From: Rhina ancylostomus
Taxonomy: Eukaryota
Direction of reading: 5' to 3'
Assembly: GCA_030265395.1 (NCBI GenBank)
Contig: JARFYF010000051.1
Location: 28,802,678 to 28,866,677, forward strand
Length of the DNA: 64,000 nt
The position numbers were made by a program, and so were the translations under genes. The stretch's first letter is position 1. Each line of letters begins with the position of its first letter. The notes under the pieces were generated by a model. The model was not told the origin of the DNA, made no database searches, and saw only the letters and a list, made by a program, of their open reading frames with translations. Below, piece after piece: positions 1 through 64,000 of this stretch.

Positions 1-541
1 CTCACTGGTCTGTAATTCCCTGGACTATCCCTACTACCTTTTATGAATAAGGGGACAACATTCGCCACCCTCCAATCATCCGGTACCATTCCCGTGGACA
101 ATGAGGACTCAAAGATCCTAGCCAACGGTAAGCAATCTCTTCCCTCTCCTCACGGAGCAGCCTGGGGAATATTCCATCAGGCCCCGGGGACTTACCTGTC
201 CTAACATTTTCTAACAGCTCCCACACATCCTCTCTCTTGATATCTACATGCTCTAGAACATTAACCTTACCAACACTGTCCTCAGAGTTATCAAGCCCCC
301 TCTCCTTGGTGAATACCGAAGAGAAGTATCCATTGAGGACCTCACCCACTTCTACAGCTTCCAGGCACATCTTCCCACCTTTGTCTCTAATCGGTCCTAC
401 CTCTACACTCATCATCCTTCTGCTCTTCACATAAGTGAAGAGAGCCTTGGGGTTTTCCTTAACCCTACTCACCAAGAGCTTTTCATGTCCCCTTCTTGCT
501 CTGCTCAGCCCCTTCTTAAGTTCCTTCCTTGCTACCCTCAT
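1..541 (-). mobile_element. CR1-clade LINE ORF2 fragment (pre-RT region), relatively intact
   Basis: ORF 41-541 reads ENPKALFTYVKSRR...VLNGYFSSVFTKE...KSPGPDGIFPRLLRE; after a frameshift it continues ANVVPLFIKGSRDSPGNYRPVS. Confidence 0.92.
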
Positions 542-3499
542 GAGCCTTATCTGATCCTTGCTGCCTTCTTCCTCCTAACTAATTGTGCCATGCTAAGGAA
601 TTGCTGTCTCTTAGTGGGATTTTCAGTGACAAATACTGAGATTCACAGCCAAAGAGTGCGACTTTCCGGGTGGAATGTTATGTCATTGCTTTCGAATAGA
701 CTCTCAACTTTGGTATATGGTGGCATTCTGGAGTCCCTGTTTTGGATGAAACCAGCACTTAATAGATGGTCTTAAAGCATACTCTGCAAATAATTACCAG
801 AAAATATGCTAATTCATACCATTGCACCTCAAATTCAAGTACACTTGCCCTTCTCTAACACAGTAAATTCTGGGAGGGAGGCCATTGAAGAAATAGTAAT
901 TCAAAGAATCAGATATTGTGTCTGTACCAGCTCTTCAGAAGAGCTGTTTGAAATTGCATTTAGTATCAGTGAGAAAGATGTGCCCTGAGTACAGAACTTT
1001 TGTGTCTGGAGCTGGACATGAACCTGGATCAGAACTTGAACCCAGAAAATTGGACTGAACCTGACATGGCTCTGGGTTGTAGGCCCAGTGTGACAGCCGG
1101 TTCCAGGCCAGCTGGGTCCCTGGTCCCAGACACCACTGTTCATTGGATGTGTCCCTGATTTGGCATGGGAAGGACCTAGGATTCAGGTGGATCATGGGAG
1201 GTGGGATGGGAGAAGCGAAGGGTTCACCTTTATCTCCACTTTGCTCCTCTGGGTCACTGGCAAAGTGAATTTGGGGCTCCTGAGGAAGTCTTGGGAAGCC
1301 AAGGGCCAACTGTGAGCTTAAGGGGCAAGCTACATATGCACAGAAGTTGGGTGTTTCCTGCCTGAACGTCAACAGTAACTCAGGGCTGGTATCTCACTGA
1401 CTGCACAGAACAATGATGTGTGAAATTAGACGAGCCATGTATTGGAGCATGAAATAGTGCACTAATGTATGAATCTCATGTCCAATGCATGAAACTTGAT
1501 GTGCTGGTTATGCTTTGCAAAAAAGGTACCAAAATTATTAATGCCCATGTTAAAATGAAGATAGAATGAGAACAAACATCCCCAAGAGTCAATTGCATCA
1601 CAATAATCCAGGGGTTTTCCTGCTGATCCACTCAGCCATTTAATTACTAAGTAATTTGCTTCATTTTGCAGTTCCAAATACAAAACAGTTGGCACCATTG
1701 GCTGTTGAGACATTCCTCCTCCTTTTGATGAATTTTTTTTTTTGCCTGTATTGGATACACATGTTAAATTTTTGCTTAAACTCTGAGAAGAATATTATTT
1801 GCATTCAATAGATCTATGTTACTGATGTTCAGCTGTGAAAAGCGTTTCAAAATAGAGGTTAATTTTCTAAGTAACCAAACGATAATCCGTGATGCTACTA
1901 ATACTTGATTGGTTGCTGTTTTACTTATAAATAATGAATATCCCCATAACTAAAGAGCAGGAGCACTTAACATTTGAAAATACAAAGTTCAGTAGCTTAT
2001 TCTCCTGCCGCCTGCTGTTACTAGTATAATCATCATTCTATAAATTCAGCAACTATGAGCTAAGGAAACAGGAAACAAGAATAAATTAACCATCCCAAAA
2101 ATATTGTTACCAACTGATAGGACTGGTGAATATTGGCATCAGAAATGTAGGTAAAGCTTTGTTGATTTAATTCTTTAAGAAACTACATGTCAAGAGGTGA
2201 CAGTGGTGAGCAGTTGACACAGGAAACATGGAGCTGAATAATGCCATCTGTGCTATTCCTGCATCCACACTCTTAGTTGCCCCATGGATCCAATCAAATT
2301 GGAGGTTTCACTGCTGTGACTGCCTTGCAAAGCAGAGCGGTCGGTCCACAAGTAGTGACTCGGTTCCAAGTAGAAGATCCTGATGCCACTTGACAGCCCT
2401 GCTGGCCTGCTGATAGTTCATTGCTGCCAAACATCTTTGAAATGCTTTTAAATGTCACAGATTCTCAGAGACCATTTACAAACAAGTCAGAAACATTTAT
2501 ATTTTTTTTAAATAGACAAAAATCTTAAAATAATACATTTCAAAAAGGAATGTAGTGAGCTCAAAGATACCAGCATCTGATTTCCAGCCTCATCCTGACC
2601 CTCTACATTGCTCTGCGCACCCTGTGGAATTAAAGAATGGAAGCTGTCCAGTGCACCACAGCGAGATGGAATTCTCCACTGCTCTGCCAGTTGCAAGTAG
2701 CATGATGTGGCCCATTACATTCTGCAGAGCATCTATTAACCATTCTAAGCATGAGTTGAAAGGATTGTATAATAGTCAAGAATCTCACTTCATAAACCTT
2801 TGGTCAGGGGTCAAATTCATTGAGCGTTACTCTCCTGGATTTTCTCATTTCCTACCTCAGGAGAACTTGGGTAGTTATTGTCAGAGCAAATGATAAACCT
2901 AATGGCCTGTCCTCATCCCAGACTCGTACATTCTGAATACATCTGTTTTTCACTCTTGGGTTGCTACGTCACAGAATCAAAAGAAATTATGGCTCAGTGT
3001 CAGTTTATTTTGTCCATACTGGCAGAAAATGAATTCTTGGGCCAAATTGTGTTAGCTGTGCACAGAGTTCCCACAGCAGCAAGTCTGGGATTTCCACATG
3101 GCATCCTACTGTGGACCCCANNNNNNNNNNNNNNNNNNNNNNNNNNNNNNNNNNNNNNNNNNNNNNNNNNNNNNNNNNNNNNNNNNNNNNNNNNNNNNNN
3201 NNNNNNNNNNNNNNNNNNNNCCCAGACATCCCAGGAATTCCTGGCATTATGTTGCGGAGGTGATGCTCGGATTCCGTGGCAGGATCCAAAACACAACTGA
3301 TTTTAATGGAGTTTATAGGGAACAGTTTTAGGACACAGCAGAGAAGTTAATGTACATTTTTAAAATAATTTTGAATTACATTAAGTATTTCTTGGTGTTT
3401 TAATCAACTATATAATTTTAAAAGAATATTTAAATCAATTGTCAGAGATATTTGAACACCACAAGCTATATTTTAATCTTGTACTATTCAACCAATAAA

Positions 3500-4210
3500 G
3501 GAAATTACTCTGTATCCCCACATCCATTCCCTTTTTTCTACCCTCCTGCAAACAGCAATCTGTCAATGTGTACCTTTTGGCTCATCTGTTCCTCCTTGAA
3601 CAGGGTCACCTAGACATCTCCCCTCATTGTCCTGTCACTTATTGTGTAGTGCCTTGCTGTGTTTGTGCTCCCTGAGTGCATTCTTTCACAATTCTCTGAA
3701 ATTAGTACCATGTGCCACTTTTCAGCTCACTAAACCAGTCTCTTGATGTCTTCCTGCAGACTCCCTTCCTACATCGCCATCAGCCATGTACCTTTTATTG
3801 TGTCATTTTGTATCACTTGACCATTTCATAATCATTCTACCTTTCATATGACTCACAAAAAGCAAAGCGTCTTCCATTAAACTCACTGAAATCAAAGTCA
3901 CTAAACACCCACCAACCATTACACTTTGTTACAACCAGTTTTGCCATTTTCCCATGGATTTTCACCTGTATCATCGCACTGACAGCCGTCAAGTGTCTAG
4001 TTAAAATCTAGCAAATATCCCTCCCTCCTCAAAAAGTTCAATCAAATGAGTCAGATATCACCTTCCCATATCAGATCCACGTTGATTTTCCTTGATTAAT
4101 CTGTGTCTTTCCAAGTGATAGCCCTCGGAATATTTCTCTGATAATTCTCCCAATCTCAGGGTTTGATTGTTCAGCTTGCAATTACTTGGTTATTCCTTTC
4201 TTCCTTTTTA
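3500..4210 (-). mobile_element. old CR1 LINE fragment
   Basis: Pyrimidine-rich reverse copy with CR1 RT-region remnants (tcagatatcaccttccc, ccacgttgattttccttgattaat, caattacttggttattcctttcttccttttt). Confidence 0.55.
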
Positions 4211-5049
4211 ATCCGTGTAGTTCCTTCATTTTGGAATGCTGGCAAATTGATTCTGAAAACAATGTGATTTAAAGAAATGTAAAAGAAAACAAAATTCATA
4301 TCCCAAAAATCCTCAAGGATACTTTATGAAAAATACAAGATTCAGTTCAGCTTTTCTACCAGTTGAAGAATAAGAATATTTATTCCCATTAAAGAATAAA
4401 AAATGTTACAATTTCATTTTGACGCCCAATGAGTATATAGTGTGACCATTACATTAAAAATTGTGATCTCCAGCAATCTATTAGGAATTGCCATTATTTA
4501 AAGGAATTATTTTCTTTTCTAGAAAAAGATCCATGTTGTTGAAGCAAAACATAGTGTGCTTATTTCAAGGTCACTCTATTCTCCCCTTTTCATTTCATTC
4601 ATTTTCAACTGTTGCCTTAGCAACAGTTTTTCTCAATAGTCAGAATGAGGTGTTTTCACCAAATCATTTTCTTAGAAAATGGAGATGAGAGTTTAATCCT
4701 ACATGCTTACTGAGAATGCAAGTCATTTTAGAGTTATTTCACCACACCATCATAGTTAAAATATTAGACACAATTGAGAACTAAATTACTTGTTCTTCAA
4801 TTTTCTTCTGAAATTCTGAAACTGGGGATGATTATTGCTGCTACCATTAGGATCTTGCTGAGTTTCATTCTTCAGTGATTGTTCATCATCACACTCCATG
4901 TTTAATGTTTATGGCGCAAACACCAAATGTTGATGTTAAACTGCTTCATTTTATCCTTCTGTTACATTCATACCCACTGTAAATTCACATTGTAAATCGT
5001 AAGTATTTCTTGCAGGTGTATGGTTGCATAATTATTCTCCCCAATCAAC

Positions 5050-7265
5050 CTGTTTATCTGTCGATGATACTGTTGTGAAGAGAATACCCCATCTTCACAC
5101 AGAGACACCCTCTACCGTGTTTCATGGCATCACTGCCGTAGCCAGTGGGATAGATTAAAGACAAATCTCAGAGCTCCAAACTGGGCATCCACTCACCTTG
5201 TACTAATCCTAACTTAGTCGTCAGACCTGTAGAGAAGGGTGATGCCATTCTGGTCTGGCAGACTGACTTCTCCCTTGCAGAAGCCAAATGGCAGCTGTCA
5301 GACTCCTCCTCATACCTACTGCTGGACCGCAACCCCACCAGTGAACTCCAGGCCACTGTCTCCTGGACTGTCACAGATGTCATCACATCAGANNNNNNNN
5401 NNNNNNNNNNNNNNNNNNNNNNNNNNNNNNNNNNNNNNNNNNNNNNNNNNNNNNNNNNNNNNNNNNNNNNNNNNNNNNNNNNNNNNNNNNNNNNNNNNNN
5501 NNNNNNNNNNNNNNNNNNNNNNNNNNNNNNNNNNNNNNNNNNNNNNNCCAGAAGATCGTTTGTTGCCCCAGATCCCAGCATCTGGGGTCTCTTATGTCTC
5601 CATTGTACTACTCCACTGTGAAGTCTCTTCAAGGTATGCCGACTTTGAAGAAGTTTTCCTCTTTACTCCAATGGGAGCTCTCTGAGACCTTTCCTCACTG
5701 ACTGCCCTCTATGGTTTCCACTGTTTGCCAGCTCTTCAATCACGTCCTTACCAAGACTGGCTACCACAGCCACATATCCTTCCTCAGAGCCCTGATGCAG
5801 GGTTTCAACCAGAAACGTCAACAATTCCTTTCCTCCCACAGATGCTGCTCGACCCGCTGAGCTCCTCCAACAGATTGTTTGTGGCTCCACAGACTGGACT
5901 GTCCTGCTTTTGCCTCACCAAATGTATCTCCTTATGCCTTTAGTCTATGCCATCTCCCCTCCTCCGGTCCCTTCCCATCTACAGCCGGGACACCTCACTT
6001 GCCCTCCACAATTTTGACATCTTTCACTTTCCTGGCCCACACTGCCTCATCTTCACTTTACAAGTCCAGTCTTTATACACCTCCATCCCCCATCAGGAAG
6101 GTATTAGAACCTTTGCTTCTTTCTGGAACAAAGATCCAGCCAGTTTCCTTCCACCAACACTCTCCTCCACCTGACTGAACTTGTTCTTACCCTGAACAAC
6201 TTCTCTTTTTATTCCACTCACTTGCTTCAAATCAACGGTGTAGCTGTTGTGACCCCACTCACATGGCATCCCAGCTGCCCCTGTCTTTTTGTCGGCTATA
6301 TGGAACAGTCGTTGTTCCACACATTCTATGGTAACAATCCCCACCTCTTTCTCCATTACATTGACAACTGCATTGGTGTCACTTCCTGCATTCATGCCAA
6401 AATTGTCCATTTTATCACCCTCGCTACCAACTTCCACCTCTCCCTCGAACTCACCATTTCTGATACTTCTCTCCCTGTTCTGGATCTGTCTCCATCCCAG
6501 GAGACAAACTATCCATTGACATTTACTGTCAATCCACTGACTCCCATATATACCTTAACTACACCCTTCCCACCATCTCCAGTAAGGATGCCATCCCTTT
6601 CTTTCAGTTTCTCTGCCTCCACTGCATCTACTGTCAAGATGAGGCCTCCCATTCCAGAAGATATCAAATGTCTTCCTTTGTCAGGAAGTGTGGCTTCCCC
6701 CTACTGTGTTTGATGGAGCTCCCTCTTGCATTTCCTCCATTTCGTGGATGTCAGTTCTCACCCTGCCTCCCCCCAGACAGAACTGAGAGGGAGCCCCCTT
6801 GGTCCTCACCTTCCACCATATCAACCTTTGTCATTTTGACTAGCTGCAACAGAATCCCACCACCTGTCACACCTTGCCCTCCCCACCCCTTTCTGCTTTC
6901 CGCAGGGACCATTCTCTCAGTGACTCCCTAGGCCACCCATCCCCTAACACTTTCCCCTGCAACCTTTGTTCACATTCCTTATACCTATCATGCCCAGCCT
7001 TTGTCTCCCAAATCTACTCCTCCCTCTCATGGTTCCATCTGCCCAGCATCCCTCACTCCACCTATCAACCACTTGCCCCTGCATCACCCCCACTCCTCCC
7101 CCCTTTATACTGGCTATCCTTCCACCATGCTCTGTCCTGATGCAGGGTCTCGACCCAAAGTGTCAGCTATTCCTTTCCCTTCACAGATGCTGCCTGACCC
7201 ACTCAGTTTCTCCGGCAATTTGTTTTCTTACTCCAGATTCTAGCAACTGCAGTCTCTTGTGTATT
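5050..7265 (+). mobile_element. Penelope-like element (PLE), decayed RT with the GIY-YIG region largely deleted, plus short terminal repeats at about 5548, 5790 and 7136
   Basis: Frameshifted peptides RPVEKGDAILVW...EAKWQLSD, VQSLYTSIPHQEG, ELVLTLNNFS, CLFVGYMEQSLF, LFLHYIDNCIG (YIDD), NFH...ISDTSLPVLDLS. The ORF breaks off at TFPCN and ends in the repeat cctgatgcagggtctcgaccc...cacagatgctgcctgaccc. Confidence 0.85.
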
Positions 7266-7379
7266 CCATTACTTTATTATCCATCAGCAGGAGGACAAAT
7301 GTATTTCACCACCTGGTAAATCTGGCATGTGCTTAGCTTCAAGGAAGTTGGCTCTGGGGATCAGAAGCCAATATCGTCA

Positions 7380-8150
7380 GTCCTTGGACTTCATAGCAAC
7401 TGGTCTATACCTTGGGCCAATCGTCTTCACTGCTTCATGAATGACTTCCTTTCATTGTAAGGTCAAAGGTTTGGCTGTTCACTGATTATTATTGTGTATT
7501 CAGACTCATTTGCCATTTTAGCCTTTGCTTCCATGGCAACATCTAAACTTGATAAGTGACAAGTGATGCCAGGACAAGAATATTTCCATAAGGACAGAGT
7601 CCTACTACCCTTCTGGAATTCACTGGCATTAACTTAACCAAAATCTCTTCTGTCAATATCCTGGAGTCCCCTATAGCCCGTGGGTTTGACCACCCAAGAA
7701 ACACGGGCACCTTTGCAGGTCAGGGGCTGTTTATTGTTTGGTGAGTAGCTCAACTCCTGAGTCAAAATTCTAGTGAAATATTCTCCATTTGCCTTCAAAG
7801 CATCCAGCTACAAGAGCATTAAAGAAATTAGACACTGCCCAGGACAAACTAATCCCATCAATCATATTAATTATCTTCACCAATGCATCACACTCCAATA
7901 TGTTCTATCTATAAAATAAATGGTAGGAACTCACCAACATTCCTCCAAAACTCATGCCCTTCACCTCTCAGATGTTCAGGAAGAAAAGGCACGTGAGAAT
8001 TCCATCATTTCTAATTCCACACAACTGTGACTTGAGGATCCAAATGTCACTGGGTCAGAACTACGATTAAGTGTAATACTCAATGACCTCTTCACAAGGA
8101 AACCACAATAATACATTGATTGCCAGTGATTCACATATCGTAAAACTGAA
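7380..8150 (+). mobile_element. decayed CR1-like LINE, RT to 3' end
   Basis: Remnant of LGP.IF.CF.NDLPSI..S.V.LF(A)DD at about 7410-7490. Confidence 0.65.
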
Positions 8151-8959
8151 TTTTTTAGAAATAAGATTGGTGTTTTTTTGAATTTTGTATCATAAATACA
8201 TCATGAACTAGTATTTTCAAATAAACAAAGCTTGCACTTTACCGATATGCTCTCCAAGAAATTATGCATTGTAAAATTAGATTGGTTCATCTTTTAAGAT
8301 ATTGTTAACTGTAGTGGTGCTTATGATTTTGAATTGATTACAAACATGGGAAGTATTCTGTAATCATGAGCAAATCTGTTGCAATTTGTGATTCTATCAA
8401 ATATAAATAATTCTATTTTAGGCCTCTTTTTTGCAATCAGACCATTCTAAAGTTATAGCTCTCAATGAATTGATTACACAAGACTTTTGTTTGACCTCCT
8501 CCCACAAGCAGCATTTGTGATTTACCTTTTGCACATGAATGCAACAAAAGGATAAAAATGAAGTAGCTTAACATCAATATCTGGTGATTGCGCCATAAAG
8601 GATGAAAGATTACACAGGGAGTGTGATGGTCAACAAGTTCCACAAATCATTGAGAAATGAAACTCAGAAGATCTTGCTAATAGCAGCAGTAACAGTTTCC
8701 AGTTCAAGAAATTCGGAGGAAATTTGATGAATCCTCGGAGAAGATAATGTTCTCAATTTTGTTGCATGTTTCGAACTCAATGTCTTGCACATTTTTGAAT
8801 ATTGCTTTGCTGCTGATGTCACTGGAGCACAGTCACCTGCAAACTGATTTGTCCATAAGGTTTTTCCCTCCTCTTCTTTCCTCAGTATCCTGAGTCATTA
8901 CCATGGAAAATCTTTTTGTTAAAACTCATTTACACAATGTGGGCATTACCACAAGAACA

Positions 8960-10340
8960 CCATCTAATGTCCAGTAATAACTACTGCTGGGAAGCCAGTG
9001 GCGATATTGTCTTGAACTACTATGGTTCTTCTGGTGAAGGTACCCCCATAAAGCTGATGAGTAGAGAATTGACGGATTTAGATCCAGCAACAATGAGGCA
9101 ACTGGAATATATTCCCATGTCAGGATGGTGTGTAACTTAGAGGGGAATCTGCAAACAATTACATTTCCTTCTTTGTTTTATCAGAGAAGGATCTGGGCGA
9201 TCCTGTTGAAGAGGCCAGAATGGATGACTACAGTATATTTTGTAGCTGATACAGACTGTAGCCATGATCTGCCTGTGGTGGATGGAGTGAATGTTTAGGA
9301 TAGGGGGAATAGTGCCAGTTGAAAGGTTGCTTTGTCTGGATGGTTTTGTGGTTCTTTAGAGTTATTTTCATCCAGGCAACCGGAAGGTATTCCATTGTAT
9401 TCCTGACTTGTGACGTAGGTGATGGAATGTCTTTAGGAGCAAGGCCCCTGAGGCAGATACCCAGCTGTTGATATGTTTTTCTACCCACAGTGTAAGTTAC
9501 AGGTTTAATGGTGACATGTAGGATGATGGTAATGCTATTAAATATCATGAGTAGATCATCAGACCCTCCCTTGTTGATTGTCATTGCCTAGCACTGACGT
9601 TACTTGTCATGAACAGCTCTAGGTCTTGCTAACGTGCAGGCATGGACTGCTTCATTTTCTGAGTTGTGAATGGAATTGGACATCATGCAATCATTGGTGC
9701 ATATCTAACATCATGGAGGGAAGTCTATTGAATTAATTGATTACTTGGGCCTAGGGCATAACTTTGAGGAACTCCATGTCTTTAACTAAGATGATTGACC
9801 TCCAACAATTTCAGCATCTTCTTACACTGGGTTTGGCTCCAGGAAGTGGAGAAATTATCCCACGATTCCCATTGATTTCAATTTTACAAAGCTTTTGATG
9901 CCACACTTGATTAAATGCTGATGTCAAGTGTAGTCCCTCAGCTCACCTCCAGAATTCAGCTTTTTAATCCTTGTTTGAACCAAAGCTATTACGAGGTCTG
10001 CAACAGAAAGGCATAATCCAAACTGAGCAATGGTGAGGACTTTTTGGGGAAATGTCACTTCTTTAGCATTGTCAGTAGTACTCTCCATCACTGTGCTGAT
10101 GATTAACTGATGAGTAGTAATTAGTTGGATTTGATTTTCCTGTGTTTTGTGGACTGGATACATCTACATTGTTGAGTGAGTGCCAGTACTGCAGCTGGAC
10201 TGTCTTACAATCAAGATGTTCTCTGCTCCCATATCCTTTGCACTTTCAGCCATTTCTTGATAACACATGGACTAAATCAAATTCACTGACATTAAGGGAG
10301 CCAAAAAGGATCATCTATTTGGCCTTTCGTGTTTAAGGTG
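8960..10340 (-). mobile_element. decayed CR1-like LINE, same family as 7380-8150 but inverted
   Basis: Reverse strand shows GVPQ...LGP...LPS near 9710-9780 and DI.AF..VWHQ near 9895-9930. Confidence 0.7.
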
Positions 10341-11029
10341 ATTTCAAATGTTTGCTATACAAACCATCACATTGTGATTAGAAATATAATCAAGTGTAAC
10401 ATTCCAAAGATGGGAGTTCCTCTGCCCAGTCTTCTTACAGGGGACCAACTTCCAGGTGGTTGGAAAGTTTCTGCACTGAGTATCCTGCCATGCCCCTGAA
10501 TGCCCTGATAAAATATGATTCAGTAAATAGTGTAGAGGAATTATTTTGGTTTTAAAATCCATATTATAAATGCTTAAATCAAACTGAAAATGGAGTATGA
10601 CAGCTATGAACACTTACCTTTAGGTGCACATTGCAAGAAGGCTCCAATCATTTAATTTGTACTCAATTTACCTTGATTTACCTCAGCAGCATGCATCTTA
10701 CTGCTTATGAACAGCATTTGTAGTTTTACAGAATGTGGAATTTACAGAATCAGAGGTTGTAGCACAAGAAGGCTGATGCATCAAGTTAATGTTAGTTCTG
10801 TGTCAGAGTAATCCAGATAGACTCACTCCTCGCCCCATCCAAACAATATTTTTCCTTTCAAATACTGATTCAGATCCCTTTAAGGCCATGTAAAAAGTAT
10901 TTTTCTATGTAATTTTTGGTTTTACTATGTGCCATCTTCATTCTCTGTCTTCAGATTCTTGACCCTTTTGCCAATGAGATAACATTCTCTTTATCTACTC
11001 TGGAAAATACCTTAATCAGTCCAAACTGA

Positions 11030-11540
11030 TTTAGTTAAGCTATTTAAGGAAGGACGTTAATGCATTGGCAGCAGTTCAGAGAAACTNNNNNNNNTGGAAT
11101 GGGCAGGTTGTCTTATAAGGAATGATTGGATTGTCTAGGTTTGTGTACACTGGAATTTAGAAGAGGCTATGTAATTGAAACATACAAAATTCTGAACATC
11201 ATTACAGGGTGGATGTGGAAAGAATGTTTCCTTGTTGTCAGAAAAATCAGGCATTAGGAGAGTCACTGTTCAACAACAAGAAGTTGCCCCTTTAGGTGAA
11301 ATGTTTTCTTTTAGAGTGTTGTGAGACGTTATAACTCTTCCTCACAAGGATGGTGGAAGCAGACCCACTGAATTTAAGGCAGTAGAGGTAGATGGATAGT
11401 TAATGAACAAAGGGCTGAGAAGTTACAGTGAGTGGATGGGAATGCAGAGTGGAGGTTAAGATCAGATCAGCTATGATCTTAGTGAATGCAGATCAGGCAC
11501 AAGAAGCCAAGTGACCCACTTCATCTCTAAAGATGTATGT
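11030..11540 (+). mobile_element. CR1 LINE 3' fragment
   Basis: Typical CR1 3' end (atttaaggaaggacgttaatgcattgg...gttcagag; ttgaaacatacaaaattctg; gatcagatcagctatgatctta). Confidence 0.75.
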
Positions 11541-12299
11541 TCATGTTTCTCAGATGCCCTTGCAATGTCTGTTCCAAGGAGAACAAGCCCAGTTTTTCCA
11601 TTTTATCTGTTGGTGATTGGGCAGGAAATCTGAGAGAAGCTTGTTTTAGCAAATTAGTTCATAATATGGCAACCCTTCTCAGCAGTACCGGAGGGATCAT
11701 ATTCAGTGAATCTGTGTTGGCTATGATTATTGGTTCTGACACAGCTCGATTACCAAAAGAGTTTATTTGAGCTAATTAGAACCATGTACATAATCCACAC
11801 GGTGGAATTGTTAACTGGGAGTAGATCATTTATTTGAAGGGTACAGGCGTAGGGCTATAGTTGTGGCCGTCAGTCTAGTGATCAACTGGATCACAATAGA
11901 CGAAGTGGAATTCACAAATGGATGGTCGTAAATCAAGAGTGTTTTGATTCAGTTTGAGAATTATACATCCAGGCAGAAATAGAGAAAGGTAATTTTTCCA
12001 CAATGACAACTTACCTTCCCATTCTCCCGGCTCACTACTTGTGTCAAGCTGGGCTGGCACAAGTGGAATGGGAGCTGCTGCAGTTTAGGGAGAGTGCAGC
12101 AGTTGCAAGGTTATACTAAACTCCAAGCAGAAGTGCAAGGACAGGATTGTGGATGCAAGATGAATCAGAAGCCAGGTACTCCAGTTTACACGCCATAGAG
12201 TTCTGATCTTCCATGTAGAAAAGTGAGTAAGTGCAGCAATTACACATGTAACCACTGGCTTTTCATCCACAACAACATGAGTAGGAGTGACACAACACA

Positions 12300-13480
12300 G
12301 AATTTCACCTTCCTACCAAAGACACCTTCCATTGTGTTGTCTAGCACTGCAATTGTGCAAATAGAACAAACTCAGAATAGATCTGCTAGCTGAACACTGG
12401 CTGCCAGTGAGAAACTCCAGGCCATCAGCAGCAGCAGAAATTTACATCAATGCAATCTGTATCCTCATGGCCCATCATAACCCTCACTGTCATGTCAAGG
12501 ATTCACTGTTTCAATGAGCAGTGCAGAGGAGATGCAGGGAACCACATCAGGCATACCTAAAAATAATCCAAGGTTAGCGAAGCAGCAAATAATCTGCTGG
12601 TGGAACTGCAGCTCAGGCAGTATCTGCTCAGGGGAAGGTATTATCCTCTAGCAGATCATTTGTTGCTCCAGATTGCAACATTTGCAGTCTCTTGTGTTGC
12701 TAGGTTAGTAAAGCTGCAGTACAGGACTGCATCCATGCTAAACAGTAAAAATAGCATGCAAAGGACAGAGCTAAACAGTCACATAATGAATGGATCAGAT
12801 TAAAACTAATGTCCTGCTCAATCAGGTCATTAGCTATTTATTCATCCACTGTTAATGAGAAGAGGTTTTGAAACATTCTGCTCCTCATTGATGGCAGAGC
12901 CAGCATGAGTGCTAAAGACTAGGGTGAAGCCAAACAGTTGGGAAACCAGTGTTTAGTCAACTCAATTCATTCATCTGATATCAAGAAACAAAGGCTGAAA
13001 ACAGACAGCATTCTAGCTGTAGAATTGAAGACCTGCTGCCTGGAACTAGCTGATCTTTAGTTACAACACTGGTACCATCTGACAATGTGGAAAGTTGCTC
13101 ATGTGGATTGCTCACAAGAAGCAGGACAAATCCGGTTCAGCTAACTACCTCTCTATAAATCCATCCTCAATCATTAGAGTGATGGAAGGTGTTATCGACA
13201 GTGTTAAGGAGCACTTACTAATAACCTGTACAGTGATGCCTAGCTTGAGTGTCACTCAGATTATTTGTCTCCAGATCTCAAAGAGGGATCAAAGAGCTGA
13301 ATTCCAGGGGTGAGACAAGAGTGACTGGCCTCACTAGCAAGGCTGAATTTGACTGAGCATGTTATCAAGGAGCTCCATCAAATCTGAAGTCAAAGGACAT
13401 AAAGGGGATAATGCTCCAATGGTTGAAGTCATATGTTGCACAAGTGAGGATGTTGGTGGAGGTCAGAGCTCCTCAGTGTC
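12300..13480 (+). mobile_element. decayed CR1-like LINE ORF2 fragment, interrupted by a PLE terminal repeat at about 12575-12700
   Basis: Remnants FNEQCR, ELKTCCLELA, TMWKVA...HKKQDKS..ANY...SII..VMEGVIDS. Confidence 0.75.
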
Positions 13481-13519
13481 CCCAGACCCCATGCTATTGG
13501 CAAATCTGAATCATAATGG

Positions 13520-13800
13520 GTGAAGGTTCTTGAGAAGGTGCAGAAAACATTTACTAGAATTGTTCCAAGAACAAAGGACTTTGGATGCTAAGTCAGACTG
13601 AAGAAACTGAGCTCATTTCCCTTGGAGCAAAGAGGGTTGGGAGAAGATTTGAGAGTGCTGCACAAGGTTGTGGGTTAAATTGAGAAATGTTTCTTCCATA
13701 CCTGGCTGTTTCAGAGCATGGATTTACTGTTCAGGGCAAAAGGGGGATGAGAAGAACAAATGTTTATGGAGATAGTAGTTATATATCTGGAATTCTGTTT
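13520..13800 (+). mobile_element. CR1 LINE 3' fragment
   Basis: ttgagaaggtgcagaaaacatttactagaattgttcca...ttcccttggagcaaagagggttgggagaagattt. Confidence 0.65.
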
Positions 13801-14827
13801 GTCAAAGTGGAAGAAATTTAGTTAATCTGAAGTGATTCCACAAGACCTTTTATAATTGTGCCTTACTGAAAGCTACTCATTTTACTTTTTTAAAAACAAT
13901 CCTTAACTACTTCCTTTATTTCAAAACTCCATACATGATTCTTGAACTTTAACTGTAACAGAAAAATCTTGCTCCATTCCACTTCTTCAGAAATCCTCAA
14001 ACTTTGTAGCATCCATCAAAACACCCCTCAGTTTTGAAGAGGGAAATAGCCACATGGTTAACTTCTGATGTTTTTCCGGTGTTCCTTTTCCACTGCCTTC
14101 AATGACTTAAGTTAATGTATTTCAGATTCCCAGCATCTGCAGTTTGATTTTCAGGTAACTCATTTCATAAGAGCTGGCCATTTCTCTTGCAAGTCATCCA
14201 CATCTGATATTGGTTCAGATTATATCTCACTATATTAACACTGACCTGTTGAGCATGTCCTCCAGCCCAGTTAGTTTACAATACACTTACAGTAATTGTT
14301 TATAGTTTAATCCTCTAAATACCTCTACTAATTTGACTGGAGGACTTATACAACCTACCCCCACAGCAACCTTAGACTCATCCTATTAAAAGTATTGCTT
14401 TTGTCCTATCGATCCTCCTCCTCCACTGTCTCTGCAACTTAAAACTAACTTGTTTTCCTTCTTGTCCACATCTGAAAGAGGGTCTTTGACCTGAAATTTT
14501 AGTCCTGTTTTCCCTTCCATCAATACTGCTTGACCAGCTGAGCATTTCCAGCATTTTCTATTTTTATTCCACAATTTTTAAAAATGATGGTCCAAAGTTG
14601 TATTTAGGACTTCAGTTGTGAAGTCATGAAGCCAAATCTAATTGTAGAATTCACTCTCTTAACTTGGAAACTACAAGTTGTCTACATCACAATGTTGTGT
14701 TTGCTTGTATATGAAGCAATAGAGAGCAATCCACTAAAGCCAACAAATTATCATCTTGTGGCAGCAGCATAAGCATGTTTACATTTAAAGCAAAACCATA
14801 CCATTATTTCTTTTGATGCTCACATAT

Positions 14828-15216
14828 TGTCACAATGTTGAGCAAACTCACAGAGAACCCAAATGCACCACACCAATACAAGACTGGAGTCAGGATACTT
14901 CCTCAGGACAAACACAGACAGCAACTGGAAGGAATCTCGCCTCAGAGATCAGAGGAGGAATCCTCATACAAGTCAGATCTTCACAAAGGAATAGAGAACA
15001 CAGGACTGCTCTAGAGTAGTCCACTCTGAGCAACTAGGAGCTAAAGACAGACTAATACTCTGGCAACTAGTGCTAGAGAAACACAGGTACTTATGCTAGG
15101 CCCCTGATGGGGCTCAGGTGTGTGTCGTTATGTAATCAATCCAGCATGGAATCCATGTGCTAGACAACAAGGCATTAAAGGAGCCAAATTGAGGGCCAGG
15201 ACTCAGAACCATGACA
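14828..15216. mobile_element. probable solo LTR (Gypsy-like)
   Basis: 389-bp block bounded by inverted TGTCA...TGACA, with A-rich composition distinct from the flanks and an internal caggtgtg box. Flanks catat/aatgt match only 3/5 as a TSD. Confidence 0.55.
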
Positions 15217-17639
15217 AATGTGTCTGATGATGTAAGAAAAATTGGTCTTTGTGGTGAGCAGAGTGAAATGTCAATATGTCAAATAGTACGCAGCAGTCTG
15301 ACTGTGAACGCAGGTTTATTACGTGATTGGCCCTTGAGGTAACCCAGGTTCTGATCTTTCAGAGTCAGTAAAAGCTGTTCCTCCTTTGAATGAACAAAGT
15401 CTTTCATTTATCAGACCAATGCAGATGAACATCTCACAGATGGTGAATTTCAAGCATTTTACAATGCTTGACATCATTGGGCGGGGTTGTCACCAGATAA
15501 ATAGAGCAAGCAAACACAAAAATCTCACCCAAAAATGAGCAGACAATGGTTGTGTCAAACCCACACACCCAGAAATGTGTGCAAAATTGTTTCACTTCAT
15601 TTCAACAGTTTTTATCTTTTGCACTGTCAAGGTCCTAGGCCATTGCTTTTTGTGCAAGATAGTCAAAGGTAAGTTTACTTTTGTTTTTTTTTCCTAACCC
15701 TGGCTTTTAACCAGCATTGCAGCCTTGAAGCTTTAACCATGGTGAACAACTCAATGGAATCAATTTGACCAATTCCCTTCATCTTCTTTGCGAGGAAATA
15801 AACAACAAATAATATCAGAAAAGACAGGAAATTGAATTGGGGAAAATAACTCAGCTTTTTATGTAGAATCTGCAGCAAGCTGCTTGGCCAAATTGGTCTA
15901 TCCCATGCTCCATACACATCTCTACCCATTCACTTTCATCTAACAAAGGCATAATGGACCAATAAAATCCAGTCATTTCTGGACTGATTTGTTCTTGTAA
16001 CCCAATTTATTGGAGCCTAATAATGATGCATTTCTAGGACTTGAAAGATGACCAAATTTCTCTGCACTGTGGCTATTCTTTTCTCTGCTTATATCTAACA
16101 TTCTATTTATCAGGGTGTTACATGGCTATTAACACACTTAATGACACAATGAAATGTGTCTTAATTGTTTTCACTTAATGACAGATACAGTCATGGCTAA
16201 CTCATTCACCACTGAAGTTTTCTGTGAGAAGCGATCCTCCAAATTTAATTATGAAAGTTGAGATTCAGAAATGAATTATAAATCATTGATGCACGAAGAA
16301 TATTATGAAGCAGCCTGTGACTGGATTTATATTGCATTGAATAAACAGCTTTTGAGAACCTTAGTTTTATTGAAAGTTAGTGCAATTTAGTTTTGATGAA
16401 GGTGCATTTTCAATCCCTATTGCAGCATGNNNNNNNNNNNNNNNNNNNNNNNNNNNNNNNNNNNNNNNNNNNNNNNNNNNNNNNNNNNNNNNNNNNNNNN
16501 NNNNNNNNNNNNNNNNNNNNNNNNNNNNNNNNNNNNNNNNNNNNNNNNNNNNNNNNNNNNNNNNNNNNNNNNNNNNNNNNNNNNNNNNNNNNNNNNNNNN
16601 NNNNNNNNNNNNNNNNNNNNNNNNNNNNNNNNNNNNNNNNNNNNNNNNNNNNNNNNNNNNNNNNNNNNNNNNNNNNNNNNNNNNNNNNNNNNNNNTATAA
16701 TAATCATGAAAATGCCTGTGCCAGTGTGTTAAGATATATCTTGTCATTAACGTGATTAATGCCAAATCGACTTGTGTTTGACTATAGTATAATGGCATAT
16801 GTAAAGTAATAAAGGTCTCAAGTTTCTAGGAACTGAGATTAACTTTATCAATAGTCTGGGTGTATTTTTGAATGGTTGCCGATCAACAGTCTGTTCTAAT
16901 TATATCTGAGGAGTATAGATTCAATCAGTGTTTTTTTATTGTTGATTGATGTGACTATACCATGTGAGCTCTGATTTCAGCTGTTTTATCTCAATATTTT
17001 CTTAAGAAAATATTATCTCATTCAATCTTTTGTAGCATCAGTCTAGTCAACCATGTCCAGGTTTGGGAAAAATCCAACCAGTGATTATTTAATGATTGAC
17101 TGTTTTAAAGAAAAACTACCAGGAAAGGCATTAAAGAAAACAAAACATTTTCCCAAACAAGTTCTACAGATAGTGAAATATTTTGAGGTGCAACAAGTGA
17201 GAGTCTTGCTTTCAAAGTGCATTGCTCTGAAGACTGCAAAAAATATTAGGGGTTTTAACATTTAATGTTGGACTTATTGTATCTAAGAGATCAAAATATA
17301 TAGGGAACATGCACAGAACAACTGGTAATGGGATCTCATGTCAATTCAGTTGTGTGCCTCCCAGTTTTGTATGAGAATATGAGAATAAAAACACCAAGAA
17401 GAAATAAATTCCAAATTTCAACCACTTTTTACCAAATGACATTGTGGTCAATTAAATATCTTGGTGGATCTCACTGCTTGTCAGGATATACAGGAGTAAG
17501 TATGCACATAAGACTAGCCCATAAAATGTAGGGCAAATGACTAGTCAAATTGTTTTTAATGGTATTGGTTGAAAAATTATCCCCAGCCCCAAATCAGGAA
17601 ATTTCCATGGCTCTTTTTTTAAAAAATAGCACAGCAAGA

Positions 17640-17771
17640 GCTATGTCCTGCTGTATATATGAAGAGTCTTCTTTGTTATCTACAATTCCACCAATTTTTG
17701 TATCATCTGGAAATTTACTGATCATACCCCCTATGTTCTCATCCAAGTCATTTATACTATGTGTGTGTGTG

Positions 17772-17806
<35 letters not shown>

Positions 17807-17934
17807 TATATATATATTNNNNNNNNNNNNNNNNNNNNNNNNNNNNNNNNNNNNNNNNNNNNNNNNNNNNNNNNNNNNNNNNNNNNNNNNNNNNNNNNNN
17901 NNNNNNNNNNNNNNNNNNACTATGTGTGTGTGTG

Positions 17935-17965
<31 letters not shown>

Positions 17966-18420
17966 CTATTATATATATATTAAAAACAACAAAGATCCAA
18001 ACACTGATCATTGAGGTGCACCACTTGTTACAGATCCCTCCTAATCAGTCCCCGCTTTTCCAAGTGAACACAGATTGTGTCCCTCACTGGCCTGGCTTAT
18101 CGCAACTGTCCATTTTGAGCATGGAGATAACAATAGTTATCCCCCTAGTCTTCTGGAACTTCATGTGGCTAACAAAGATTCAAAAATCTCCACCACAGTC
18201 CCCTCAATCTCCTCCCTTGCTTCTCTTCACATCCGGGGAGAGATACTGTCTGGTCCTTGTGATTATCCACCCCAAATGTGCTCCAATATTTCCAGCACTT
18301 CCTCCTTGGATACAGATGTGCTCCAGAATATCAGCATACCCATCTCTTAACTCTCCAGCCTCCACGTTCTTTTCCCTGGTGAATACTGGTGGGAAGTATC
18401 TACTTCAGATCTCACTCATA
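17640..18420 (-). mobile_element. CR1 LINE RT fragment interrupted by a (TA)n microsatellite and a gap
   Basis: Reverse strand reads SGAPQ*SVFGSLLFL, then the microsatellite, then INDLDENIGGMISKFPDDTKIGGIVDNKE (FADD catalytic motif). Confidence 0.85.
17760..17981. repeat. (GT)n-(TA)n microsatellite spanning a 100-N gap
   Basis: Directly visible; the same repeat block appears on both sides of the gap. Confidence 0.9.
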
Positions 18421-19190
18421 TTGATTATGGAAGATGCCGCAAGGCACTGTAAACATTGGAACGATCTTAGGGCAGTGTTACACAACACTTCCAGATCTGT
18501 CCAGACAGCTGACCTGCTTCAGGGTATTTACTACATGATTGAAGATGTTAAAAGTGACAGCATACTCTTCATTTTGTGCCTGCTGAGATGTACAGAATGA
18601 TGCACTGGTGTCAGGACCCTTGTTGTTATTGGGTAGCCCTCGTCACTAAGCAGCTATCCACCAGGCTGGAGGAGTGAAAGTCAAGGGTATGGTGTGTACA
18701 ATGACAGTGGTTGCAGATTGCCCAGATATTAATGGCGTGGAACACCTTGAGTTTCTGAGAATGGTGCTCTCAAGGCAACGTGCGTGCAACGTACTGCTTC
18801 CTGGATGTTGAGAAGTCAGCAATCATTGCCAAGCCACTCACACATTCTACCACATCTCCCAGTATAAGGAGAAGGAATTGTACCTGCTTGATGGAGAACA
18901 AAGCCTCGGTGTCTCACCCAGTGGATCACTGGAATATAGATTGCAACATCCTTGTGCCTTAGGATCTTGTGTCATAGAAATTCAAAGCTACCTTCATGTT
19001 TTTGTGTTCCGTGAGCCTGGCCTTGCTGTATGTCCACAGCTGCGTCTACACAGCGTGGCAGATCCCCTTGACCTCTACCTTGAGGGATGCACTGAAGCTT
19101 GGTGCAGCTACCGTGAAAGCTCAATGGAAAATGGCTATGGTTTGAGGTCCTGCTGCCGCTGCAGACCGAGGAGCTGAAGCCCACATAATA
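18421..19190 (-). mobile_element. PIF/Harbinger transposase relic
   Basis: Reverse strand gives frameshifted MKVALNFY, CTHVALRAP...KVFHAIN, DEGYP (GDxGY), CLDRSG and CGIFHN (CxLHN), the motif order of HARBI1-type DDE transposases. Confidence 0.75.
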
Positions 19191-21279
19191 AAAACCCTCA
19201 GACTATTTGCTCAAGTAATGTATGTGATGGGAAATTGTTGCTTAATGATGTAACGGAAATGGAACGTCATGGCTTGTAGTGAGAACGGCAATATATCATG
19301 TATTCTATCACGTATGTACAGATTTTGTGAATAGAGTAATATTTCTGAAATGTAATAAAAAGCACAGCTTCCTGTGCTACTATTCAGTAAGATGAGTTTG
19401 TGAAAAGTGCTTTCAGATTATAGAGCTTTCCTTTCAGATCCCTCCATCTTCACCTTTTGCAGCAAGTTGCCTTTGGGTGCATGTATTGTGTTTGGCTGCA
19501 TCCCATGGCATAATTTGGCAGGGCTGAATCTGGATTATGCCCATACTTCATAATTATCAAAGAACAACAACTGAAGTACGGTGAAGTTCGACGATCATTT
19601 ACCTGAAGACACAACTGAGTTCCACTGGCATGTTAATCCTATTTGGTATGTTTCTGGGTGAATTCTGGAAGATTGAATGGTGTTACTTCCTGTACAAGTG
19701 GGAATTATAATATTACAGCACAAGAATAAGGTATATGTGGTCAGTGGTACAAAAGTGTTAGTCGTTTTTGTTCTGTGTTAATCATGTATTGAAAACATGC
19801 CATAAGTTTGAAACCGGAAATGAACAATTGGCATTCTGAATCTGCTGCTTTCAACGTGCATGTTCAGTTTATCTTTTTGCAGATATGTATATATAATTTA
19901 TATTGTGAAAGAATTCTTCCCGGCCTCTAATGCTAATCAGAGATAAATTCCAAATATCAGCCAAATGCTGTGGTTAGCAGTGAATTGACAAAGTTCACGC
20001 TCTGCCCAATTTTAATTTTTATTGACTGCATTGGAAATCCAATTCACTACCAGTTTGCAACTAACCAGTTGGTGCAACCTCGAAGACAACTAATATTTTA
20101 ATAATACTACAAACTGAAGTTTATATTGTTTATGTTTAATTCTATTTTAAAAGAATCACCATACTGGATTATGAAATGTCTTCTCTTCCTTTCACATCTA
20201 GGCTATAATATTACAGTTGTCATTAATAGACTGTTTCTCTAATTCATCTTGTGGCAGTTGGACTGTGTCAGCTGTGACTTGGTATCTAACACTCTCATCT
20301 CTGATTGTGGGTTTACATTCCAGTCCAGAGACTTCAGCACAAAACTGTCAAGGCAGTCCTGTAGGAAAGCTGCACTGTCAGCTGTGTCTTCTTAAACTAA
20401 AGCCCTGTATATTATCCCAAGTTAAAATCCTGTAGTACTACTTCATAGTGGGGTACGGATTTTGTGCACGATATTTATCCTTCAATCAACATCACTGGAA
20501 AAATCACTTATTACATTGTTGCATGTGGGACAATCTGGTTGGCATATTTGCTGTTACAGCTGTGTGGCAAAGTAATTCATTGCCTCTTATATTTTTGGGA
20601 CATGCTGAGATTGTAATGGGGGGTATATCTTCTTTTTTTCCTTTCAGTCTTTGACCTTTAAAATACAATTTACATTTCATAATCTCCAATTTTATCAACT
20701 GTGAAATATTCAGGATTATACTAATGATATTTGATCAAAAACTGAAAGCCATCTTGTAACATGTGGAAATGATTCTGCAGAATGAAAAGATAAGTCTCCA
20801 CCATCTATCTTCTGTATTATCAGCCAGATATGTTCAAAGGCTCTTCTGGGATTGAGATTGTATCATACTAAAAGGAACTCATGCTACCGGAGTGGCACAC
20901 CAGTCATGCTGATAGATGGTCGTGACATGCTGTGCACTATTGACCAAAGCTGTAAACCTTGAGGAGCTGACTGTTCAGGGGCAAAGGATCTTCCTTTCTG
21001 TGGACAGGATCAATAAGGTCTAGGAAATACTGGTTCTTGACATCTGCTTCCTTTATTTTGGTTACAATAGTTTTCATTCTACTATACTTCACTCCACTGA
21101 CATCTAAGTAAGTGAACATCAAAGGTGTTTCATAGCACAGCATAGCTATTTGATAGTTACTGTTCACCTGCTGTTAACTGTGAAATTTCACAGTGTAGGT
21201 GTTGATCAGACTGGTGCAATCACGATTGGACAGTGGGAATTACTTCATTTTTCTCTTTTTCTCCCCTCTCTCTTTCCAG

Positions 21280-21378
21280 GGAAGCAATGTTGTGGAAGAC
21301 CAGGATTTGTTGGAGATAGGCATCCTTAATTCTTCACACAGACAACGAATTTTGCAAGCTGTTCGTGGGCTTCCTAGA
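21280..21378 (+). CDS. ANKS1B: ANKS1B coding exon, C-terminal half of SAM1 (GSNVVEDQDLLEIGILNSSHRQRILQAVRGLPR)
   Basis: Long polypyrimidine tract then ttccag|GGA; 99 nt open; AGA|gtgagt donor. Peptide matches recalled ANKS1B SAM1 (GSNVMEDQDLLEIGILNSGHRQRILQA). Confidence 0.96.
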
Positions 21379-23569
21379 GTGAGTTGAGATATACTATAGA
21401 AAAATCATAACTACCATTATTCCTTTAAATTGTGTCAGTAAATAATTCATCTGGGGATTATTGAAGAGCATTGAATGTTACGGTCTCGTGGATTAAACCT
21501 ATTGTGAAACCTCCCATCTCTGTGATCTCATCTCAGTAGAAAGCATGTGAACAAAATTAATTTTGTTGGGTATCAAAATTCAAACTGGCCACACTCAATG
21601 GGAACTAATTTGCACCTGAAACAAACTCCAAAACAACCACATTGACAAGTTCTGTGCCATATCATTTACTGGACGTTCTGGTGGAAGAAACACCAAATTA
21701 GGAATAACCTGTGGTGATTTAAGAAAGTCATGTTGGCTTGACTTGTTTATTCGCTCTATGTTATTTAGTTTCAATAAAGAAATTGCTGCTTTTTGTTCTA
21801 ATATGTTATTTTAAAATGCATGGACAATCCACATCAGGGCAGTGTAGGCATTAATACAATACAGTTACCAATAATTAGGTTATTTGAGATACCAATCTAA
21901 ATGCAAGAGCTGTATAGTTAGGAGAAACTACTGATTTAGAATTCTCTGTCAAGAGATGTATATATTTAACACTTACTAATGAGAAGCAGTAGTTGTGGGC
22001 ATCATTGAAGTGAATTCTGAATATCAGCAGCAGTCTGGAAGTGCTAATGATGTGTATCCAGTAAAGTAGTTCTTGGTATTCAGCTCGTAAAAAGTTGTCT
22101 GAAACCGAAATACATAGGTGCAGTTGCAGGAATGACCAAATTTAATTAAATATGCCAACTTGAGACAAATTGAAACTTGTTCACAAGTACTGAAGTTTGT
22201 TAAACAATGAAAATTAATTGAGTTATCCAAAACAAATGTGAGGTTGGCTCCTTTCTTAGTACTGCAATAATATTTATTCTATTTTAGAAAGTAAAGTTTC
22301 CACATCTTCTACTAGTTATACTTAAGATACTAAAAATGAAGACCTTTGATTTCCATATTACCTTGTCAACTTTTACTAAATACTGGATTAAACCTTAGGT
22401 TTAGAATTTATCAAACCAATGCTGACAGTTATGTTATTTTAAGATTTTAGTGGTTAAAATAATAGATTAAGTCTATTTTCAACCAAGTGATTTTTTTTTC
22501 ACATTTGTTCCACGTCCTGGTTGTGTGGTGTGACCGCGTAAGAGTACTTGATTTAAAAGGTATTTTTTGAGGGAATAAATCAGAAAAGAGAGAAAAAATA
22601 TTCAATGAATTAAATTAAATTTAGATTAATAGGACAAGGAAGATGGGAAATCAGACAAAAAGATGAAATTTGGTGGTAATTTTATGAGTTGCAGCTGCAG
22701 CATTTAAGTATATGTAATTGTTTATTTTATATTGATGATGAGTACTAAACTTCTCCTGAATAAATTGATTATTATAACATTATTATTTGTTCAAATGTCA
22801 GAAAATTAGTTTAAAGTGTTCTGGTCTGAGTGGACTATTGTTTTCTAAAATCATATAGAAATCTGATGGAAACGAATTCAGCATGAGCAATTAGTTTGCT
22901 TGCGAGACTAACAATTGTATAAAAGGCTGGTAATTAGCAGATGATTTTCCTGCTGTAATATTTAGATTAGATATATTACCAGATTAAAGAATGCCTATAC
23001 CTAATTTCAAATATGTTCTGATTGCATCAGTTCATGTTATTTTTCACATTCATTTGTGTGAGCGAGAGATCCAGAAACACATTTAAGCCACTTAAAAATC
23101 AAAAATGGCAAACCAAATCTTTCTTTCTAGCTACAAATTTGCATGATTAAAACTTGTAAGAAAATAAATAATTTTAAAATGGTTTCAATAAANNNNNNNN
23201 NNNNNNNNNNNNNNNNNNNNNNNNNNNNNNNNNNNNNNNNNNNNNNNNNNNNNNNNNNNNNNNNNNNNNNNNNNNNNNNNNNNNNNNNNNNNAATATTTT
23301 TACTTTCCAGAAACACATTGCACTTATCCATTAAAGCATTTTCAGATTGTCTTTTAACCAATAGTGTTTCAGTTTATCAGGTTGGAACCTGGTTTTTGCT
23401 ATTAAGGCACTATAAATTTTTGCTCTCAACAAGAGATTGCTTAATTAAGCCTACAATATTAGCATGCTTTCTACACCGATAACATTGTATTTAGCATTTT
23501 CTATTCATAAATAATGATGCCTGATGCATTTGGCTGGAAATGAAAAATAATTTCATGGCATGAATTACA

Positions 23570-23965
23570 CATGAGATAAAAAAGAAGGAACAACGGTAGG
23601 CATATGGTCCCTCATTCAATAAGTTCAGAGCTGAACATCTTATCAACTCAATTTTACCACCCTCCTCCCAAACCTCTTGATTCTCGTACTGCTCAAAACT
23701 ATCAGTCCCAGTCTTGAATAGACTCCTTAACTGTGCACCCACAGTCATCTGAGTGAAGAACTTTCTTTTCACTTGAGTCCTAAATGACCAATCCTCAAAT
23801 TTATAATCCTTGGTCCTCGACTCCAGCCAGGGAACAGGTTCTTGGCCTCCACTGTGTCCAAATTTTGCATGTTTCACAGAGATTATCTTTCATTTCATAA
23901 ACTCTGGATAATCCACCCATTCACTTAGTCTCTTCTCAGTGGATAGTCCTTTGATTCTGGGAATC
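23570..23965 (-). mobile_element. CR1 LINE 3' fragment
   Basis: Reverse strand DWSFRTQVKRKFFTQM and typical CR1 3' UTR. Confidence 0.75.
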
Positions 23966-24420
23966 CATCCAACAAGCAATTAATTTGTAATCCTGATCCT
24001 TGCATTACTCTATCTCTGTTGTCAGAACGCATTGAAGGTGTCCTGAACCTAGCTGTAGTAGGTGACATATTTGCAACAAATTCCAAATCTATCAACTGCC
24101 TTCCCAAAGAAATATTCTGATGCAGTGGTTAATTCTGTCACGAGAATTAAAACTAATCTTAACATGTTCTCAGACACTATAAAGACAACATGATAAGATT
24201 TTGTCCTTAGATATAGCTAAAAAGATTATAAGCTTGATATATGGATAATCTGCAGTGTTTGTCCGTGCAGGTATACTCTTACCAAGCTACTCCTTTCTCA
24301 TATTTAGGGCATTATTTGAGATGTTAATCGGATTTGGGGCATAGTTGCATGAAAAAGAACAAGCTCCCTATCCATAATTTTATGCAGCTCTTATGTGTAT
24401 ATTTTTCTCTTTCATTTCAG

Positions 24421-24573
24421 GTGAAGGTTATTGGATATGATACAAACAGTCCAACGTCTGTGGCGGATTGGTTAGATTCTTTAGAACTGAATGATTACAT
24501 CAAGACCTTTCTGGCAAATGGTTATACGTCGATGGATCTTGTGAAAAAGCTGTGGGAAATTGAACTCATTAAT
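24421..24573 (+). CDS. ANKS1B: ANKS1B coding exon, N-terminal part of SAM2 ([51 protein letters not shown])
   Basis: ttcatttcag|GTG acceptor; 153 nt open; AAT|gtaagt donor; SAM signature SVADWL..LEL..Y...F..NGY. Confidence 0.96.
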
Positions 24574-25502
24574 GTAAGTTCATGATTCATGTAATATCTT
24601 GAAAATAAATTGCTAGTGTTGAAGAGATTAAAATTCTGAAGAGTGTTATAACATAACCTAGTGTCTTACTGAGGAAGTAGAATTGATATTAAAAACATGC
24701 CTGCATAAATCACTACTCTCGAATGGACCTTATCTCTACAATTTAGGTTCATATTACACCTGAATTAGATGAACTAATCAGTGTCTCTCCAGCTGAACTT
24801 TCACTGCAGCTATCATCCTCTGGTTGGAATTGGCACACTTCTAAGAAAATATGTTTTCTGGAATTTTGAGTTTAGAGTTTCTGCAGAAAAATGATTAAGT
24901 AATCAGAGCTGATTGTGACACTGTTCAGATATTGGGAATGGCATTGTTAGCACATTTATGAAACATAAATTTTGTGCAATTTCTTCTCTCGAGTCATTAG
25001 TGCTTCTGTTTATTTTCATCTTCAGGGCTGAAATTTTGTTTCGATAGATAAATATTTTCAGCTAGAATTATTGGATATTGTGAGGTCATTCAGTGGTTAG
25101 TTGGTAGAAGTTGCACAGTTTCCACATAATTTGTTTGTAATTTAAAATTTACACTTCATTAATTATTATAATTGTGTCGTAAGACCAAAATTGTTTTAAA
25201 GAAAATAGTTGCTTGCTGGTCCCTTATTGCATCTTGTGTTGAGGATCGGGACTGTGCGTTTAAAGCCAGCTGGATATTGTGGAACAGCCCCTCCACGTAA
25301 GCATGCAAGGGCTGCAACGGCTTGCACTGAAAGCAGGTGTAACATTCAGACACAACACATTGCAAAAGTCAAAGGCAGCTGGAGTGGTTGGCGACGTGGC
25401 TTAAAGTGCTAACTTTAAGACAGAGGACTCCAGAATAGAGTGCCACCATTAGAATTCCTTGCCTCTGCCAGATGTCGTATCAAGGCATTTGTTGGCATAA
25501 AA

Positions 25503-26189
25503 TGTAGTTGCCTTCAGCTGGTGGTCTCCCGGTCTCGAGATACAGCCACAGTGAGGGAGCAGCTGCTCCCACTCCCTACATGGTTGATTGCATCAATATG
25601 GCTGTAAAAGAGGAGGACTCTGAAAACCAAGATAAATAGAGTCAGGAATCTGCAGGGTGGCAGAAAGTGCACTGGATGATATCAGATGCTTTGGTAACCA
25701 AATAACCCGCTGCAACATTCTTTATTGAGCATTTGAAGGAGCAGTCTTACAATTAATTCCACTGTGCTAAGTAGAATAGTACCTAGGGAATTTCCTAGAG
25801 ATAGAACAGACACTGAAGTGAGAATTTGGATCATTGTGCAGTTGAGAAATTTCATGGGACTGGAAGTTGGATGGGACAGATTTGTTTCACACACTTGAGC
25901 TCCCTTACCTCACTTGATGAAGTCAGGGCTGAGTGCTGCTTTAGGCAGTGGGATGTTTCTGGCCACAGGCTGAATGTAACAGCAGGTCAATTGGTGCCCA
26001 AAGCACCTGTCAGCATCTGGTGCAGTTTTATGCCATCCTGCAGATCCTCGACTCTGCATTCAGAGCCCTCCTCTTTTGTAGCCACATTGGTGCAGTCAGA
26101 CACCAACAGGGAATGGGTACAGAAGCAGCTCCTCGTTCACTGTGGCTGCAGATCCAGGTGGGGGAGACCACCAGTTGAAGGTAACTACA
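25503..26189. repeat. inverted repeat with arms 25503-25720 and 25972-26189
   Basis: tgtagttgccttcagctggtggtctccc...gctgcaacattc is the diverged reverse complement of gaatgtaacagcagg...gggagaccaccagttgaaggtaactaca. Confidence 0.85.
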
Positions 26190-26904
26190 GATCCCAGTAA
26201 AACAAAAGCAGCTCCAGAAAGGCTGGATGCTCGTTGAGTAACTCAACATAGAGAAGCTGCATGTCGGTTCAGGCCACGTGCCTGCAGAAGGTAAGTGAGG
26301 ATGTGTAACAACAACTGCACACGTCCTCTGTGTTTGGGAGTCTACTTTAGCACCATGGAGGACAGCTGGCTAGTGAACTGGGAAGAGCTTGAAATTCTCC
26401 TACAGCACAGAGCAGACTGCCACTGCTGTCTTGCATGGATTGAGTAGATGTCATAATCTGCTGCTGGCTTTTGTAGGACTGAAGATTTTGTCTTTGGCTC
26501 TGAGTTTGCCTGAAGGTTCAGAAAAACTTTATTGGGGAGAAAAGAATACATTGGGTCTGGTTGGTAGGGATGGAAAGCTGGTACCCTCATCCATCTGGAC
26601 TAAATGTGACCACAGTCTGGTGTAATACAGGTGGCTGTTAACTGCCCTCTGTCTCGGTCATATCAAACTACTGCAAAATACCCAACACCAACGGCAGTGT
26701 GAGGCAAGTCAAAGGCACACCTGGCTAAGTGTAACCTCCTGACTGACAAGGACATGCTAAGGTTGGGAGCTGTGGTTATACCTCAGTCCCTTTCACTGTT
26801 CTCCCTCTGTTGTTTCTTCTGTTCTTTGACGACATCCTTCCCAACAGTCACTACCAAAGCCTCGGGGTTTGTGCTCACTGCCATGTTGTCCCACGTGGTT
26901 TCCA

Positions 26905-26990
26905 GCAGTCCCGATGCAGGGTCTCGTTATGAAACGTTGGTCATTCCTTCACCTCCACAGATGCTGCTTGACCCACTGAGTTTGTCCAGA
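26905..26990 (+). repeat. PLE terminal-repeat copy with hammerhead-like motif
   Basis: cagtcccgatgcagggtctcgttatgaaacgttggtcattccttcacctccacagatgctgcttgacccactgag, same family as 5790 and 7136. Confidence 0.8.
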
Positions 26991-28828
26991 AGTGCATCAT
27001 TTCATCTTATTCAACCACCGTCCAGTAATGGGCAGATTTAAGGGACTAAATGCATCCCTGAATGCCTGCAGAGTTCCAACTAACAATTCATGATCCACTG
27101 AGTCCCTTCTCCTGATCGAGACCAGCCCTTTGTGAATGGTGGACCAGGTCTAGGTTGTTGCTTTTGCAGATGGCCCAGCCAGAGACTGGGCCATCAGCCA
27201 ACTTTTCTTCGATCTGAAAAGTTGACTGTTTCTCCTCCCACAGACGTGGCTTGACCTGTCGAGTATTTTCAGCATTATCCATTTTTATTTTGGATTTCCA
27301 GTATCTGCAGATTTTCTTGATTTTCATCCTGAGGCTGTGTTGGACTGGTCTCTGTGGATCATGTGGCTATGAGAAAGAACCAAATGTTTCACAGGGATGG
27401 TCAGACTTTGTATTTAAAGTTCTAAAATGAGCATTTGGAATGAATGATAACCAATCAATGGTGATATTAAACACAAAGGGATCCACTGAGATACACATGA
27501 AAAAATTCAATCCCTGGCAGTAGAACAAAGAAATAAGCCACAAGACCAGCCCTTGGTGCCTTTGGCGTCCCTAAGAAGTTGAATTCTAAGAAAAAGATGA
27601 ACAAAACTCAAGATAAGCCAGTTTACCAAGGCAGGTAAACTCCGAAGCAATCTGGAAAATGTAAATGTGAGCACCACTTCAAGATGTGATCTGAAAATAG
27701 CACAAAGAAACACAAGTCTAGATGACGAAAGACACATTTGGAACAGGTGCTAGGAAGTTCTTTCACTGAAACTGATTAACGTAGTCAAGAGTGAACTTCT
27801 GGTTGAGCTGTGAAGACTCAGGAGTCAATTGAAAGGAAACTGAAAATTGTGACATCAAACCTAGGCTTTCAAAAAATATTCCAGAAAGTCACCAAGCCTT
27901 AATGTATTCAGTGATCTAATGAAAATAAGATCAGTTTGACAGGTACTTGCACAATGTCGTTACGTGAATAGAAATCTGGATTTTTTTCTCTCTGTTTTCT
28001 TCAATAGTTGTTAATGGGGAGAAATATTAGGCAGGTTTACAAATTCTTTCTGAATGCCTCTGACTGTATAGTTTCATGTAATGATTGGTCTAGGTACTTC
28101 TAAAACGCTGTGAGAGTACCTGGCTCCATGTGTCAGTGGGGTTCCAGAATTTCACACCTGCGGTTGTATCCAGCATCCTGCTGTATCTGTGGATTCATCT
28201 CTGAAACCATAACAACCCGTGGAACCGAATGTATTCCTTTTATGGCTCTGTGCCGGCCATAACTGCTGCATTTATGGGGTCACTAATATTCATTAAAAAA
28301 CAAATGAAGGGGAGCAGCCTGATTTCTTTAACTTCATGTTAATTAATATTGATGTTTTAGAAAATTTACATCAGTCAAGTGAATTTATTATTTTTCATTT
28401 CTCTATTTTACATCTGTTTCCAAATGTGTTTGGCGATCAGAGGTATTTGGAAACAGTGAAATGGCCACTTAACAGCACAAACTGCGTGCAGGCCATCAGG
28501 GTGCTTAACGGACAGGGCCTCAGGCTGTGCTGCCAGGTGTCTAGTTGTCAATTGCAGCCCAATTCACTTTGCAGAAAGGCAGACACACTATGGCCTCAAG
28601 GTTGTCAGAAGGCAGAAAGGCACAGACACAATGTCTTCCAGATAAGTAATGACAACAGTATGGCCAACAATCATAGAAGTACTTTACACCCCTGACACTT
28701 AATGGCACATTAGCAGATCAAATCAATCTCCCACCTATCATTTTAACACCACCCAGCTTTCCTGCTCATTTGTAGGTTATGTTGCATATGGCGGCGAATT
28801 GTTTGCCCCATATGTACAACAGAGAAAT

Positions 28829-29020
28829 AAAAAACAGAAAATGCTGGATAAACTCAGCAGGTCAAACAGCATTTGTGGAAAAAGAAACAGTCAATGTTTT
28901 GGATCTGTGACCCAAAGTATGACTGTTTCACTCTCCACAGATGTTGCCTAACCTGCTGAGTTTTTCTAGGATTTTCTGTTTTTTTATTATTTCAGATTTC
29001 CAACACTGCAGTTTTCTTTT
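28829..29020. repeat. head-to-head (inverted) pair of PLE terminal-repeat copies
   Basis: aaaaacagaaaatgctggataaactcagcaggtc...gaaacagtca pairs with tgactgtttc...acctgctgagtttttctaggattttctgttttt. Confidence 0.8.
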
Positions 29021-32000
29021 GATTTTCATACATGACATAGAAGTCATTCATTCTTTTGAATTAATAGAGAATAAATAAAGTGTGTCCATAATAATAATTC
29101 CCAGTGTTTTGACAATTGAATCAACCTGTACTTCAGAAGTTTCATTGTATGTCAAGACCAACCAGGTATGTTTCTTCATAGTTAATTATAGCTGATTGGT
29201 TAATAGTAATGGTAAACTCCACTATATGCCTGTTAATCCAGACTAATAACAAATACTGACTGTTACTTATGAGCTGAAAAAAATGGATATACAACACATT
29301 CAGTTCACGTTGGGTGAATATCTTGCATTAACATGACATTATCTTATTTGAGCACTTGGTGGTGCAGTTGCCCAAGTAACTGCATCCAATGGGAAATGCA
29401 ACTCATCAGTTTAATGATGTGAAATAATGGATAAAAAAGTGGAATTTCTGATCAATACAAGAGTATAGTAGTATCATGAGTGCTTTTTTAGCCCTCATAT
29501 ATACTATTGTGTGTGATAGCATTCAATTTGTATTCAGGTGATTTAAATTAAATTAACACATGCTGTTCCCAACTGTGTTTATGCATCAGATCACATCAAG
29601 TTATCAGAAACTAAAGTTTACTTGGCCTGTCACTGACAGAGGAGGGTGTGAGCTTTTTGGTTTCTTAATGTATGTGGCACTTATGCAGCTAAAATATTAC
29701 AGCTGTGGCACTCACACACTAAACCAAGGAATATGACACAGGATTAAAGTGTTTCTTCAATAAGTTACAGATTGAGACCATAAAGTTAGATCTCATTGTA
29801 AATATGTTTTACATGATTTTACTGGAGATAATTTTATTCATCTGTGAATAATTTCGGGGATGTTAAAAATGGAATCTTTGCTGTAGCACATATGATATTT
29901 TAGAAATATGTATAAACTTGATTATTTGCTTTCAGATATAAATGCAAAATCTACTAAATATGAATGAGTTAATAAGAACAGAACTGGTGAAGTGTTCTGA
30001 TTCCCAGGAAGTACAGATCATGTTTTAGTTCACTTAGTTGGTTGTGAATTTAGGGATTGGGTAAAAGATTAGGGGATTAAAACTGGATCTGGTTGCACTC
30101 ATTTATGCAGTGGAAAGTGGTTGCAATAAATCCAATTTAGAATCCCAGTCTCCTGCACTCAGAAGCTCTTTTGACACATATTGATTGGGATGCTGTAATA
30201 GTGCCCTCACTGATCCCTATAATTATGTATTGGGTCTTCTGAATACAAATGCCTGTTTCAGTACCCAGACCAGAAAGCAGTTCCACATCCAGCCGAACCA
30301 GCAATTATGAAAGAGACAGCAGGATCCTCCCACCAAAAACGTGACCCTTTTAGTAAAGTAATTCATTGAATTCCCCTCCTCACTCTGCTTTCTGCTTCGC
30401 CCTTCCTTCTTCCCCATTTGGGTGGCTGCAGTTCACTGTTAATATTCCATTGAGGCCAGAAGACCAGTTTGCTTTACTCTAGTCAGCAGGCTCAATGACC
30501 ACAAGCACAATCCGTTCTCCAAATCATATATGTTCATAGCCATACCAGTGATGATATTTATGTGTAACCAGAATTATATTCTAGCTGGCACCCTATGCCA
30601 ACCTTTGGGAGTGTTGCATTAGAGTAGCAATGTCGCATAGAGATGAAATTTTTAGGTTGAAATTTTAGAGTGAAGATTAACGTTCTATCTGCCTACTTCG
30701 GCAGTTCATGGCAATACTTAGGAATGAACGGCATATCTGTCAAACTTTTTCTCTTAACTAGTATCACCAAAAACTTGTTATTCAAGTTTTTGCAAGTATT
30801 GCAAAAGGTATGTGACCCATTAATAAATTTTAATTATACTGTATAAATTCATCACCCTTTTCATTTTCTTATTGATTTTCCTGTTTACTATATTTTACCA
30901 CATTAAAATATTGAACATTTGTGCCTGGGGTTTGAATTCTGGGAGTGTTTCCAATAATTGACAGAATTAATGGATTGGATAGACTAACGTGTGGATCAGG
31001 GGAGAATGAGCTCTTTTGTATTCACATTTGATTGAAGAGCATAGCAGCAGGAGAAGGCCATCGTATCCTTAAACCCTTCAATCAGTTAAGAGACAGAATA
31101 TCTGTATGTTTCTATAATATTAAGTGATCAGCAGAATACATATTTTTTTCAAGTGGTGTGTGTTTTCTAGCCTCCTACACTGCATGTGTCACTTTTTTAA
31201 GATTAATTGCATTGAGGCTTCACTCTGCATATTTCTTATTACTCAAACCTCTTGCCTTAGACAAATCCTGAATATTTTGTAACAAAATTTCATTTATTCT
31301 AAAGAAGACCTTGGAGTTACCTTGACATTATTCTTCCCAAAACTCTACATAAATCTTTCACTTTGTAAATCTCACAGATGATCTGTTTTTCCAGTTTCAC
31401 CAAGGCTGCCTTTCACCTTTGGAGGTGGACAGTTTCATCAAAGCAGAATGTGTATCATGTGTCTTCAGCAAATTTAAATACAGAAATGTATCTAAATTTG
31501 TGAAATTATTCAATAAATTCCATTTTCATTGGCATAATGTTGACAAAAGTAAGCAGAGAACAGACTTTCCTGAGTGGTTAAAAATGTTTTAACCCAACAA
31601 GTTCGGCACAAAGCCCGCTCCTCTGCTCACTCTGCTGTGATGGAGGGAGTCAGGCAGGACGCAAGGGGACGTTGGGGATGGAGGAGAGGAGTGGCAGTGG
31701 GGGAGAATGAGGATCTCAAGAGTTGGTCAGGACATTGGGGATTTTGATTGGCTACTGAAGAATGTTGGGTTGTGATCAGCTGTGGGGTATGGAGGTCACT
31801 ATTTGGTTGAAGTTAAAATATGGTAGTGGGTGTTGTGGAGGGAGGTCAGGGAGGGGTATGGTGGTGAGAGAGAGACTCGTAGAACAGGTAAAAGACAGTG
31901 GCCTACCAGTGATTCTGAATGGGTTGTGAGGCCATGCATGCAGGACTGAATTTCTCAGAAATAATGTCCAATATTGCACAGTATCTCTGCACACATCTGG

Positions 32001-32319
32001 TCTTCTTTATGCAATGTGTGTCAAAACACATGGAAATGCAGAAGCAAGTTTGAATGCTTCAGAAATCAAACTATAGATACCCAATCACTTACAGTGATGT
32101 TTTCCTTTAAAATTCTACCCCATTGTGCTGTGCAAGCATTTTCTACATCTCTTTATTTGATGAATGCAGGGTACAGCAAATACAGAGTTGAACCAAAATG
32201 TAGTTTCTAGCCTTATGTACAAGGGCATTATCCCGAGTTACAAGCACTAAAGCTCTGTATTTACCATATTTATCAAATGTCATTTTAGTAGGTGCATTTT
32301 AACATGGAGAATCTTTAAA

Positions 32320-34320
32320 TGGTTACTATGACAGCTGGAAGTTGCTATGGTGATTGTAGCACAGCAAAGAACAGACCTTCATTAGCAAATTCTATTCCCA
32401 GGTTACAACACTTAATAGTCCAGTCCTATAGGTTAATTCTCCACACAAAATATAAAGAGCTGGTGACTCATTTAGATTTGTGAAAATGGACGTGTCCTAA
32501 CCAGCCTTTGTGCGTTATTTCAATGAAAACGTTGCATTTTCTCTATCAAATATATTGCTGCTTCGCTTTTTTTGTGTGTAACGGTACGAAGAGGTTAGTG
32601 ATAATCATTGTCACCCCTTCAATGCATGCACGCATCTGTTAAATAAATGCAATGCTTCGGGGTGTCTTAATTGGCTGCAGGAGGCGAGATATTTCAGCCT
32701 TGCTGCTAACTATGCAGTTTGGTTGTCCTTAAATTGTCTCTGGAAGCACTTTAATTGGCCTTCATTTGAGGAAAGTTGTTTTTATTTTGTTGGCAGCTGT
32801 AGAAGCGAAGGTCTTTATTTTCAGGTTATTCGGTGTATTTTTCGGGCGCTTTGGGATTTTCTTTCATGGTGGATGTGAAAGTGGCATTTCTAGATGCCAT
32901 AAGCTAATTGAGCTTTCAGAGCATTGTTATGTAGCTGTGGCTGGAAGCCAAAAGTAACCACGATAAATACAATGTCTTCCAAATAAGTACAGTAAGATAT
33001 CTCTTTCTGATGGTGTGAGGAAAAGGTATCCAGTCATCTGGGTTGTGAATCAGTGCAGCAGTTTGGCTCCCTATGTGACAGAATATCCATAACAACGTGA
33101 CTGCAAAGGCACCAGTGCAGTCGAGAAAGTGTCTGCTGCTGGAGACTTATTAGAATTGTTACGGCAGCAAAACTGATGCAGGGCGAGCTCATTTTTGACC
33201 CTTAGCCAGAACAGCTGTCATTTATGTCTTGAGCCTTTTTGTCAGAATCTTTTCAAAAAAAAGTGCACGTCTAATTTTCTCTGATGCTTTGGTGTGGTGT
33301 GACGCATCGGAGGGGTAAGGTGCTCACACAGCCTGGGTTCGACTGCAGATCTTTTCTGACTGTGAAAGGATTGGGGATTCTGCATAATTCCACTCGTGCT
33401 TTGGGGGCCAGGTGAGTCATATTTAATCGTTCACTTTGAAAACTTTGAGATACTTAACGGCAGCAGATGGTCTATAAAATGGAAGGCGAGACGAGAGACA
33501 GATGCGCAGTTTTGTGATGATACAAGGGTAGGGAAAATATTCCAGCTAACGGGAACAGACCGAGAGCAGCGAGCCCTGTAGTTCTTTTTTTTCCTGACAG
33601 TTTGACAATTTTACAAGACTTGTATCTTCTGTGCACTTCTAGCTTAAGAAAAACAATGCAGCGTATCGGTGCTGTGTTTAACTGCAGTGGCTATGTAAAT
33701 AACGCATCGATGTTATTAGGTTTCTGCTGGAAGGCACGTTAACCAAGTAAGGTGATGATATCTGGCTTTGACAGCGGGAGCGAGCTGCTCCTCACCGTCT
33801 GCTGTCTCCAAGTACCGTCACTTGCCCTGTTTCAAGGGAAAATAAATGGCATAAGTTGCAGTGAGAAACTGCTTTTTGCCTCCTGCAATGTCATTTCCCA
33901 CTAACACTACTGTACAAGGTATTGTATTTAACATGCTTTGACTTCAAATTTTCAACGTGGTTCGGAGAGCGATCACTCTAGTCCTGTGCATTCGCGTTTG
34001 TACCTGCCAATAAAGCAAAGAGCAAGTATCCAATGTTTTATGCTTCGAGTGATAAAATTAACAAGTAATAAATTATGACGGCAACACCGCATATGAAAAG
34101 TATTATTAATTGAAGTGCTGATTGAAAGTAAACATCTTTTGCTGATCGGTTATTGAATAATATCTTGGATGAGTGAGCATAAACCAGATTAAGTGTAAAA
34201 CGTGGGTTACGTTATTACTGCTTATAATTTGTTGAAGTTGTCGGGTGTTTAGTTGTCCAAGGAATCTGTGCGAATGTGGTAGCTATGGTCCGCAAGGGGA
34301 CGGATTTGATAGCTGGGATT
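32320..34320 (+). promoter_or_regulatory. CpG-enriched, repeat-free intronic island; putative internal promoter / alternative first exon(s) of ANKS1B
   Basis: Hand count of about 55 CpG in 32461-34320 versus about 11 in 29000-31000. Contains X-box-like, inverted CCAAT, CRE-like, AP-1 and TATA motifs, and a consensus donor CAG|GTGAGT at 33411/33412. Confidence 0.6.
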
Positions 34321-34614
34321 TTTACATCTGAGCTTTTCTTCCAATTGATTAAAAATGTTGAAGAGGATAATTTATTTTGACTCTTATGATTTACTGGATA
34401 TTTGGTAATTTATTATTGATTTCTTTAACATTTTTATACTGTGAGCTTGCTATCAATAAATATCATTCCTTGGCAGCCATTCCAAAATTGTAGTACTGAT
34501 GAGTACCAAATATACCACAGTTGATTTGGTAATATTGGGTGTGGGGAAGTAGACTGAGTGGCAAGGTTTATTTAGATCAGCAATTCGTATCATACTGATT
34601 TTCCTTGAGTCTCA

Positions 34615-35546
34615 CTCTGCAGAGTGAGTGACCTTAAATCGTGTCCCACTGGGGATGTGATGTGTGGAGATCAGATACCTTCCCACAAGAGACTGCATTC
34701 TGAAGGACTCTGTCCATGTCCACAGTCACACAGCCTAAAATGCTAGGGACAATTTAAAACAAAAATGAGGATAATAAACATGGAAAAGTAGTATGTCCTC
34801 AAGAAAAATGATGGATACGTGTGGGGGTGGGGGGAGCAACCGCTCCTGTAACTACACCATTGCCAGAATCTTGTGTGTATGTAGTTAATGAAATGATTAG
34901 TTTAAAACTGTAAGTGAACTTAAAAAAAAATAATTTCTATTTTACTTTGCACAACCATCTACAGTTTCATTCAGGTCAACAACAAGTTGCAGCTTTGATG
35001 TTGAAAAATGCCTTAAGGAAGCATTATGTAACTTGGTTTCAAGACTGTCTCATGAGGAGAAAGAAAAGCTAAGAAATAGTGGAGGAGGCCATTTGGTCCA
35101 TTGTGCCTACTCTGCCATTCACTGAGATAATAGCTGACCTCAGAACCACTTTCCAGGACCAGCCTCCACATCCCTCGATCCCTTCAATATCTAAAAATCT
35201 ACCGGTCTCTTGAATATCCTCAGTGAACAAGTCTCCACAGCCTCCATGGGTGGTGAATTCCAAAGATTCACAACCCTTCCAGTGAAGAATCTGTCCTGAA
35301 TGGCCAACCCCTTTAAGACTGTGACCCCTGGTTCTAGCAACACCAGCCATCCTTGTAATTAACCGGTCATGCCCTATAAGAACCTTGTTTAAATGAAATC
35401 ACCTCTGCAGAGTGAGTGACTGAAACTGTGTCCCTCCGGGAATGTGATGTGTGGAGATCAGAGACCTTCCCCCAAGAGACTGCATTCTGAAGGACTCTGT
35501 CCACGTCCACAGTCACACAGCCTAAACTCCTAAGGGGCAACTAAAA
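34615..35546 (+). repeat. direct repeat of about 130-145 bp (34615-34759 and 35403-35546) around a CR1 fragment
   Basis: ctctgcagagtgagtgac...gtgatgtgtggagatcaga...caagagactgcattctgaaggactctgtcca.gtccacagtcacacagcctaaa occurs twice. Confidence 0.9.
35070..35405 (-). mobile_element. CR1 LINE 3' fragment
   Basis: Reverse strand RTRGHSLK plus CR1 3' UTR (ggaggccatttggtccattgtgcctactctgccattcactgagat). Confidence 0.8.
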
Positions 35547-35559
35547 GTTCAGATGAAAT

Positions 35560-35950
35560 AGTAGTTTTAAGGACCTTTATAAATGCAGAGAGTGAAGTAG
35601 TGAGGCAGAATGTTTTGGGACAAAATTCCAAACGATTAGTCCGGCAAGCTGAAGGAACAGCCGTCAATGGTGAGTCAAAGTGTCTGGTATGTGGAACCAG
35701 GTGGTCATGGAGTAGGTGATGAGATGGGTCAGCCAAATGGTCACAGAAAATGGCCGATGGAGGTAACAGGAGCATAGAGTCGACTTCCAGCAGCTATTGG
35801 GCTGAGGAATGATGAGAAATTTTGTTGAGGTGTAAATAAATGCCAAATAGAGGAGGAAAGGATATGGGATCGGAGTTCAATTCAGTCAATTTGACCCTTG
35901 GGTAATGGTGAGGGAAGAAAGAATGCATGGTAAAGAAATGATTTACAGAG
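35560..35950 (-). mobile_element. old L2-like LINE fragment
   Basis: Resembles the reverse of the L2 3' region seen at 42960-43345. Confidence 0.45.
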
Positions 35951-36329
35951 GAGCCTTATAAAATCTTTCGTCTCTCCACGACTACCCGAGCAGGCATAAC
36001 AAGCAGTTGCCAAAATTGGTCTGTCAGATTTCCCACAAAGTTATACTCTCCTTATTAACTAAGAGATCATTGGACTTTTTTTCTATATTTTATTGTATGG
36101 TTATCTAAAATTTCAGTGATAACTAGATCTCTTTTGTAAGATATGTACAAACTTTGATGCCATGTACCATTTGTATTGATTTGAAACCAATAAAAAAGAT
36201 TGGGGGGGGGAAAAAAATAGATTTCACACAAAGGTTTGGGTCCACAACACTGCATTCTTTTTTGAAAGAAAGCAACTTGGGTGGTGGGGTAAAAGACCAT
36301 ATCATCAAATTTGATGGCTCAGAGACGGG

Positions 36330-37330
36330 CAGCATTGTATGTGTTGTGGATGGAAGTGTCAATTACAGAGATAAAGTGTACAGACAGAAAAGAGATATTG
36401 GATGTGGGGTGGGTTGGAGACGTAATAGAATACTTTACTAAATGAAGACCTCGCAAAAATCATTGACCAAAGGTCATAAAATATTATGGACAGGGCTGAA
36501 AATAATCAAAAAGAGTAACAGAATGCTGGCCTTGAGAGCAAGAGGATTGGGATAGAGAAGGGTGATAGTTACATTATACTATATGAAGCTCTGATTTGAT
36601 CACACCTGTAAACTACAAGTTAGGAAAAATATATTGACCTTGTACGGAGTCCAGGATAGATTTCCCAGAAGTCTAGCTCAATTGCAAAGGTTAAACTTGG
36701 AGATTACACAAACTTAGGTGATGTTCCCTGGAATTTAGGCTGAGGGTTAAAGTTTTGTGATAGTAATAGGAACCGTGAGTTTAGACTGAAACAATTTCTG
36801 ATCGTGAAGAGTCTTGCACTTTGAGGCCTGGTCTTGTAAATTGGAGACAAGCCTTTCAGGAATGAAACTGTGACTTGCATCTTCATTGGAAATAGTGGCA
36901 GAGCTTTTAACTCCTCTGGAAACCTAGAAACAGGAGGAGTAATTCATTCTAGGTCTGTGATTCATTTAAGTCCATTATACATTGTTTTATGTTAAAAAAT
37001 ACCTTTTCAATTATGTATATTGTATATGTTACAGAGCAGCCACAATCACATTGACAGAATGAGCTCACAGCAAAATGCCCAACTTCAGTTTTTATTTGGC
37101 TGGGTTACAGAACTTCATCTGTAAATGCACAGCCCTTGCCGATGGTGGTGAATCTCTGGGATTCCCCATCCCCAGAGGGTTGTGCAGGCTAGATCACTGG
37201 GAATATTTAGAGGATGCAGATAAATTATTGAAAGATGAGGGAATTGGAGGCTGTGGGGAGCTGGCACAGAAGAGTTGTTGAGGCTGGTATAGATCAGCCT
37301 GTTGGATGGCAGGGCAGGCTTGAGGCCTCC
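36330..37330 (+). mobile_element. CR1 LINE fragments (two decayed 3' pieces)
   Basis: gtaacagaatgctggcctt, gatagatttcccagaag, gatggtggtgaatctctgggattccccatcccagagggttgtgcaggctagatcact. Confidence 0.6.
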
Positions 37331-40300
37331 ATATTTGTTTTGTATGGAGAGGCCATATATTTGCTATTACTTTTATAAATTAAATAACCTTACAGTACTA
37401 TTGATGTGAGGGTTTTATGGTGATAATTCCTGTACAAAAAGAAACCATAATTNNNNNNNNNNNNNNNNNNNNNNNNNNNNNNNNNNNNNNNNNNNNNNNN
37501 NNNNNNNNNNNNNNNNNNNNNNNNNNNNNNNNNNNNNNNNNNNNNNNNNNNNNNNNNNNNNNNNNNNNNNNNNNNNNNNNNNNNNNNNNNNNNNNNNNNN
37601 NNNNNNNNNNNNNNNNNNNNNNNNNNNNNNNNNNNNNNNNNNNNNNNNNNNNNNNNNNNNNNNNNNNNNNNNNNNNNNNNNNNNNNNNNNNNNNNNNNNN
37701 NNNNNNNNNNNNNNNNNNNNNNNNNNNNNNNNNNNNNNNNNNNNNNNNNNNNNNNNNNNNNNNNNNNNNNNNNNNNNNNNNNNNNNNNNNNNNNNNNNNN
37801 NNNNNNNNNNNNNNNNNNNNNNNNNNNNNNNNNNNNNNNNNNNNNNNNNNNNNNNNNNNNNNNNNNNNNNNNNNNNNNNNNNNNNNNNNNNNNNNNNNNN
37901 NNNNNNNNNNNNNNNNNNNNNNNNNNNNNNNNNNNNNNNNNNNNNNCTGCAGCCCTCCCTCAGTCGGGCAGGTGCCACAAGAATCCAAATTGGGCCACCA
38001 GCAATTTAAAGTCAAGATGAGCAAATCTGAAAAGGCACCATGTGTTGCTTCAAGTCTCTAACGATACAAAATTACATAGGCAAGTGAGCTGTAATGACGA
38101 TACAGAGAACTTGGGAAATGGATAGAAAGAGGTGGTAGATAGAATATCATTTGGGGAAAAATGGATATCATTAACCTTGCAAGGAAGAACGTAAAAATAG
38201 TCAGTCTTGTTCCAATTTGTCCAAGAGTTTGAGACCACCCCTGGAATACTTTATGAACTTAAATTCAATTATATTTCAGATGTTTTAGGACAGGTCCCTT
38301 GATTCTGTTTACTCACTTTGACACCCTATTGATGGCTGTCTTCCAATTGCAATTGACCCAGCAAGCTCAGACTTTCAATGGAGAGAATTCCAGAATTCGG
38401 TTTCAGATGGTGCAGCTTATAATGCCCTGTTCAGGAAATGAGACCAGTTCCTTTAAATGAAATTACAGAAACCCATTCTGCTGCCAATAAACCAAAAGAA
38501 GCAAGCGGCAATCTGATGCATTTAAAATCAGGAAGGATTTTGATACGATGAATGGACAAAAACTATTTTCTCTTGTTAATAAGTTGATTGTGAGAAGGCA
38601 TAATTTAGGTGATGCTTGGGTATTTTGTTGCAGAAATACATTTTGTATAAAAATGCTGTTTGTTTTTGCTTATAGTGAGATTACAGAAATAAGGGTGTAA
38701 GCAAAGCCTATTAGTAGCTTTTAAAAGGAAAATAGATGCATGTTTGAGGAAGGAATAGAAAATGGATATTTTAAGCAATTAAAAGCAAGATATAAAATTA
38801 ATGTCTTTAATTAAAATTAGTCCATTTTTTTTATACTACCTTCTCCAAACTGTTATTTAGCACTCTTATTCTCTTCACTGGCTATTAGATGTGTGTTTAA
38901 TAATCTGGATACGTGAGGACTTAAGGGTGCTTGATTGCAGAAATAACTGTTCATGTAATCAAACCTCTTTGACCATATCCAGAGAGTCTGTCTGACACAG
39001 TGCTTTTGAAATATTTCAGTGAACTGTTCATCAAATGTATTGTGGCATTATAGCATTATTGATAACTTTAAAGCCGTTTTTCTTTCTTCCTCTGAGATTC
39101 TTGGCAAACTTACTGTACCAATCTCTCCAATATTCATTCCTCTTCCCTCACTCCCCACCCCCTTGCCCTTTTGGAGCCCCGTGGACTGGTAATGTTCCTT
39201 TTCATCTTTAAGGAGCAAATTCTTGATCCAATTGTCAGGGGCTGTTGCAGCTGGTGTAGTGACCACATTCGGGTGCTGTTTCTGTTGTTTGCATGTTAAC
39301 TGGTGGCGTTCTGAGCAAGATGCTAAACGAGGCCAGAGAATCAAGGGATTGTTCAAAGTTCAGTTTCTGCTTTCACCAGGTTATAAGGTGGCTTATGTTC
39401 CCAAATGCAGTTTTGGATGGAGGTGCCATATATTTGCCATTACTTTTATAACTTAAATTAAATAACCTTACAGTACTATTGATGTGAGGGTTTTATGGTG
39501 ATAATTCCTGTACAAAAAGAAACCATAATTCTGCCAGAGGTAGCAATTAAATCTAATGGCAACATTTTGGTTGAAGTAATTTGGACGAAGTGTGATCATC
39601 TCTTGGTTAGAATAAATCATTTAATTAAATGGTAGTTATAATTATTGTTGGTTTTAGAATATTCATGAATAGTAATACTTTTACTATGTAAAATTAAGAT
39701 ATGTTATGAAGATGCATTAGTCTTGCCCATTGCTCTTAATGAGCTAATTAAAGTTTCAGATATTAGCAGGGGATTTTCTTGAATTCCATAAAAGAAAATG
39801 CCTTTTAAAAAATCTTCATTCAGAAATGAATAGTACATTGAAATAGTTTACTTGCAAATTTTGCAACTTGTGTGAAAATAATTCACAAACAAGAAAACAA
39901 TAATGGACCTTTTTAAATTTTATCAACTAAGAATGGATAATTGAAATCAGAAGATTTCAGTACAATATGAAGTGTATTGAAATCTGAAGATTTATCCCTC
40001 TGGTCTCGTTAGTGTGGAGGTTTAGTATTGTGTTTTCTTGGTGCCATGGTTGTGTTGGCAGAGATATCCTAAAACCTCATTACAGATCGGAAACCATTTG
40101 TTTTATATACCTTGTTGTCTGTGGTTAAAGACCGTGAGCTGATGCTATTTGGATAATTTGTCTTCATCTCTGAGGTAAGAGAGGGAAAGAAACTAAATTA
40201 AACTAATTGGTCAAAATAGGAAAATAATCCTTCACAATTGCAGTTCAAAAGCTGCTTAAGTTGTCACTTTAGTAGTAGAAATCTTAGTATGTAATCACAC

Positions 40301-41889
40301 TGCATTCAATGTCCTGATGCAAAGTAAGTTTGTTTCGCATTAATGACAGAATCATTTTTTAAAAAATTGCATCTCTGAAGTATTGTTATCTTCAGATATC
40401 CCAAATCACTTGGTGTACAGACATGATGCTTGATGGTTGGTTGTGTTTGCAAATGGTAGTTTATTGATGGAAATAGAAGCATTTTAACNNNNNNNNNNNN
40501 NNNNNNNNNNNNNNNNNNNNNNNNNNNNNNNNNNNNNNNNNNNNNNNNNNNNNNNNNNNNNNNNNNNNNNNNNNNNNNNNNNNNNNNNNNNNNNNNNNNN
40601 NNNNNNNNNNNNNNNNNNNNNNNGTTTAAATCCCAGCTGTGCCTGTCAATTCGTTTTGCTCGCGCTCACTGGGTGAGATTTGCCAGTTCTCAGCAGGCCA
40701 CTGCACAGGCACAGCCCTCTGCCTCAAGAAGACAAACCATTACCAACTTTCAGCTGATTGGGAAGCTGCATCTGCAACTGCCAAAGTGAGAAATTCTATC
40801 TTCACGGCTCAAGGAAAATGCCACGTTGGTTAGCAGTAACAATACTCAAGGGGGAATAAAATGAGGATTCCAAGAGGAAGGTTGTGACAAAATCCATGAT
40901 CAGTACAAATAACTAACCTTTCCTTTTGGAAGGACAGGGTTTAAAGCTCAAATCAGCCCAAGGAATAGAAGTCTTGGCAACACCAAAAGGAGAATTGAAA
41001 TTCCAATTGATATGTTTACCTCCAGCATACTCTAAGTGGATTATCTACATGCGAGTGTGAGACATTGAGGAAATGAAACAACTTTCTCAACGTGTCTGCC
41101 GGTCCCTCGATGGTGACTCGCTGTGGCAGTTATTGGTGGCAATGGGTGACAGCAAATGAAAGCAATCCAAATGACAAATCTCAAAAGGGGTTAAGAAACT
41201 ATAATGCACTCTGGAGTCATTGCAATGAATTTTTATTGACTGCTCAAACTTACCTTCTCTGGCCTCCAATTTATTTCTGAATCCTTTGAGCCAGTTACTT
41301 GTAAAAGGATGTATAGAGCCGGAACCATATCAAAACTCATCTCATTGCAACCTAGCAGAACTCTCCAAGCCAATTATTATTTTATGTATTGTTAAAATTT
41401 GAGTTTATCAGTTACTAAAAGTTATCCATCACATTGTTAAAATGATTGCATCACTTCAGGTTCAAAGAGATCAATCATTTTAGAGCTATTTATATTGAAA
41501 AGTTAAGCTCCCTTGTACCATAAGAACACACATCATTGCTGTAGTATTAATTGTGCTATGAAAAAAAATGTCCAGTTCCTTGTGCATTCTTTGCCTCCTA
41601 TGAAAACACATATTGCATATTTCTTAGTAACTAATTTCAAGGTGTATAAATGGACTAACTCATGGAAATCGTGTTAGCTTTTTTAAGCACTAGATAAACA
41701 ATTGATGAAACTTTGTTTCTTAGGTCATTTTACTTTAGTTTTCATTGTGTTTAAATGTGTGGAGCTAACTTTGCATTTGAAGGTAATTTATTGTAACAGT
41801 GAAATGATTTGTTTGGAAAAATATACTGTATGAGTCACACTTGCATATCACTTCCAACTGATTTGTTAAAAATAGTTTCACCCTGTCAT

Positions 41890-42240
41890 TCGGTGGTTAA
41901 ATGGTGCATTGTGAAGAAAATCCAGGGTTAGCTTTAGCTGTGTGCTCATTTAGCTGCTGGTGTCATCAGGGGAAGATGCACTATAATTAGCCATAATGTG
42001 CTCAGGAAAGTGAAGAAGAATTTTGGCTAAAGTTCCCTCTCCTGGTTGATATCAAATAACTCCCACTGGAAAGTTACGTTTACAGACATTGAGAAAAAGA
42101 TTAGGAACAACTGTGTTGGGTCTGCACAGTCAAATTATCTTCCTAATTCAATATTTGAGCTTCAGCCACTCGGTTGAATGAGGTATTGGTGGGGCAGACG
42201 ATACCTCAAACCTCTCAAGCTAGTGTCTTTGAGAAGAAAG
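41890..42240 (+). mobile_element. old elasmobranch SINE-like repeat (related copies near 42620-42910, 52040-52260 and, inverted, 61050-61350)
   Basis: Shared blocks ataattag/ggtgtcagtg, agagaagaaa..gttcc.ctcctg, cc.actggaaagt recur across copies. Confidence 0.5.
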
Positions 42241-42959
42241 GGAAGCACAGAAGAGAAAATTTGTACAAAAGTTATTTCTAGTCATTGTTTTTAGTTTCAT
42301 TTGCATATGTCCTTGCGTTCTCGTTGTTTATGAAATTGTTCTTGTGATTAATTCACAATACCAACTTTATCAGCCTTCGGTGTAATGGAGGAAAGCTTTA
42401 TACAAGTCCTCTTGCAGTGAAGGCTCCATTGTAGATTGACAATTACACACATCATTTCAGATATTTTTGTTTAATAATAGATTTTTTCCCATCTTTGCTT
42501 CTACTGTCCTAAATTACTGGAAGCAAATGAAGCTTAAAACTGGAGAAATAAGGATTCAAATATGTGAGTAATAATAAATATGATGGAATAATTCCTTCAA
42601 TGGCTTTTGAGTTTACTCAACAAGCTTTATGGGCTAGGAAGATGCCAAGTTCAATCTAGTGTGTGATTTTTATCTCAGACCCAGAAGCAATTGAGGTGTG
42701 ATAATTGGTGTCAGTGCCCTTGAGTTAGAGAGAAGAAAGTCTGTCACGGTTTCCACCCTAGCTGGGATACTCCTGTATTTAATCACAGTGAGCCTTGCAT
42801 TTAAAAATGCTCACGTGGGAACTGCTTGAGGAGAGACCATTGTCCATGAATCTGTAATTTATCAAGAAATCAATGCCTCAGGAAGATAAGCTGGCATGGA
42901 TGAGAGAAAGTAACTGCAGTAAATATTTCTGCATTGTCGTGGGCATGATGCAATATGTG

Positions 42960-43345
42960 TACTCGTAGCTCCAGGTCCAATAGCACCCAGATCTCAGCAT
43001 TTCAACCGTGTTTTCACATTTGTTCATTACATCTGCTCTTTGTAGCTCTTTAACTTCCTGCAACCCTTCAAGATCTCTCAGCTCATCTAGTTCCGATCTC
43101 CTGAATTTAATTTCCCCACCATTAATAGACATCTCTTCAATTGTCTAGACCCCAGTCTTGGAATTCCCTTTCTAAATCCCTCTGCTGCTGTGTCCTCTTG
43201 CTGTCTTAAACGCCCTTGAATGAAGTTCTTTGATCTAGCTAAAGCCTTCTGGCATAGCTTGGCGTTAGAATTTGTCTGAAAGTGCTTCTGTGCAGTGCTT
43301 GAAACATTTTATTATGTTATAAACACCATTATTGTAAGTTGCTGT
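42960..43345 (+). mobile_element. L2 LINE 3' end
   Basis: cttggaattccctttctaaatccctctgc...ctgtgcagtgcttgaaacattttattatgttataaacaccattattgtaagttgctgt. Confidence 0.6.
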
Positions 43346-43609
43346 GTAATGGTATATTTTGTGCATTTTCTTTTATGTTATCCCATCAATGGTACATAAT
43401 GTACTCTGAAACAAAACTGGAAAAATTCAATTTTTTTCCCAACCTTCAATACAGTAATTAAATCTGCAGACCATTGCTCTACAGTCTTGTTTTTAATGAT
43501 GTATTTTCCCCCACTTCCTGTCTCTGTGTGTGTGTGTCTCTCTCTCCGGTCAGAATATTGTGCAGGGATAGAAGGCTTGTCCCTTTTGATTGTCATGGGT
43601 TGACACTGC

Positions 43610-43925
43610 AAGAGAGCATAGTGGCTAAATTGCTGGACTTGGACCATCAGCCATGAGTGTGAATCCCATCACAACAGCTGAAGAATTTAAATTCAAATAA
43701 TTAAATAAATTTAAATAAAAATCTAGTGCTAGTCATAGTGAATCTGATAGTCGTTATAATCTCATCAGGCTCACTAATGATCTTCGTGGAGGGAAAACTG
43801 CCAACGTTACTCAGTCTGACTTGAATGTTACTCCAAAAACACCAATTTAGTTGACCCCTAACTGCCTCCTCACAGTCAATTGGGCATGTACAAGAATAAA
43901 ATAAATTGCAGGCAGTTATTGATAG
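43610..43925 (+). mobile_element. tRNA-derived SINE
   Basis: A-box-like (agcatagtggct) and B-box-like (gagtgtgaatcccatcac) head; body ggctcactaatgatcttcgtggagggaaaactgcc. Confidence 0.65.
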
Positions 43926-44429
43926 AAAAAAGCATCGAATTTGTAAAAGTACTTGGTCGTTAAACATTACAGTCCAGAAATCAGCACTGAGGTAAAGTGG
44001 CACTTGGTTTGTGTGTCAGTATGTATCAGGATGCTTTGGGAATTGTAACCTTGCGTTAGTTGTGGAAAGAGTGTGGCAGCCAGTGTGACAATCCAGCCTT
44101 GGAGCCAAGTGGACATCAAAGCCCTTCATTTTATAAAGACTTTAGTCAGTGCATATACGGTTTAATCAATGTTTTGTAATTCAGCGATCTATTTAATTCA
44201 ATGCTCTAAGTAATGCCAGTTATATTCTCTAAAAATGGTAATTTCTATGCGATTTGTTTATTTGTGGGAAGAATAGGAGTCTCGCTTATTATTTACATAA
44301 AGGGCAAGTGTCAGTTTTACATGGATTTTCATACAATGACGTGCCATCAGTAAACAAGGACAGTGCAATTCCCGGTCTCTCACACTAGTTGAGAATATAG
44401 TTGTTCAGTTGCACATATTTTTAATTCTT

Positions 44430-44745
44430 TACAGCATAGAAGAAGGCCACTCAGCCCATCATGTCTCTGTCAGCTCTGAATGCTCCCATTTCCCCTTATT
44501 TCCCTCTCTTCTCTCACATATGCCTATTAACGCCCCTTTAATTCTCCCACCATCCACCTACACTAAGGTTGACCTCTAGTACTCAAAAACCTTACAACCA
44601 TCATATCTTTGGTATGTGTGTGGAAATTAGAGCATGGAGACCCACGTGGTCACAGGGAGACCATGAAACTTCACACAGATGGTACATGAGTCAGCATTGA
44701 GCCCAGGCTGCTGGAGTAGTGATTCAACTGCACTGGCACTCCACC
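44430..44745 (-). mobile_element. HE1/V-SINE copy, old
   Basis: acccacgtggtcacagggagaccatgaaacttcacacaga (V domain, reverse) and CR1-type tail gaaggccactcagcccatc. Confidence 0.8.
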
Positions 44746-47199
44746 AGAAGAAATTAGATACCAGGCTTGACTTCTTCACAAGGGGCTAAAAATCAGATTA
44801 GTCGAGAGGAAAATGCTAAAGATTACTTCTGTTTGTGACCCTATTTGTACAAACGACTCCTACCACACAAGAACTCGTGATATTTTGATATGGGCAACAG
44901 CAAAGTTTCTGGCAGTGGATTAGGAAGACTTTGTAGCGACTGCCAATAGAAGGGCTCCAGATTTTAAGTGCCTGCTGGAGGCTGTCCGTTTTTCTGATGT
45001 TTACAGGAGGACAGAGATCACTGCAATCCAATAGACCATGATAATTGTGCCAGGTTAGAGGTCTTGAACTTTTCCACATTTCCGCTCATTTCCCCATTTG
45101 GCCAAAGGATGAGCTGGCACAGTGGAGACTTTAATCATCATTGTCTACCTTCCCTAAGAGATGGCCTGAGATATGAGAAGGGGTCCATGTTTCCTGAGGC
45201 CTTATTTTAGGTCTTGGTCATTGAAGGGGGTTGTTGGTTAATGGGGGCAGGTTGGCTGAAGGTCTTTTTAGATGGATGTTCAGTACAAGGACCATTCTCT
45301 CGTGCTTGCGAGTCAGTTTGGCCTCTGAATGTGTGCATGCACCAGTGTCTGCACGTAGTGTTTCGCTGGCTGAAATTGGGGTGACCCTGACCATGGCAGC
45401 CTAAGTGGCCAGCCATAGCCATGAAGTCACTCCAGTAATGAAGTATGTCAGCAGTGTCTCTACTGAGGCACTTGTTACGTAAATATGTCAGCAGCTCAAA
45501 TTCTGGAGAAAACATTTGTTATTTGTTTCAACACACTCTGTATACTTCAGTCAGTTCTGAAGCTGCCCATTCAGGTGGTGTCATTGGCTGTGAATCTGCT
45601 GACTGGAACTGGTCACCGTAATGAATCAGGATTGAATGTATGTGGTTCAGTCATCTGAAGAAAGCACAATCTATTCCAGGCAAAACTTCTTGTTGAAAGT
45701 AGCACCTATAATCAGATATGAATTGATCCAATTTCTAGGCTCCTGTGTGAGAACATACAGAAAGTTTGCAGAGTTAACAGATTTTTACTGAATATGTTGA
45801 CTGTTTACTGCTAACTCTGCACATTGTTAATAGATATTAAATAAGATTCTATTGATGGATAACAATATTTCTGAAGGCCAAGCATCAGTCTAAATGAAAT
45901 ATGATTTATAAATACCATTTATACAGTTTCTTTGTGGCATGAATACAATTCTAATGACCCTACATAAGACTTTGGAGTTAATGTGAACATTTAATCGAGA
46001 AGTATTATTAGTTGAAATTAATTATTATACACATTAATTCATAGTGGAAACAAGACAAATTTATGAACAACAAGCCATGCTTTGACCACTGCTGCCTATT
46101 CAGAATTCAAATGTGATTTTAGTTTTTGTTGATATGGATAACGAAGAACACTTGTTACTCTGTGGTCCTCTTCCCAATCTAATTTGAGTGGAAAAATTCT
46201 CAGCTGATGACTGTTCTGTCACATGTGTGATTAAAAGTAAGGATAATGTGGATTTGGATATCCGTAAAATCCATTGTTAAATGCAAAAGAATTTCCTCCT
46301 TGAGGCACTGGGTGAGTTGTATGTCATGGAACCTGCCTACACCTTGTATGAAAATATCTCATATTCTGTCTAATATCACTTGTGTAAATTTACTTGATTT
46401 GGGTTTGCAGGCTGAACATGGTGATTTTAAAAATGCAATTTAGTAACATTTCTGAATGCTACATTCTTCACAGTATGACATTTGTATTGCTCAATAAATC
46501 AGGTCGGTGTTGATTTTGCTTTTGGTGATACCTTGCAGTGTGTTTTTTTTTGCTGTTAATATGGTTTAGTGTACTTGTTTATTTAAATGGTGTGAGAATA
46601 TGGATACAGTGCTCTAACTATTCCTTTTAAACATCACAGTTTCTTGCTTTCCTCTTATTATGTAATGAGCTTAAATTTGTCAGCTGTATAATTAAAAATC
46701 TGGATGACTACCAATGTGGTCATTCAATTTGCACCTTTCTGATACTTTCCGTGAAGTACATTCTTTTTTTAAAAAAAAGATGCTTAGCCTTTTCACCAGT
46801 CTTGCACAGCTGCAGAAGTGGTGAAGGTCGGAAGCTAAGGAATTAAATCTTCATTTATAGGTATGCTTTCTGCCGTCTTCATCCAGAAATGCTGCAGAGA
46901 ACTGTCAGAAACTGACTCGAGCTCCATTCTGTGCTGCAATTGGCATTTAAGTCTAAAAAGGATAGATGAGAGCTCTCTGCCCAGTCGATTTCTTTTCTTT
47001 TTAGAATTGCACCTCGTCGTCTTATGATGGCACATTAGGAGGAAGTATAATTATTCTGGCAGCTAATTCCATAACCATGCTGCAGTTCATCAATCTGATT
47101 GGATCTCTCCCACTGCAAGGTCATTTAGTAGTTTTAAGAATATCTTTTCTCCACTCTTCATTCTGTGAGAATTCTAATTTGTATCCCTGAACCTTTCAG

Positions 47200-47307
47200 G
47201 TATTGAAGATCAACCTTCTGGGTCACAGAAAACGAATCTTGGCATCACTTGGAGACAGACTTCACGACGAGCCTCCTCAGAAGCCTCCACGAACCATTAC
47301 TCTGAGG
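47200..47307 (+). CDS. ANKS1B: ANKS1B coding exon, end of SAM2 with HRKR basic/NLS motif ([36 protein letters not shown])
   Basis: ctttcag|GTA acceptor; 108 nt open; AGG|gtaagc donor; continues the previous exon in frame. Not in the ORF track; translated by hand. Confidence 0.96.
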
Positions 47308-50300
47308 GTAAGCTGTGTTCGTGCAGTGTTGAATTAATACTGTTACTCACGTGAAATATAGCTCGGTATGATTTTAATTAAAATCTTAGCCCAGCCTTCA
47401 GCATTGGCATGTGTCATTATTAGCTGCTTGCTTCGGTAATCTTTCTTGCTTCATGACCACCACCAATGTTCTTTGTTTTGTATGTGAGAATATTCCCTGA
47501 AGATCTTCCAAGCAATATTGTGAAATTAAGAGGTGGAAAAACTCCATTTCAGGTTTTTATTATTGTGACCTTTTGTTCAAATCCAGCCTGAAAAATCTAT
47601 CAAATCTTTCAGTGGATGTTAAAGAAAGAAAAATCAATAACTATTCTCATTAAAAAGTAAACTCTATTTACCACAAACGTCAAAGCCTTTCAGCTATGGT
47701 CCTGGGATTCAGATAGTCACCGAGTCAGTCTTAGCTTTAGTGTGCACCACATTTTAACCCTTCATCAACAGCACTTACATAATTACAAATCTTTTTAACA
47801 TTTATTAAATGATGTTTGCAATCTTTCAAGACATTTTAAAATTATTTAAGCTATTTGGTTCATTTTCTTAATTTTTAAAATTATTCACAGTTCATCCCGC
47901 TATGCTCTTTGTATTCAATCACTTTTTTTAGTTGATTTTATGGAGCAGAACGCACTAAAATCCTGCACAATACTAAAGGAAATCCTTAGTGAGCAGTTAA
48001 TTATACAGCCATGAAAATTCTAAGGAAGGTTTTGTGCAGACAGTATTGAACTACTAACGCATCTGCATAGTTTAAAGAATCTGGTGTATTAAGATCCCAC
48101 CCAGATCTTTCTGCCTGCTTTCAGTGGAAACAACACTTCACTGTAATTTTGTTTTGTACACCAGGCTTGTATCTTGGTCTGTTTGATTGTTTTATTTTAA
48201 TGCCTTCAGCCTAAAATGTCTTTGAAGCAATCATGGAAAGATCTTTCACAGTTGTGCTCACAGTAAAGAAAGAGAAGCACTTCCAAATAGTTGTGTATTT
48301 TTCAAATAATTCAATGTTCAGTTGAAAAGGAAATTGTGCACATGTTGGGTGTACAAGGACATAGAATATGGGAGAAGGGATTCAAGGCATATTTGAGTTA
48401 TTGCAAAAGGTTTTACATTAAACTCTTAAGTCAGATTTTAATACATATTTTAGAATATGATTTTTACCATAATTTTTGTTCATTTCTCAAACCAAAATGT
48501 CTGTTTTTAAAGCTCTGTTATATCATAGTTGGCGTTATTTTACATGTTGAAAACAGGAGCTCAAAATCCAAATGCGAGAAATCTTAAAAGTGGAGTGTTG
48601 GAATTATTTATCTTCCAGTTTCCAGTTCTAATAAATGGTTTACTTTGGAAACATTAGCCCATCTTTTCTTTCTTCAGGTGTTACTGTGTATTTCTACCAT
48701 TTTACTTTGCTTTAAATTGAATTCTGTCATTTTCTTTTTTAAAAAAAAGCAGAAATAATAACTGTTTCCAGGCCAATATTTGGGGATTCATAGAAATGTA
48801 TCCACAGATCTGTGTAACTTACATGGAACTGTTTGTGCATTCAGATCCGCTTCCCACTTTTGGAAGCAAATGGTGTTAATTCTCGTGCAAACCATTAGGT
48901 GAAGCAGTATGCTGTGATAGGACCCTCCATCTTGGAAGGAGGGAACAACTGATGAGTGGTGGAAGCAGTAGCCACTCATACTAGGTGCTATTCAGATTGG
49001 ATCTCTTTTTATATCAATAGGTCAGTTGTCCTGAATCCCGCAATGCCATCTTGCAAGATGATGTATATATCGTATCTTGGATGGTAAGTCACCTCTGAAG
49101 TAAGCTGGACAACGTGGAAATGAGGCCTTCTCCCCACAATAAAGTGCACGTATGCTTCCGAATTTTTGGATACCTGCCTTCACCGCAGGATGTAATTACT
49201 TCTACGCCATGCTTTTCCCAAGAAACATTAAACTCGAAACTCTAGTGAGGGGCAGATGTCGGTCTTTGTACCTCCCTATCTTGAAAGGGGTTGTCCAACT
49301 TTTGTCACATGTTTATGTCATCCTGAAAATGAAATTTCATTTCATATGTTTATTATAGGAAATACTGTGAAAGCCATTGTTTTAACAAACAGTTTCAAAT
49401 CCCTGAGACCACTAATTGTGATTAAAAGCAATTTTTTTGTTGTTGTGTGTATTCCTTTCTCTGCTACACAATGATCATCTGCCAACAGAAAGTGAGCACG
49501 ACTTTTCAAGTAACAGAAGACTGACTGTGAATTCCAAGTGCAGTTCCTTTTCAGAGGAACTCTTTTTGTGTTTATAGTTATTGCATGTCTGGACCGTCTG
49601 CAGCTTGTAATATGCAAAGGCTAATGTGGCAAATACAAATGGCCTAACTGCTAAGACTTTAGAGCTGTTCTCACGTCAGATAAACACCCTGCTCCCTCTC
49701 CACCCCGACCCTGTTTTTTAAAAAAAAATGTACCTAATATTGTTGTCCTTGGGTTGGTGATGTTTTTGCATAATGTCTGTCACTGAATTCATTTCAGATG
49801 GCCTCAGGGTGCAAAGGGAAACGTAGATAATTGAAGATGCATAACCCTAAAAATATTGAAGAGTGAATATTGAAAAGTGCCATTTGAATTGTTTCTAGAT
49901 ATTTGGCCCTGGGAAACAGTTAATAAATCAACATTTCTACTGGAGCTTTCATTCAGATCATACTGATTTCATACTTTTTGTCATGATTTTTTTTTTTGAC
50001 ACCGCACTTAATAATAACCCAGTTGTAAGTAAATGTTTTAATTAGTAATTTGGTTAATATCATAGCAAATAATACTTCAGATTTTCAATAACTTACAATG
50101 CCAGATCAGTGGAGGAGAACATGCCCTGTGCTGCGTTACTTCTCTTTGGTTGAACTGACCAGATGTGACTGGAGTAGTCTAATTCCAGAAATATAATGCT
50201 GTAAATATTTGTGCTGTTTCTGACTTCGTAACCAGTTGGAAAGATACGCAAGAGTTAGTGAAAGGATTAAGCTGCATTATTTGAGTGAGAGGCTCATATA

Positions 50301-51554
50301 AGAAAAAATTGACATAGTTCATGGTAAAAGACAAGTAAATTTTGCCCTCATTTATTTTCTGCCCTTCTCTGTCATTATCTGACTGCACAAAGACTTGGTC
50401 CAATCCTGCTTCTCCATGCCAATCGTATAGTATCAGGTCTGTCACGATGTTTTCCAAATGCCTGCCTGACTTCAAGTCCTGGATGAACCATAACCTTCCC
50501 AAGCTCAGTAGGAGCCAAGAATGACACAATCCTGATCGACCCCTGGTAGGGTGTCCGTGCCTCTGATTCTGGTTCAGTCTTCTTTCGGCTATTTCCTACT
50601 GTTTATACGATGTTAGTTCCTAAACTAGATGTCGAGGTCCACATCCAGTTTGTCATAGAGACTGCTTCCTTTATTTGGCTGGCCTAATTCCCATACTACC
50701 ATCATCAAAGCCCATTACTTTCTAAAAGGATTACTCCAACAAACTTTTTTCATTCAGATCTTAGAAGTTTCACACTAGTGGATGTAAACTAGAACTCATA
50801 AGTCTACTCTAGTATCCAGAGCCACATTTATACCATTTGTTTTCTTAACGAGTTTCAATCTATTTTTTCCCTCCAACAACATTGACATCAAAGTACGTGC
50901 CTTCCTTTTCAAAAGTCTTCAGGGTTTTGCTGTTTTCACCTTTTGAAAATCTACAGCCCCATTTTCCAACAGATATACCCACAATGTTCCTAGCTCTGCA
51001 CACTACCTGTGGAGAGCAGAACTCATTTCCCAAACTCTTTAAGTTACTACCTCTCTTTCACATCTTCAAAAGACTCCATCGAAACCTGGCACTTGGAACT
51101 TGCTGTTTGTTTGGGTCATCAAAGGTTTCCTTTAAGGCCCTTTGGGAAAACAGTGAGTTAACCTGCTGTTTTAATTTGTGCAGCATCTTCTTTCCTTATG
51201 ACATTCTGTGGTACTTGACAACCATTGGATGAGCTATTAATTACTGAAATGAATCCTTTTTGTTTTGTCTGGCGTCTTTTGGGTAGTGGTAGAGAGAGCT
51301 AAATAAAAATGGGCATTTTGCAAGTATAAATTTGCAAGATATAACAATCTTCATTCAAAAAATAAATACATGCACAATCCCATCAAAGAACAAAATATTG
51401 GTGTAAAATTCAAATTATCCATCAAAGGTTCATGGGACCTGATTAAACTGTAGCTAACCTTTTTGACACATTATGCTTTGTATTTCAACAAGTTCTCTAG
51501 GTTCTCCGCATTGAACTGAAAGAACGTGGGCAAATATTTGATATATCACTATTT

Positions 51555-51850
51555 ATAGAATCATTCAGTTACCAACATGGAAAAAGTCCTTTAGCCCACC
51601 AAGTCTACATTGACTATCAAGCACCCACTCTCCCCTCATCCCCTTATCTACCAGTATCTACCACTCCCCTATACACCAGGAGCATTTTAAAGTGGCTTCT
51701 TAACCTACCAATCTGCACGTCTTGTGGTGTGGGCATACAGAACTTGTAGGAAGAATATGCAAACTCTACACAAACAGCACCGGAGGTTAGGATTGACTTG
51801 GGTCACTGGAGCTGTGTGGCAGCAGCTTTAGCAGCTGCACCACCCCACCA
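51555..51850 (-). mobile_element. HE1/V-SINE copy, old
   Basis: gaagaatatgcaaactctacacaaacagcaccggaggttaggattga...ctggagctgtgtggcagcagc...ctgcaccacc. Confidence 0.8.
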
Positions 51851-52690
51851 CCCCTAACAATCATTGACGTTCAACTTTCCTGACTCTTTCAAGCACAGAA
51901 TCGGTAAAAGGCGTGCATTTGTAAATTCTCCAGCATATTTCTTATAAACACTGGTACATGCAGCACAGTTGATTGGAGCACCACAACATATCAGAAGTGA
52001 GAGGAAGGTTTGATCTCTACTTTTTCCACACTCTATCTTGAAGCTCAGGTTTCTGACCTCAGCTGTGTTGTTGCGGGGAAGCATTGAGCTGATGCCAGCC
52101 GTGACTTGCAAAGGGGAGAGGAGAGTTACCTGGGCCACTGCTGCAAGTCTGTTAGTTGAATGTTAGATGTTAAAGCAAGGGTGGGAGCTGGCAGAGGATA
52201 CTCACAATTCAGTCGATTGGAAGAAGAGAGAAATCTTCATGTGCAGAGTATATTACAGTAATTGTAACTCAGTTTCAGAAACATTTAACCTGAAGGAATG
52301 GAGAGAGGCTGATTTGTCTCATTAAAAGCATATTGCACAAGTTTGTTTTATATACTTTTGTGTTCTCCAGAATCACATTTTATACCATTTTTCCGTTAAT
52401 GCTGAATTAAATTATCAAAAGCAGTTGTTTAATATTAGTCTCTACCAAATAGCTCTTGTTAGATTATTGGTTTTATGCCAAGATTAAAACTAACTGAGAG
52501 ATCCATTCATTTGAGATAGATTATTTAGGTGTGAGGGCTGTAAACATGCGTTCAGAATGTTTCATCAATTTGAAATACTTAGATTTCACATTGATGAACA
52601 AGGCAGAGGAACTAAACCATTAGGGCTAGGAGAGCTTCAGTACATAAATCATAACATTAATTAATGCATTGCTATTTGCTTCTGGAACAG

Positions 52691-52870
52691 GACCCTGGGA
52701 ACAACACTCCTCCTCAACTTTCCCCATCCCTTAGCCAAAGCACTTACACTGGTGGCTCTCTTGATATCCCCTCTTCCCATTTAATGATGCAAGGGGACGC
52801 AAGAAGGCGAATCAATGACAGCTACTTTGAGGATATGCCTAGGTCAAAACTGGAAAGACAAATGGCTCAG
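52691..52870 (+). CDS. ANKS1B: ANKS1B coding exon, SAM-PTB linker (DPGNNTPPQLSPSLSQSTYTGGSLDIPSSHLMMQGDARRRINDSYFEDMPRSKLERQMAQ)
   Basis: gaacag|GAC acceptor; 180 nt open; CAG|gtaaat donor. The MQGDARRR...PRSKLERQMAQ segment is what I recall as distinguishing ANKS1B from ANKS1A. Confidence 0.95.
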
Positions 52871-53239
52871 GTAAATTGCATTGAATAACATGCAATAGGC
52901 TGTTAACCTTGGGTTCCCTTTGCACTAGTTTGGCTTACTTTCCTCATAATTTTATTTTGTAAGCTTGCTTGCCATACTATACTTCAGTACTAGCTGATAA
53001 TCTATCAGTTCTGTCTCTGTATTAACTTGTAGCTAATTCATTATCAATAATTAAACCTTCATCGTTTGGGTTCTCTGAGATAAATTCTTATTTTAGTGAG
53101 TTGTTGAGATTTTCAGCTTCATGGTTTGTTAGATCTTCCAGTATATATATAATTATGAGAGGTTGTTCCTGTTCAGCATTCTGACCCAAATGAAATGACA
53201 AGTGTGTCTCATCTGTACACCAACCAGCATATTTTGTTA

Positions 53240-53430
53240 TAATTCTGAAATAAAAATAGAAAATGCAGGAAATGCTCAGCAGGTCAGGCACTGTCTGTGG
53301 ACAGAAAAAAATAGAATGAATGTTTCACGTTGAAACATCATTGAACTGAAAGATGACTTCTTTGTTTTCCGTAGATACTGATCATTTCCAGCATTTTCTA
53401 TATTTTTTCCAGATTTTCACCATCTGTGGT
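53240..53430. repeat. inverted pair of PLE terminal-repeat copies
   Basis: aaatagaaaatgcaggaaatgctcagcaggtcaggca versus catttccagcattttctatattttttccagatttt. Confidence 0.7.
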
Positions 53431-53554
53431 GCTTTTGGCTATTCTCTTTATGGCACTTAAGACATTTTCATATTATTAGGTGTTTTCTATATTGTTTTGG
53501 ATATCCAGATGTCTAAAGTGCACACAACTATTCATGAAACTTCTTAAAAAATTT

Positions 53555-53942
53555 TAAATTTTATTTACAGCGTGGTAACAGGCCCTTCCAGCCCAACGAG
53601 TCCACGCCGCCCATTTTAAACCCCAAATNNNNNNNNNNNNNNNNNNNNNNNNNNNNNNNNNNNNNNNNNNNNNNNNNNNNNNNNNNNNNNNNNNNNNNNN
53701 NNNNNNNNNNNNNNNNNNNNNNNNNNNNTTACAGCGTGGTAACAGGCCCTTCCAGCCCAACGAGTCCACGCCGCCCATTTTAAACCCCAAATTAACCTAC
53801 CCGTAGGTCTTTCGAATGTGGGAGGAAACCCACGCAGACACGGGAGAACGTACAAACTCCTAACAGACAGCGACGGGAATCGAACCCCGATCGCTGGTGC
53901 TATAATAGCTTTGCGCTGATCACTACGCTACCGTGCTGCCCC
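53555..53942 (-). mobile_element. young V-SINE (HE1-like) with intact A/B boxes; tail duplicated across a 100-N gap
   Basis: Reverse reads GGGCAGCACGGTAGCGTAGTG...GGTTCGATTCCCG...GGAGTTTGTACGTTCTCCCGTGTCTGCGTGGGTTTCCTCCCACATTC...TGGGCTGGAAGGGCCTGTTACCACGCTGTAAATAAAA; CpGs retained. Confidence 0.92.
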
Positions 53943-53976
53943 CAAAATCAAACCCACAAATGTAAAAATCCTCAGA

Positions 53977-54092
53977 TGTCAGAAGTGGGATTCAAACCCA
54001 CGGCCCCCAGTTGGAGACTCGAACACTCCTGTTTCTCTGGAAGCAATTCCATTCCTTGAGTCTGGCGCCTTAGACCACATGGCCACCCTGAC
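53977..54092 (-). tRNA. tRNA-Leu(CAA), intron-containing, probably a pseudogene
   Basis: Reverse complement reads GTCAGGGTGGCCATGTGGTCTAAGGCGCCAGACTCAAG, a 31-nt intron, then TTCGAGTCTCCAACTGGGGGCCGTGGGTTTGAATCCCACTTCTGACA, followed by TCTGAGGATTTTT. It matches the vertebrate Leu-CAA layout but has lesions in the D arm, anticodon stem and T-loop (TTCGAA>TTTGAA). Confidence 0.9.
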
Positions 54093-56640
54093 AGGTATGT
54101 TTTTTAAAAATATGTGAGCCAAAGGTCTATTTAGCTGACAATTTTAGGACCTACACCACAAACCTAAAATGAAAGAAGTATGGACATTAGTAGTATATTA
54201 AGACCAGTGAACAATGGTGAACTACTTGTGGCTTGTCCAGCTGAGGCCACCTTATTCAAAGGGGCATTGATTTGCACACCTGGCTGAAGTTGGCAGAATT
54301 CCAATTGCAAATGACTGGAATTTTTTTTGCCCCTTCCGGGTTCCCCTATGAACCAGTTGGAAGATAGTTTGGCAATAATAATGACAAATTTTGCAGAACT
54401 ACTTATTTTGGGTATCAGGTCATATCACCGGGTCTTCTACAGAGGTTTCATTTTGTTCCAAACCTCCATTGCCAGGCAAGCGAAGCCATAAACCCTCTGC
54501 TGAGCTTTCATCTCTTGCCTCTCCCTGTTGCTATCCTGCAGATACCCCTTCCCAGTACAGATGTCACGTGTGAGCATGNNNNNNNNNNNNNNNNNNNNNN
54601 NNNNNNNNNNNNNNNNNNNNNNNNNNNNNNNNNNNNNNNNNNNNNNNNNNNNNNNNNNNNNNNNNNNNNNNNNNNNNNNNNNNNNNNNNNNNNNNNNNNN
54701 TTACATGAGCACTAAAGCTGGTGGGGATTCTTCACGGAGCTGGTTCCTGTAACATTTATAATGATTTGAAGCTTGTTGTAGAGAGTCAGGGCTAACATTT
54801 CAAAAATTCCCTGTGAATAAAATATTGGCAGCTCAACAGTCAGCATCGTGAAGATGGTGAAGACCTCTCCAGTACATTAAGTCCTCTGAACAATGATAAA
54901 CTAATTGCTTGTCCAGTTGGACCACCCTAACCATTGCCTCAAATAGGAAGGGGGATTCGTGCAACTCAGCACAAAAATAAACTGAGTGCACCCTCTGACG
55001 TAAGGCAACGAAGAAAAATAAAAGAAGTCAAGGATAAGAAATGTGTACTTGGTGCATCAAAAATGATCATTCCAGTGATCCAGATGACCGTTCATTGTAC
55101 CTAATTTACTTTGGCAATTATCATACTTAGTGGTCTGATCAGGCCAGTGCATTATAAACTCTCAACATGATCTCCTGGAGTTTCATACTCTGTTGCAATT
55201 CTGTTTGCTTTTTATTGTTTCTCCACATTGCCTCGACTTTGAAATTGATAAATATACTGCAAGATTCTGGCCCTTAGTTACCCTTTGTTTAACCTCTAAA
55301 CTTCATGGTGGTACTTTGCCACTTTTCACTTTGCTCAGTATGCAGTCTTTTGTTAATATTAAATATAATTTGTCATTTGATTCTTGAAGAGCATAACTGA
55401 TCCTAATCTAATTAAGAATTGTTGCCTGACTCATCTGGTCTATCTCATTTTGGTATTTTCTTCAAACTTGGTATACTTATCTCTTATTTGCATCCGCATA
55501 TTATGTGGTAAAGAAATATTGGTATTTTAAACAGAGATCCTTGTGGTACTCTGCTGCAGATTTCCTCCCTAATCTGCATATCCCAGGGGCATGCTTGTGT
55601 TGTAACCTGTCCACACTCTATTGAATGATATGGAAGGGTTTTTTTTGTTGAAGATCTAACTGGGGGGAAAAAAAACTTTAGAAGGATTTTCACCAGCTGA
55701 GTTTAAATACTCCTCAAACAATATGAGGATGTTTGACAAGAAACGCCATTATTAGTTCATGTTGTTGATCATAGATACTGCCCAACACACACATTTTGCA
55801 TTATTTTATCTGCTTTTGGTGTGTGGCAAAGGACCTCTAGTCAATTGAGAAAAAAATGCTTAATTTTCTTTGTTTAAAATCTCTCTGTCCCCAGTGATGC
55901 TTTAATAATAATAGCCAATATCCTGCAGCACTCTGGGATACATGATAATCATTCAAACTACTGCTTTTTTTTTCCATAAGCTGTGCTTTTTATGCAAGTA
56001 AGCCTTGTACAGGTTGCTCTTTCTTATGCTTTAGTTGCCCCATTCATACTTTTTGACATGTACTTGTCTTGCATTTTTAATATTTTAAACTTTTCAATTT
56101 TCTGCAATTGATTTATTTCATTGAATAATATTCTGCTTGATATTTCATCCCATTTGAACCTTGCTTTAGTAAAATAGTATTTCCATTCTAATCCACAACA
56201 ATACTGGTTGCTAGAATGTTTTAACCACTCACCACTGTATGAGATAACGTGCAACTTTTTCTTTTATTCTCTTCACTTGAAACCAATTATGTTACTGTTG
56301 TAGAAATTAAATTAGCATTTTTTTCTAGTTCAGCAATGGGTCATTGAAATGTTGCATTGAATAAGGGATATATACAAAGAAAAGTACATCGGTCTATCGG
56401 GCTCTGCTCGATTCCATGATTATTTATAATTATCAATGCAAGCTTTCTGCATGCCTTATCTTGAATTGGATGTACTCTGATCACAGCTGGGCTTGAGTGG
56501 CCTGCATACAAAAGGACTTCAGTGGCAAAATAAATATCACTACTAATTCATTTTTACACACATCAATATTTTTATAAGCATTCTTGGCTAAGCTGCCACA
56601 GGTTCAGATTTCCCCGGCCTAATTTTACTTTCCTATTCAG

Positions 56641-56769
56641 CAGGCGGAATGGAGTGAGCCTTCTATTACTCTTCGGCCTCCAAATGAAGCCACATCATCA
56701 ACGCCTGTGCAGTACTGGCAACATCATCCTGAGAAACTGATTTTTCAGTCCTGTGACTATGAAGCATAT
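56641..56769 (+). CDS. ANKS1B: ANKS1B coding exon leading into the PTB domain ([43 protein letters not shown])
   Basis: cctattcag|CAG|GCG tandem acceptor; 129 nt open; TAT|gtaagt donor. Confidence 0.95.
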
Positions 56770-57306
56770 GTAAGTGCTCATTAGATGGGAGATAAAGCAG
56801 GTTAGCATGCTGCAGTGATTTATGTGCATATGCTTCACATGTTTTGATGGGTTCCATATTAAAGTTCAAACATTAGAAGGTAGTAAATGATACCATCCCA
56901 CAAACACAACAGGTCTGTGCTCCACTCTATTTAATAATGATGTCACATTATTTATTCCTCTGTTATTAGCTCATATATTTTATAATGTTCACCTTTAATG
57001 CTTGCTTTATGCCATTGGTACCAAGTTATGCAAATACCAATTAATGCTTTATCACTTTCCTAAATCCCCACAAGATTTATCAATTTTTAAAATTTATTCC
57101 ACTTTAATTCAATAATAAATCTATTTTATGAAAACCACTCAGCATACGAATATTTTTCTCTGCTGTAAATTTGCCAGATACTTATTACTCAATAAATAAT
57201 TTTGATTGCAGAAACAAATTTTGGACTGTTATAATTGAAAGTGTCTATTGTATATCTAAGAGTTGTTATAACAGATCAGAGCAAAAAATAACTTACTTGT
57301 GTTTAG

Positions 57307-57378
57307 TATTTAGGTTCTATGTTGGTGAAGGAATTGCGAGGAACAGAATCAACACAAGATGCATGTTCTAAGATGCGG
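57307..57378 (+). CDS. ANKS1B: ANKS1B coding exon, PTB domain ([24 protein letters not shown])
   Basis: gtttag|TAT acceptor; 72 nt open; CGG|gtatgt donor; PTB YLGS motif. Confidence 0.95.
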
Positions 57379-58599
57379 GTATGTTGCTTATCTGTGATAT
57401 TTAGTGTGATAATATGCCAGTGCAAAATTGTGTTTGTGGAACTGAATTAATTATGGCGCATTTGCTAAGCAGAAATCCCTTTTGACAACTATTACGATAG
57501 ATAGAAAATTTACTAGGGAAAGAGGCATTGTAATGGCCTTAAAAAGAAAAGATTTTTGCTGTACTTATTGTGCAGTTGCAATTAACCCCATAATGATCAG
57601 TGGTAAAAGATCAATATTCTTATTAATATATATAATGAGGCACAAGTGGCCACAAATCCCTCAACCAAAACTTATTGCTTTGAGCTTCCTGTTCAATGAG
57701 GTCGAGACCAGAAACACATCCAAGTGTGACATCCCACCTGGGCTGCACAGTTCTATTACACAATGCCTCACGCTTTAGTGCACAAGTCAGTTATGCAGAC
57801 AACACAATTATCACGTTGAATTGTTCAGTCATTGCAAAGATGACCATTCAGGGATTATTTTTAATATAATTAAAGAACAGGCAATTGGCTTTTTGAAGTG
57901 TTTGCATCATTTACATGTCAATAACCACCCTTCTCTATACATAAGAAAGATATCCTGGTAGTTTTGGTGCCTGAGCGTACAGACCAGTAGAAAACAAGAT
58001 AATTGGTACCTGATCCAGACTGAAAAGAGGCTTTAGCCTCCCTGTGCCATTTGTCATCGGTATCTTTAAGAGGGAATGGCAAGGGGTAGAAAGGAAGTAG
58101 TATATTTTACTCTCCTAAAATAAATTATGACAATTATTAAAACATGAATCGCCCTACCAGGGAAAAAAAAGTATTGGGTTGGCACAAAACCAATTAGCTG
58201 ACCAAAAGGAGCTGACTGGATGTTTGAACATGAATCAATTTTAAGGATTTAGAGAGAAGGATTAGTGGGGATCAAATGGTTAACTCCATCAGAAAGACAG
58301 CAGAGGCATGATAAGTTGTTAAAGTTGTTTGATTTTAACTAGTCAAGGAGTTGTGCATATCTGTTTTGTGCTTCTAGACTTTTCTTTCTGGATGCTCTTT
58401 TGAGCTGTCAGTGCATGTATGATGTTGCCCGCCGTAGGAGACTTGAAATTGCTGGGCTTTATTTCTTTTGGCAGTAAAGAGCATTGTGGGTCACCCTAAT
58501 GAAGTCTGAAGAAGTTGCATAAAGAGTAAGAATTCATTTGCAAGATTCACTAAACAGAATGGGTGGGTTCCACTGTGTAATATTCTGCTGGGGCTTGGT

Positions 58600-59290
58600 T
58601 TACACTACAGCTTTTCCTACCAATGTGCTGTAAGTTCTCAACATGAAGCACAGCAAGTGTGATCTTTGCAGACAGCTCTTAAAGAGATGTACCACAATAC
58701 AAGCAACACTCTTTCACTTACTGGTGAGTGCTGCTGTGAGTGAATGGATCCTGCAAGAATGAAACAAAGTTATGAGTGCCCCTTTGAAGGTGTGGGGGAG
58801 TAAATAGGCTGGTGGAGAACAGTGCTTATAGTAGCCATGTTTCTTATGTATGAGGGCCACAAAAAAAACCATAGTGCTCCAGGCAGGAAGTTGGCAGGGA
58901 AGCCTCTGCGAGGCATAAGTGCAGTTGTTGAATGCTTGCATTTCAGGCAAATTCCAGTGTCACCCTCCCTGCTCCTGTGGGCAGGTGGCAAAGAAAATAT
59001 AGTTTCCACTCCTTGAGGGTAGAGTTTGGGTGACTTTGTGCAGTAGGGAGCAGCAGACTGTGAGATGTGGTGACAATCTGCGAATGCAACCTCAAATGAT
59101 TCTGAGATGAGAAAGCTGAGAGTGACGATAACTTCCGTGGGCAAAACGCGCGAGGTCACAGATTTCAGTGAGGATGAGTTTGAGTGTTGGCCCCCGTTGT
59201 TCTGTGAGTAAATCAGAGCCATACTTTCTCGGAGGATTGAGGTTGAAGATCTCACTGTGGACAAATTTTATATGTTTCACTGCAGTTGAT
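58600..59290 (-). mobile_element. PIF/Harbinger transposase relic
   Basis: ORF 58770-59264 contains VLPTEVIVTLSFLISESFE...ISQSAA (LPV.VKV..L.F..SGSFQ...ISQSA); further on G.HN..FILAGS resembles PGS.HD.FIL. Confidence 0.65.
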
Positions 59291-59778
59291 GTCACTTGGG
59301 CGAGTTGTACACCAGACAAAAGGACTAGGGAAAATGAAAATCCTGTTAGAAAATAGGGAATCAAATTTCCCAATTGGTATTAAGACTTCCAAAAATGTGT
59401 GCAAAGATATGCTACTACTAGTAAACCCAATTTTTTTTTTGACAGTACAATTATGCTTTTATTTTGGTTGTGCCTTTTTTCTAACCTAAGTGTCTGGATA
59501 CATCTCCCTTGAAAACTTTCTGGTTAGCGATTGTCCCCCTTATTTTGTTGACTGAATAAGTGGCACTGATAATTCTAAAATAGAAATCTGTTACCAGCAA
59601 ACAATAAAACGAAAATCAATTTGTTTAAAGGATCAAAAAGATTGATTCTCAAATGAGATTGATTCTCAAATGTGCATTCGCTGGTGAGATGCAGTAATGT
59701 TTATTCAATTTGTTGTGAATATTTCATGTTTCTAAAGTCATAATTTTTGGAAAATTAAGTTAGTCTTCTGTCCCTCAG

Positions 59779-59862
59779 GCTTCAGAACAAATGAAGAAGA
59801 TTCCCACAATCGTACTTTCGATCTCGTACAAAGGGGTAAAATTCATTGATGCTACAAATAAG
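59779..59862 (+). CDS. ANKS1B: ANKS1B coding exon, PTB domain ([28 protein letters not shown])
   Basis: tccctcag|GCT acceptor (a possible upstream acceptor would start the exon at 59764); 84 nt open; AAG|gtaagt donor. Confidence 0.94.
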
Positions 59863-62800
59863 GTAAGTGAGAAAAGCAGCGAGCCGCTGCATCAGTTACA
59901 ATTAATTTGGTTACACGAGAGACTGCAGGGGCTGGGATCTGGAACAAAAAAATATATTCATGTGGTCAAATAGGATTGAGGCTTGTTAATCAGTAAATAT
60001 GAAGTCAACATCAATTTGTACCATATTTATTTAAAATGTATATAAACATACATCTTCAAAACATGTTAAAAGGTGTGTTAGAGGAAAAATGTATTGTATC
60101 AAAGCAGTTTTTTTTTTACAAGCAAATTTACAACAATGAGAGAAGTGAAGGAGATTGTAAAATGCAACATGCAAGAACGTAAAACACAGAACTATGAAGC
60201 ATTCAGCCTGCCTCTACTTCTTTCCCAGACATCAGTTACCATCTGCTATTTTATGGATGTTGCCTAACTCAGTTAATCTTCTGTGGACAGGTTCTTTAAA
60301 GATAGGTAAAGAAGATAAATTAAGCCTCACTAGAGATTATCAATCTAACCTTCCCTTCTACATTGTTCACCCTTCACCAGTTCCTTTCCTCGGATCAAGC
60401 AACATCCATATCTGCCACTCTGGATTTAAGGGCAAAATTCCTTGTCTTCTTGATTTCTTGAGAATCATTAATATTGTCTGCTTTGACAGTTCTGTGTTTG
60501 CAGTTCATTTGGATTATCCTCTTTCATCAATAGCATTGGTTCCAATTGGCTTTTGAGAAAAATGTTAGGATTTTAATTAGTGGTCCAAAAATCATGCTCA
60601 GCATTTCCAGTGGATTTCCTACAAGTTGCCAGAGAAAAATCACTGTAGTCCGGATGTAACTTCTTTGTTTTTATATTTGAAGTTTAAAAATTCTTTTTGT
60701 TATAACAAAAGTCTGGTGGTTGCTTTCGTCAACAGTAGCACTGTTGACCAGACATTTCTACACTAGTTTCTTCTGCATTTATAACAAGGCCAAAGTTGTC
60801 ATTGCCTGGTAGGTTTAGGCTTTGATGAATTTTGTAATTCCACTAACCTACTTCGAAATTGGATCTCTCTGCATATTTTACAACTGATCCATGTAATCTT
60901 AATACCAACAGGTGATTCCTATTATATAATGGATTCAAAATCTTATGCATTCCTTAAATCCTGTTGAATTTTTCATCTGCTCACTGAGGTCTATGCACAG
61001 AAAGCATTTTGAAGTATAACACAATGTATGTATCCAACCAAGTACTGATGGAAATAACTGTTGTGAAGATTGGCAAGGGATTAATCAGCAGTAATGAGCT
61101 GCTTTTAAATGTCTCTGGTTACCATTTAAAAATGGTTCAAGGACCTCTTTATATCAGCAAACTTTCAAAAGACCCTCAGTTGCAGCCTCCTGATCAGTCA
61201 CCCCAGGCATACCCATCGCTCCTGGCCCACTGCACTTTGCTGATTAACCATGACAGCGAGGCCTGATATTTGGCTAGAATCGGAGCCACAAATAATAAAT
61301 TGAGCACAGACTGTGGACAGATCAAGCAGGATCCAGCCCAGTGTGTTAAGTGAAATAGTTAACTAAATGTTACATTGCACCATGCTACGGTTTTATTGGT
61401 TAAAGGGGGCAAAGTAACTTTGTCTGGTTGTCCTAGGAATGGAAAAAAAAATCTAATTTGTGGCTCCAGAGTGTTTTTTTTATATAAAACAATGTTGTAG
61501 TTCATGTCATGCAGGAGATACCTTATCATGTATTTTTTCATTTTGAATTGGGACTTCAAAAAAAAGTGATTTGTAATTAATTCAACAACAAAATGTGAAA
61601 CATCTTGTGACCATGTATGGTAAATTGAAGAGTGAGCTGTCGATCCCAGGCTAGAAGATCACATTTCAATGAAACTGACAACACTACACTTCCTCAAAGT
61701 GCACAGATTCCAATACGGTATTGTTTCATCTATAGCCAAGTTACACTGACATTGAAAGATTGTTTGAAAATGGCTGGAAGTCATTTAACTCTGTAAGCCT
61801 AAGAAAACCAAATGTTGTCTCAGGACCATAGTAGATACCAGAGAGAATTGACCTGTGGCAGCTGAGTTTCAGCTATAGGTTATCATCTCATAAAATTTGT
61901 TCTCTCTCTATTTTTAACTGAAGCCTGCCAGATGTCTTAGTTTTAATGTGCCTTCGCATTTGAGCTTGAAATATTTGGTCTCCGGTTGAAATATTTGGTT
62001 TAAAGGAGACCGTATTTCACTAGTAGTTAGCTGCTGGGTCTGCAGAGGTCCACTGAAAGCTGCAGTGGGCGTGGCAGCATGTTTTGGACTTCCAATGCTT
62101 GTGCACTGCAGCACAGAAGAAGCTGGAGGCCAGGAACACACCAGATATCTGATGTGCATGCTGCCCCTGAACTTTTCATTGAGACTAGGGGTGTTCTATA
62201 GATGACTGAGCTGAGGAGTAGGACACACTTTGTATCTGGACCTTTGTACAGTGATCTGTAGAGATCACTGGCGCATCGAGTGCAGCCCTGTCGTCTTGGG
62301 TCATTGACCTTCATTTAAAATATTTTGTTAATCTTTTTCCTTTAATTATTGGGAGTTTTATCCTTTTAAACTTTGTTTGAAATTATTAAGTTTAATTTTT
62401 CTTTCAATGCTTACTCACAGTTTGCTCCCTCACAGACAAGCCATTGCATGACGCTGGCAGGGTATTTCCCGCAGAGGTTTAGTTCAGCTGCAGGGTTAAC
62501 CAGGGATGTGGTTCTCTGTATGCTCCAGAGTTTTTATAGAGCAGCTGATTCAATTTATCTGACCCACATTCATTGCTGCCTAAATTCTGACACCATCGGA
62601 AGCCTTTCCTCCAGCTCATCAATTAGTGATTGTATCTCTTATTATGTTACAAATTTAGTATTGACCAGTACTAACAACAAAGAATTCGAAAAGCAGCTTG
62701 CAATACATTACTGGCAGGAAAAATTTTGAGAAAAAGTACCAAAAGTAAATGTGTTACTAAGTATCTCCGTCACTATATGTGTAGTTTTGTGGTGGACAGT

Positions 62801-63227
62801 TAATCCTCGTATGATTGTTTAATGCTTGCTGCTGTCTGTCCTGCTCTTGTTAACTTCTTTAAAAATTTGCTATGTTGATAAGGGAGGAACTGAGTAATTA
62901 TCACCAGCTCACTGAAAACCATGTAATCAGAAAATGTTAAGATAACATTTAGATAACAAGAAGCATTGACAAAAGCTTAAAACGTAAAATACAATAGTGT
63001 AGTGCAGCACCATAATATAAATCAAATGGGCAGTGAGTGACTCCTAACTAAAGTTAGATTTGCAGAACGAATTTAATCATTACAATCTTTGTATCTCTCA
63101 AAACAAAAACAAAGAAGCCATATTATGTGTTTGAAGTTATGAGCTTTGCTAATAATGTGCAACAAAGTTCATATATTTTTGTGTTCAGACCTGCAGATAA
63201 CTTCAACTTTTTTTTTTAACTCTGCAG

Positions 63228-63365
63228 AATATCATCACAGAGCATGAAATTAGGAATATTTCTTGTGCTGCTCAGGACCCTGAAGATCTTTCCACCTTTG
63301 CCTACATCACTAAAGACTTAAAGTCGACTCACCACTATTGTCATGTATTCAGTGCTTTTGATGTG
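63228..63365 (+). CDS. ANKS1B: ANKS1B coding exon, PTB domain ([46 protein letters not shown])
   Basis: T-run then ctctgcag|AAT acceptor; 138 nt open; GTG|gtcagt donor; [16 protein letters not shown] motif. The gene continues past the window end. Confidence 0.96.
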
Positions 63366-64000
63366 GTCAGTCTCTCGCTTTTTTCATCTTTTTTGTTTTG
63401 AATTTTTATAGAGTTCTGATGTGATTTTTCTTTTTCTCCACGTGGATCATGCTTCATTCGTGAGCGACCAATTTCAGGAGTTGGTCTGCACTCACCTTTG
63501 ATGCAACCAACAAGTTGTGTTTACTGTTTCAGTTGATTTCTGCATAATTTGGATTTGTGGAGCCATTGTCAAAGATTGTGATTGTCCAAGTTGTACAAAA
63601 CTTAATGATAGACCACAGCATATGTTCTTAGCTCTCGCATGTGAAGTGTACTGCCTTGATACTGACCCAGAGCCAAAACAAGGTTTGACGTCTGTGCTCC
63701 ATCTATATTATTAATTGACAGTCAATGTTACTATTTTCAAAAGAGTAAAATTTATTTGTGATATTTAAATTGTTCTTGTCAAGCATTGAAGTCGATTGGA
63801 AGTCGAGCAAAGATTACAGGCTTGCAAATTTTTGTAAGGAATGCCCCACATACTTATAGGACGAATTAAGTGATGTGCTTTATGCTCTTGGTGGCCACGT
63901 GAATTGCTTTAGAATCTCAAGTAAGCAAGGAGGCTTTTGCTTTAATGTGGCTCATAGTCCAGGCTCTTTAACCTGGACCTTAGTATATCCTTCAAAGAAT

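Follow-up and report, generated by a model that had tools for sequence, protein, structure and literature searches.

A GC-poor, CpG-rich block in the SAM2-splitting intron of ANKS1B in Rhina ancylostomus: a candidate internal promoter for a PTB-only form of AIDA-1

The window considered here, a stretch of 64,000 nucleotides of the Rhina ancylostomus genome, carries exons of ANKS1B, the gene encoding AIDA-1 (Table 1; exons are designated below by their first position). The original prediction had named this gene, and its identity is borne out by the translation of exon 52691-52870, which is 98-100% identical to shark and ray ANKS1B. As had also been proposed, the intron at 24574-47199 separates the two parts of SAM2, and it houses the CpG-rich block that is the subject of this study. 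The start of the AIDA-1c/d forms is found 11.6 kb upstream of the window, in a region where the CpG observed/expected ratio (o/e) is 0.19-0.35 in 500-base bins, with no CpG excess. Exon 1 of ANKS1B was found neither in 784 kb of the contig nor in a search of the genome whose initial step was more stringent, so that the main promoter provides no firm control. At the exon leading into the PTB domain, a tandem CAGCAG acceptor (56638-56643) can add or drop one Gln, and both forms occur in the proteins of relatives.

Table 1. Features of the ANKS1B locus discussed in the text (positions in the window)
Feature	Position	Strand	Remarks
ANKS1B exon	21280-21378		Mapped
ANKS1B exon, first part of SAM2	24421-24573	+	Upstream of the block; would be absent from the short transcript
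Pair of X-box-like 14-mers	32322-32354	+	Each with 2 mismatches from the consensus; some 1.07 kb before the donor
GC-poor CpG-retaining block	32490-34312	.	55 CpG; o/e 0.71; GC 41.8%; 1823 bases
Out-of-frame ATG, weak context	33284-33286	+	In a transcript that starts further upstream, would open an upstream ORF of 44 codons with its end at 47206
Alternative exon, 3′ part	33320-33411	+	Untranslated; putative first exon, 5′ end at or upstream of 33320; leader of P0331
TAA stop in the ANKS1B frame	33385-33387	+	Lies in the alternative exon; P0331 has Gln instead
Splice donor CAG/GTGAGT	33409-33417	+	Joined to exon 47200 in P0331; 9/9 consensus
TATAAAA	33473-33479	+	62 bases downstream of the donor, intronic; chance level
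ANKS1B exon, end of SAM2	47200-47307	+	ATG-free in all frames; 5′ UTR in the predicted short transcript
Cassette exon	49021-49083	+	63 bases; last codon is an in-frame ATG (MDPGNN models)
Exon with ATG 52784 (MMQG) and ATG 52787 (MQG, better context)	52691-52870	+	Skipped in some isoforms
Exon leading into the PTB domain	56641-56769	+	
PTB exon with ATG 57319 (MLVKELRG)	57307-57378	+	Start if 49021 and 52691 are skipped; PTB then cut at its N-terminus

CpG density in the block had been said to rise about five-fold with no clear rise in GC content. The rise is real, and the underlying counts were reproduced: 55 CpGs at 32320-34320 versus 11 at 29000-31000. The five-fold figure stands against this flank, which is unusually poor (35% GC), but the enrichment is only about three-fold when the whole window (582 CpGs in 62,420 bases) serves as the baseline. 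The GC content increases little, from 38.9% in the window to 41.5% at 32320-34320, with an o/e of 0.25 and 0.65, respectively. The CpGs of the block itself extend from 32491 to 34301. When the CpGs of the window were placed at random (2000 trials), at most 40 fell within 1823 bases, versus 54 observed. Among 4317 windows of 1.8 kb along the ANKS1B gene body, the block ranks first with a sliding o/e of 0.69, the best value outside the block being 0.47 and the median 0.22. On the other hand, the excess of TpG and CpA is just slightly lower in the block (1.24 versus 1.32) and 20 of 238 windows are equally low, which counts against the promoter reading. A single ORF of at least 80 codons overlaps the block, a 98-codon stop-to-stop frame at 32582-32878, and Rfam gave no match within 31500-35000.

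According to the Gardiner-Garden rule, a CpG island is longer than 200 bases, with an o/e above 0.6 and a GC content above 50%. The block has the length and the o/e of such an island (1823 bases, 0.71), and its GC content stays below the threshold, both overall (41.8%) and in the richest 500-base bin (45.4%). In zebrafish, unmethylated islands combine a high o/e with a GC content resembling that of their surroundings, and the non-methylated islands of cold-blooded vertebrates, with their near-background GC, are likewise missed by classical rules, as described in the accessible parts of Long et al. (2013; PMC3583005). The block is of this type, its o/e being well above background (0.69 versus a median of 0.22) and its GC content close to it (42% versus 39%). 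The published islands were defined by a measured absence of methylation, the block by its CpG content; unlike islands of the PMC3583005 type, it is intragenic and away from the main gene start. A lack of germ-line methylation over the region would account for the persistence of the CpGs of the block.

The block had further been described as devoid of recognisable repeats, in agreement with its copy number. A search of the animal's own genome (which skips very common words) returned one match, blastn against 784 kb of the contig returned no other match, and the contig depth (run X1) is 2.6-7.3 across the block versus 135-42,000 at the repeats located 1-2 kb downstream. A transposable element, expected in multiple copies, was rejected on these three observations. 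That the block is a young insertion or repeat, in which CpGs have not yet decayed, might be imagined from the overlap of several other CpG-rich stretches of the 784 kb with repeats. Such an origin is extremely improbable, and largely refuted, in view of the single genome match, the lack of any other match in the 784 kb, the single-copy depth and the conservation of part of the block in another species.

A transcript leaving the block and joining exon 47200, the central element of the original prediction, is supported by one record from a relative. P0331 is a Logan protein of elasmobranch type, encoded by a 2206-base contig and found among the members of the elasmobranch ANKS1B cluster. Because it joins exons that are kilobases apart in the present genome, P0331 must come from a spliced sequence. 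In this protein, 32 residues unrelated to SAM2 precede exon 47200. The last 13 codons of this leader fit positions 33373-33411 with four single-base changes in 39 nucleotides, and the match ends exactly at the donor 33411/33412. Over about 1.57 million positions (784 kb, both strands), the next-best fit requires 8 changes; over the 1346 GT-anchored sites of the intron, it requires 13, and the BLOSUM score is 42 versus 15 for the next candidate. The donor is one of the two full-consensus donors among the 1353 GT sites of the intron. It should be kept in mind that this junction is documented by a single record, from a species other than Rhina ancylostomus. Among the 15 stored proteins having a non-SAM2 sequence before exon 47200, P0331 matches the block and the other 14 do not, and a search with residues 1-40 of P0331 gave no further record.

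A second piece of the P0331 leader fits 33323-33352, in a frame that differs from that of 33373-33411. From this difference and from the TAA at 33385, it follows that the coding character of the exon is not conserved and that the exon is untranslated here; the same stop led us to reject an in-frame N-terminal extension supplied by the alternative exon in Rhina ancylostomus. Within the block, o/e is 0.56 upstream of the donor and 0.87 downstream. A CpG island is expected over the first exon and the first intron of a transcript, and the higher density just 3′ of the donor fits such an arrangement.

The motifs listed in the original prediction are all present at the positions given, and they fare unequally when set against 1000 dinucleotide-shuffled versions of the block. 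CCAAT (5 observed versus 4.9 expected, P 0.55) and the CRE-like word (1, P 0.42) occur at chance frequency, which weakens the case made from the motifs. TATAAAA, also at chance level (1, P 0.46), was rejected as the core promoter of the alternative exon, being located downstream of the donor. Two AP-1 words are found (P 0.04), the second of which, at 33413, belongs to the splice donor. X-box-like sites with at most two mismatches occur twice (P 0.002 for a pattern chosen post hoc), just outside the CpG-rich part that begins at 32491, and six distinct sites are found in the window. An identical 9-mer surrounds both ATTGG sites (32667-32675 and 32751-32759), 84 bases apart (P 0.003, again post hoc); its likeness to a homeodomain site is no less than that to an NF-Y site. 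In mouse, among the rows listed from Table S8 of PMC7498320, one RFX1 and one RFX3 peak are tied to Anks1b; they lie 340 kb upstream from the TSS employed in that study and give no support to a role of the X-box pair.

Regulation by neuronal activity, as had been suggested for the transcript, is unsupported. The CRE-like and CCAAT words are at chance level, no excess of CRE or AP-1 was seen near the start (CRE-like P 0.42; one AP-1 word besides that of the donor), and there is no CpG island at the neuronal AIDA-1c/d start. The germ-line CpG signature of the block, absent from the neuronal start, would if anything point to a broader expression. We regard as evenly balanced the proposal that the short form is present in more kinds of cells than is the neuronal AIDA-1c/d. 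The activity-linked splicing described in the available part of 10.64898/2026.06.09.731204 concerns another exon of Anks1b.

Which start codon would be used depends on the cassette exons. With 49021 skipped, exon 47200 and the first 93 bases of exon 52691 (201 exonic bases in all, up to 52783) are free of ATG. The first in-frame ATG had been placed at MMQGDARRR, and this holds if exon 52691 comes next after the alternative exon and exon 47200 (start at 52784, in a weak context). With the cassette exon 49021-49083 retained, an earlier start, MDPGNN, becomes available at 49081; with both 49021 and 52691 skipped, as in P0331, translation would begin at 57319 (MLVKELRG), inside the PTB domain. The cassette exon also contains three out-of-frame ATGs (49043, 49058, and 49061). 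They share one upstream ORF, the stop of which overlaps the MMQG start codon (52782-52786). Together with the out-of-frame ATG at 33284 and the weak context at 52784, these ATGs possibly limit translation of the short form. The cassette exon 49021-49083 was seen only in records of cartilaginous fish.

Proteins with precisely these starts are annotated. PTB-only ANKS1B models beginning with MMQG, MQG, MDPG, or MLVK are found across cartilaginous fish, teleosts, amphibians, and human. Among 414 stored proteins, a set gathered by our own queries and not a random sample, 63 start with M(M)QxDxRRR, 7 with MDPGNN, and 9 with MLxKELRG. The cartilaginous fish account for 11 short models (P0333-P0335, P0337, P0342, P0359, P0368, P0372, P0374, P0379, and P0405), distributed as 7 MDPG, 1 MMQG, 1 MQG, and 2 MLVK. 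The ray protein P0372 starts exactly with MMQGDARRR, as do proteins of many other vertebrates, and species from chimaera to human share the MQG start. Human members of the short-start set are the curated isoforms ff (NP_001339148.1) and hh (NP_001339152.1). The short models are known as proteins, and most of them are automatic predictions.

In line with the PTB-only product that had been proposed, Pfam detected PTB and no SAM domain in the 8 short forms scanned (8/8), a SAM domain being found in a 422-residue control. The PF00640 profile is covered from 1 to 139 in P0372 and P0342 and from 44 to 139 in P0333; the 188-residue models thus lack the first 43 of the 140 positions of the PTB profile. 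The PTB domain of the short form matches the solved chains 8ym2_A and 2m38_A. The annotated PTB-only proteins (human ff, hh, and mm, the latter being NP_001339146.1; ray P0372; chimaera P0405) share with the form predicted here the MQG/MMQG and MLxKELRG starts and a PTB domain devoid of SAM domains or ankyrin repeats. In contrast with these annotations, a candidate first exon and a GC-poor island can here be placed in a cartilaginous fish, and the MDPG start of the cassette exon, limited to cartilaginous-fish records, comes in addition.

The AIDA-1 forms described in the literature are of another kind. At least five isoforms are reported, all of which hold two SAM domains according to the parts of PMC3683042 available to us, and the accessible texts of PMC4565644 and PMC6684583 also give two SAM domains for the described isoforms; in that of PMC1097723, only some AIDA-1 isoforms carry SAM. 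AIDA-1a, 1c, 1d, and 1e, as presented in the accessible portions of PMC1097723, PMC4565644, and PMC6684583, resemble the form predicted here in having an internal ANKS1B start, no ankyrin repeats, and a PTB domain. They keep both SAM domains, however, and originate in the CpG-poor region mentioned above, 11.6 kb upstream of the window, whereas the predicted form would be SAM-less. In Western blots of human and mouse brain, AIDA-1B, 1C, and 1D are given as the main forms (PMC6684583, in part). The PTB domain of AIDA-1 binds NxxY peptides, for instance that of APP (PMC3683042, in part). Within the coverage of our literature search, outside which most subscription papers fall, no study of a PTB-only AIDA-1 or of its promoter was found, and the supplements of PMC5838959 gave no match to ANKS1B.

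Position chr12:99288805 would lie within the SAM2-splitting intron of human ANKS1B. An array probe at this position is labelled ANKS1B TSS200 in a table of PMC10304605, seen in excerpt; the label marks an internal TSS in a gene that also has annotated PTB-only isoforms.

Amphibians offer another view of the short form. The frog and salamander ANKS1B models listed (35 members of the amphibian clusters P0133, P0135, and P0223) are 183-371 residues long, PTB-only where scanned, and most begin with MMQG; the frog X1 models have 295-296 residues and three salamander models, without isoform number, have 267. No SAM-bearing amphibian ANKS1B was present among the matches listed (the best 120 of 818 and the best 120 of 431), which is weak evidence of absence in a sample made of frogs and salamanders. 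Full-length ANKS1B is reported to be absent in Xenopus, as far as the accessible text and review file of PMC7840914 go. The long form thus appears, from these protein models, to have been lost in frogs and salamanders. Five frog proteins have longer leaders; the residues before MMQG in these proteins diverge from those of the long form and lack the end of SAM2. That the MMQG start is kept behind such a diverged leader implies that selection acts on the short protein. The short unit thus seems able to exist on its own, under selection, and its expression may be linked to the promoter of the block. The PTB-only models of Xenopus anks1b resemble the short form predicted here, with the difference that the latter is nested in an intact long gene, unlike the situation in Xenopus, without full-length ANKS1B (PMC7840914, in part). 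In the accessible text of PMC7840914, the frog gene is not connected with an internal promoter.

Two other ways of accounting for the exon and the block may be envisaged. In one of them, the exon would be an internal poison cassette, inserted between the SAM2 exons of longer transcripts and leading through its stop or a frameshift to decay or truncation, and the block would be an unmethylated enhancer or an orphan island. A cassette exon is conceivable because the exon is preceded by AG sites whose pyrimidine tracts (12/17) are comparable to those of the real acceptors of this gene (10-15). The tracts of the candidate acceptors (33205, 33209, 33245, and 32796) are as good as some real ones, and the stop at 33385 is in frame; moreover, intergenic unmethylated islands often mark enhancers (PMC3583005, in the parts available). 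Nevertheless, these acceptors are unremarkable, 58 of the 727 YAG sites of the intron scoring as well. Short models with downstream starts occur throughout the vertebrates, the human gene has an annotated internal TSS (PMC10304605, table), and a contig assembled through the junction would better suit a main path than a decayed minor form. We therefore hold the poison-cassette reading to be unlikely.

It may also be imagined that the promoter is real but yields little stable PTB-only protein, because of upstream ORFs, weak starts, and exon skips that truncate the PTB domain, its role being regulatory, on upstream transcripts or on chromatin. The upstream ORFs and weak start contexts described above are consistent with such a situation, as are the 188-residue models with their incomplete PTB profile and the brain Western blots, in which no such band is named as a main form (PMC6684583, in part). 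Yet the MQG start is conserved from chimaera to human, the listed frog and salamander models of 183-371 residues in many cases begin at the same Met, and the diverged leader of the frog proteins implies selection on the short protein. This reading appears very unlikely.

The explanation that we prefer, and consider probable, is that the block is an unmethylated internal promoter, the transcript of which would yield an AIDA-1 lacking the ankyrin repeats and both SAM domains. Transcription would start upstream of 33320, and the untranslated exon would be spliced from the donor 33411/33412 to exon 47200. Ribosomes would pass this ATG-free exon and start at 49081 (MDPG), 52784/52787 (MMQG/MQG), or 57319 (MLVK), the choice being set by the cassette exons retained. 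The product would bind cargo of the NPxY type through its PTB domain without SAM-based coupling, and would function as a small independent adaptor or as a competitor. The nuclear import signal of AIDA-1 resides in SAM2. As exon 47200 would be untranslated, this signal would be lost.

With somewhat more in its favour than against it, a broader proposal is that of an ancient gene within a gene. A CpG-island promoter in the SAM2 intron would have been kept since the ancestor of jawed vertebrates and would drive a PTB-only adaptor under its own selection; this adaptor would be the sole part of ANKS1B kept by frogs and salamanders, and most 5′ deletions of the human ANKS1B syndrome would leave it intact. 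Provided that the promoter and the human internal start are orthologous, an AIDA-1 without SAM domains would have been kept for more than 400 million years, with a bearing on the interpretation of deletions and knock-outs of ANKS1B and on the question of why the long form is dispensable in frogs. The database isoform, GC-poor islands, and internal promoters as kinds were already known, and an intragenic GC-poor island serving as alternative promoter is an ordinary kind of element. New are the mapping, in a cartilaginous fish, of the exon with its donor and the connection with the gene of amphibians. With them, isoforms that existed as automatic database entries become a testable unit.

Some other observations concern related loci and other CpG-rich stretches of the genome. 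A paralogue on the minus strand at G000:C53:28432544-28492158, probably ANKS1A, shows a 61% match to the 70 N-terminal residues of AIDA-1c/d, hinting at a similar SAM-SAM-PTB short form in this ANKS1A-like gene. In its equivalent SAM2-splitting intron (2.6 kb), no 1-kb bin has an o/e of 0.45 or more. A GC-poor CpG-rich stretch at G000:C51:28265578-28269077, to which no gene is assigned, has an o/e of 0.69 over 3.5 kb, a GC content of 40%, and 16% repeats. Inside the window, one bin (53501-54000) reaches an o/e of 1.0; unlike the block, it overlaps repeats, with 41 other matches in the 784 kb. Finally, at about 90 kb upstream of the first ANKS1B exon mapped on G000:C51, there is a partly readable CpG-rich stretch that reaches 65% GC and contains GC-box and CRE-like words. 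As no other place was found for exon 1, this stretch may be the main promoter of ANKS1B.
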